Assembly (NCBI RefSeq): GCF_030028105.1
Contig: NW_027278410.1
Location: 62,001 to 126,000, forward strand
Source: Mobula birostris
Taxonomy: Eukaryota
DNA: 64,000 nt
Direction: 5' to 3'
Shown: positions 1 through 64,000 of the stretch, piece after piece
Layout: each line of letters opens with the position of its first letter
Numbering within the stretch: position 1 is the stretch's first letter
The notes under the pieces: model-generated
The model's database searches: none
Told to the model about the DNA's origin: nothing
Seen by the model: only the letters and a program-made list of their open reading frames with translations
Translations under genes and position numbers: made by a program

Positions 1-69
1 CAGTAAATACAATTCTCCATGCACTACCCACAGTCCTTGAAACTCCCCACACTAATCCTGCGGCCCATG

Positions 70-490
70 TTGGTCCCCACACTGACCCGCTCTTCCCACA
101 GCCCTGTGTCATTCCAAACTAAACCCACTGTCCCACTCTCCCCACAGCCCTGTGTTAGTCCCCAAACTAATCCCACTGCCCCACTCTCTCCCCACAGCCC
201 TGTGTCAGTCCCCAAACTAATCCCACTGCCCCACTCTCTCCCCACAGCCCTGTGTCAGTCCCCAAACTAATCCCACTGCCCCACTTTCTCCCCACGGCCC
301 TGCATCAGTCCCCAAACTAAACCCACTGTCCCGTTCTCTCCCCACAGCCCTGTGTCAGTCCCCAAACTAATCTCACTGCCCCACTCTCTCCCAACAGCCA
401 CGTCAATCCCCAAACCAATCACACAACTTCTCCCTATTCACTGCCATGTCAGTCCCCAAAGAAATCCCACTGCCCCCCAGCCCTGTATCC
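70..490. repeat. 50-bp minisatellite (CCCACTGCCCCACTCTCTCCCCACAGCCCTGTGTCAGTCCCCAAACTAAT)n, about 8 degenerate copies
   Basis: Unit recurs at 171, 221 and 271 (period 50). Confidence 0.9.
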
Positions 491-577
491 CTCCCAGTCT
501 TGCAGGAGGGGGTTTCACCACTCTGTTGCCCTTGCCCAGGGTCCCTCGCCGTCTGCTTGAAGCCAGTGCCTGGGGCC

Positions 578-652
578 AGCGAGACAAAGTTCTGTGATGC
601 ACTGACTCTCACTAGATCGCAGCCTGAGTGTAGGACAGAACTTCGGCTCGAG
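578..652 (-). ncRNA. MIR148B: pre-miR-148b hairpin; mature 3p arm at 584-605, 5p arm at 622-643
   Basis: Reverse complement of 584-605 is UCAGUGCAUCACAGAACUUUGU, the miR-148b-3p sequence. The 5p arm AAGUUCUGUCCUACACUCAGGC pairs with it. It lies sense-strand in COPZ1 intron 1, as in mammals. Confidence 0.96.
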
Positions 653-879
653 GGCGTGCATCTCTAGGTCTCTGGTGATGTTCCAGGAATGGGGGTTTGG
701 GGTGGTGGGCCGGATCCACAACTCCAGCCTTGCCAATCTCAACAACCACCACCCTTGTCTTCCAAGGTTACGGTCCATCCGCCAAGCACATAGGGGGGCA
801 ATGTGGCATGGCAGGCTGTACCACTATCCCGGTTGGATCCTGACCTCCACCACAGATATCTCTCCCTCCTGCTGCTTCA

Positions 880-1195
880 CACTCTCTCTATCTGTCTCTC
901 TCTGCAAACACCAGTACTCTATACAATCTCGGGAAGTGTATGGTCATGCACTTTGGTGGAAGAAAAGAATGCATAGAATGTTTTCTAAGTGGAGAGAAAA
1001 TTCAAAAATCCAAGAATTTTTGATTTTAGGATTTGGAACAAGGGACTTGGAAGACCTTGGGTAGGATTCCCTAAAGATTAATTTGCAGGTTGAGTCAGCG
1101 GTGAGGCAGGCAACTGCAATATTCACATTCATTTCAAGACAACGAGAATATAAAAGCAAGGATGTAATGTTGAGGCTTTATAAAGCACTGGTGAG
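880..1195 (+). mobile_element. CR1-type LINE ORF2 fragment
   Basis: Degenerate translation 'EYKSKDVMLRLYKALVR' matches the CR1 copy at 2814-4023. Confidence 0.75.
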
Positions 1196-1333
1196 GGGGG
1201 GGAGAGAGGGGGGGGAGAGGGGGGGGGAGAGAGGGGGGGGGAGAGGGGGGGGAGAGGGGGGGAGAGGGGGGGGAGAGGGGGGGGAGAGGGGGGGGAGAGG
1301 GGGGGGAGAGGGGGGGGAGAGGGGGGGGGAGAG
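1195..1333. repeat. G-rich simple repeat (G7-8AGA)n
   Basis: Direct observation. Confidence 0.9.
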
Positions 1334-1338
1334 GAAAA

Positions 1339-2322
1339 ATTGACAGGGGAATGTTGTAGAACAGAGGGAGCTCAGGGTACAGGTACACAGAGAGACCGGT
1401 AAATGACAGGGGAGTGTTGTAGAACAGAGGGAGCTTGGGGTACAGGTACACAGAGAGACTGGTAAATGACAGGGGAGTGTTGTGGACCAGAGGGAGCTCA
1501 GGGTACAGGTACACAGAGAGACTGGTAAATGACAGGGGAGTGTTGTAGAACAGAGGGAGCTCGGGGTACAGGTACACAGAGAGACCGGTAAATGACAGGG
1601 GAGTGTTGTAGAACAGAGGGAGCTCGGGGTACAGGTACACAGAGAGACCGGTAAATGACAGGGGAGTGTTGTAGAACAGAGGGAGCTCGGGGTACAGGTA
1701 CACAGAGAGACCGGTAAATGACAGGGGAGTGTTGTAGAACAGAGGGAGCTCGGGGTACAGGTACACAGAGAGACCGGTAAATGACAGGGGAGTGTTGTAG
1801 AACAGAGGGAGCTCGGGGTACAGGTACACAGAGAGACCGGTAAATGACAGGGGAGTGTTGTAGATCAGAGGGAGCTCGGGGTACAGGTACACAGAGAGAC
1901 CGGTAAATGTCAGGGGAGTGTTGTAGAACAGAGGGAGCTCAGGGTACAGGTACACAGAGAGACTGGTAAATGACAGGGGAGTGTTGTAGAACAGAGGGAG
2001 TTCGGGGTACAGGTACACAGAGAGACTGGTAAATGACAGGGGAATGTTGTAGAACAGAGGGAGCTCGGGGTACAGGTACACAGAGAGACTGGTAAATGAC
2101 AGGGGAGTGTTGTAGAACAGAGGGAGCTCGGGGTACAGATACACAGAGAGACTGGTAAATGACAGGGGAGTGTTGTAGATCAGAGGGAACTCTCTCAGGG
2201 TCACAGGTACCCAGAGAGACCGGGAAATGACAGCGGAGTGTTGTAAAACAGAGGCAGCTCGGGGTATGGGTACACAGAGAGACTGGTAAATGACAGGGTA
2301 ATGTTGTAGAACAGAGAGAGCT
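1339..2322. repeat. 63-bp minisatellite, about 15 copies
   Basis: Unit GGTAAATGACAGGGGAGTGTTGTAGAACAGAGGGAGCTCGGGGTACAGGTACACAGAGAGACC; period 63 (1461 to 1524); produces the 21-aa repeat in ORF 1134..2204. Confidence 0.95.
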
Positions 2323-2656
2323 GATGAAATAGTATTTTGGCACTCAGGGTACCGAGTTCAGGAGTTGGGGTAAAATGCAAGAAAATCTTAAAATGCCAGA
2401 AATCCAAGCAGCACACACAAAATGCTGGAGGAGCTCAGCAGGCCAGACAGCATTGATGGAAAAGAGTGAACAGAAGACAATTTGGGCAGAGACCCTTCAT
2501 CAGGAGTTGGGGAGTCATGCTGCAGCTGTACAAGACATTGTTGAAACTGCACCTGGAGTACCGTGTACACTTCTGGTCGCCCAGCGATAGGAGGGATGGG
2601 ATGCGACGGAGAGGGTACAGAAAAAATTCACTGGGGGTTACGGAGGGCTTGAGCTA

Positions 2657-4392
2657 TAGTGATGCTAGAAGGTCTGCAAACCTAGTAGAATTTTCTCTAT
2701 TTCTGCATAAATACGACCTAAAATGTGATCAGATCTTCACGCAAGTCCTGAAACTAGATAAAGAGAACCCAATTAAATAATACAAAAAAAATTATACTTC
2801 TTCACTTATTTATAAGTGGATGAAGGGAAGGCAGTGGATGTTGTCTACATGGACTTCAGTAAGGCCTTTGACAAGGTCCCGCATGGGAGGTTAGTTAAGA
2901 AGATTCAGTTGCTTGGTATACGTGGAGAGGTAGTAAATTGGATTAGATGTTGGCTCAATGGAAGAAGCCAGAGAGAGGTAGTGGAGGATTGCTTCTCTGA
3001 GTGGAGGCCTGTGACTAGCGGTGTGCCACAGAGATCATTGCTGGGTCCATTGTTATTTGTCATCTATATCAATGATCTGGATGATAATGTGGTAAATTGA
3101 ATCAGCAAATTTGCTGATGATACAATGATTGGAGGTGTAGTGGACAGTGAGGAAGGTTTTCAAAGCTTGCAGAGGGATTTGGACCATCTGGAAAAATGGG
3201 CTGAAAAATGGCAGATGGAGTTTAATACAGACAAGTGTGAGGTATTGCACGTTGGAAGGACAAACCAAGGTAGAACATACAGGGTTAATGATAAGGCACT
3301 GAGGAGTGCAGTGGAACAGAGGGATCTGGGAATACAGATACAAAATTCCCTAAAAGTGGCGTCACAGGTAGATAGGGTCGTAAAGAGTGCTTTTGGTACA
3401 TTGGCCTTTATTAATCAAAGTATTGAGTATAAGAGCTGGAATGTTATGATGAGGTTGTATAAGGCATTGGTGAGGCCGAATCTGGAGTATTGTGTTCAGT
3501 TTTGGTCACCAAATTACAGGAAGGATATAAATAATGTTGAAAGAGTGCAGAGAAGGTTTACAAGGATGTTGCCAGGACTTGAGAAACTCAGTTACAGAGA
3601 AAGGTTGAATAGGTTAGGACTTTATTCCCTGGAGCGTAGAAGAATGAGGGGAGATTTGATAGAGGTATATAAAATTATGATGGGTATAGATAGAGTAAAT
3701 GCAAGCAGGCTTTTTCCACTGAGGCAAGGGGAGAAAAAAACCAGAGGACATAGGTTAAGGGTGAGGGGGGGAAAGTTTAAAGGGAACATTAGGGGGGGCT
3801 TCTTCACACAGAGAGTGGTGGGAGTATGGAATGAGCTGCCAGACGAGGTGGTAAATGCGGGTCCTTTTTTAACATTTAAGAATAAATTGGACAGATACAT
3901 GGATGGGAGGTGTATGGAGGGATATGGTCCATGTGCAGGTCAGTGGGACTAGGCAGAAAATGGTTCGGCACAGCCAAGAAGGGCCAAAAGGCCTGTTTCT
4001 GTGCTGTAGTTTTCTATGGTTCTTGTTCTATTTATTGAGAAAAATGATCCAATATTATATATAGTTGTTGAAAAATATGTGAAACCTTTGCTTTCAGTAA
4101 CTGGTGTGACCCCCCCCCCGCCCACCGAACAGCAATAACTTTAATCACATTTCCAGTAACTGTTGATCAGTCCTGAAAGCAAAGGTTTCACATACTTTTT
4201 CCAACGAATACATGTAATATCATTTCTCCCAATAAATAAATGAACAGGTATAATTTTTTTATTGTGTTATTTATTTAATTGGGTTCTTTATCTTGTTTTA
4301 GGACTTATGTGAAGATCTCATCACATTTTAGGTCCTATTTATGCAGAAATAGAAAACATTTTACAGGGTTCTCAAACTTTCTAACACCACTG
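2657..4392. mobile_element. Internally deleted Tc1/mariner element with long terminal inverted repeats, interrupted by a CR1
   Basis: TA flanks at 2655-56 and 4393-94. The left end (2657-2813 plus about 4024-4095) is the reverse complement of about 4176-4392, which ends ...CACCACTG. Confidence 0.85.
2814..4023 (+). mobile_element. 5'-truncated, relatively young CR1 LINE (RT C-terminal half plus 3'UTR)
   Basis: ORFs 2816..3100 and 3125..3952 share a frame and are split by one TGA. Motifs [30 protein letters not shown]. Tail TTCTATG-like. Confidence 0.95.
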
Positions 4393-4964
4393 TAGGAGGA
4401 GTGACTGGATAGACTGGGATGGGTTTCCCTGGAGCAAAGGAGGCTGAGAGGTGACCAGACTTTGGTTTATCAAACCAAGAGGTGTGTAGATAGGTTAGAG
4501 AAGTCTAAAACTTGTGAACGTGGTTTAAAAGTGAGAGGGCCATGATTAAATGCGACATGTTCACCCACCAAGAGTGATGGGTGTGTGGAACAAGCTGATA
4601 AAGGTAGGTACAATTACAACTTCTTAAGAAACCAGGACAGTTACATAGATAGGAACGGTTAGATATGGGCCAAATGTAGGCAGATGGGACTGGCTCACTA
4701 GGATACCAGCAGAATCATTATTGTCAAGTCAGTAGAGTCCAACAGCACAGAATGTCGGCCCACGACATTCATGCTAACCTTAATAGATAAGTCGACGCAT
4801 TTCTTATTTACTAGCACTGAAATAACTCATGCCGTTTATCGAGAATCGGAAATCTTGAACTTTTTTGGAACAGAGAGAAAGGACCCCAATGGATTTAAGA
4901 GAAGCGGGAAACATTCCAGTTTTCACAACTTTCCTACAAACTCATCCGAGATTCTACCCTTCAT

Positions 4965-5135
4965 GCACACCCTGAGGGTCCACATATTGTTGTGAGGTGG
5001 CAGAGAACTGGAAGATCTGGGGAAAACCAACAGAATCACAGGGAGAATGTGCAAACTCCACACACACAGGAGGGGATCGAACCCAGGTGTCTGGAGCGAA
5101 AAGTCAGGGGGTCTACCCACTGTGCCATCCTGCCA
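4965..5135 (-). mobile_element. tRNA-derived V-type SINE fragment
   Basis: Minus strand has a GGTTCGATCC B-box followed by TGTGTGGAGTTTGCACATTCTCCCTGTG, typical of the V-domain. Confidence 0.7.
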
Positions 5136-5439
5136 CACTAATTCTCTAGAACCAAAGAGTTCCTACACGTTTACACATCGAGCGACAGAGTGGTTTTTCG
5201 ATTCCGATTTTCAAAGGGCCCTGTTACACCTGGGGTGCTTGTAATGTTAACTGTGCTGAAGGCAAAATTTCCCTTTGCTGTCTCTGTCAATTGAATGTTC
5301 ACCATATCACTCATTAACCAGTGTGGGGCAAAAACGAGCAGGAATAATAGGAAGAAAGGGGGAGTACGATAAGGAAATTCGGAATACCAGGGGGTATGAG
5401 GGTAGACTTGCTCACTGCCCTCTCCTCTCTTCCCCACTT

Positions 5440-6260
5440 CTCCTCCCCCTCCCTCTCCGCCCACTATCAAACCCCAGGTTCCGGCCCGACCATAGAACCT
5501 ACCCCCGCCCACTCCAGGACCCGCGCCGCCACCCCCGCAAGGGACCTCCGCTTTCCTCCGTCCCGCCCGCTGCCCGCTCACCAGAGCCAGCGCCTCCATC
5601 TTGATATTCCCTGTCGACGTGGAGCCGCCGCGCCCGTCAATCATCCGTGGTTCCGCCATCCTGTAGCCCACCCGCTTCGCCAATCACCCGAGTAGCTCCT
5701 TCTGTCGTGCTCATCAAACCGCAGTTCTACCCAATCAGAGGCCTGAACTACCCATCCATATGAGAAGGCCCGCCCCAGCAAGGCTGTTCACTCTTTCGCC
5801 AGCTGACCAATCGACATCTCCGCCCTCGTACGTCCATCATTGAAGCTGCCATCCCTTCGTCGGATCGAATCCAACATGTCACGTGGCGTCAGCGCAGCCT
5901 ATCAGAACGGGGAAACGGCCTGTGAACCGCCCACTTCTCCAAGGCATCAGCCATTCAGAAAGGGGGAAGCCACCGTCAATCTCGCCTCCTATTATGTCGT
6001 CATAGCTTGTACATCGTATCGTCACGCACTCCCTGCAAATCTTCAACCACATCCTCACCGTCAATCATGCAGGAACCCGCCCACTCTCCGCAATTTCACC
6101 ACCTACCGCCCCCCCTTCTATGCAGATAAGCGCCGAGCGAGCGTTCCCAGCTTGTGTCCATCAAGGGTTCTGCCCTTGGCTGACATGCGGGTAGCCCAAT
6201 AGATCATTGGTTCACCCGCCCTGTCCTCCGAACAACACCAGTTAATCAATTCGCAGGTCT
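5440..6260 (-). promoter_or_regulatory. CpG-island promoter of COPZ1
   Basis: High CpG density; CCAAT at 5680, 5731, 5807; GTCACGTGGC at 5878-5887; GC boxes. Confidence 0.75.
5582..5599 (-). CDS. COPZ1: Coatomer subunit zeta-1, coding part of exon 1 (MEALAL); rest of gene lies left of the window
   Basis: AAG ATG GAG GCG CTG GCT CTG|GTGAGC: 6 codons then a donor, matching human exon 1 MEALIL. Located in a CpG island, with miR-148b downstream in the intron and NFE2 synteny. Confidence 0.88.
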
Positions 6261-6494
6261 CAGAAGGGTTTCGGCCCGAAACGTTGATTGTTCATTTTTT
6301 TTTCCATAGATGCTGCCTGGCCTGACGAGTTCTTGCATTGTCTGTGTGTATTGCGCAGGTTTTCAATGATTGTTTGTAACTAAGAAAGCTGGCTCACTCA
6401 CAGCTGAGGAACCAGGAGGGTTGTAGTTGATGCAATTGATGTAGGGAAATGTAAAGTTTAAACAAAAATCGAGCTTATTGTCACCTGCATAAGT

Positions 6495-7092
6495 ACACAG
6501 AGTTATAGAGAACTACAGCACAGAAATAGGCCCTTCAGCCCTTCTGGTCTATGCCAAACCATTAGTCCCATTGATCTGCATCTGGACCATAGACCTCCCG
6601 TCCATGTACCTGTCCAAACTGCTCTTCAATATTGAAATTGAAGTCACACGCACCACTTGTGCTGGCAGCTCATTCCACACTCTCACCACCCTCTGAGTGG
6701 AAACGTTGCTTCTCATGTTCCACTTAAACAGTTTACCTTTCACCTTTAATCCATGACCCCCAGTTGAAGTCTCACCCAACCTCAGTGGAGAAAGCCTGCT
6801 TGCATTTACCCTGTTTATACCCTTCACAATTTTGTATACCTCTCTCAAATCTCCCCTTATTCTTCTGTGCTCCAGGGAATAAAGTCCGAACCGATTCAAC
6901 CTTTCCCTGTGACTCAAGTCCAAAAAGCCCAGCAACATCCTTGTAAATTTTCTCTGCACTCTTTCAATCTTATTGATAATTTTCCTGTAGCTAGGTGACC
7001 AGAACTGCACACAATACTCCTAATTAGGCCTAACCAACATGTTATGTAACTTCAACTCCTGTACTCAATACTTTGATTTATGAAGGCCAGTG
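6495..7092 (-). mobile_element. CR1 LINE 3' fragment
   Basis: ORF 6549..7010 'QFWSPSYRK..IERVQRKFTRML...WNELP'. Confidence 0.9.
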
Positions 7093-7555
7093 AAAAACTT
7101 ATTTGCAGCAGCAACACAGACACAGAGCATCAGAGACACAACATTCACAAGGAAACATAAATTATACATAATTGTTACAAGAAAGAATACAGTTAGGACA
7201 CAAAAAGTGTTTTAATGAAATGTTATCAAAACTGGTCACAATGTTGCTGTACTGAGTTGATCAGGGTTGTGCTGGTTGGTTCAGGAACTGAATGATTGAA
7301 GGGAAGTAGCTGTTCCTGAACCTGGTGATGTGGGACTTCAGGCTTCTGTATCTCCTGCCCGATGGGAGCTGTGAGAAGATGGGATGGCCCGGATGGTGGG
7401 GATCTCTGATGATGGACGTTGCCTTCCTGAGACAACACCTCCTGTAGACACTACCGATGGTGGGGAGGGAGGGATGTGTCCATGATGTATTAGGCAGAGT
7501 CCACGACTCTCTGCAGATTCTTACATTCCTGGCTTTTGAATTGCCATGCCAAATC
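7093..7555 (-). mobile_element. Rex/Babar-like LINE 3' fragment
   Basis: 'RCCLRKATSIIRDPHHPGH..QLPSGRRYRSL...RFRNSYFP', homologous to the end of the 51150-52265 element. Confidence 0.8.
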
Positions 7556-8083
7556 ATCCTCCATTCCCTACACAATCACGTGTCTATCCAACAGCCTCTT
7601 AAATCCTTCTATTGTACCCCTCCACCACCACTCCTGGCAACACATTCCAGGCACCCACCTACTCTCCATGTAAGTAAAAACTTCTCCTGCACACCTCCTT
7701 TGAACTTACTCCCTCTCACCTTAAATGCATTTCCTCTGGTTTTAGGCATTTCAACCCTGGTCACTCTATGCCTCTCATCATCTCATAAACCTCTCAACTA
7801 ACCAGTTTTATAAAGCTGCAACATGACTTCTGAGCCTTATAAGTAACTCTACCAGCCCCTCCCATCTCCCTTGACCTGCTCCCGATATAAGATGGTGTAA
7901 CTGTCTACCCATTACACCTCTCATAATCTTATAAACCGCTCTCAGGTCTCCCCTCAGTCTTTGCCACTCCAGAGAAAACAACCCAAGTTTGCCAGCCTCT
8001 CCTTATAGCTCATGCCCTCCAATCCAGACAGCATCCTGGTGAACCTCTTCTGCTCCCTCTCCAAAGCCACCACACCCTTCCTG

Positions 8084-8315
8084 CAACACACATAAAAATT
8101 GCTGGTGAACGCAGCAGGCCAGGCAGCATCTATAGGAAGAGGTACAGTCGACGTTTCGGGCCGAGATCCCTCAGTCCTGACGAAAGGTCTTGGCCTGAAA
8201 CGTCGACTGTACCTGTTCCTATAGATGCTGCCTGGCCTGCTGTGTTCACCAGCAATCTTTATGTGTGTTGCTTGAAATTCCAGCATCTACAGATTTCCTC
8301 GTGTTGTGTTTTTAA
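8084..8315. mobile_element. Short palindromic Penelope-derived element inserted in a CR1 fragment
   Basis: 8083-8165 is an inverted repeat of about 8187-8271. 12-bp duplication ACACCCTTCCTG at 8072-8083 and 8316-8327. Confidence 0.8.
8172..8209 (+). ncRNA. Minimal type-I hammerhead ribozyme motif
   Basis: CAGTC-CTGACGA-A-AGGT(CTTG)GCCT-GAAAC-GTC-GACTG: stem I, CUGANGA core, stem II, GAAA, palindromic ACGU stem III and a GUC cleavage triplet. One extra A follows the core. Confidence 0.7.
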
Positions 8316-8485
8316 ACACCCTTCCTGTAATGGGGCAACCAGAAATGTGTACAATACTCTAGATTTGGCCTGACCAGACTTTTATAAAACTGCAATATGG
8401 AGGAATTTAAGGTGGGGCTTATATGGGAGGCAGGGTTTGAGGGTCGGCACAACATTGTGGGCCGAAGGGCCTGTACTGTGCTGTA

Positions 8486-9591
8486 AACACGGGGAATTCT
8501 GCAGATGCTGGAAGTTCAAGCAACACACATCAAAGTTGCTGGTGAATGCAGCGGGTCAGGCAGCATCTCTAGGAAGAGGTACAGTCGATGCTTCGGGCCG
8601 AGACCCTTCATCAGGACTAACTGAAAGAAGAGCTCGTAAGAGATTGGAAGTGGGAGGGGGAGGGGGAGATCCAAAATGATAGGAGAAGACAGGAGGGGGA
8701 GGGATGGAGCCAAGAGCTGGACAGGTGATTGGCAAAAGGGATATGAGAGGATCATGGGACAGGAGGCCCAAGGAGAAGGAAAAGGGGGAGAGGGGGAAAA
8801 CACAGAGGATGGGCAAGGGGTATAGTCAGAGGGAGAAAAAGGAGAGAGAGAGAAAGAATGTGTGTATATAAATAAGTAACGGATGGGGTACGAGGGGGAG
8901 GTGGGGCATTAGGAGAAGGATACTGTGTCTGGTGCTCCCGATGTGGTCTTCTATATATTGGCGAGACCCGACACAGACTGGGAGACCGCTTTGCTGAACA
9001 CCTACGCTCTGTCCACCAGAGAAAGCAGGATCTCCCAGTGGCCACACATTTTAATTCCACATCCCATTCCCATTCTGATATGTCTATCCGCGGCCTCCTC
9101 TACTGTAAAGATGAAGCCACACTCAGGCTGGAGGAACAACACCTTATATTCCGTCTGGGTAGCCTCCAACCTGATGGCATGAACACTGACTTCTCAAACT
9201 TCTGTTAATGCCCCACCTCCCCCTCACACCCCATCCGTTATTTATTTATATACACACATTTTTTTCTCACTCTCCTTTTTCTCCTTCTGTCCCTCTGACT
9301 ATACCCCTTGCCCATCCTCTGGGTTCCCCCCTCCCCCCTTTCCTTCTCCCCAGACCTCCTGTCCCATGATCCTCTCATATCCCTTTTGCCAATCACCTGT
9401 CCAGCTCTTGGCTCTATCCCTCCCCCTCCTGTCTTCTCCTATCATTTTGGATCTCCGCCTCCCCCTCCCACTTTCAAATCTCTTACTATCTCATCTTTCA
9501 GTTAGTCCTGACGAAGGGTCTCGGCCCGAAACATCGACTGTACCTCTTCCTAGAGATGCTGCCTGGCCTGCTGCGTTCACCAGCAACTTTG
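8486..9591 (+). mobile_element. Penelope-like retroelement remnant: inverted 3' repeat, GIY-YIG C-terminus and 3' region
   Basis: About 8530-8911 is the reverse complement of 9206-9590. 15-bp duplication CTGTACTGTGCTGTA at 8471-8485 and 9592-9606. Confidence 0.88.
8921..9208 (+). pseudogene. Penelope GIY-YIG endonuclease fragment (95 codons, no start codon)
   Basis: Own translation: YCVWCSRCGLLYIGETRHRLGDRFAEHLRSV...VATHFN...RLEEQHLIFRLGSLQPDGMNTDFSNFC*. Confidence 0.88.
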
Positions 9592-9854
9592 CTGTACTGT
9601 GCTGTACTATTCTATGTTCTATGTTCTATTAACTCTTGAACTCAATAATAAACCAACTTAACTATCTAAAAATGGCATCATCAAAATGGGCATCCTGAAA
9701 GCCTGAGAGATTGCGCAAGGAAAATGTTGTCAAGGTATCTGTGGGAGGTTTCCATGTGGAGTTTGCACATTAACCCCATGAGTTTGCCCTGTGTGTACCG
9801 GTTCTCTCCCACGCCCAACGACATGCAAGCTGGGTGTGTTAATTGGCCATGGGT

Positions 9855-10455
9855 GAATCAGAATCAGAAACAGGTTTATTATTACTGATGTATGACATGA
9901 AATTTGTTGTTTTGGCATAGCAGTACAGTGCAACACATAAAATTACCATGAATGAAAATAGTGCAAAAGAGGGATAGTGAGGTAGTGTTCACGGGTTCAT
10001 GGACTGTTCAGAAATCAGCTGGAAGAGGGGAAGGAACTGTTCCTGAATTGTTGAGTGTGGGTCTTCAAGCTCCTGTACCTCCCCTCTGATGGCAATAAGG
10101 AGAAGAGGGCATGTCTCACATGGTGAGGGTTCTTAGTCATGGATGCCACCTCTTGACGATGTCCTTGATGGTGAGGGCGATTGTGACCATGATGGAGCTG
10201 GCTGTCTGCAACCCACTACAGCCTTGGGTGATCCTGTGCATTGGAGCCTCCACACCAGACAGTGATGCACCCAGTCAAACGCTCGCCACCGTACGTCTGC
10301 AGAAACATGCTGGAGACTTTGGTGTCATACCAATTCTGCTCAAACTTCTGATAAAATAGAGCTGCTGGTGTGACTTCTTTGTAATTGCATCAGTATGTTG
10401 GGCCCAGGATAGATCCTCTGAGACATTGCTGGCCAGGAACTTGAAGCTGCTCACC
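9855..10455 (-). mobile_element. Rex/Babar-like LINE 3' fragment
   Basis: 'VSSFKFLASNVSEDLSWAQHTDAITKKSHQQLYFIRSL'; minus-strand tail AATAAACCTGTTTCTGATTCTGA. Confidence 0.8.
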
Positions 10456-10975
10456 CCCATATGGGGATTGATGTGCAATCTCCCAAAGACTGGATGCTAA
10501 ATCTGTATGATCCGTTGCCATGGAGGACGGTGGAGGCTAAGTCACCAGTTATGTTTAAAGGGAGAGATCGGTTCTTAATTAGTGATGAGTTGAGGGTTAC
10601 GGGGAGAATGGGGTTGAGAGAATAAAGATCAGCTATGATTGGAACTGGCAGCAGATAGGATTCCTGACTGGCCGTTTCATGATCCAAGATCTTTATGCAA
10701 GGGTTGCAAGAGTCTTTAGTTGAGAGAGAGAGGGAGGACAGGGAGCAATGACAAAGTGACCATCAGTGGTATCTGAGCTTCCTCTGTTGACTATAATTGT
10801 GTAATAGTTTGTAGAGAGACTGTTTAACACAGCACCAGTTATGAAATAAATATTCGGTGCCGGAAACCACATTTTATCTTGATAACAGCATTTCAGCATT
10901 TAGAGAAACAACATCTCAGTATTCAGGGTCATGTTACATGTGAGAGAGAGAGAGAGAGAGAACAAAATAAAACAT

Positions 10976-13900
10976 TCAGTGTACAGAACTCCCCCTGAGA
11001 GAGAGGGACTGAGAGACACCGGTCAGTGTACAGATCTCCCCCTGAGAGAGAGGGACTGAGAGACACCAGTCAGTGTACAGATCTCTCCCCTGAGAGAGAG
11101 GGACTGAGAGACACCGGTCAGTGTACAGATCTCTCCCCTGAGAGAGAGGGACTGAGAGACACCAGTCAGTGTAGAGATCTCCCCCTGAGAGAGAGGGACT
11201 GAGAGACACCGGTCAGTGTACAGATCTCTCCCCTGAGAGAGAGGGACTGAGAGACACCGGTCAGTGTACAGATCTCCCTCTGACAGAGAGGGACTGAGAG
11301 ACACCGGTCAGTGTACAGATCTCCCCCCTGAGAGAGAGGGACTGAGAGGCATCAGTCAGTGTAGAGATCTCCCCCTGAGAGAGAGGGACTGAGAGGCATC
11401 AGTCAGTGTAGAGATCTCCCCCTGAGAGAGAGGGACTGAGAGACACCGGTCAGTGTACAGATCTCCCCCTGAGAGACACCGGTCACTGTACAGATCTCCC
11501 CCTGAGAGAGAGGGACTGAGAGACACCAACCTGTGTACAGATCCCCCCCTGAGAGAGAGAGACTGAGAGACACCAGTCAGTGTACAGATCTCCCCCTGAG
11601 AGAGAGGGACTGAGAGACACCGGTCAGTGTACAGGTCTCCCCCTGAGAGAGAGGGACTGAGAGACACCAGTCAGTGTAGAGATCTCCCCCTGAGAGAGAG
11701 GGACTGAGAGACACCAGTCAGTGTAGAGATCTCCCCCTGAGAGAGAGGGACTGAGAGACACCGGTCAGTGTACAGATCTCTCCCCTGAGAGAGAGGGACT
11801 GAGAGACACCAGTCAGTGTACAGATCTCCCTCTGAGAGACACTGATTCGTGTACAGATCTTCCCCTGAGAGTGAAGGTCTGAGAGACACTGGACACTGTA
11901 CAGAATTGGCTTTAGTGGGAGGGACTGAGAGACACCAGTCAGTGTAAGATTCCACATTGAGAGATGGGGACTGAGAGACACAGGATAGTGTACAGTCCTC
12001 ACTCTGAGCGACACCAGTCAGTGTACAGATCCCCCTGAGAGAGAGGGACTGAGAGACACCGGTCAGTGTACAGATTCCACATTGAGAGATGGGGACTGAG
12101 AGACACAGGATAGTGTACAGTCCTCACTCTGAGAGACACCAGTCAGTGTACAGATCTCCCTCTGAGAGAGAGGGACTGAGAGGCATCAGTCGGTGTAGAG
12201 ATCTCCCCCTGAGAGAGAGGGACTGAGAGACACCAGTCAGTGTACAGATCTCCCTCTGAGAGACACTGATTAGTGTACAGATCTTCCCCTGAGAGTGAAG
12301 GTCTGAGAGACACTGGACACTGTACAGAATTTGCTTTAGTGGGAGGGACTGAGAGACACCGGTCAGTGTACAGATCCCCCTGAGAGAGAGGGACTGAGAG
12401 ACACCAGTCAGTGTACAGATCTCGCCCTGAGACAGAGGGACTGAGAGACACTGGTCAGTGTACAGATCTTCTCCTGAGAGAGAGAGAGAGAGAGGCACTG
12501 AGAGACTCTGGTCAGTGTACAGAACTCCCCCTGAGAGAGAGGGACTGAGACATCGGTCAGGGTTCAGATTCCACTGTGAGAGAGGGACTGAGAGACACCA
12601 GTCAGTGTACAGATCTCCCTCTGAGAGACACTGATTAGTGTACAGATCTTCCCCTGAGAGTGAAGGTCTGAGAGACACTGGACACTGTACAGAATTTGCT
12701 TTAGTGGGAGGGACTGAGAGACACCGGTCAGTGTACAGATCCCCCTGAGAGAGAGGGACTGAGAGACACCAGTCAGTGTACAGATCTCGCCCTGAGACAG
12801 AGGGACTGAGAGACACTGGTCAGTGTACAGATCTTCTCCTGAGAGAGAGAGAGAGGCACTGAGAGACTCTGGTCAGTGTACAGAACTCCCCCTGAGAGAG
12901 AGGGACTGAGACATCGGTCAGGGTTCAGATTCCACTGTGAGAGAGGGACTGAGAGACACCGGTCAGTGTACAGATCTCCCCCTGAGAGAGAGAAACACTG
13001 GTCAGAGTACAGATTCCAATCTGAAAGAGAGAGACTGAGAGACAAAGGTCAGTGTACAGCTTTCCCCTTGAGAGAAGGGACTGGGATACATCGGACAGTG
13101 TACGGATCTCACTCTGAGAGTGGGGGAACTGAGAAACACAGGTCAGTGCACAGATCTCACTCTGAGAGAGAGAGACTGAGAGACACCAGTCAGTGTACAG
13201 ATCTCCTCTGAGAGAGAGGGACTGAGAGACACCGGTCAGTGTACAGATCTCCTCTGAGAGAGAGGGACTGAGAGACACTGGTCAGTGTACAGATCTCTCC
13301 CCTGAGAGAGAGGGACTGAGAGACACCGGTCAGTGTACAGATCTCCCCCTGAGAGAGAGGGACTGAGAGACACCGGTCAGTGTACAGATATCCCCCTGAG
13401 AGAGAGGGACTGAGAGACACCGGTCAGTGTACAGATCTCACTCTGAGAGAGAGGGACTGAGAGACACCAGTCAGTGTACAGATCTCCTCTGAGAGAGAGG
13501 GACTGAGAGACACCGGTCAGTGTACAGATCTCCTCTGAGAGGGAGGAACTGAGAGACACCGGTCAGTGTACAGTCCTCACTCTGAGAGACACCAGTCAGT
13601 GTACAGATCCCCCTGAGAGAGAGGGACTGAGAGACACCGGTCAGTGTACAGATCTCCCCCTGAGAGAGAGGGACTGAGAGACACCAGTCAGTGTACAGAT
13701 CTCTCCCCTGAGAGAGAGGGACTGAGAGACACCAGTCAGTGTACAGATCTCTCCCCTGAGAGAGAGGGACTGAGCAACACTGGTCAGTGTACTGATCCCA
13801 CTCTGAGAGATGGAGACTGAGAGACAACAGTCAGTGCACAGATCTCTCAATGCAAGAGAGGGTCTAAGTGGCACCAGTCAATGTACAAATATCCCCCTGA

Positions 13901-16420
13901 GGGAGAGGGCCTGAGCGAAACTGATCAGTGTACAGATCCCCCTGAGAGAGAAGCAATGAGAGACACCGGTCAGTGTGCAGATCTCCCCCTGAGAGAGAGG
14001 GTCTGAGAGACACCGGTCAGTGTATGGAATTCGTTTGAGAGGGAGGGACTGAGAGACACCAGTTGGTGTACAGATTCCACTCTGAGAGATGGGGACTGAG
14101 AGACACAGGATAGTGTACAGTCCTCACTCTGAGAGACACCAGTCAGTGTACAGATCCCCCTGAGAGAGAGGGACTGAGAGACACCGGTCAGTGTATGGAA
14201 TTCGTTTGAGAGAGAGGGACTGAGAGACACCAGTCAGTGTACAGATTCCACTCTGAGAGACACAGGATAGTGTACAGTCCTCACTCTGAGAGACACCAGT
14301 CAGTGTACAGATCCCCCTGAGAGAGAGGGACTGAGAGACACCGGTCAGTGTACAGATCTCCATCTGAGAGAGAGGGACTGAGAGACACCAGTCAGTGTAC
14401 AGATCTCGCCCGGAGACAGAGGGACTGAGAGACACCGGTCAGTGTACAGACATCCCCCTGAGAGAGAGGTGCTGAGGGACACTGGTCAGTGTGCAGATAT
14501 CCCCCTGAGAGAGAGGGGAATGAGCAACACTGGTCAGTGTATGGAATTCATTTGAGAGGGAGGGACTGAGAGACACCAGTTGGTGTACAGATTCCACTCT
14601 GAGAGATGGGGACTGAGAGACACCAGTCAGTGTACGGATCTCCCTCTGAGAGAGAGGGACTGAGAGATACTGGTCAGTATACAGATCTCAGTTTGAGGGA
14701 GAGACGGTCTGAAAGACACTGGTCAGTGTACTGTTCTCCCCATGAGAGAGAGGGACTGAGAGACACCAGTCAGTGTACAGATCTCACTGTGAAACAGAGG
14801 GATTGAGAGATATTGGTTAATGTGCAGATCTCCCCATGAGAGAGAGGGACTGAGAGACACCCATCAGTGCAGATATCCCCTGAGAGAGAGGGACTGAGCA
14901 ACACTGGTCAGTGTACTGATCCCACTCTGAGAGATAGAGACTGAGAGACAACAGTCAGTGCACAGATCTCTCAATGCAAGAGAAGGTCTAAGTGGCACCA
15001 GTCAATGTACAAATATCCCCCTGAGGGAGAGGGCCTGAGCGAAACTGATCAGTGTACAGATCCCCCTGAGAGAGAGGGACTGAGAGACACCGGTCAGTGT
15101 GCAGATCTCCCCCTGAGAGAGAGGGTCTGAGAGACACCGGTCAGTGTATGGAATTCGTTTGAGAGGGAGGGACTGAGAGACACCAGTTGGTGTACAGATT
15201 CCACTCTGAGAGATGGGGACTGAGAGACACAGGATAGTGTACAGTCCTCACTCTGAGAGACACCAGTCAGTGTACAGAACCCCCTGAGAGAGAGGGACTG
15301 AGAGACACCGGTCAGTGTATGGAATTCGTTTGAGAGAGAGGGACTGAGAGACACCAGTCAGTGTACAGATTCCACTCTGAGAGACACAGGATAGTGTACA
15401 GTCCTCACTCTGAGAGACACCAGTCAGTGTACAGATCCCCCTGAGAGAGAGGGACTGAGAGACACAGGTCAGTGTACAGATCTCCCTCTGAGAGAGAGGG
15501 ACTGAGAGACACCAGTCAGTGTACAGATCTCGCCCGGAGACAGAGGGACTGAGAGACACCGGTCAGTGTACAGATCCCCCCCCTGAGAGACACCGGTCAG
15601 TGTACAGATCCCCCTGAGAGAGAGGGACTGAGAGACACCGGTCAGTGTACAGATCCCCCCCTGAGAGAGAGGGACTGAGAGACACCGGTCAGTGTACAGA
15701 TCCCCCTGAGAGAGAGGGACTGAGAGACACCGGTCAGTGTACAGATCCCCCCCTGAGAGAGAAGGACTGAGAGACACCGGTCAGTGAACAGAACTCCCCC
15801 TGAGAGAGAGGTGCTGAGGGACACTGGTCAGTGTGCAGATATCCCCCTGAGAGAGAGGGGAATGAGCAACACTGGTCAGTGTATGGAATTCGTTTGAGAG
15901 GGAGGGACTGAGAGACACCAGTCGGTGTACAGATTCCACTCTGAGAGATGGGGACTGAGAGACACCGGTCAGTGTACAGATCTCCCTCTGAGAGAGAGGG
16001 ACTGAGAGATACTGGTCAGTATACAGATCTCAGTTTGAGGGAGAGACGGTCTGAAAGACACTGGTCAGTGTGCTGTTCTCCCCATGAGAGAGAGGGACTG
16101 AGAGACACCAGTCAGTGTACAGATCTCACCGTGAAACAGAGGGATTGAGAGATATTGGTTAATGTGCAGATCTCCCCATGAGAGAGAGGGACTGAGAGAC
16201 ACCCATCAGTGCAGATATCCCCTGAGAGAGAGGGACTGAGAGACACCAGTCAGTGTACAGATCTCCCCCTGAGAGAGAGGGACTGAGAGACACCAGTCAG
16301 TGTACAGATCTCCCCCTGAGAGAGAGGGACTGAGAGTTACTGGTCGGTGTACAGATCTCACTCTGAGAGAGAGGGACTGAGAAACACCTGTCAGTGTGCT
16401 GGTATCTCCTGAGAGAGAGG
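10976..16420. repeat. About 5.4 kb satellite of ~47-bp units with higher-order duplications
   Basis: Unit CTGAGAGAGAGGGACTGAGAGACACCGGTCAGTGTACAGATCTCCCC (10995 to 11042 = 47 bp); variant blocks repeat at 365-bp and about 1124-bp offsets. Confidence 0.97.
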
Positions 16421-17409
16421 CCCCTTTGTTTTGGGGCCATCCCACTAATAGAGATGTCCTCTCTACATGTGCTCTCTCCAGGCCTCTCCCCCTCCTTTTC
16501 CCATCCCCTCCACCTCTCATACCTCCCATCCCTCAGTGCTCCATCCCCTCCCCTGCCCTCTTTTCTTCCCTCCCCTCCCCTCCTCTCCCATCCCTCTCCC
16601 TACCCCACCCCACTCCTTCCTTGTCTCTGCTGTCCCAGACTGGTATTCTGGTTTGGGCTGGGAGTCTCCCAGTGCTGGGAAGCAGTGTGATTTCCGTTCC
16701 CAGATTCCCGGTTTCCCAGCCATGGACGGTCCCCACATCTGGTGCCAGTGCTGACCCACACCCTGGCGTAGTGGCTGGGTTTCCGGTAACTGGTGGGGCG
16801 GGGTGGGGGTGAGGGTTGCCCGCCCCGTGTACACTCACCGCAGCCCAATTGTTGGCAGATGTACCCACACACAGAGCCAGGGGCTGAAGCAAGGTCAGAA
16901 CACATCTGGAAAAGTGCAGTCAAGGGACGGAGGGGGTGGGGGAGGCCTGGGATTGATAGACAGAAACAAAGAGAGACAGACAGAGGGAGAGAAAGAGTGA
17001 GGGAATGACGGTCGGGGGAGAGAGAGAGAGAAAATAGGAAGATACACAGAGAAAGAGAGAGAAACAGAGTGAGATAGAGAGAGACACACATTAATACAGA
17101 GAGAAGCAGAGACAGAGAGGGAGTCACAGAGAAATGTACAGTCTCATTCACACACAAACACACACACACTCCTGTCAAATCCCTGCAACACTTAATATCC
17201 ACACCTCACCTCAATGACCAGGCTCCCTGCTGTGTCCCTCTAATCCCTTCCTCTCTATAATAACCACACCCACCTTCCTTAAACCTCTTCTCTTTCTCCA
17301 TCCCTCATCGCCCCTCCCGCAGTGCTCCCTCCTTTCCTCCCTCACAACCCCTTCTGTGGTGCTCCCTCCCACATCAATGGTTCCAGGGAGTGTCCCTTTA
17401 CAGTGGCAG

Positions 17410-17805
17410 AGTGGAACAGTTCAAAGAAACTCATGATCATTTGAAAGTGAGTCCATAGGTCGTGGAACCTGTTCGTTGTTGAGGTGAGTGAAATTATCCA
17501 CACTTGTTCAAGAGCCTGATGGTTAAGGGGTAATGGCTGTTCCTGAACCTGGCGATGTGGGACCAGAGGCTCCTGTACCCCCTTCTTGATGGCAGCAGCA
17601 AGAAGAGAGAATGGCCTGGACGGTGGGGGTCTCTGATGATGGATGCTGCTTTCCTGTGACAGTGCTCCTTGTAAATGTTTTCATTGGGGGGAGGGCCTTA
17701 CCTGTGATGGACAGGGCTACATCCACCTCTTCCTGTAGACATTTCTGTTCCTGGGCATTGACGTTTCCATACCAGGCTGTGATACAACCAGTTAGGCTAC
17801 ATTCC
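17410..17805 (-). mobile_element. Rex/Babar-like LINE fragment
   Basis: 'LTGCITAWYGN..AQEQKCLQ' in ORF 17523..17807. Confidence 0.75.
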
Positions 17806-18017
17806 AATGAGATCTCCTCTCATTTTCCCAGAGAGTTCAGGACCTAGTCCGCTCGATCAGTATGACACTCCTTCATTCTGAGGCTATGCCCTCTCATCCT
17901 GAACTGCTGTGATGCCACGTTGAAGGAACTATGGACCTGTTTTCCCAGAGCTCTCTGTGCTACCCCACTACTGAATGTCCTACCCATTCACTATGTAAGA
18001 GTCCTACCCTGGTTTGT

Positions 18018-18560
18018 CAAAGCAAGGATGCACTTCTGAGGATCTGTAGGGTGTTGGTCAGGCCACATCTGAGCCCATATCCAAGGAAAGATGTGCTGTC
18101 TCTAGAGAAGGTCCAGAGGAGGTTGACCAGAGCTATGTTGGGAATGAAAGGGTTAAAGTACGAGGAGTGCTTGATGTCTCTGGGCCTGTACTCGATGGAG
18201 TTCAGACGGATGAAGGAGGGAATCTCATTGAAACCTCCTGGATACTGAAAGGCCTGGAGAGAGCGGATGTGGAGAGGACATCTCCATCACGGTCTGAGGG
18301 CACAGCCGCTGAATGAAGGAACTGGAACGAGGAGGGATTGCTTCAAACAGTGGGTGGTGAATCTGTGGGATTTGTTGCCATGGGGGTGGGGGTGGTACAG
18401 GTCAAGTCATTGGGTGAGTTGAAGGCAGAAATGGATGAGTCCCTGATCAGTGAGGGGAGGATGTTAAGTGTGACAGGGAGAAACGGGCAAACAGGTTTGG
18501 GGAAAAATATTGGGTGCAATAGTCTTGATGGGCTGAAGGGACGATTATGCTCCTGAATCT
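18018..18560 (+). mobile_element. CR1 LINE 3' fragment
   Basis: 'RKDVLSLEKVQRRLTRAMLGMKGLKYEECL..LGLYSMEFRRM'. Confidence 0.8.
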
Positions 18561-18617
18561 TAATGAAACCAGAGCACCTGGGACAAACACGCACGGAATG
18601 CATAAAGACCTCTCCCC

Positions 18618-18618
<1 letters not shown>

Positions 18619-18660
<42 letters not shown>
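18619..18660. repeat. (AC)n microsatellite, about 21 units
   Basis: Direct observation. Confidence 0.95.
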
Positions 18661-18663
<3 letters not shown>

Positions 18664-21600
18664 CACAGTGGGAGAGGTTTTGGTGGTCTCTGGGACCGGG
18701 ATAAGAGAGGCAGGGGAAAAGCGAGCCGCCACAGTTATGGAACAGGTCGAGCGGGGTGGGGCGAAGGGGAAGTGAGAGAACTATTTATGGCTGCGGTTTG
18801 AAGAATTGGCTAATGAAGGAGCAAGAGCAAGATCAACGGCCTCACATCCCGCTGCTCCGGGAACAGTAGGCATTGAGGGAGGGAGGGAGTGAAGAGAGAG
18901 AGAGAGAGAGAGAATGAGAGAGAGAGTGAGGATGGGCACTGTGGAAGGAAAGGGAGAGAGGGAGGGTGTGAGAGTTAGGCAGAGAGAGAGAAGGAGGAAG
19001 AGATGGAGTGAGAGAGGGAGGGAATGAGAGCGAGAGAGAGAGAGGGAGGGAGTGAGAGAATGAGGGAGCAAATGATGGAGCAGGGAAGGAGTAAGTGAAT
19101 GAATGAGGGCCAGTGAGAGAGAGGAGGGGGTGAGGAGAGGGTTGGGAGGGAGCGATAGAGGGAGGAATGGAGGGCCAGGTGAAATGAAGTCAGGAGGCAG
19201 GGAAGGAGCAAAAAGCTTCAGGTAGTGAGGGAATGGTGGGGGGGTGAGCGGTGAAGGAGGAAGGGGCAGTGAGAGAGAGTGCCACGCTGTGCCAATGTGT
19301 GCAGGGCTTGCTGGGGAGGGGAGTGCATGGGAAGGAGTGGGAGGGGGTTACAGAGACAGGGAGGAGTGTGGGAGAGGGGGGATCACAGAGGCTAGGAGAG
19401 GTGCAGGGGTGGAAAGGGGTCATAGAGACGGGGATGGAGGAGGTCACATACGGGGGTGTAGGGGAGGGAGGCAGTCACAGAGACAGTGAGGAGGGTAGGG
19501 GAGAAGAGGGCCACAGAGATGGGGATATCTGTAGCAGAGGGAGGGGTTCACAGAGATGAGGAGCGGTGTGGGGGCCAGGGAGAGACCTGCTCCCCACCCA
19601 CCACCCATAACACCAGACAAAAGCTGATGAGTCCCAACCACAGACGCAGCCTGTCAGGCTGGCTGAGGTTGCTGTGGGCAGTAGAAGAAGGGATGGTTTG
19701 GTGATTCTCAGCTGTGTGTCATCCCGATTGGCTCTTTATCTGCCCAGCCTTGGGCGCTGGTGGGTGAGGGGAGACACATAGTCATCTCCCCCTTCGACCC
19801 TGACAGTTCCTGACCCAGACCTCCTCCTCCTCCTTAGAGAGAGAGAGAGAATAACCATCTTCATGTCCTGTCTGCTTTGGAGAGAGTGCAGAGGAGATTC
19901 ACCAGGATGCTGCCTGGTTCAGAGGGCATGAGCTACTGTATATAAAGAGGTTGGACAAATTTGGATTGTTTTCTCTGGAGCATCAGAGGCTGAGGGGAGA
20001 TCTGATAGAGATTATTGAGGTTACACTTGGGATAGATAGACAGCTAATATCTTTTTCCCAGATTTGAAAGAAATGACTAATACCAGTGGCCATGCATTTA
20101 AGGTGGGGTGACCGGTTGGGGGGGAGGGTAAGATCAAGGATCAAGGGAGATATACAGGATGTTTTTTTACACAGAGAGAGGTCCACGTACTCCACATCCA
20201 CCACATTACCTCTCCACTGTCTACGGGTCAGGAGTGTGATGGAACACTTTCCCACTTGCCCCGGTGGAGTTAGTCCATGCAGTCCATGTCTACCAACATG
20301 CCCCACTTGCCCATGTGAGTCAACATTTACATGTGATCCCAGGGAGTGTGTCTGTGTTTATAGGGGGTCATAAGGAGCGTGTCAATATTTACTGAAGATG
20401 TGAGAAAGGTTGCAGATATTTCATGTGGGCATATTTGACTTTCTTCGAAATCGCTGCTTGCGACACCTTCTCTGTGGAGTAACCCTGCTTCCTGAAGTTT
20501 CTGGTGAAGTGTTACCACACCCCACAGGCACTCCTGTTGACAGCTTAATCCTCGAGCTTCCACTGAACGGCTGGATTATTCTGGACAGGCAGTGAGGAGA
20601 GAGGGAGTGTACATTATTTCTGCAGAAGGGATTAGTTTAGTTTGGTGTTTAATTAATTAATGCATGATTCAGTGAACAAGTGAATTGTTCAGGATAACAT
20701 GGTAGCTGAAGGACCCATTCCTGTGTTGTGTGTTCTATGCTCTATATTGCCAGAGGACTCCTGGACTGTCTTATTACAATTATATCCACTTCTGAGGCAA
20801 TTCCTTGCGATTGAGGGTGATTACCAAGTATGTGGAAAATGTACAGCACAAAAACAGGCCCTTTGGCCCACAATGTCTGCATTGACCACAATGCTAATGT
20901 AAATTGTGTATCTTCTGCCAAAACTCTTCATTCCCTGCACATCCATGAGCCTGTCTAAGAGCCTCTTAAACACCCTTTTCATATCACCACCACCACATCC
21001 CCAGGCAGCACATTCCAGACACCCACCACTCTCTGTATAAAAACTTGCCCCTCTCACCTCCTTTGAACTTCCTCCCTCTCACCTTAACTGCATGACCTCT
21101 GGTAAGGGGTAAAGATACTGGCTGTCTATCTGTGCCCCTCACACTCTTACAAACCTCTCTCAGGTCTCCCCTCAGCCTCGCCGCTCCAGAGAAAACAACC
21201 CAAGTTTGTCCAGCCCTCGACTCCAGGCAGCATCCTGGTGAGGGTCTTCTGCACCCTCTGCAAAGCCCCCACACCCTTCTTGTAATGGGCTGGCCAGAGC
21301 TGAATGCAATAATTAGGAAGTGAGTGTGTGAGGTTGTAGAAAGGGAGGAGAAAAGGTCGAGAGAGAAAAAAGTGTGATAATGAAAGGGGGAGAGAGTAAA
21401 AAGGTTTGACTGGGAAATGCAGATAGAATATGTAACAGGGAAAGAGGGGGAAATAGAGGAAGTGTGCGACAGGGAGAGAGAGAAAGAGTGTGACAGAGAG
21501 AGAGCGTGACAAGGTGTGAGAGAGCTAGTGGTATGACAGTGTGAGGGAGAGAAAGAGAGGATGAAAGGGAAAGGGTACGCATGATGTGGAGTGATAGAGG

Positions 21601-21725
21601 ATTGTGGGACAAGGGAGACGGAGAGAGTGGATGAGAGGGAGGGGAGATAGAGAGAGTGCAACAGGGAGAGGGGTAAATTTAGATAGTGAGTGTCACAGGG
21701 AGAGATAGAGGGAATGTGTGACAGG

Positions 21726-21730
<5 letters not shown>

Positions 21731-21782
<52 letters not shown>
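21731..21782. repeat. (AG)n microsatellite within a purine-rich low-complexity zone (about 21320-23360)
   Basis: Direct observation. Confidence 0.95.
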
Positions 21783-21788
<6 letters not shown>

Positions 21789-24700
21789 GAAAGGTCGGGT
21801 TTCCCGGTCAGGATGTGGGATTGGTTCCTGCCCAGGATCCAGGAACCACAGACCCTCTGTCATCTTCCTTCTGTCCTCTCTGTGGTTTACCAGTGAGGGG
21901 GGTGGGACCAAGGGAAGGGGAGGAGTGGGGAGGAGGAGCGGAGGGGGTGCTGAGCAGCCACTGGCAGCTTATGCACGGCAGATAAAGACGTGGTTACAGA
22001 GGGACTTGGATCACAGGCTGTGATACAGGCACAGAGAAACAGGGAGACAGGAGACAGAGTGAAAGAAAAAGAGGAGAGAGGCAGAAAGAGAGGGAAAGTG
22101 AAAGATAAAGGAGAGAGGGAGAAAGAGAAAGAGAGAGAGAAAGACAGAGGGGGCGAGAAGAAGAGAGACAAGGGAATGAGAGGGAGAGAGACGTGAAGAG
22201 AGAAAGAGAGAGAGAGAAGGAGACTGAGAAAGAGAGAGGGAGAGATAGAGAGAAAGTGTGTGTGAGAGAGAGAGAGAGATAGAGGAACACAGAGCCTAGG
22301 GTCAAAAAGCTCCACGCAACACCACAGTCTTACCCCAAGGCTTGGAGAGACAGAAGGAGAGAACGCACACAGGACAGGCAGTGAGCGGCGGCCTCTCTCC
22401 CACCTCAACCCCTTCCTCTCCATCTGGAATCCCATGAGTTTACAATGAGGCAGTAAGTATCTGGGTGTTGAGGTGGTGGGGGGAGGGCTGGCGGGAGAGG
22501 GGTGTCCGCGAGACGAGGGGAGTGGAGGCAAGAGGAGAGATCCGGCTTTTGTTTTCCTTTTGGAAGTCTGCATGCTACGGTCAACTCATCTGCATCGGCG
22601 GGGGGTATTGGGGAGGAGTGTCTCTTGGACGAGAGGGGAGAGGGATGGGAAGTGGGCTGGACAGGGGTTGTGACTGTGGGAGGAGAGAGAGGGAGGGAGT
22701 GAGTGGGAAAAGGGAAGAGAGAGCAGGGAGAGATGGAGAGAGAGAAAGTACGAGAGAGGGGGAGGGGAAGAGGGAGCAAGGGGAAAGGAAAGAGAAGGAC
22801 AGATAGAGAAGAGGAGAGGCAGAGAGAGGGGAGGAGTGAGGGAAAGTAGGAGGGGAAGAGATGGGGAGCAAGAGGTAAAGGAAGAGAGGAAAAGAGAAGG
22901 GAACAGAGAATGAGAGAAGGAGGGAAGAAAGAGAAGAAGGAAAGAGAAACAGAAAAGAGAGGAGGGGACAGAGAGTGAGAGAGGCAGAGAGAAGAATAGG
23001 GGGGAGAGAGGTGGTTCAGAGAAAGAGGGAGAGAGAGAAATGAAGGAAGCAGGAGACAATAGGGGAAGAGAGGTTGCAAAGGAGGAACATAATGGCAGAA
23101 CAGGGAGGGGAGAGAGACTGGGGAGAAATTGGGGGAGAAAGAATGGGTGAGTGAGGGAGAGGAGGAGGGTGGGGAGAGAGGGGAGGGGGAGAGGGAGACG
23201 GGATGTAATGGAGCGGGGACAGAGACAAGAGAAACTCAAAGGGATTGTGGCAGGAAAGAGAGAGGAAGGGTAGAAAGGAGGGGAGAGACATATGGAGTGG
23301 GAGAGGGACAGAGACAACATGAGAGGAAGAGAAGGAGAGGGAATGGAAGTGGGAGAAAGAGACAGGGTTGGCAAATCACACACCATCTCTGCTTGATTAC
23401 TTTCTCTGAGACCCTCTCTTCTTCTTCTCTCTAAATCTCTATCTCTCTCCTCACTGCACCCTCTCTCTCTCTCACACACACACTCCAATTCCCTTTGCCC
23501 ATCCCTCTTCTTCTTCATTCTCTATTTAATCCTCTTTATCTCCTCGTTGCCTATCTCCTTCTATCCCTCACTTCCACCTCTCCTCACCACCTCTCTCCAA
23601 CCCCCTTTCTCTCCATATGTCTCTCTCTTCTTCATCCTTCACACCTTCTCTCTTGGTTTATTATTGTCACATGTGGGAGATACATGTTTGTCTCACATAC
23701 TGTTCGTACAGATCAGATCATTACACAGTGCATTGAGGTAGAACAAGGTAAAACAATAACAGAATGCAGAATAAAGTGTCACAGTTACAGAGAAAGTGCA
23801 GTGCAGGCAGACAATAAGGTGTAAGTCTGTCTTATCATACCAGGGAACCATTCAGTAGTCATATAACAGCAGGGTAGAAGTTGCCCTTGAGCCTGGTGGA
23901 TCGTGCTTTCAGGCTTTTGTATCTTCTGCCCGATGGGAGAGGGGAGAAGAGAGAATGTCCGGGGTGGTTGGGGTCTTTGGTTATTCTGGCTGCTTTACTG
24001 AGGCAGTGAGAAGTGTAGACAGAGTCCATGGAGGGGAGGCTGGTTTCTGTGATGTGCTGAGCTGTGTCCACAACTCTCTGCGGTTTCTTGTGGTCACAGT
24101 CAGAGCAGTTGCTGTATACAATTGGATGCTTTCTTTAGTGTATCGGTAAATATTCAACACAGAATTGGGGCAGGTGGTCCTTCTGTAATATGGGGTGTTG
24201 GTGGGACCACATCTGGTATGGTGTGGATGGTATCAGTATCCTCATTGAGGGATGGACATTGATACGTTGGGGCAGCTTGGAGAAGGTTAATCAGACCCAC
24301 CCCTGGAACAGGTGAGTTGTCGCATGAGGAGAAGTCGAACAGTTTGGATTTGCATCTACAGGGGTTTAGGGAGAGTGGAAGGGGGTGGGGTCTGGAATAT
24401 CTCAGATTCCCAGGCATCTCCACAGGCTGGAACTTGTGTGTCCATCTGTGGGACAATCTAGAACTAGGGACCGCCATTTAAGAAATCGAGCCAGCCTGCT
24501 TCAGACCGAGATAGAGGGCTGGGGTGATGTTTTCCCACTAAAGACAGAGAGTCTTTGAAACTCTCCCTCTTGGAAGGAGGTAGGGTCGCAGAGTCTGTGG
24601 GTGTTATTGAGGCTGAAGGAAAGGGGAATCGGTTCTGGATGGATGACTGGTGAGAGGTGATCCTCTCCCCAGCTTCACTCTGCCCCCATACCAACCCCAT

Positions 24701-25417
24701 CATCCTCCTTGCCCTCAGCTCTGAAAAAACCCTCAGTGACCAAGCTCATGAGAGGAAAGTTCCAAAGATCAAGGCCTCATGGAGGGAGGAAATCTCTCCC
24801 CATTTTTCCCTTCTTTCTGAGAACGTGATTATTCATTCTCAACCCCCCAGCAAGGAAGACATCCTCCTTTGAGTCCCTTCCCCATACATTCTGATGAGAT
24901 CTCCTTATGTTCTCCTGAACCTCAGAGGGTTCAGGACCCAGTCTGCCTGATCTCTCCTCTGTCTCAGGGATGGGACTGGTGGGACCTCCACCCCACTCCT
25001 GTGGCTGGTCTGTGTTTCCTCAAGGAGGGAGAACGGTTCCCATGCGTGGGTCTCTCCAGGTACCTGGTTTGGTTGGGGGGAAGGGGGTCAAAATCTCTTC
25101 ACTTGGTGAGGTGTGTGAGACCATTTGAATTCTGTATGTGTGTGAGAGGGAGCGTGCTACTGTGGATTCACATACAGTCATATACATTTCTATGTGTGCC
25201 TATTTCTCTGTTAAACTGAGTTCTGTGTATATTTGTAACTGTGTGTCTGTCAGACTGAGCTGTCTCTGTGGGAGGGGAATGTATTGGCTGTGGAACTGAG
25301 GGAAGTGTGTGCAGTCAGTGATAACCAGCTTCCTTATCTCTGCTCCTTCAGGAAGACTGGCCTGCGAAGCTGTTGGTGAGAGGCTGCCCCCCCTCCTCCC
25401 CCCCCCTCCCCGGCTCA

Positions 25418-25465
25418 ATGTGTTCCACCGACTGTGTCCTGCCCTTTCCTGGAACTGGCACGGAG
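25418..25465 (+). CDS. NFE2: NFE2 first coding exon (MCSTDCVLPFPGTGTE)
   Basis: Acceptor CCTTCAG ends at 25351, ATG at 25418, phase-0 donor GAG|GTGAGG. Resembles the MCS...VLP N-terminus recalled for fish Nfe2. Splices in frame to 27352. Confidence 0.7.
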
Positions 25466-27351
25466 GTGAGGGTCCTATCTGTCCCATGCCTGCCCCTCTC
25501 CCCTCCTTCCTCTTCCCTTCCTTCCTCTGCCCTCTACCTTCTCCCACTCCCCTCCTCATTCTGCCCTACAATTTTCCTCAACTCTTATCCCCTCCACCTC
25601 CTCTCATATCTGACCTCCACGTCTCTCCCTCTCCCAATCTCTCCCCTCCAACCCCTTCTCCTCTCACATTTCCGACCCACCTCCTCTCCCTATCCCTTCC
25701 CCTCTGTTCCCACTCTCCCTTCCTTCTCCACCCCCCCCCCCACCACGTTCTGTATATTTACCCTATCTTCAGTGTATCGGCCAAGAGCTGTTTGGTTTTG
25801 CAGGGAGGGAGATGGCTCAGGCGTGGAGTGGGACATCACTGGGAGTTGGGCTGAAGGGTTCCAAGGTCACCACAACCTCCCCACCCAATTTACAGCCAAG
25901 AAAGTGGAGTGTATACTGCTTGGACGACAGTGACCAGTGGTGTTTGTAGGGATCTGTTCTGGGACCCCTGCTCTTTGTAATTTTATAAATGACTTGGATG
26001 AGAATGTGGGAGGGTGGGTTAGTAAGTTTGCAGGTGACACAAGGACGGTGAAGTTGTTGTTGTAGTTACAATGGGACATTGGTATGATGCAGAGCTAGGT
26101 TGAGAAGTGGCAGATGGAGTTCAACCCAGAAAAGTGTGAAGTGATTCACTTTGGAAGGTCAAATTGCCGTACCAAGCTATGATGCATCAGGATAGGATGC
26201 TTCCTACGGTGCATTGATAAAAATTGGTAAGGGTAGATGGGGACATGTGGAATTTCTTTAACCTCCTGAGGAAGCAGAGGTGTTGGTGAGCTTTCTTGGC
26301 TGCGGTGTCTATGTGATTTGACCAGGACAGGCTAATGGTGATGTTCACACTTAGGAACTTAAAGTTCTCATTTGCACTTGACCACCCCCCCACCCCCGAC
26401 CCTTTCCTGAAGTCAATCCTGTACATTACTTCTGTTTATATATGTATGACTGTTTGTGATATATAAATGACCTGGATGAAAAGATAGATGGATGGGTTAG
26501 TAAATTTGAATACAGTGAAGGTTGCCAAAGAAAACAGCAGGGTTCAGACCAGTTGCAGGTCTGATCAGAGAAATGGAGGATTGAGCTTAATCCGGACAAG
26601 TGCGAGGTGTTGCACTTCGGGAGGTCAAACCGAAAGGGACAGAACACCGGTAACGGCAGGACTCTTAACAGTGTTGATGCACAGAAGGCTCTTGTGGTAA
26701 AAGTCCACAGCTCCCTGAAAGTGGCCGCACAGGTTGACAGGCCGGTAAAGAAGGCATATGCTTATTGAGTTCAAGAGTCGGGAAGTCATGTTGCAAATTT
26801 ATAAAACTCTGGTCATGCCTCATCTGGAATATTGCATTCAGTTCTGGATACCCCATCATGGGAAGGGGGTTTTGGAGAGGGTGCAGAAGAGGTTCACCAA
26901 GATGATGCCTGGATTAGAGGGACAAACTACAAAGAGGAGTTGCATAAACTTGGGTTGTTTTCACTGGAGTTGAGGGGAAACCGGATAGAGGTTTATGAGA
27001 TTATGAGAGACATAGACAGACAGTTGGTATCTTTTTCCCCAGGGTTGAAATGTCTACTACCAGAGGGCATGCATGAAAGGTTGGGGGGGGGGGGATGTAA
27101 CATCTAAGAAGATGTGGGGACAGAGAGAGGTGGGTGCCTGGAATGTGCTGCCGGGAGTGATGGTGGAGACAAATACAATAGAGGCGTTTAAAAGGCTCTT
27201 AGGTTGGCACATGAATGTGCAGGGAATAGCAGTGTAATAAGTTTGGCAGAGACATCGTGGGTTGAAGGGCCTTTTTCTGCACTGTATTATTCTCTGTTCT
27301 CAGAACTATACTTGGAGTTGACTCTGATTTCGATCTCCAACCTACCCCCAG

Positions 27352-27546
27352 TTCACACCGAGGTCTGGTTCTAACCTGGAGCTGAACTGTGCAGTGCAGC
27401 ATGGGTTTCCAAGTGCCCCCTACCCACCGCTTCCCGATGGGATCGCCCCCCAATTCTTACCATCCCTTGGGGAGAGTGCTGAGCAGACCCAGTCTGGAGA
27501 CATGGAGCTCAACTGGCAAGAACTGATGTCTTTGAGCGAGCTGCAG
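27352..27546 (+). CDS. NFE2: NFE2 second coding exon (...GDMELNWQELMSLSELQ)
   Basis: Matches the human NFE2 motif EMELTWQEIMSITELQ. Acceptor CCCCCAG ends at 27351 just after in-frame stops; donor CAG|GTAAGT, phase 0. Confidence 0.88.
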
Positions 27547-27577
27547 GTAAGTGAGGGGAAGAAGGAGCTTCCCAAGC

Positions 27578-28510
27578 AAGTGTGTGATGGGACAATGTGG
27601 AGGGAGATTCACTCAGTGTCTGACCCTGGGGGTGTGTGAGGGGACAGTGTAGAGGGAGATTCACTCTGTGTCTGACCCCAGGAGTGTGTGATGGGAGAGT
27701 GTAGAGGGAAATTCACTCTGTGTCTGAACCTGGGAGTGTCTGATGGGATGCTGTGGGGGGAGATTCACTCTGTGTCTGACCCTGGGAGTGTGTGATGGGA
27801 CGGTGTGGAGGGAGGTTCACTCTGTGTCTGACCCCAGGAGTGCGTGATGGGACAGTGTGGAGGGAGATTCACTCTGTGTCTGACCCCGCAAGTGTGTGAT
27901 GGGACGGTGTGGAGGGAGATTCACTCAGTGTCTGACCCTGGGGGTGTGTGAGGGGACAGTGTAGAGGGAGATTCACTCTGTGTCTGACTCCAGGAGTGTG
28001 TGATGGGACAGTGTGGAGGGAGATTCACTCTGTGTCTGACCCAGGGAGTGTGTGATGGGACAGTGTAGAGGGAGATTCACTCTGTGTCTGACCCTGGGAG
28101 TGTGTGATGGGACAGTGTGGAGGGAGATTCACTCTGTGTCTGACCCTGGGAGTGTGTGATGGGATGGTGTGCGGGGAGATTCACTCTGTGTCTGACCCTA
28201 GGAGTGTGTGATGGGACAGTGTAGAGGGAGATTCACTCTGTGTCTGACCCCAGGAGTGTGTCATGGGACAGTGTGGAGGGAGATTCACTCTGTGTCTGAC
28301 CCTGGGAGTGTGTGATGGGACAGTGTAGAGGGAGATTCACTCTGTGTCTGACCCCGGGAGTGTGTGATGGGACAGTGTGGAGGGAGATTCACTCTGTGTC
28401 TGACCCCGGGAGTGTGTGATGGGACAGTGTAGAGGGAGATTCACTCTGTGTCTGACCCCGGGAGTGTGTGATGGGACAGTGTGGAGGGAGAATCACTCTG
28501 TGTCTGACCC
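27578..28510. repeat. 52-bp minisatellite, left arm (about 18 units)
   Basis: Unit GGGAGTGTGTGATGGGACAGTGTGGAGGGAGATTCACTCTGTGTCTGACCCC. Confidence 0.97.
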
Positions 28511-28609
28511 TTTTTTTTACAAAATTCTTTATTACAAATGTCGGTGCTATACAATATTTACAAAACCAGTGACTAACACATTTACTACACTACAAACAGA
28601 CAATACATG

Positions 28610-31600
28610 TTAAACCAGTGTATTGCCATCCTCATCAATGATGGCATTTACACCCCGCGGAGCCCAACGGTCCCGGAACATCTCTACGGTCGCCGTGGAC
28701 TGTGCGTATTCCTTTTCAATGTTCACCCGGGCACGAACATACCCCCTAAACATAGCCAGGCAGTCCGCCCGGGGAGAACCTCCTGCCACCCTTTTCCAGG
28801 AGCCACGGATGGCAATTTTCGCCACCCCAGGAGCAAGTTGACAAGGACATCCTCATCCCTCTGTGCCCCCCTCCTTACTGGATGACCACATATGAATAGG
28901 GTGGCACTGAAATGCAACCAGAAAGCGAGAAGCAGCCCACGCAAATACGCGAAAAGGGGCTGCAGCCTCACACACTCCACTTACATACGGTACACGGTCT
29001 CCTCCAGCCCGCAGAAGTGACACGCGGCTGGGAGATCCGTGTACAAACTAAAGAACTTATTGCAGGGCACCGCTTTATGCAGCACCCTCCAGCCGAGATC
29101 CCCAAGGTGCATGGGAAGGACTCCCTTGTAGAGGGACTTCCATTGGGGACCCCCCTCACCTCCAGGTGGAAAGACCGACCGCCATGGCGTGTCGGGACGG
29201 TGGACAAATGCTTGGAAGTGGAGGGTGTGGAGCAGCAGCCCATAAAGGTACCTCCTGCCTGCATCCCTGAATGGGATTGTGGGTGTCGATGAAAGACGGC
29301 TCAAGTTGTGTGGATTCGTCTCTCGCGCAAGGCTGCGGGGCCTGGGCCGGACGAACAGCTCAGCCCGAGTCGTTCCACACACCTGAGCCGCACTGACATC
29401 CGTTGAGGCAGGGCAAGGGTCGGCCAGGACTCCGCCCTCTGCCAGAGGAGGGGATTCCCGGCCTGAGGCAACCATGTTCCAGACTCTCAGTAGGTCCTGC
29501 TAGAAGCCGGGCAGCCTCTGCAAAGCAGCACGGCTGACGCCCGCCGGTGGTAGCTGCATATCTTCGTGAAGGCAGCAGCCCCTCCGGAGGAAGAAAGTCG
29601 CCAACACGTGCCACCTGGGAGGGGGCTCGGCGTACAGGAATCTCTGCAGAGTCCTGAGGCGGAGAGCCGCCAGTCGTGTGCGTACACACACCAGCGACTG
29701 TCCGCCCTCTCCTTCTGGGAGACTCAGAACCGCTGCAGAGACCCAGTGCTTCCTGTTTCCCCAGAAGAAGTCCACTAGCTTCCTCTGCATTCTTGCGACA
29801 AAAGGGGCAGGGGGGGCCAAGGTGACCATCCGGTACCACAACATGGAGGCCACCAGCTGGTTTATGACCACCACCCTGCCTCGACAGGAAAGCACCCTGA
29901 GAAGGCCTGACCAGCGCCCTAGCCGGCCCATGACTTTTGTCTCCAGGTCCTGCCAGGTCTCCCCAGAAGGACTCAGGTAGACTCCCAGATAGAGAAGACG
30001 TCTGGTGCTCCACTCAAAAGCTCTCATCTCCTCCGGCAGGGAGTCCACCTGCCACTGGCCTACTAAGAGTCCGGAACATTTCGCCCAGTTGATCCTCGCG
30101 GAGGATGCCGCCGAGAAAACATCTTGGCACTCGCGCATCCTCCGCAGGTCACAGGGGTCTGTGATCATGAGGAGTACATCATCGGCGTAGGCCGAGAGGA
30201 CGACCCCCATATCCGGTTCGCGCAGAACCAGATCTGTCAGCCTTCTCCGAAGAAGGCCGAGGAATGGCTCGACACAGATTGCATACAGTTGACCGGACAT
30301 GGGGCACCCCTGACGCACTCCTCTTCGGAAGTGGATAGGTCCTGTCAATGATCCATTAATCTTAACTAGGCACTCTGCGGCAGAGTACAGGAGCCGAACT
30401 CGGGCCACAAAGTGTGGTCCGAGCCCAAAAGCCTGCAGGGTGCCCACCAGGAAACTGTGGTCCACCCGGTCAAACGCTTTCTCCTGGTCAAGAGAAAGAA
30501 ACGCAGCCGGGGTCCCAGTCTCCTGGAGTAGGTGGATCAGGTCCCGTACTAGGTGGACATTGTCCTGGATGGAGCGGCCCGGGACTGTGTAAGATTGGTC
30601 AGGATGGACCACTTGTCCAATTACCGAACCCAGACGGTTGGCGATTGCCCGGGCGAAGATCTTGTAGTCCGCGCACAAGAGGGAGACCGGCCGCCAGTTC
30701 TTTAGCAGGCGGAGGTCTCCCTTCTTGGGCAGTAGGACCACAACAGCTCTTCGCCATGAGAGGGGAATTTCTCCGGTGGCTAGGCTCTCCCCTAGGACAA
30801 GGCTGTAATCATCCCCCAGGACATCCCAAAAAGCCTGATAAAACTCAACACTCAGTCCATCCAAACCAGGGGACTTGCCCCTCCGGAGTTGCCGAAGGGC
30901 AGTGGACAGCTCCTCCCGAGTCAGGGGGGCATCCAGACGCACTGCGTCCTCTGGGCTGACCTTAGGCAAATCCTTCCAGACCTCATTACACGCCTCCGCA
31001 TTTGACGGATCAGGCGAGAATAAGGACCGACAGAATGAACGGACCTCGTTGTTAATTCCATCAGGGTCCGTGATGGAGGAGCCATCGGCAGCCAGCAGCT
31101 CCACTAGCTGCTTTTGAACTCCCCGCCACCTTTCCAACGAGTAGAAGAAGGGTGAGCCACGGTCCAAATCCTGCAGCATTTGGATCCGTGACCTCACGTA
31201 CGCACCTCGGGACTGCAGGAGCTGCAGGTTCCTTAGTGCGTCCTTCTTCTCCTGGTATTCCTGCCACAGCTGCTGGTCTCCAGAGGTCGGACCGAGGCGG
31301 GACTCCAGGTCAAGCAACGCTCTCTCAAGCCGCTCAACCTCAGAGCTCCGCCTCTTTGTCGACCCCCTAGTGTACTCCCGACATAAAAACCATAGCCGTA
31401 GGGAGCAGAACTCTCTCCGCCTCTCCTTCCAGGAGACCCAGAAAGCTCGGAACGAATCCCGGAATCGGCTGTCCTCCAGCAGCCGGTTGTTAAAATGCCA
31501 ATACCTGGATCCCACCCGAGGGTGTAGTGGAATAAATTCCATCCACACAAGGTGATGATCCGAGCACGACACTGGCCGCATGGAGGACGCCGACACGCGG

Positions 31601-32097
31601 GAGACGTAGGCCCGAGAGATATATATACGGTCTATCCTGGAACCCCCTTCTCTAGACCTTCTCGAGAAGGCGCTAGAGTTGGGGTGAAAATTCCGCCAGC
31701 TGTCCACCAAGTCAAAGGAGCCGACTAGCTCCTTTAACTTTTTTGCTGATGCTGGGTCGCGTTGGAGGCCCGAGCGGTCCTCCGCCTCGAGGGTACAATT
31801 GAAGTCTCCCCCGAGGATTTCGCAATCCCCAGGATCGATGGAGCTCAGCAGGGTGGACAGCTGGCAGAATAGGCGCGTCTGCATCACACCGCGCCTGGGA
31901 GCATACACATTGATAAAATGCAATGGTACGCCATCCAGGCGCACAACCAGCCAAGCAGACTCGTCCCCAGGGATGGTATGGGTTTCCTGCAGGAAACTCA
32001 CCGTATACCGTCCAACCCTGAGGGCTGAGAGATTGTTACGCCTGCGAAGAGGACCCCTGCTGCCGTTTACATTGCGACTAGCTATGGTAAGCTTCAT
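28610..32097 (-). pseudogene. Tx1 ORF2 (AP endonuclease, reverse transcriptase, C-terminal zinc finger), disrupted
   Basis: LQETH, GGDFN, SRIDRIY, SDHH; NWRPVSLL, LDQEKAFDRV, GVRQGCP, AYADD; CHFC near the C-terminus. Premature TAG at 29500-29502 (frame resumes in ORF 28981..29475) and frameshifts near 28980 and 28825. Confidence 0.92.
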
Positions 32098-32109
32098 GGC
32101 GGGAGCACA

Positions 32110-34110
32110 CTAGGTCTCAGCAGCTGTGCCCATTTCGGTGAGAGCGGAGGCGCCCTCCACCACACTGTCCGGAAAGAAAGCAAGGTTACTTTTTGCCTTC
32201 CGGGCTCGAGCGGTACCAGCGACACCCTGTGACCCACGATCCCCCGTAGGAGCGAGGCTGCTTCTCCCTCTGATGTCCCTTACTAGGTCATCGAGGAAAG
32301 ATTTTAGTTGCCGTCTGTCGTTCCCCGACACCGCATTCCTCTTTCCCTTTCCCTTTCGTCCGAGGATGACTCGCAGGGACCTCGCCAGCCTCGGCATGCT
32401 GGGCCAACGAAGCGAGGCTAGTTGAGGCCGGTGCTTGGCACCCTCAGAGGTGAGAATAAAATGCTTAATTTCCTCTACAGGTATCAAAGGGGACTTCTCA
32501 GGAGGGGTGAGGATGTCCATTGTTTCACTATCGAAAGAGTCCCCCTCCAACCTGTCACTGCAGACAGAATCCCCATCGGCCTCCCCGCATGTTCCAATAG
32601 ATGGCTGCGCTTGTGACCCATACCGCGCAGCGGGCACCTCGCTCTTACCTGCCCGCTCCACCGTCGCATCAGTTTCATCCACATTTGCAACAGTGGAGGG
32701 ACAATCCCCAGGGACTCCCTGCAAGTCATTAATTGCTGGGGTCGACGTGCACAGAATATCGCCCTCCCCAGGGGGCAGGCATAGAGGGGAACCCGGCATC
32801 TTTGGTCCAAGGGATTCACAAGCCGCCTGGTGCTGAGAATGAGAGAGCTTTGTCTCGTCTCCTCTTACACTATTCGGTACACTGGCCTCCAGAGAGGCGC
32901 TGACTTGTAGGTCCCAGGTGGAGGCCTCCAGGGCTGCCTCATTTGTGCAAACAGGGCTATCACAAGCTTTTTGCACAACCACACCATCTACCCCAGGACT
33001 GGTGGCTACATCTGGGGACTCAGGTTTAGAACCAACCCCTACCCGGATTCCCACCCCTTCCTGGGACTCTCCCGCATCTACATCCCCTGCCATCTTGCGG
33101 GAACGTTCCCTTCTCCTCTTCACGCCGGAGGAGCACACAGGTGCAGGCTTCACCGATGGGGCGGCGCTTTCTGTTTCCATCGCCCCGTCTGCTTGCGCAC
33201 CTCCCCGAGCGTGGCGTCCACTTCAGGCGAAATGGGCGTGAGCTCTGCGGCCTCAAAGGCCCGCTTCTTACTGTGTTTGGATTTCCCCTTTGCCTTCTTA
33301 CTCCGCACAGACTCCACCCCGTCCCCCACCTGAACCACAGGGAGAGGAGCAGGGACCGACCCAACCGTAGGAGTAGGGGCAGGGGTAGGGGCAGGGGCAG
33401 GGTGAGGGGCTGGGGCAGGATCACGGGCGGGGGCAGGGTCAGATGCAGGCGCAGACGCACGCGCAGGAGTAGGATCAGGGGGAGAGGTAGCTGGGGCACT
33501 GGTGCCCGAAATTGGCTCCCTCGGGTTCCGGGCGGCAGGACAGTCCCTCCGAAAGTGCCCCACCCCCCTGCACGCATGGCACCGCGGGCGCTCGGAGCTC
33601 CAGTACACCTGATAATCCACTCCCTCGTGCCGGACAGTAAACTGGCCCTCAACATCGTCCTCCCTTTCCAGCTGCATGAATACCTGACGCCGGAAAGAGA
33701 TTACGGTGCGGAGGGTGCGTCTCTTAAATTTGTGTCGGATGGCAGTGATCTCCGACCTTACTTGCCCTAAACGGGCCAGTGGGGGAAGCAAGTCCTCATT
33801 TGGAATGAAAGGCTTAACATGCCCAAGCACGATACGTTGCGTGGGGGCCGTCACCAGCTCCATAGGTAAAAAGATGTTGTCTACCGTGACTCCCCTGCTT
33901 AGGGCCCGGTGCACTAGCTCTTCATTCGCCAGATAGAACACCGCCTTTCCGAACTCCTCGGTGGCCAGAATACCACCTTTCCCAACAAGGTCTTCCATTG
34001 CCTCCGTACACTTTTCTAGTGTCATTCCAGGGCGCAAAATACATTGCACCCCACGTTCCACCTTCACCGAACGAAACAGGGCGTTGTCCGAGGCCGGGGA
34101 GGCAGCCGCC
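32110..34110 (-). pseudogene. Tx1 ORF1 (gag-like nucleic-acid-binding protein), frameshifted
   Basis: ORFs 33150..34067 and 32110..33180 overlap in different frames; zinc knuckle CHACRGVGHFRRDC; PA-rich linker; stop 12 nt before the ORF2 ATG. True start codon uncertain. Confidence 0.85.
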
Positions 34111-34661
34111 CTTGCGTAACTCCCCGAAGGCCCGCGACTCCCTGGAGACCGGTCCGGCTTGCTGGCGCTCTTTCCAGTCCGAGAATCCTACAGCGGTGCC
34201 AGTTAGAAGTCCTGGAACGAGTCGAATAACTGGCCGGGAAAGTTTGCAGTCGACAGTTCTCGCTGGTTCGGCGCCAGGAAAGGCTCCGTCGGACTTGCAG
34301 AGACCCAGGCCGGGAGAGGCCGAAACGTCCTTCCAGATGCTCCGGCACCGACACCGGACGAAAATCAGGAAAACAATGGAGGAGGAACGTTGCCCCGATG
34401 TCAATGGGGGGGAACGACGGCGTTTCCCTCCGGTTTTGGAGCGAACCGGCTCACTGGCGAGTTGCCAGCGGCCGCAGCTGGGAGCTACGCAGTTAGCAGC
34501 CGCCAACAAACCCAGCCGAAACCGGCAGTAAAACTCCACACCAGCGCCGTCACTCACTCAGTTGTCCAAGAGACTTTTAGAGCCACCTCCAAAGTATTCC
34601 ACGAACTTTATCCAGTAGTTTTGCCTCGATTTCTCCCAGCTCAGTCAGCACAGCTCCTCTA

Positions 34662-36260
34662 TGTGTCTGACTCTGGGAGTGTGTGATGGGACAGTGTGCA
34701 GGGAGATTCACTCTGTGTCTGACCCCGGGAGTGTGTGATGGGACCGTGTGGAGGGAGATTCACTCTGTGTCTGACCCCGGGATTGTATGATGGTACAGTG
34801 TGGAGGGAAATTTCACTCTGTGTCTGACCCTGGGAGTGTGTGATGGGACAGTGTGGAGAGAGCCACGCTCTGTGTCTGACCCCGGGAGTGTGTGATGGGA
34901 CAGTGTGGAGGGAGATTCACTCTGTGTCTGACCCCGGGAGTGTGTGATGGGACAGTGTAGAGGGAGATTCAATCTCTGTCTGACCCTGGGAGTGTGTGAT
35001 GGGACAGTGTGGATGGAGATTCACTCTGTGTCTGACCCTGAGAGTGTGTGATGGGACGGTGTGGAGGGAGATTCACTCTGTGTCTGACCCCAGGAGTGTG
35101 TGATGGGATGGTGTGGAGGGAGATTCACTCTGTGTCTGACGCTCAGAGTGTGTGATGGGACAGTGTAGAGGGAGATTCACTCTGTTTCTGACCCTGGGAG
35201 TGTGTGATGGGACGGTGTGGAGGGAGATTCACTCTGTGTCTGACCCCGGGAGTGTGTGATGGGACAGTGTGGAGGGAGATTCACTCTGCTTCTGACCCCG
35301 GGAGTGTGTGATGGGACAGTGTGGAGGGAGATTCACTCTGTGTCTGACCCTGGGAGTGTGTGATGGGACGGTGTGGAAGGAGATTCACTCTGTGTCTGAC
35401 CCTGGGAGTGTGTGATGGGACAGTGTAGAAGGAGATTCAATCTCTGTCTGACCCTGGGAGTGTGTGATGGGACAGTGTGGATGGAGATTCACTCTGTGTC
35501 TGACCCTGAGAGTGTGTGATGGGACGGTGTGGAGGGAGATTCACTCTGTGTCTGACCCCGGGAGTGTGTGATGGGACGGTGTGGAGGGAAATTCACTCTG
35601 TGTCTGACCCTCAGAGTGTGTGATGGGACAGTGTAGAGGGAGATTCACTCTGTGTCTGACCCTGGGAGTGTGTGATGGAACGGTGTGGAGGGAGATTCAC
35701 TCTGTGTCTGACCCCGGGAGTGTGTGATGGGACAGTGTGGAGGGAGACTCACTCTGCTTCTGACCCCGGGAGTGTGTGATGGGACAGTGTGGAGGGAGAT
35801 TCACTCTGTGTGTCTGACCGTGGGAGTGTGTGATGGGACAGTGTGGAGGGAAATTTCACTCTGTGTCTGACCCTGGGAGTGTGTGATGGGACAGTGTGGA
35901 GGGAGATTCACTCTGTGTCTGACACCGGGAGTGTGTGATGGGACAGTGTGGAGGGAGACTCACTCTGTGTCTGACCCTGGGAGTGTGTGATGGGATAGTG
36001 TGGAGGGAGAGTCACTCTGTGTCTGATTCTGGTAGTGTGTGATGGGATGGTGTGGAGGGAGATTCATTCTGTGTCTGACGCTGGGAGAGTGTGATGGGAC
36101 GGTGTGGAGGGAGATTCACTCTGTGTCTGACCCTGGGAGTGTGTGATGGGACAGTGTGGAGGGAGATTCACTCTGTGTCTGACCCCGGGAGTGTGTGATT
36201 GGACAGTGTGGAGGGAGATTCACTCTGTGTCTGACCCTGGGAGTGTGTGATGGGACAGTG
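34662..36260. repeat. 52-bp minisatellite, right arm (about 30 units)
   Basis: Same unit and orientation as 27578-28510. Confidence 0.97.
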
Positions 36261-36324
36261 CAGAAAAGTTGGCAATTCTCTTGACTCTCTCCCTTCTTCA
36301 TCTCTTCCCCTCTCTTTGTTTCAG

Positions 36325-37383
36325 GGCCTGGAGATGACTGCTGAGGCTTCCTCCTCCCCCTCTGAAAGCTGCATCCCCTTCTATCCAACGGCCACCCCTA
36401 CTCACCTTTCCGTCCCTCTGCCCGAGCCCTGGCCCCACTACCCCCTGGCCCAGCCCTTGCCCCCACCTCCACCTGAGCCCTGGCTGCTGCCCCAAGGCCC
36501 TTGTCATGATTCCTCCCTGCCGCTGGGCTCTGGACCTGTGACGTGGGCAGGGGCCTGGGGTGGGTCCCAGCTGGAGGCTGCTCCATGCTTGAAGGCTGAG
36601 CCGGGACCAGGGCTAGAGCTGGATCTCAGGAGGACTGGGCCTGGGTCAGGGCCCGAGGCCAGAAAGGGACCCGGGACAGGCCTGAAGGCCGAATTGATGG
36701 GGACAGGGACAATTCTGGGTGTGGAGGCCAGGCTGGGCCTCAGGATTGGAGCTGGCCCAAAGGTTGAGTCAGGGTCTGGGACCGAGCTGGGCTTTAGGCC
36801 CAGTCTAGGCCAAAAGACCGAACATGAGGCTGGGATCGGACTAGGTCTCAGGGCTGGGACAGGACTTCGGTCTGGACTGGGCCTCGGGACAGGAACAGGC
36901 CTGAAGGGCCCTGCCAGACTAGGCCGGGAGACCTGCAGCCGTGACGAGCGACGGGCTCGAGCCCTGTGCATCCCCATTCCCACGGAAGCGATTGTGCAGC
37001 TACCAGTTGAGGAGTACAACGAGCTGCTGTCTAGGCACCGCCTGAGTGAGGCCCAGCTGGCCCTGGTAAGGGACATCCGCCGACGAGGCAAGAACAAGGT
37101 GGCAGCCCGGCACTGCCGACGTCGTAAGCTGGAGGCTGTGGCTCGGCTGCAGAGGGAGCTGGGTGGCCTACGGGGCCAGAGGGAGCGGCTGGCTGGCGAA
37201 CGTGAACGGGTGGGACGAGCCTTACTTCAGGCCCAGGCACGGCTGGCACAGCTTGGACAGCGGGTGCTGGCAGCTCTGCGGGACCCTGGCGGACAACCCT
37301 ACCCTCCTGGGCAGCTCTCCCTGCAGGTGGGGGCTGATGGGGGGGTGTTCCTGCTGCAGGAGGGGGCAGCAGGGAGTGAGTGA
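36325..37383 (+). CDS. NFE2: NFE2 last coding exon (CNC-bZIP)
   Basis: Acceptor TTTCAG|GGC CTG. CNC-basic region SRDERRARAL..QLALVRDIRRRGKNKVAA..CR, leucine zipper and C-terminal DGGVFL. The three exons total 1302 nt (433 aa). Synteny between COPZ1 and HNRNPA1. Confidence 0.93.
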   Translation, partial: GLEMTAEASSSPSESCIPFYPTATPTHLSVPLPEPWPHYPLAQPLPPPPPEPWLLPQGPCHDSSLPLGSGPVTWAGAWGGSQLEAAPCLKAEPGPGLELDLRRTGPGSGPEARKGPGTGLKAELMGTGTILGVEARLGLRIGAGPKVESGSGTELGFRPSLGQKTEHEAGIGLGLRAGTGLRSGLGLGTGTGLKGPARLGRETCSRDERRARALCIPIPTEAIVQLPVEEYNELLSRHRLSEAQLALVRDIRRRGKNKVAARHCRRRKLEAVARLQRELGGLRGQRERLAGERERVGRALLQAQARLAQLGQRVLAALRDPGGQPYPPGQLSLQVGADGGVFLLQEGAAGSE

Positions 37384-39170
37384 GTGCAGTATAGAGTAGA
37401 GCCTACATGCTGCAGTTTGGGTCAAGAGGGGGAAATGGGGAGGGAGGGGACAGAGTGGGGGAGAGGTAGGAGACTAAGGGGACAGAGGAGGGGAGGGAAG
37501 GGGAAGGAAACAAGGGGAGGGGAAGAGAAGAATTTCAGAAGGGTCTGAGTGATATGGGGGATAAGGCAAGGGAGAAGAGGCCCAGGCAAACATACCTCTT
37601 CCTGATGTTCACCCTGCAGGTGTAGGCCCTGGGAGAAGGGGGGAGTGGGTGAAGGGCAGACTGAGGGGTGGTGGGAGATGTATAGGGATGGGAAGTAAGG
37701 CAATCTTATTGCTTCCTTGGGTGTGGGACAGGGAGGGGAGGGTAGAGTAGGTGAGTGTGACTACCTGCTATGGTGGACTCCCTGCCTTCTTGCTCCCCCT
37801 CCCTCCATGGGCCTGGGGAACAAGAGATGTAAGACACAGGGGCCCGGTCCCACATTAGGAAGTGACAGACCAGGAACAAAGTTGGAATACGTATTAGCTT
37901 AACCTCTACCCCCCCCACTCCCACTCTGCAGAGCTGTATACTACCAGTGAACATCACTATTGTATATGTATGTTAATATAAAAATATATTTCTTGCAACC
38001 AAAGACTCTTTCTTCTGATATCATTAGTGTGACAGAATTGCAGCAATGGAGAACATAGTGCCCTATGGAATTTTGGAGTACAGGAACAGACAGCTTGGTG
38101 AAAGTGTTTGGCACACTGGCCTTCATCAATTAGGGCACTAAGCACAAGAGTTGGGAGTTGTATGAGACATTTGTAAAGTCTTTGTGTTCAGTTTTGGTCA
38201 GTGTTGAGATACAAAAAAAGAGGGACCCAAGCCAGACTAGCTGAGGCAGGCATCTTAGGTTATCATGGACTAGTTGAGCTGAAGGGCCAGTTTCCATACT
38301 GAGATTTAACCAAACTTATGATTGTTTTCTTCCACCCAGATGGTCCATATATGAGAACAAGCTGCCAGGGATAAACATCCTTCATTCATTGCATGATCAA
38401 CAGATCACAGATAAGAGTACAACCAGAGCACTCTGTAGCCTACTCACCCAAATTTCCATCTGCAATGTTTGGCCTACATTTCCATCCCTACCTATGGACC
38501 TGTCTGAGGGAGCATAGGCTTTCATTAGTTATGGGATGAAACTCAAACACCAGCCTAATCCCACTCTCATAATCCAACAACTTTAAGGAATTAGATTAAG
38601 ACATTAAAAGTGTGGCCAGGTCATTGATAGGACAAATGAAGTTATTCCCTGATGAGCCATCTATAGGGAAGAGATCAAATTGGGGATAGCAGTAGGACTT
38701 TACCCACAGTGGTGTATACCATATCCACTGCCAGCCTGTGTTAACACTGACTGGTAACCCCTTATACTGAGAACCACTCCACTTGTGATTCTCCCTCCCA
38801 CAATTCATTGGACACAGAGACTGCCTCTTAGATAACCCTGACCTCCAGTAAAAGGTAAAGCCAATGAGATAAATCAAGTGGTCTATCCAACTTTTAACCT
38901 GTTCCCATCAATGATGGCATCTTTCAGTACAGAAACAGACCCTTGGGCCTCACTCATCTTTGTCTAAGGTCCTTTTCAATACCAATGTTCCGACCTCAGC
39001 TATATTTCCATATATGGACTATGCTCCAGGTAAAAAGGACCCCAATGCCATTTTTCTGCAAAAGATAATTTAAGTACAAGGAGCAGCATCATTGGTTAGC
39101 AAGAAAGCATCAGAACAGTAATAAAAGCATTGACTATGTACAAGGCATTGGTGTGTGTTCTGGTTAAACT

Positions 39171-39176
39171 TTTATT
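39171..39176 (-). terminator. Candidate distal poly(A) signal AATAAA of HNRNPA1
   Basis: TTTATT on + strand at the end of a repeat-free, U-rich minus-strand block. Confidence 0.5.
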
Positions 39177-41254
39177 TTGATATATTCTGGACATGCACCA
39201 ACTAATTAATATAACCAGTAAATAAATTTGTCTACTTTCACCCCAAAAAGCTACATGTTATACAGCTGCACAAACCACATACTACCCCAAGACCACTGCT
39301 CCAATGACACTGGCCATTCCAAAGGCCCCCCCCAAACACTGCACAAAATACAACATACATACACAAAGGAATAATCTGACCTTTATTGTTTTACAAAGAA
39401 TTAACATTCAGAAAAACATCTGCACAGCAGCTACAGGAGAAAGAATACATAGTATTGAATGTTGTGTGAATACCCTCTGTCCAGAAGAGGGAACATCCAG
39501 GATTATGGAGCCAAATTAAAAACCATTATCAGCTCCCACCAGCCTTCACCTGTTGGGAGAAAAACAAGACGGTCATTACTGAAGACAGACCAGGTGTGCA
39601 AGCACAGATTAGTGAGTACTGATCTGCATCAATCCCTTAACAGTACAAGCTTGTATCCTGTCTGCAGTATGATGTAGATTGAGGTCACATCCAGTTGTAT
39701 GTACACTAGGTGTACATTCAATAGTCCCTTGAGCTTCATGTTTCATCATTTTTATAGAAAAGCTGGTTAGCTCTTTAGTTTCATAGTCACTTGCAGAGCA
39801 GCTGTAACCAAGCCATTAAGCATCCAGTTGGGATGTTTCAACTTGAGGGTCGGCAGAAATGCTCTATTTCTTTCGTCTCCTGGGGAAGTGAAGGCACTGA
39901 TAAGCTTTGTTGGCCATCACACCTAGATTGTTGATTATGAACCAATTCCAATTCACATACATACCTTGAGGACATATACTGCCAGGGAGTACAAGTGCAG
40001 CCCACAATCTGCTGTATGGTGATCCCTCCAGACATTACCTGCAAGCAACAAGGGGCAATCAAGCCTCCAGCTTGGTAGAACAGGCCAGATGAAGCTTTCC
40101 CGCTACTGAAATCACCCGTGTTTTTTTTTTTTAAAAACATCAAAATAAAAGTAAGATGAAATCCAGCCTTACCTATTGAAAGCAACGGCCCTGGGAAGTC
40201 TGCCTGCCTGCTTTAGTCTTAGTGGTAGCAAGGCTTCTGGCTGTGCTAGCCCTGAACTGCTGGCCTCCCATGGCGCAGCCCTCAACGCTAGCCTCCAGTA
40301 ACAACAAGTCCGAGGAACTACAAACGCGAGAACAAAGCTGGCCTCTGCTGATGCTGCTCCTGACCCTCGGACACAGGAGTACGCTCGTAGCTTCTAAGTC
40401 TAGACTTCTCCTCTGCTGCTGCTGAAGCTGATGCCGTCCGGTGTCCTGCCTCGTCCTATCTCTCGAGCCAAGAGCCGAAGGTAGCACACGCACTCACACA
40501 CACACAGTTTCTTTTAAAGCAGCATGACTTTCCTCCGCCGACTTCGCTGCAGGCAACTGGGTCTGATTACACATCAGGCCTCCTTCGAAATCCTGACTGC
40601 TGCTATTGCACAAAATTCTGGAAGTGGGGTGATGAGTGCAAGCAGGAATCTCTTTAAAAGGTCCCAGACCCCACATCCAGTGGGGAAGGTCAAGTCTGGG
40701 GCAGTAGATCCCCATTTGACCTGGCATCTTAACTACTTTAAAGCAGCGAAACATTTTTTTGGGCCTGACAGAATGGGTGGGGGTTGGAAGCAGGATAGTG
40801 TTTATACTTGGACCAAGCTCTATTACATACATTTGATGTCACTTGGGCTGTACTCACTGGAGCTGAGAATGATCAGGGGGGAGGGGGGGTCTCACTGAAA
40901 CATATTTAAAGGTGGATCAGTGGAACAGACTGTCTATTTGTGAAGGCCAGAGTATGATGCATTACCAGGCAGCTGGGCAGGCCAAGTCATTGGTTATCTA
41001 CCAGCAAAAGCTGACAAGGTCTTGATTAGTAAGGGTGTCAACAGTTAAAAGGAATAGACAGGCTGCCTTCTATCACATTCAGAAGGGTCCCTGTATTGAA
41101 CACTTGCATGTGGAGCAGGCAGGAAGAGATGGGGCATGGATGGCAGCTTCTGATAGAAGTATGGAAACATTGGCTGAGGACCAAAGCTAAGTGACAAAAG
41201 CAGTAAGGGACATCTGGCATAAAGCTCAAACAAAACAGACTACCTGCAGGACTA

Positions 41255-41477
41255 GTCAATGGAATTTTTTTTTTTATTCTTAATCATAATCACAACTAAT
41301 ACATTTATCACTTGAAAACTGGAGCAATAAAATCAAAGTTTGTCTAGCAAAGACTCACTGGAATGTTTGTTGTACACTTCCAGAAGGGAATAGGAAAAAA
41401 GTTCACTATAAAATAACCTGTTCAACAGTTTATCAAAATAACACAGTCCTTAAGCAGATAACCATGCACATGGGTTT

Positions 41478-41526
<49 letters not shown>

Positions 41527-41685
41527 TTATGAGATCAAACACTGACTTTTCTGACTAAAACAAAGGACATTTTCTTCCGGAAGCAGTTGTACCCTGCGCT
41601 TGGCTGAGATTTGTATTGTAGTAACCTGCTGGCTCTCTCCCTGTCACAACTCCTGGCTCATCCTCTCCTGCTAAGTACTGTATTC
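41255..41685 (-). other. HNRNPA1: HNRNPA1 non-coding 3'UTR exon (exon 10 equivalent)
   Basis: Acceptor CAACAG| then GAATACAGTACTTAGCAGGAGAGGATGAGCCAG..., strongly resembling the human 3'UTR CTTAGCAGGAGAGGAGAGCCAG. Confidence 0.8.
41273..41278 (-). terminator. Candidate proximal poly(A) signal AATAAA of HNRNPA1
   Basis: TTTATT on +; position comparable to the proximal signal in the human 3'UTR. Confidence 0.6.
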
Positions 41686-42156
41686 CTGTTGAACAACATG
41701 GGATAGAATTATTATATCGTGCATTTCCTAAAACGAGTTTTCTTAACAGTAAGCGGAGGGGCAGCGGGAAGCCAAAGCAGTGCTGCCACTCTCCTACCCT
41801 CCCACCCCCCACTCCCACAATATTAAAGCATTCATTTACCTACTAAATCCCAGCACCACAGGATGAAACTGACTACTTCAGAAGTGGCACCGAGACCCAA
41901 ATGAAGGAACAGTGGATGCTGCATACAAGATACCCCACCTTTCCCCATCGCAACTTCTGGATTTCACTTCTCCTGAAGGCCAGGAGTGCCTGCAGCTGTA
42001 AACTGGGGAGAGAGAGCCTGTTGCCCATCTATGGCAGGCTCTGCTTTGTCACTCCCCTCACTTCCACCCCCACACCAGCCCAGCCATGCCAACCAGGACA
42101 CAAAAATCACTCCAAGTTCCCAAATCACTCCAGCAGAACGCACCTGCAACATAAAA

Positions 42157-42206
42157 CTAGAACCTCCGGCCAAAGGAACCTCCACCACTGGAGCCACTGT
42201 AGTTAC
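42157..42206 (-). CDS. HNRNPA1: HNRNPA1 last coding exon (GNYSGSSGGGSFGRRF*)
   Basis: Acceptor CTGCAG; family-typical RRF* end; donor CAG|GTGCGT 13 nt after the stop. Total CDS 1095 nt. Confidence 0.9.
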
Positions 42207-42417
42207 CTGCAGGAGGGAAAAACTGGTTAGTCAGAGCAAGGGAAGCAAACCTTTGAGCTCAAGCAACCTTCTTAAAGTTCTCCCCTAGTAGATTTGAACA
42301 GATTCTAATTGATTACTCATGAACTGGAAGCAATTTGGACAATAAGCCACAGGCCAAATGCAAAGTTCAAATCACAAGGCCAAGTGTGCTGTTTCTCAGA
42401 ACAGCTATTACTTTTCA

Positions 42418-42765
<348 letters not shown>

Positions 42766-42994
42766 TCACAGCTGTGGGGGGGGGGGGGGGGAGAGAAAGA
42801 CTATATGTCTCTTTCAGTAAAGAGTAAAGGCAGTTTCCTACTCATGGAAAACAAAAAGATGGAAGATTTTTTAAGAGTGGGGGTGGTTAAGAGAATGAAA
42901 CAGGTACATGAACACATATGGATAGGGTAAAAGAGACAGGGTGAATGAAAGGCCAAACACAGGCTCAAGACGTGTGAGAGGTTGGCAAACTCAC

Positions 42995-43162
42995 CACCAC
43001 CAAATCCACCATTGTAGCCATCATAACCTCCTCCACCACCTCCACCTCCGCTGCCATAGCCGCCGCCGCCACCTCCACCCTGGTTGCCATAGCTGGGGCT
43101 GCCACCATATCCAGGACCACCTCTGCCACCACCGCCGTAGCCACCTCCACCATAGCCACCAC
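42995..43162 (-). CDS. HNRNPA1: HNRNPA1 exon 7B equivalent (Gly-rich, 168 nt, frame-preserving)
   Basis: GGYGGGGYGGGGRGGPGYGGSPSYGNQGG...; CAG acceptor, GTGAGT donor. Confidence 0.9.
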
Positions 43163-43203
43163 CTGCATGAGGGATACAAAGTTGCATTTAATCACTGGAC
43201 TCA

Positions 43204-43368
<165 letters not shown>

Positions 43369-43409
43369 CTACTCAAGATCCCCACTTCCCAGAGACCTAA
43401 ACACCTTAC

Positions 43410-43505
43410 CTCGGCTGTTGAAGTTCCCTCCTCCACCACGGCCACCAAAGTTGCCCCCAGAATTGTTGAAGTTGCCTCTACCGAAGTTGCCAGAACTGCC
43501 TCGAC
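43410..43505 (-). CDS. HNRNPA1: HNRNPA1 exon 6 (RGG box)
   Basis: GRGSSGNFGRGNFNNSGGNFGGRGGGGNFNSR; CAG acceptor, GTAAGG donor. Confidence 0.92.
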
Positions 43506-43663
43506 CTGGAATTTAAGGAGTGGGTAGGAAGAGAAGTGGAGACTGCATTTGAGTGGGACAGTACAAGAACAAACCCTTTCAGATCTTGCACCCAGACCAG
43601 ACCCATTTGCCAGGGAAGGCTAGTGCACAAGGGACATTTATGAATGTGGATGTTAAAAACTCA

Positions 43664-43780
<117 letters not shown>

Positions 43781-43844
43781 TTAAAAAAAAAAAGCAATAA
43801 ACAGCAGTTCTTGCCATAACCCCAACCCCACACACCTACTGCTA

Positions 43845-44087
<243 letters not shown>

Positions 44088-44171
44088 TTACTAGACACTA
44101 CACTGATGCACTCTTACCATCAAGGTGGCACTGCTACCTGAAGACCCACAAAATTAAGGAACAGCTTTTCA

Positions 44172-44661
<490 letters not shown>

Positions 44662-46187
44662 TTAGTATACCCAGCATCTGGGAACAAAAAAATGACCATA
44701 GACAGGCTTGGCAATGCAAGTGCTTGTACAGTTTAACTTGCACTCTGCTGCAGAACCAAATAGTCACTAATCAATCCAAGTGATTCCATCAGAAATTAAT
44801 GAACAGTTTCTTCATCTCCAGATTGTAAAACAAGTTTACAACCCAGAAACAAATCACCCCTCTGATAAATGTTTACTCACTAGAGAGACAATCTATGCAT
44901 TCTGAAGCCTGGAGCATAAGAGAGTGTCAACTTATATTGGTTCTTGATCGTCCAAAAATTCAGCATGGAATTTAAACTGGAGATGTATTGCCTTGCATCT
45001 CAACCCCAGCGGCTCCAGTCTACACCCACAGGAGATTACGATCTCCAACACTAACATAATCATTAACTTAACAAAAAGACAAGGAATCGTTACACACGAA
45101 GCAACTGGGAATAATTAAGCCAATCCCAAACGGGGTAATGGCATTCAAAAAGGCCCCGTGGCTATTAGACGGAACTCCGACTCCCATGAAGAACAGCGCC
45201 GCCTGCAGTAAAAGGAGAGGCGACATGCCACCATTTTGAGGTCAGTTGGACGGAGACACGAGGGCCGGGGGGCAGAGGAACCGGAGTGGGAGAAGGGGGG
45301 GGCGGAATAAAGTGATGAGGGCTGGATAGACCCAGCCTCTCATTTCAGTGGCTGTATGGCGAAGTGGGAGAAGGTCGGCAGCGTACTCACACGCCCCCAT
45401 GGTCCCCGAAGACTGGGTGGGGTGGCGAGCCGCCATTTTAAGACGAGCTGCCGCCAGTCACAGGACAATAAGAACGAACGGGCGGAACTTACGAACATTT
45501 TCATGCAATGAACAGCCATTTCGTCAGGGGAGACTGACGGATACATCAAACCTCACTTTTTTTGAGGAAAAAAAAAATCAATATCCCACTATACCATTGC
45601 CGTTTGAAATAGGTGGATTGAATCCGAACAGTATTTCTGAAACGGACACTGGCGAAGTCCGAAAAAGTAGACTAATGTTGTCAGACCTGGGGTTTCTCAC
45701 TAGTTACATTGTGTGAAGATAGCGGATCTGCCATGTGACACAGACGGGTTGGAAGATGTCGCCATGTTGGCGAGACGACCGATCGGAGGACAAAAATTTG
45801 GTCGTGAATAGACAGGGCGAGAATCCTCCCACGACCGATACAGATTATGTATTAATAGGGGAGCGGGACTCTCCCTCAGACTTTAGAGGCACTGGAGTGA
45901 AGCTTATGTGGCGTCTAAAGATAGGCCGCCATTTTGAGAACATTCTCTTTTGGTAACCACTACCAAGCGAAACTTCTTTCTAGCAAAAGATAACACCAAC
46001 CTACCCGTGAATAGCAACAAAAAAAGTACATATACATTTGAAGGAGTAACTAAAGTGAATGTAGGAAAGGGAAAGCTCCAGACCATAACAGCCCACTGGC
46101 TTAATGGCGGCTACCTATTCTTTGCTGCGTCATTGCTCATCAAGGAAAAGGAGACGGTGAGGTAGTAAAGAAAAATACATCACTCAC

Positions 46188-46193
46188 CTCCAT
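46188..46193 (-). CDS. HNRNPA1: HNRNPA1 exon 1 coding part (ME)
   Basis: GAT ATG GAG|GTGAGT about 150 nt downstream of a TATA box; phase 0 fits exon 2. Confidence 0.85.
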
Positions 46194-46299
46194 ATCGCGT
46201 TCGTATGAGGGCGCCGTCTTGCCTGATTTACGTGGGGCCACCGTCGGGAGAAAAAAATTATTTCGTAAGAGAAAAAGAACCTCAACCAACAGTTCGCAC

Positions 46300-47020
46300 C
46301 GTCGACAACAGGGCAAGAGACCGAAGCGCGCTGGCGCCACAGTTTATATAGGGCTTCGAAACTTCACGCCCCCTCCCTCCTATTGGTGGGACGGAGCTCT
46401 TCCACTGCCAACTGTCGTGGGGGGGACGGACTATGGCACCTTCTATTGGCTGGTCGGTGTCGTATCACCGCCCTCTCGGACCCCCCCATTCTCCCGCCTT
46501 TTCTCCCCACGTGGGCGGGCGGGGCACCACGCCTGCGCAGCTGCCTGCGGTGGGTTGGCGCCAGCGAGTGGAGAAGGAGGGGGAGGGGGACGGATTTTTT
46601 TTTTTGGCGGGTTCCGCAGAACGAGAGGAGTCGGCGCTGAGAAGCGATATAAAAATACATAAAAGCAACGTTTATCTTCGCCTTTCACGAAGTGGCCCAA
46701 GGTTCTTTTCCTCTAGGGAACAGGTAAACAGAGTAAAAGCGGTGCGCTTATTGGCGGCGGTAATCGTTGTTACTGTTGTTTATTGTCGCGCCGGAGGTCG
46801 GTTGGATGAAGGGGGGGTGGATTGGTAGGCCGCGTCGCTCACTTGATGGGCAGTCAATGGCTACACCTCTTTTCCTGCCCCTTCCCTTGATTGACAACTC
46901 GGCCTCCCGCTGTACTCCTGTTGAGACTGATGGACAGCGGGCACTGGCCAATAGCCACTGGTCTTCTGTCGCTGTCTACCAATCGGGTTTGAGACAAGTG
47001 CTGGAGGTGGGCTGTAAATT
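46300..47020. promoter_or_regulatory. Bidirectional CpG-island promoter of HNRNPA1 and CBX5
   Basis: TATATAAA on - at 46343-46350; CCAAT/ATTGG boxes at about 46382, 46445, 46750, 46821, 46948 and 46979; GC boxes; divergent gene layout. Confidence 0.8.
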
Positions 47021-48849
47021 CTCCCTCATTGTCCATCACTCTTCTCTGTACTAGCCCCACCCTCCTTTCACCCCCCCTCCCCTTGGCGGCGATACCTTGT
47101 GTACGCCGTTTTTCTGGAAGATTCTGTAGCAGGGGAGGGTCTTGTGGGGTTGCAAGGAGGCATGGAGTTTGTGAATGCAGCGAAATAAACGTTTTTTCAA
47201 AGGTTTCCCTTCCCCCTCCTTTATTCCAATATATGGCTAAAAACTATTCATGAGATGGATTGGACGCATTGTTCTGTCTATGGCGCGTTTAAATTGAGTT
47301 GCGAATTATACACCGTTATGTTTTTCTTAAATATAAAAAAAACGGTCGTAAAATGCATATTCACCCTGAATGGCTTGAGTTTGAGATTACGTGGAGTGTT
47401 TTGCAAAAGTTGCAAACTTGATTTTGATAAATTCCACCACGCACTTGTATTGACACGGTTTCATTTGTTGTATTGACCTTTCCTGTTTTATTAAAGTCCC
47501 TAACTTTTTCAAACGCATTTGTAACACATTCCTTGTTAAACTTGCGTTAATCGATAGTATGTGATGGGGTTTGTATTCTTCGTAAAGCATGTCGTTCCCT
47601 TTCCAAGGATCTGTAACGCCAAGCAGGAATGTTCTAATTAATCAAAATAATTGTTTTTTAATAAGCCTCTAAATGTAGCAGTAGATTGCAGGTAACATGT
47701 TAACTAATTTTTGAATTTTATCTGGCAGTCTGCAGTCTAATAAATTACCAGAATTTAGCTGGTCAAGCAGCATTCCTGGAGGTTAACTATTTTTTTGTGT
47801 TTTTTAAGGATTAAGGTGTTCCTAGAAAAAGATTTGCACACAACTTCGATAACAGCTGTTTGCAGTGTTTCCTACGGTAAATGGTGCCACTCCTTCACAT
47901 TAATGTACTGATATCCTATATTCTGTTCTTGTTTTTCCCTTGTGCTACCTCAATGTTTGGAATGATTTGTATAAGTGGCATGCAAGCTATACGTGTGGCA
48001 ATATAAACCAATTGCATGAAAAGTCCTGGGGTCCAAGTCATTGTTTGGGGCATGAGTGTAAAAGTTTGCAAATCACAATGGAGCTTTATAACACTCTCAT
48101 CAGCCCACATGGTTTCCTTTTGAAATTGGCTTATTACTGTCGCACATAGCGAGATACAGTGAAGAGCTTTTCTGTTCATTACAGTGTATTGAAGCAGTAC
48201 AAGGTAAAATAATAGAATATAGAATAAAGTGTTACAGCTACAGAGAAAGTGTGGTACAGGCAAGGTAATAATAAGGGAGTTTGTGAGGCCAAGAGTCCAT
48301 ATTATCATGCAAGAGGTCTGTTTAAGAGTGAAACAGCGGGATAGAATCTGTCCTTGAGGTTGGTGGTATGTGCTTTCAGGCTTTTGTATCTTCTGTTCGA
48401 TGGGAGAGGAATAAAGGCATAGATTATTTTCTAAATGGGGAGAAAATTCAAAAATCAGAGGTGCAAATGTTCTTGGGAGTCCTCGTGCAGGATTCCCTAA
48501 AGGTTAACCAGCAGGCTGAGACAGTGCAAGTGCAATGTTAGTTGTTTCGAGAGCACTAGAATATAACAACAGGGATGTAATTCTGAGTTTTTAGTCATGC
48601 TGCACTTGGTGTATTGTGAGCAGTTTTGGGCCCCAGAACCCTTAATTCCCCTACTATGCAAAAATCTATCTAACCTTGTCTTAGATATATTTACTGAGGT
48701 AGCCTCCACTGCTTCATTGGGCAGAGAATTCCACAGATTCACCACCTTCTGGGAAAAGCAGTTCCTCCTCAACTTCATCGTAAATTTACTCCCCCGAATC
48801 TTGAGGCTATCCCTCCTAGTTCTAGTCTCACCAGTGAAAACAGCTTTCC

Positions 48850-49628
48850 TGCTGAAGCTGGAAAAGCATTTCCAAAGCCCTGAGTGTTCATCAGTAAGAG
48901 AAATTACTTACAAATGGAGGAAACTCAGTACTGCTGCTGCTCTCCCTAGGAGTGAGTGAGTTGCAAAGAGCAAGGGCATAAGGTGCAAAGCTGAAGGAGG
49001 TGAAAAAGAACCCAAAGTTATCAGCAAAAGACCTGCAGAAATTTCTAGAACTTGTCTGTTTGTGTCTCAAGTTTGTAAAAGACCACCTGGGTGTTTTACA
49101 ACGCTTCTAGGACAATGTTCTGTGGACAGGGGAGACAAAAATTGAACTTTTTTTTGCAGAAATGCCCACTGCTGTGTTTGGGGGGGGGGGGTGCAATGCA
49201 CACCAAAACCTCATTCTAACTGGAGCATGGTGGAAGGAGCATCATGGTTTGGGGCTCTTTTGCTGCCTCAGGGCCTGTACAACTTGCAGTCGTTGAGGGA
49301 ATAATGAATTTCAAAATTAAATCGAGGTATTTTATAGGAGAATGTCAGGGTAGTGCTTCATCACCTGAAGCTTAATGTTCGGTGGAGGTTATTGCTCCTA
49401 AAGGAGGTTCTACCAGTTGTTAAATAGAAGGGTTCACATACTTTTTCTAGCCCGGACTGTGAATAATTAAACAATATGTTTAATAAGGACATGAAAATGA
49501 TTGTGTTGGTTTTGGTAGATTGTGTTGGTCTATTATTGTGACTTGGATGAAGATCAGACTACACTTTCAGCAATTAATGCAGGAAACCAGGTAATTGCAA
49601 AAGGTTCACTATCTTTTTCTTGCAGCTG
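48850..49628 (+). mobile_element. Decayed Tc1-like transposon (transposase remnant and right terminal repeat)
   Basis: Tc1-type remnants (KWRK..T..LPRS; VLWT.ETKIELF; HGGRSIMVWG.FAA); ends ...GCAGCTG followed by TA. Confidence 0.75.
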
Positions 49629-50432
49629 TATGTCCACAACCCTGCAGTTCCCGTACAAGCTGTGTTGCATTCAGACAGAATGCTTTCTTTGGTGCATTGA
49701 TGAAGGTTGCCAAATTTCTTTGGCTTCCTAAGAAAGTAAGGGGCTCTGGTGAGCTTTCTCGGCCATGGTGTCTACCTGAGATGCCAGAAATATGGTCACT
49801 ATGTCATCAAATGCAGGATGCTAATTTTTTTAGCAACTCTTCTTGAATGTTTTAATAAACCCCTGAAACTTGCCCCTCAGGTCCTCTAAGTCTTTCCCCT
49901 CTCACTTTAAACCCATGCCCTCTAGTTTTAGACTCTTGTACCCCTAGGGGAAAAGACCACCTATCTGTGTTCCTCTTGGGTTTTATGCACATCTATCAAG
50001 TCACCCCTCAGCCTCCTTTGCCTTCACTCTCCAAGCCTGTCCAGTTCTTCTTAAAACTTGGGCCCTCTAGTCCCAGCAAGTTCCTTGTGAACAAGGAAGA
50101 ACAAGATAGCGGCAGTGATCATCGGTGATGTTCTGTGGGCTGCAGAAAATTGTTCCAAAAATTCTATTAAATATATCTGCAGCTTGCAACTTTGTGCCAA
50201 GCAATGGAGTTTTAAATCAACTCAATGATCTTCAAATCTCACAATCGACTGAAGAAACCGGACCAGTCAGCTGTGGCACCTGTAAGGTTCACTGCCGTGG
50301 CTGAAAGCAAGGTGGGGGGGGGGGGGGAGAACTCCAAGGCAGTTGGAAAAACTGCACTCACTGGATAACAAAATTGAGGACATGAGGGCAAGATTGCTGT
50401 ATTGAAGTAAACTCTGTACCATTGTATGCTTT

Positions 50433-50932
50433 NNNNNNNNNNNNNNNNNNNNNNNNNNNNNNNNNNNNNNNNNNNNNNNNNNNNNNNNNNNNNNNNNNNN
50501 NNNNNNNNNNNNNNNNNNNNNNNNNNNNNNNNNNNNNNNNNNNNNNNNNNNNNNNNNNNNNNNNNNNNNNNNNNNNNNNNNNNNNNNNNNNNNNNNNNNN
50601 NNNNNNNNNNNNNNNNNNNNNNNNNNNNNNNNNNNNNNNNNNNNNNNNNNNNNNNNNNNNNNNNNNNNNNNNNNNNNNNNNNNNNNNNNNNNNNNNNNNN
50701 NNNNNNNNNNNNNNNNNNNNNNNNNNNNNNNNNNNNNNNNNNNNNNNNNNNNNNNNNNNNNNNNNNNNNNNNNNNNNNNNNNNNNNNNNNNNNNNNNNNN
50801 NNNNNNNNNNNNNNNNNNNNNNNNNNNNNNNNNNNNNNNNNNNNNNNNNNNNNNNNNNNNNNNNNNNNNNNNNNNNNNNNNNNNNNNNNNNNNNNNNNNN
50901 NNNNNNNNNNNNNNNNNNNNNNNNNNNNNNNN
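50433..50932. other. Assembly gap (500 N)
   Basis: N run. Confidence 1.
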
Positions 50933-51149
50933 CTTCCACCCCCCCCCCCCCACCTTGAACCTATGCAGTCTGGTTTTGCACTGCCCTATCCTGGGTAACA
51001 GACTTAACATCCACCTTGGCTAAGACTAATAATTTTAAACACTTCTTATTCATTTGCCACTCATTATGTACTCCAAGGGTGCCATGGAAGCTACTACAAC
51101 CTGAGGCGTCAGAGTTCAATTCCAGTGCCGTTCTGTAAGGAGCCTCTGT

Positions 51150-52265
51150 ATGTCCTCCCTGAGGATTCCCACAATCCTGATTGATAAGTTACAGAACCTG
51201 GGCCTCTGTACCTCCCTCCGCAATTGGATCCTCGACTTCCGAACCAGAAGACCACAATCTGTGCAGATTGGTGATAACGTCTCCTGCTTGCTGATGATCA
51301 ACACTGCTGCAGCTCAGGGGTGTGTGCCTAGCCCACTGCTCTATTCCCTCTATATACACATGACTGTGTGGCTCAAATACCACCTATAAATTTGCTGATG
51401 ATACGACTATTGTTGGTAGAATCTCAGATGGTGATGAGAGGGTGTACAGGAGTGAGATATGCCAACTAGTGGAGTGGTGTCACAGCAACAACCTGGCACT
51501 CAACGTCAGTAAGACGAAAGAGCTGATTGTGGACTTCAGGAAGGGTAAGACAAAGGAATACATACCAATCCTCAGAGAGGGATCAGAAGTGGAGAGAGTG
51601 AGCAGCTTCAAGTTCCTGGGTGTCAAGATCTCTGAGGATCTAACCTGGTCCCAACACATTGATGCAGTTATAAAGAAGGCAAGACAGCGGCTACACTTTA
51701 TTAGGAGTTTGAAGAGATTTGGCATGTCAACAAATACACTCAAAAACTTCTATAGATATACCGCGGAGAGCATTCTGACAGGCTGCATCGCTGTTTGGTA
51801 TGAGGGGGCTTCTACACAGGACCGAAAGAAGCTGCAGAGGATCATAGATTTAGTTGGCTCCTTGGGCCTACAAAGTACCCAGGACATCTTCAAGGAGCGG
51901 TGTCTCAGAAAGGCAGCGTCCATTATTAAGGACCCCCCCCCACCAGCACCCAGGGCATGCCCTTTATTCACTGTTACCATCAGGTAGGAGATACAGAATC
52001 CTGAAGGCACATACTCAGCGATTCAGGAACAGCTTCTTCCCCTCTGCCATCCGATTCCTAAATGGACATTGAACCTGTGAACACCACCTCACATTTTTTA
52101 ATATATTTATGTTTTGTATGATTTTTAATCTATTCAATATAGGTACACTGTAATTGAGTTATTTATTATTATTATTTTCTCTCTTACTATATTGTGTATT
52201 GCATTGAATGCTGCTAGGGTAACAAATTTCACAACACATACCGGTGAAAATAATCCTGATTCTGG
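51150..52265 (+). mobile_element. 5'-truncated Rex1/Babar-like LINE inserted into a SINE
   Basis: QGCVPSPLLYSL, KFADD, NNLALNVSKTKELIVDFRK, ESILTGCIAVWY; tail AATAATCCTGATTCTG. SINE halves at about 51080-51150 and 52265-52400. Confidence 0.88.
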
Positions 52266-52863
52266 AATGTGTGGATTTTATCTGGGTGTTCCACTTTCCT
52301 CCCACAATCCAAAAACATACTGGTTAGTAGGTTAATTGGTGATTGTAAATTGTCCCACGATTAGGTTAGGATTAAATTAGGGTTGTCAGGGGTTGCTGGG
52401 TAGCAACCACTTGCATTTTAACTATAAATTTATTGAAATTTTGTACAAGCCCCTTTGCTTGGAATTTATTCCTTAATTTTCTTTTCATCTAAAGTGTGTG
52501 ATTTACAACAGAAGTGTATTCCCTCAAACGTGCTCTTTACATTTATTTTTAATGTGCAGAGTACAAGGGAGCCCAGGAAAGATTGATATTTTAATTATTG
52601 ATTGTAAAGGGAGAGTGAGTGATCACTACTTGGAAGCAGCAAGGTAATGTTGCAGCTCTATAAAACTCTGGCCACCTCATTACAGGAAGGATGTGGAAGT
52701 TTTGGAGAGGGTGCAGTGGAGATTTACCAGGATGCTGTCTGGATCAGATAGTAGGTCTTATGAAAGGTTGAGTGAGCTAAGGCTTTTCTCTTTGAAGAGA
52801 AGGAGAATGAAAGGTAACTTAATACAGGTATATAAGACAAGGTGATAAGGGGCATAGATAAAA

Positions 52864-54062
52864 CTAGACAACAGGGTGACCTGTTGGGGCACCCTTTGAG
52901 AGAAGGTGATGTGACCAGAATGAACATTAAATTTTCCTGAATGCTATTGGTATTGCTTTGCTTTGGAAACTGAAGTAGAAGACTCAGTTTATTAAAGAAG
53001 AACGACACGTAGCAAAGCAAATATAGCTCCTCGTTTACCGAAGGACACTTGACGGCATCATTTCTGGTCTATCTGCCACCCTTGTGCCTCTCCTTGTCAT
53101 TCTGGAGATGTGCAGCCCTTTCTGTCATCTCTTTATCTCTTCTGCTGTTTGTTCTGTGTCTGATCCTGGAGATGTGCATTTCTCAGCTCCTTTGTCTCTT
53201 CATCTCTCCTACTCCTGTGCCTGTTTTTGTCATTCTGGAGACGTGCAGCCCTTTCATCCCTCGTCTCTTCATCTCTTCTGTTGTTTGTTCTTTGTCGCTG
53301 ATCCTGGAGACGTGCATGCCTCTCCTCCTCTGTCTCTTCTCCTCTCATCTTTTTTTGTCCTGACTCTTTGATCCTGGAGTCGTGCAGCCCTGGCCTCATC
53401 CGATTCTTGTTCTCTCCCTCTCCTTGTCGCTTCCCGACGACGTTTGGTGTCATCTCTTGACTATAATGCACCCCTTCCCTTTTCACGCAGCGTAATTAGG
53501 CTGACCTTTTTTAATCCTAATGCTGGATAGAAGATACGAAGCAGTAACACCAAAAAATGCTGATGATGTGGTTGGCACTCTCCTAAATGGACATGATATA
53601 GTCACCATTGTCCTTTGACTGCAGCAAAGGGTTTTATGGGTGTCTCGGTGTACGTCATTACAATAAGATTTAATTATCTTTTATTGATGTGTGGCAGTTA
53701 GATCTGTCCCAATCCTGCACATGCTGATGGTGATTAGCAGAATGTGACCCCTTGAAATAGAGCTGCCCTGCCCTTTTGCTCCGGTAGGTGTCGCTGCTGA
53801 GGCTGGCCGCGCGCATGCGTTGGGCTGTCGCGTCCCGATTTCCATGATGGTCGATCGGGTCTCGGGTGAAAGGGAGCCTGTTGATTTTTGGTGAATGAGC
53901 AATTTTATATGAATATATAACCCTGAACTTTGCCTGCATTCTGTAAGTTAGCGCATTTTAATTCGATTTAGCCAAAAAAAAATGCTGCTGTAATGCACCG
54001 TTTGCCCTAATTGGAGGTCACAAACAGACAGACAGAGCATGAGAGTTTTAGTAGTATATAGA
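52864..54062 (-). mobile_element. Non-autonomous Helitron
   Basis: Minus strand starts A|TCTATATAC and ends with hairpin CAACAGG-TCAC-CCTGTTG then TCTAG|T. Inserted at an A|T site in a CR1 fragment with no target duplication. Confidence 0.85.
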
Positions 54063-54219
54063 TAGACAGCCAGAGTTTTTTTTTTCCAGGGTGGAGATCA
54101 TGAGTTGGTTTAAAGGGCCTGTTCCAGTGCTCTGCATGAAGAGAGCTATTCTGATTCAGGCAGGGTTGTGAGGTTAGCCGAGGGTCTGGGAGAGGGAAGG
54201 GCTCATCCCACAGTGCTGA

Positions 54220-54396
<177 letters not shown>

Positions 54397-54736
54397 TAAG
54401 TGCCATCACCAGTGCATTTCAACCCCCGCCCACTTACCCCACCTGTCTCTCATAGTATTGCCCCTTCACTCATCCCCTCTCGTTCCCGTTCTATCTCTTT
54501 CTCTCTTTCATCTCACACTTTCTCGCACTCTGCCTTTTTCTTACCCTCAGCTGTGACCAAGCTACCTTCTGTGTTGCTTTTCTCTCCACTCCATCTCTTC
54601 CTTTTCCGTCCCACCCCTGTCTCCATCCTCCCTCCCCCACCCCATCTATCCCTACCCTCTCCCAACTCTATCCCTCTCCCCTCATTCTCTTGCGATTAAC
54701 CTCCACTGACGCTTGGTGTCCCCTGCCTGCCGGCAG

Positions 54737-54920
54737 TGCTGACAACACGTGGGAGCCGGAGAAGAACCTTGACTGCCCAGAACTGATCGGGGAGTTCCTG
54801 AAAACCTACAACAAGGACAAGGAGAATGGCACTGGCTCCCGAGACAAGCCGGATAACAGCAAACGCAAGTCCGCCATCGTCAACGGCAATGAGGAGCCCA
54901 AAACCAAGAGGAAAAAAGAG
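54737..54920 (+). CDS. CBX5: CBX5 second coding exon (chromodomain C-half and hinge)
   Basis: ADNTWEPEKNLDCPELIGEFLK...KRKS...KRKKE; CAG acceptor, GTCAGC donor. Confidence 0.95.
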
Positions 54921-57214
54921 GTCAGCGATTCACATTTCATCCCTTGGGGAGGCAGCAGTGAACCATGTCCTCATCCCATAGTACTGTAAAGTTTAGAGCA
55001 AAATTATGCCATTCAGCCCATCCAGCTGACAGGTCCCCCCCCACAACCTACTTCTCCGGACTTCTTCCGCACAACAAAGAAACCATTCATCTCTGCCTTA
55101 TTGATACGCCAAATGCAGTTTGAACAACTTTCCCAACTCCATTCTCCTGCTGTCTCCCTGTAACCCATAGCTCCTTCCATCTCTGCTTTAAGCACACCTA
55201 GTGAATGGAAGCTCCACCTTCCTCTTCATCCCAGTTCCAAAGGGACGTCCCTTCATTCTGAGGCTGTGCTCTCGGATCCTAGGCTCTCCCACTGATGGAG
55301 CCGTTCTCTCCATGTGTAATGAAAATTATTTTAAAATTCATTGTTCTTCTCTTATTCAGCTCAGTATGTTTGCATATGCATTTTGCAAACAAAGGAGACA
55401 CTGTACACATGCTGAGGCCACCAGAAAACATTTTATTAGAATGAGTACAATTCCAACAGAGAAAGAAAAACTAAAGTTTACATAAGTAGCAATACAGAAT
55501 TCAAAATAATACTTATAATCCACTAAACAAGCCGATCTCTGCAATGTCAGAGAACCACAGATCCGATCTTTCATGCAGCCCCCCTCTCCCTTGTCTCTAA
55601 TTCTCTAACTCTGAGCACTAGCACCAGTCATGACCTAGCCTAAGACAAATCTCTTCCCCACACAAAGAAAGTGCCCCTTTTATACACTCCTTAAGATTCC
55701 TTCAAAGCACAACATAATTATCACCTCAGTATTTTTCCAACCCTTGATGGTACCAGCTGCATCTTTTTTTAAAACAACCTTCAGCCCAGGGGCACAATCT
55801 AGGAAAACAGTCAACAGGTCTGAAGGAGGAAAACATTGTTCAGTATCGAATCATGGAGATGTGCACTGGTGCATATCCCCAGATTGTCACCACGTTCCAA
55901 CCTGACACCACTTTGCTTTTGAATTTCCTTTTTATTTTGGTACATACTAAGGAGGAATCACAATTAACTCTTTCCTTCACATCTGCACTTGCAGTATCCG
56001 GGAGGTTTCAATGAAATCCCCTCCCTCCCTCCCTCCCTCCATTTTCTGACCTCCATTGAGTACAGCCCAGGGACATCAAATGATCCATGTAAGTCAAGCA
56101 TTAAGAGTTGTACAGCATGAAACAGAACATTCGGCCCAACTAATCCATGCCAACTGTTGCCCAGTGAGCTAGTCCCACTCAACCCTACCCCAATCAGTGT
56201 TCTCTTGGCTTTATCTGTGTTGCCACATAGAACAATACAGACAATGTTGTACTGACCTACTCTAAGATCAATCTAACCTTTCTCTCCGTACAGCTCATAA
56301 CCCTCCATTTTTCTTACATTAATGTGCCTATCTAAGAGTCTCTTGAGTGTCCCTAATATATGTCTCCATCACCACTTTTGGCAATGGGTTCCATACAGCC
56401 ACCACTTTTTTTTTTAATAAAGAAACCTCTAACATTTCCCCTAAACTTTTTCTCCACTCACCTTAAACAGTTGTCCTCTGGTATTGGCTGTGCAACCCTG
56501 GGGAAAAAGGCACTGCCTGTCCACACTACCTATGCCTCTCATAATCTTGTACACCTCTTTTCCTCTGCTCCATAGAGAAAAGCCCTAGCTCACTTAATCT
56601 ATCCTCATAAAACATGCTCCCCAATCCAGGCAGCATCCTGGTAAATTTCCTCTGCACCCTCTCTAAAGCTTCCACGTCCTCCTACAATGAGGTGACCAGA
56701 ACTGAACAAATACTCCATAGGTGGTCTAATCAGAGTTTTGTAAAACTGCAACATTACATTGTGGCTCTTGAACTGAATGCCCTGATTAATGAAGGGCATT
56801 ACTCTATGATCTGGGGAAGTTTCCTGCAGTCTACCCTCCTGATACCCATCATAATGTTATACACCGTGGTCATGTCACCTTCTAAATCTTCATCCAGGGA
56901 GAACAGGCCCAGCCTCTCATCCTTTTACTCACAACTGAAATGCTCCAACCAAGGCAACGTCCTCTTCTCTGCACACTCTCCAGTGTAATCACTTCTCGTC
57001 TTGCGCTCCAGTTCCCCAGTCCTTAATGCTTATCTCTCTCCTGTTAACATTTCCCCACCACCTCCACACTTCACCACCCTCAGAAAGAGGAGGGAGCAGA
57101 GAATTCCAAGATTCAACTGGTTGATTGAAGAAGGTCTCTCTCTGATTTCTCTCTCCTCCCCCCCCCCCCCCCCAAATCTTTCTTGCAGCGCTCCCCAACC
57201 TCCTCTGAATTGGG

Positions 57215-57485
57215 GTGCCACAGTAGCATAGTGGTTAGCACAATGTTATTACAGCTCACCATCAGAGTTCGGAATTCAATTCCGGTGTCCTCTAAGGAGT
57301 CTCTGTACAACCTCCCCATGGAAAACATTGGTTTTATCTGGGTGCTCTGGTTTCCTACCACAGTCCAAAACCATACTGGTTAGTAAGTTAATTGGTTATT
57401 GTAAATTGTCCTGTGATTAGGCTAGAGTTGCTGGGCGGTGTGGCTTGAAGGGCCTCTTCCGTGCTGTATCTCGAAATAAATAAAT
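57215..57485 (+). mobile_element. Near-complete tRNA-derived V-type SINE
   Basis: A-box TAGCATAGTGG, B-box-like TTCAATTCC, central GGTGCTCTGGTTTCCT..CAGTCCAAA domain, CR1-like tail and (TAAA)n. Confidence 0.75.
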
Positions 57486-58479
57486 GTCCTTCTAGCATGA
57501 TCTAACAACATTTAAAGGGAAGTATCCCTTCAGCCCAACTGGTCCATGCTGATTGTGTAGTCCAGTGAACTGGTTCCATCTGCCTGTGTTTGGCCCTTTG
57601 CCCTCTAAATCTCTATCCATCTACGTATCTAGATTGCTTTTAAAAGTTGCTAATGTGCCTGCCTCAACCACTGGTTCTGGCAGTTTCTTCAAATATGCAC
57701 CACCCTTTGTGTGAAGAACCAAGGATAAAGATCATGTGCCTTTACCCTGTCTGTGCACCTTGTGATCTTATATACCTCTATCAGTTCTCTCTGCAATCTC
57801 CTATGTTCCAGGAAAGATGTAAAGTCCTGGTCTACACAGCCAGTCCTTGTAACTCAGACCCCCAAGTCGAGACAACATCCTGGTAAATCTTTTCCACAAT
57901 CTTTTTAGTTGAGTGACACCTTTTCTGTGACAGGGTGACTCAAACTGTACACAATACTCCAAGTGTGGCCTCACTTGTAACTGACTTGCCTAACTGCAAC
58001 ACAACTCCTCGTGTACTCAGTGCCCTGACGGATGAAGTCCAGCAAGTCACACACCTTCTGCAGCACTCTGTCTGCCTGGGATGCTGCTTTCAGTGAATGA
58101 TGCACTTGTATTCCAAGACCCCTCTGTACCATGACACTCCCCATGGCCCTACTATTCATAGTGTTATAAGTTTTATGACTTACACAATAGCTTCTGTCGC
58201 CCTTTCCTTCCATTCTTGAAGGCTCTTTGCCTGAAACGTTGACTATTTGTTCCCCTCCATAGATGGCTCCTGACCTGCTGAGTTCCTCCAGCATTTTGTG
58301 TGTTGCTCAAGACTTCCAATATCTACAGAATCTCTTGTGCTTATAAAACATGTCGTGCCATGGTTTGATCTCCTAAAGTACAATGCCTCACATTTTTCTG
58401 AATTGAAAGACATTTGCCAATCCTCAACCTACATACTGAGCTGATCAACATCCCCTCCGGGCATCTGGGAAAGGTTTAG

Positions 58480-59085
58480 TGAATTGGCCTTCATTATTTG
58501 GGGATTGAGTTCAAGAACTGCAAGATAATATTGCAACTCTATAAAACTCTCTGAGGCCACACTTGGGAGTATTATGTTCAGTTCTGGTCACTTCATTATA
58601 GGACAGATGTGGAAGTTTTGGAGAGGGTACAGAGGAGATTTACCAGGATGCTGCATAGATTAGAGAGCATGTCTTATCCAGATAGGTTGAGTGAGCTAGG
58701 GCTTTTCTCTCTGGAGTGAAGGAGGATGAGAGGTGACTTGATAGAGTTCTGTACAAGATGATAAGAGGCATAGATCAAAAGGACAGCCAAGAGACCTTTT
58801 CTCAGGGCAGAAATGGCTAATTTGAGGTGGGCATATTTTAAGGAAAGTATAGGGGGAATTTCAGAGGCAAGTTGTTTGGTGGGTCCATGGAACACCCCAT
58901 CAGGGGTGGTGGTATAGGCAGATACATTAGAGACCTTTAAGAGACTCTTGGATAGGCACATGATGATAGAAAAATTGGGGGCTTTGAGGGAAGAAAGAGT
59001 TAAATTGAGTTTGAGTATGTTAAACGATTGGCACAGCATAGTGGTCCGAAGGGCTTGTACAGTGCTGTACTGTTCTATGTTCTTA
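58480..59085 (+). mobile_element. CR1 LINE 3' fragment; further CR1 fragments occupy much of 55960-58200 and 61430-64000
   Basis: LERVQRRFTRML-type remnants and TTCTATGTTCT tail. Confidence 0.8.
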
Positions 59086-59103
59086 GTTGTGTACATACAT
59101 TAA

Positions 59104-59400
<297 letters not shown>

Positions 59401-59570
59401 TGAGGGAAGGGTGTGGGGTTAGTGAAGATGGAGGGAGGGAGAGTTGAGTATGGAAGGGGTGGGGAGGGAGGAGGGGGAGTGATGGTGAGGGGGCTACAGG
59501 GGTACAGAGAGGAAGGGATTGTGAGGTTGAGGAGGAGGGGATGGAATGAGCAGGAGTGGGGAGGGAATGA

Positions 59571-59891
<321 letters not shown>

Positions 59892-62800
59892 ATGCAGGCG
59901 TGTCCCCGCTGCCTGTCCTCTCCCTCCCTCCCTCCTACCACACCCTCCCTGGGGGCTGTAGGTTTGAGGAGGGAGGGAGGGTGCAGGGGTGGGAAGGAAA
60001 AGAGAGGGGAGGTGAGAGTTATTCCTCTCACTGGGTGAAGTCTCCCAGCTCTTGAGTTTTAACTGGAGGACGTGGGGTTAGGTTCTAATCTGAATCCCCA
60101 CTCCCTCTCTCCTCTCCAACCTCAACATCCCTTCTCTGTACTCTTACCCAGCTGTCCCTCTCCTCCCTTCCCTGTCATTTTCCCTCTCCTCCCTTCCCAC
60201 TGCAGTTTGGCCCGGGCAGGTAGAGGACGAGTCTGCGCATGTGTGTCTGGGGAAGCGTGTGTCATTCATGTACTGCATCTTTCATCTGTATGTTAGCAAG
60301 ATACCAGAACCCCAACACTCCCCCATAGCTGGTAGGGTCCCCTGTCTGCAGTCCGCTTTCTGATCTTCTCCTGCTCCAAGTGCACACCCTCCTCCACCCC
60401 CCCCTCCCCCCAAATCCCCATCCCTCCCAACCAGTCAGGAATCTGGATTTATTCTATGTAGCTGGTGTGGAAGGTTGTGAAGTACATGCGCGTGTTGTAC
60501 AAGTGCTTGTGTGCTCACACTGTGCAAGTGATTGCCTGTATGTGTGTGTCCATTTTGCCCTCTTGTCACCGGCCATAGCCAGCTGACTCTCCTCCCGGTG
60601 CCAGTGGACCCACTTCCCTGTAGCCTTTGCTCAGATAAAGCCAGTAACCACCCCCTCCACCTCTCTTCTCCCCTGCCCCCCCCCAGTGGCATTCCCAGGG
60701 ACCAGCAAGGCAGGGTGCGAGGGTGGTGGGGTCCCTCAGTCCAGCCCCTGTGCCCCTGTTCCCGAATTCTAACCCTCTCTTGTCTCTGTGCACCCTCCCA
60801 AGATCCAGTGTCCTCCCTCTGGGGAATTATTCCATCACTACCAACCCCCCCCCCCCGGCAGGAGGTAGTTCTGTTTGGGGTTTGGGGAGAGATATTCTAC
60901 TATCCCCATTCTGCTGTCCTCCCCCCCCCCCCCTCCCCCCCCCCCCAACCCGGTGAGAAAGTGCCTCTCTCTCTGCTGTCACACAGAGTGCAGATACAGT
61001 AATCTCCCCCCGTCCCGCATGAGTTGAAGATTTTTAACAGATATTGAGTCGTGTTGTTATAGGACCCTTCCCACCACCAGGCACCCCTTGTAGGGAGAGA
61101 GAGGCACCCTCTTTCCTTTTTTTTTCTACAGAAACCAACATGTGCTATTTTGTCAGATGTATTAAGAACTACTTTACAATACGTAACACTGTCTGGGTTG
61201 TCTCTGTTTGAGCGCGGGGAGTGTCGCTGGTGATGCCAGAATATGCTGGGTAGAATGAGGTCAGCGCTGCCTTTCAACTGTCACTTTTCTTTTTCACCCG
61301 GTAACCGAGCCCATCAATCTCTGCCATTAATACACCCAGTGACCTACCCTCTACTGCCCTCCATGGCAATAATTCCCATGGTTTCCTCCTTTCCCAGTTC
61401 CAAAGGGACATCCTTCTATTCTGACTTAAACATAGGGCCTGCACGGAACTGTAGGGTTTTAAGGCCCACACTCTAAGATCAATTCAATCCTTCTGTCCCA
61501 CATTGCCCTCCATTTTTCTATCATCCATGTGCCTAAGTCTCCTAAATGTCCCTAATGTATCAGCCTCTACCACCACCCCTGACAGTGCGTTCACGCATCG
61601 ACCTCTCATTGTGTAAAGAACTTGCCTCTGTCTTCCGCACCCCCCCTCAAAATTATGCCTTTTCGTATTAACCATTTCTACCCTGGGACTTGAGCAGAAT
61701 TAGGCCATTCAACCCATTGGGTCTGCTGTTCCATTCCATAATGGCTAATTTATTTTCCCTCTCAACCCCATTCTTCCTTCTCCTCATTACCTTCGATGCC
61801 CTTACTAATAAACCTATCAACCTCCTCAAATACACCCAGTGACTTGGTCTGCTCAGTCATCTGTGGAAATGAATTCCATAGATTTGCCACTCTCTGGATA
61901 AAGATATATTTCCTCCTTTCTGTTCTCAAGGGATGTCCCTCTATCCCGAGGCTGTGCCTTCTGGTCCTAGACTTCCCCCACTATATGAAACATCTTGTGG
62001 AGGAACACAGCACAGGTGCAGGCTGAAATCCACTTACCACTCCTTAGCCCACTTCCCTAACTGATCAAGATCCCCCTGTAATCTATGATAACCTTCACTA
62101 TCAACATGACCATCTAATTAGTGTCATCTGCAAACTTGCCAATCAAGCTTGTGCCTTGCCATCTGAACCATGTAAATAAGCAAGGAATAAAAAGGGTCCC
62201 AGTATTAACCCCTGTGGCACACTAGTCACTGGCCTCCATTCCAAGAAACAACCTTCAGCCACCACCCTGTGCTTCCTACTTACACGCCAATGCTGAACCC
62301 ACCAACTTAGCTCTCCCTGGATTCAACGGGACCTAACCTTCCAGAGCAGCCTGCTAGGCAGGACGCCTTCAAAGTCGTTGCAAACTGCCAAGCAGAGGAT
62401 GAATTGGTGTTTCTCAGCTTGGGTCAGACCTGTTGTGTTGGGGCAGGATGCCACAGGGAGGGAGATATCATGGGATAGGTGGTGGACAACTGGAACCTTG
62501 GGGTCATCCCTGTGCACTGAAAATGGGGCATGAACGGTCATCAGCATTTAGCTGGATGAGACATCTCGCTGGGGCAGGAGTCATATGGAGAGACTGGGAC
62601 TGCTGGCTGGCGTTGGTGATACCGCACCTGGAGTATTGTGTGCAGTTCTGGCCACCCAGGGTGGGATTAAGACCATAAAAACATAGGAGTAGAATTAGTT
62701 TGTTCAGCCCATTGACTATTCAATCATGGCTGATTTATTTCCAAGATTGTTTAATGTAATTTCCAATATACGAGTGTAAAGGAGAATGAAATAATTGTTA

Positions 62801-64000
62801 CTCCAGATCAGATGCAGCACAAACAAAACACAATAAGATGAGGAATAAATAATTTTAAAATACGCACACAATAAATATGCAAGATACATTGTATATCCAT
62901 AAAGTGATGCTAGGCACAGGGGTGTCTGAACGTAAGGTGACCAACAGTAAATGATAAACTAGTGGTGGTTGGGGGTGTGGAAGGGTTGGTTAGTGGGTAA
63001 CTTCATTCTGACTTTTCCCCATAACCTTTGACCCCCTTACTAATTAACTACCTCTCAACCTCTGCTTCAGGTTAAGCTGAAGAGGGTACAATAAATCCGA
63101 AATGTTACTGGGACTGGAGAGCATGAGTTATGTTACACCAGAAGGCATATATTTAAGGTTAGAGGGCTAAGTTCAAAGGAGATGTGTGAGGCAATTTTTT
63201 TTTCCTTTTATACAGAGTGGTGGGTGCCAGCAATCTGTTTCCAGGGATGATGGTGGTCAGGTACGATAGGTATTTGAGGCTGTTAGACAGGCACATGGAT
63301 GTGCAAGGAATGGAAGGATATGGGCAGCATGTTGGCTGAAGGGATTAGTTTAGTTAGGTGTTTAATTAATAGTTTGCTTAGTTATACAACATTGCGGTTC
63401 TTTTGTACTGTAGTGTTCTCTGTTGTAAGCTAGGGAGGGTGCAGAAAAGATTTATGAGGATGTCTTTGAGGATAGTTTAAGCAAGCTAGGGCTTTTCTCT
63501 GGAGCAAAGGGGATAAGAGATGACTTGATAGGTGTACAAGATGATAAGAGGCATAGATCGAGTGGAGAGACAGACTTTATCCCAGGGCGGAAATGGCTAA
63601 TACAAAAGGGCATAATTTTAAGGTAACTGGATGAAAGCATAAGGGGGATGTTAGAAGTAGGGTTTTACACAAAGAGTGGTGGGTGTGTGGAATGTGCTGC
63701 CAGGGGTGGTGGTAGAGGCAGATACATTAAGTAGAGGGCTATGTGGGAGGGAAGGGCTAGATTGCTCTTGGAGTAAGTTAAAAGGTTTGCACAAAATCGT
63801 GGGCTGAAGGTTGTGTTGTATGTTGCAACTGTGAAAGATGTTGATAAGATTACACCTGTAGTACCATGTGTAGTTCTGGTCACCTAGCTACAGGAAGGAT
63901 GGGATTAAGCTGAAGAGGGTGCAGGGGAAAAAAATCACGAGGATGTTGCCAGGACTGGAGGGCTTGGTTAATGAGGAAAGACTGGACAGGCTAGGACTGT

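Follow-up and report, generated by a model that had tools for sequence, protein, structure and literature searches.

A young Tx1-clade LINE family with a preference for one point of a dispersed 52-bp minisatellite and a satellite-derived head at its 5' end

LINEs with an APE endonuclease nick DNA with this enzyme of their own and copy their RNA from its tail by target-primed reverse transcription. In the type element of the clade Tx1, Tx1L of Xenopus laevis (P14381), insertion takes place at a single site of a dispersed repeat (PMC1950540, PMC4494074), and the family described here has a comparable preference. The targets of other Tx1 families, namely Keno, Kibi, Koshi, Dewa, Mutsu and Tx1-Mar, are U2, (TC)n, (TTC)n, tRNA arrays, 5S and Mariner-N4, respectively, and the legend of Fig. 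3 in PMC4494074 lists “Sat, satellites” among Tx1 targets. In the accessible text of the same source, truncated copies in phase serve as a test against hitchhiking of insertions with their target. Two further observations from related systems are relevant to the present family. The hairpin loop of the L1 endonuclease has been tied to the reading of the target (according to the accessible part of PMC1950540), and the annealing of a target-derived head to the target has a precedent in PMC2718515, as far as that source is accessible.

Here, we analysed a Tx1-clade LINE in a stretch of 64,000 nucleotides from the genome of Mobula birostris (hereafter, the window). The element occupies positions 28511-34658 on the minus strand (6,148 bp), is full length and lies antisense within an array of a 52-bp minisatellite (Table 1). 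Its T8 tail at 28511-28518 directly adjoins ...TGTGTCTGACCC, and a piece of the unit is found at both ends of the element (28496-28510 and 34659-34673); this piece is 15 bp long with 2 mismatches, and not about 12 bp as given in the preliminary description. APE endonuclease and RT domains were detected in the window copy, which is full length yet, judged against a natural intact copy, unable to code. In ORF1, the first ATG is gone and a 1-bp deletion is present near 33216, and ORF2 has an in-frame deletion of 45 residues in the endonuclease near 31950. Further deletions of 27 bp and 12 bp and premature stops at about 29500 and about 28981 were found in the same comparison. The complete antisense element of about 6.15 kb that had been described earlier thus stands with respect to its length, strand, tail, AATAAA signal and the presence of both ORFs, with the correction that the ORFs are broken.

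Table 1. Positions of the element, its parts and the surrounding features in the window
Feature	Position	Strand	Remark
Array arm on the element's 3' side	27579-28511 (feature 27579..28510)	.	Period 52, 17.9 copies (about 18 units)
Array arm on the element's 5' side	34662-36260	.	Period 52, 30.7 copies (about 31 units)
15-bp unit piece directly after the tail; cut site at the 28510 end	28496..28510	-	Same junction in 122/374 copies
Poly(A) tail, 8 bases (T8)	28511..28518	-	Seen in the sequence
AATAAA signal	28528..28533	-	Seen in the sequence
ORF2: APE endonuclease, RT, C-terminal Cys/His motif; broken	28610..32097 (low coordinate approximate)	-	
ORF1 with CCHC zinc knuckle; first ATG lost, frame shifted	32110..34160	-	
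5' UTR, the element's unique part	34161..34658	-	
Satellite-unit head, about 22 bp, spanning the cut site; probably element-carried	34659..34680	-	
Putative intron of a single-copy CNC/bZIP gene, containing the array and the element	27548..36324	+	

Splice signals flank the array and the element, with GT as the donor at 27548 and AG as the acceptor at 36324, and we infer from them that both lie in an intron. The next exon of the host gene encodes a bZIP_Maf domain, and the assembly contains only one match to a neighbouring exon; by the resemblance of a motif, the gene may be NFE2-like. The earlier proposal that intronic arrays serve as landing sites holds in this form for the window copy, the sole copy examined in this respect. 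Other GC-rich minisatellites are located in the window at 90-424, 1341-2322 and 10976-16420, with periods of 50, 63 and 47.

Searches of the genome (4.01 Gb) yielded 374 exact matches to a 23-base motif beside the tail, representing 3' ends, and 216 exact matches to a 5' start motif. A total of 120 copies were taken for comparison, comprising the first 80 of the 374 in contig order (the unselected copies, 28 of which come from one region of contig C6) and 40 picked from the on-target list. Both ORFs were whole in 14 of these 120 copies, with lengths of 684 aa for ORF1 and 1220 aa for ORF2. The family of the window copy is young: the 70 near-full-length copies, including that of the window, differ from the commonest letter per column by a median of 1.0%, and the window copy differs by 1.9% from the commonest letters of this 70-copy alignment. 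The family has the hallmarks of a poly(A) tail, 5' truncations and target-site duplications, and is without LTRs. An intact natural ORF2 contained the Pfam domains Exo_endo_phos (residues 6-226) and RVT_1 (511-761), and its best solved relative was human L1 ORF2. In an intact ORF1 (684 aa), the match to zf-CCHC at residues 194-209 (E 0.001, 19.5 bits) was slightly below the cut-off of 20.8, and the Cys/His motif was visible.

On the basis of sequence comparison, the family is assigned to the Tx1 clade. Among the 120 matches listed for ORF2, the closest named protein across the whole query region was Xenopus Tx1L ORF2 (53%), and a stingray gene model matched at 88% over about half of the query. 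This RefSeq model (P0018, “von Willebrand factor A domain-containing protein 7-like”), which carries a piece 88% identical to ORF2, is likely a chimera, created during annotation, that includes a copy of the element. Trees were built from 25 rows picked from the 120 matches listed, with midpoint rooting instead of an L1 outgroup and with a sampling that held no named Keno or Tx1-Mar sequences. In these trees, the family grouped with Tx1L (P14381), a sturgeon protein, turtle proteins and one unnamed protein, with support of 100/100 for RT and 100/99 for the endonuclease, and its branch was apart from the teleost proteins sampled. The Tx1 assignment made in the preliminary description is borne out by both trees. 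The hairpin loop of the endonuclease is 4 residues shorter in the family than in Tx1L and was identical in 59 of the 65 copies covering it.

Copies also occur close to, or inside, one another. A dense cluster with many head-to-tail stacks at a spacing of 6.3-10 kb was observed at G000:C6:80.5-100.4 Mb, and the insertions L013, L025 and L096 lie in the body of another copy of the same family. In the 3' flank of L006, the tail continues into a sister element's head, at the same point of the target; the sister element is more diverged, and this arrangement suggests an older family with the same target.

The family inserts preferentially at one point and in one orientation of the dispersed 52-bp minisatellite. 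Genome-wide, 122 of the 374 exact tail motifs (33%) had the unit motif 3-32 bp away. Among the 100 matches listed of these 122, which are spread over about 18 contigs, 99 were in phase, the start lying 1-5 bases past the motif as judged by eye, and the remaining one was at the matching point of a 58-bp unit variant. The 15-mer of the unit occurs 27,541 times in the 4.01 Gb; scaled by the rate of exact 15-mers in the window (34 of 48.7), this corresponds to about 39,000 units, which make up about 0.05% of the genome, with diverged units undercounted. By chance, arrays would be expected to hold 0.19 copies in total and 0.006 in phase, compared with the 122 observed, a gap that the undercount of diverged units cannot close. 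Among the 80 unselected copies, 33 were strictly on target and another 3 were at the homologous point of diverged arrays (36/80, 45%), in 24 separate clusters, and no insertion into the unit at another phase or on the opposite strand was found among these 80. Both the genome-wide proportion and that of the unselected sample lie above the >20% of flanks given for target-specific Tx1 families in the accessible text of PMC4494074. Runs of T10 beside the unit were in phase at 29 of 30 distinct places (among 100 listed of 226 overlapping matches), whereas the control, T10 beside the other half of the unit, gave 2 matches, one of them in phase after a deletion. Truncated copies with differing breakpoints and tails were in phase as well, and truncated on-target copies have 5' junctions scattered over about 0-33 bases of the unit. 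The target unit was also examined for a hairpin, and none was found (z 0.78), and Rfam searches of two loci with full-length copies (L105 and L116) found nothing.

The preference is relaxed. Off-target insertions accounted for 44 of the 80 unselected copies, and the specificity is therefore weak beside that of Tx1L. From the single copy, the preliminary description had proposed a family specialised on the minisatellite and had suggested tabulating the flanks of its 3' ends. This tabulation supports the proposal as to a single phase and orientation (122 of the 374 3' ends; 0/80 unselected copies at another phase or strand), with the qualification that 44/80 lie outside the satellite. A look-alike site in a Gypsy-type pol region, CACTCCT^GGGG, was struck by three differently truncated copies (L134, L137 and L151), and a fourth copy, L067, has its 5' end at the same site, a second hotspot resembling the satellite cut site. 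Of 33 truncated off-target copies, 14 had a recognisable duplication by the author's rule and manual count, and in 14/14 of these the cut was preceded by C or T, where the anchoring excludes A and three represent the same site. As a raw count, 11 of 42 off-target copies sit in other tandem repeats with periods of 17-68, as judged from the 3' flanks of L099, L102, L112, L113, L114, L116, L119, L122, L131, L133 and L141.

The 5' ends of the copies carry a second trace of the satellite. Among the 80 unselected copies, 8 of the 9 near-full-length copies located off the arrays start with a stretch of unit sequence, 16-28 bp long, that spans the cut site, and these heads end at the same unit base as those of on-target copies. 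More off-array heads, seen from the 5' side only, were found in L067, L071, L088, L250, L253 and L290. Every one of 30 unselected intact 5' ends, a set that overlaps with the 80 copies, had at least 14 bp of unit in phase, and genome-wide there were 185 exact matches to the start plus head compared with 216 to the start, the two counts being based on different motifs. Headless or partly headed starts amounted to 4 of 30 in a second set, where two share one flank, and L141 is a further case. The head typically comprises the 20-22 bases preceding the unique sequence; its start lies about 6 bases ahead of the cut, and the cut site is therefore part of it. In the copies L149 and L150, which lie in a diverged array, the head is canonical and the local unit is a variant. 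Full-length on-target copies join at unit base 16, or a few bases off if the element's initial bases are altered or absent. Because 8/9 off-array near-full-length copies still bear the unit head, the 5' “duplication”, which the preliminary description had called ambiguous, appears to be largely carried by the element and not to be an ordinary target-site duplication.

Full-length and truncated copies differ in their location. On target were 26 of 37 full-length copies and 7 of 43 truncated copies (Fisher p 1e-6, in a test that treats stacked and neighbouring copies as independent); without four duplicates, the counts were 26/36 and 6/40, respectively. Copies are often located within the head of another copy. 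On C12, a second full-length copy inserted into an off-array head; this is one event, present as 4 segmental duplicates. The surrounding sequence is an unrelated tandem repeat, and 52-bp arrays are absent from the 500 bp around it.

The window copy and L204 have the most rare variants in common (9 of the 67 of the window copy) and share 67 identical bases of 5' flank (to about 34725), with uncommon letters. This 67-bp identity would fit one longer head from a common source, and gene conversion may be an alternative. An allelic or haplotig relationship of the two was considered and rejected: the neighbouring exon has a single match, and the tails and the farther flanks differ. The truncated copy L108 has 3' variants that are absent from its 5' side, and non-sharing within arrays can therefore arise by joining another unit; in the stack L144-L146, a variant is common to both sides. 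A cap-derived G before several heads was also considered and is given no weight, since the flank sequence can explain it in some of them. At another locus (L101:4920-7380, G000:C1), a truncated copy of the element has a whole U6 snRNA copy (Rfam, 114.8 bits) joined to its 5' end, and a duplication of about 54 bp flanks the fusion. This is likely a U6/Tx1 chimera formed via template switching.

We consider it probable that the APE endonuclease picks the site and that the unit-derived head anneals to the target, completing full-length insertions. [quoted passage not shown] The cDNA of this head could pair with the target and prime the second strand, resulting in a fixed 5' junction, and head annealing would favour full-length copies on target. 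Each full-length copy would also re-create the cut site at its own front, even away from an array. The transcript start in the unit, the annealing of the head and the re-creation of the cut site are steps that we infer from the arrangement of the copies.

The head is complementary to the primed strand and spans the cut, and it could thus take part at an earlier stage, with the RNA guiding the site choice by pairing across the cut before the nick and the endonuclease being only loosely pyrimidine^purine. The Gypsy-type hotspot matches the head around the cut, the off-target flanks of L112 and L119 contain 9-11 bases of the head's downstream part, and the shortened hairpin loop of the endonuclease would also be consistent with such guidance. 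However, the isolated Tx1L endonuclease nicks its target without RNA, according to the accessible text of PMC1950540. Most off-target sites resemble the head little beyond the junction and the L119 match is out of register, and we regard guidance by the RNA as unlikely. To our knowledge, no APE LINE is guided by the head of its own RNA. A broader version, in which the first 20 or so RNA bases find the cut site and longer heads seed the minisatellite, so that element and satellite would spread mutually, is improbable to a similar degree.

The head may alternatively be the old target-site duplication of a founder, now fixed and passive, with the on-target excess of full-length copies arising from selection or stacking. 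Such a fixed element end would be in line with the clustering of head lengths at 20-22 bp and with the 8 cases of off-array full-length copies that formed without long homology, and tandem stacks do inflate the on-target full-length count. However, the heads vary, in that their variable position holds A, G or T and their lengths range from 16 to 28 bp, and one pair has 67 bp in common, which together point to renewal of the head from different source loci; the same join of head and target is moreover found in a diverged organism (D, below), and we consider a passive head quite improbable. The multiplication of a few insertions with the array by duplication or gene conversion, without any targeting, is very improbable: it would account for some segmental duplicates (L114/L115, L158/L159 and the C12 set), but is largely refuted by independently truncated in-phase copies and fails because these and the look-alike site in an unrelated Gypsy-type element share the same cut, and the copies on target, which lie on about 18 contigs among the 100 listed, are not alike in their truncation points, tails and flanking unit variants.

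About half of the sampled words were present in the runs of three organisms, and a small share in two more. Compared with a natural tandem junction, contigs from A, B, C and D run on in phase from the element's 5' end into the satellite, and in contigs of A, B and D, the tail is joined to the satellite in phase; in organism C, one contig spans the 15-bp piece and the tail. This cross-species support consists of 1-5 contigs per junction, among the best-supported loose ends listed, and organism A is possibly the same species as that of the window.

In the open-access literature, no description of a Tx1 family paired with the 52-bp minisatellite was found, and the accessible parts of PMC8869645, PMC3747384 and bioRxiv 10.1101/2022.10.17.512540 hold nothing specific on this pairing. 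The earlier remark that no description of the pairing was known is consistent with this result, with the qualification that satellites are already listed among Tx1 targets in the figure legend of PMC4494074 cited above. Repeat-targeting Tx1 families and annealing target-derived heads are thus known, and it is this target and a head spanning the cut that appear to be undescribed. A specialist would expect the targeting; the cut-spanning head is less expected, and it illustrates how a targeted element can bring its own landing site along. The family is a vertebrate site-preferring LINE with intact young copies and a short defined DNA target, for which a natural series of on-target, near-target and off-target insertions is available, and it is relevant to retrotransposon-based gene insertion.

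Among the described systems, Tx1L has an ORF2 that is 53% identical over residues 1-800 and an endonuclease that is 46% identical to that of the family. Tx1L is described as stringent and targets the DNA transposon Tx1D, whereas the family targets a free 52-bp minisatellite with about a third to half of its copies. The Tx1L site reportedly lies within an internal tandem repeat of Tx1D. Identity with Tx1L proper was rejected in view of the 52-bp minisatellite target, the 44/80 off-target copies and the 53% identity of ORF2. Keno, Kibi, Koshi, Dewa, Mutsu and Tx1-Mar were likewise rejected as candidates and are set apart by target only, the on-target flanks of the present family being the 52-bp unit. 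The crocodilian families Tx1-Mar, Tx1-8_Crp and Tx1-4_AMi likewise have a relaxed preference above the 20% threshold (Kojima 2015, PMC4494074), and crocodilian Tx1 families also show tandem insertions around a duplicated target, some of them preferring sites in LTR elements (PMC4494074). Their named targets are transposons and microsatellites, and in the accessible text of that source no cut-spanning head is described for them or for SINEU-2B, for which target-derived 5' extensions have been proposed, SINEU-2 being linked to crocodilian Tx1 families (PMC4494074). A weak preference for a satellite is shared by YURE of Ciona, which belongs to a lineage with a restriction-like endonuclease and whose satellite is derived from the U2 gene (accessible text of PMC4640811). 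The closest parallel to the head is melanogaster-type R1A, an element of the R1 clade that targets 28S rDNA, for which Stage and Eickbush 2009 (PMC2718515) inferred from off-target copies that full-length transcripts include 6-27 nt of target sequence. This target-derived head was inferred to anneal and to produce precise 5' junctions; its end lies 9 bp short of the cut on the upstream side, and a deletion results, as described in the accessible part of PMC2718515. Unlike that of R1A, the head of the present family extends across the cut as far as +15/16; the result is an apparent duplication, and a usable cut site would be restored.
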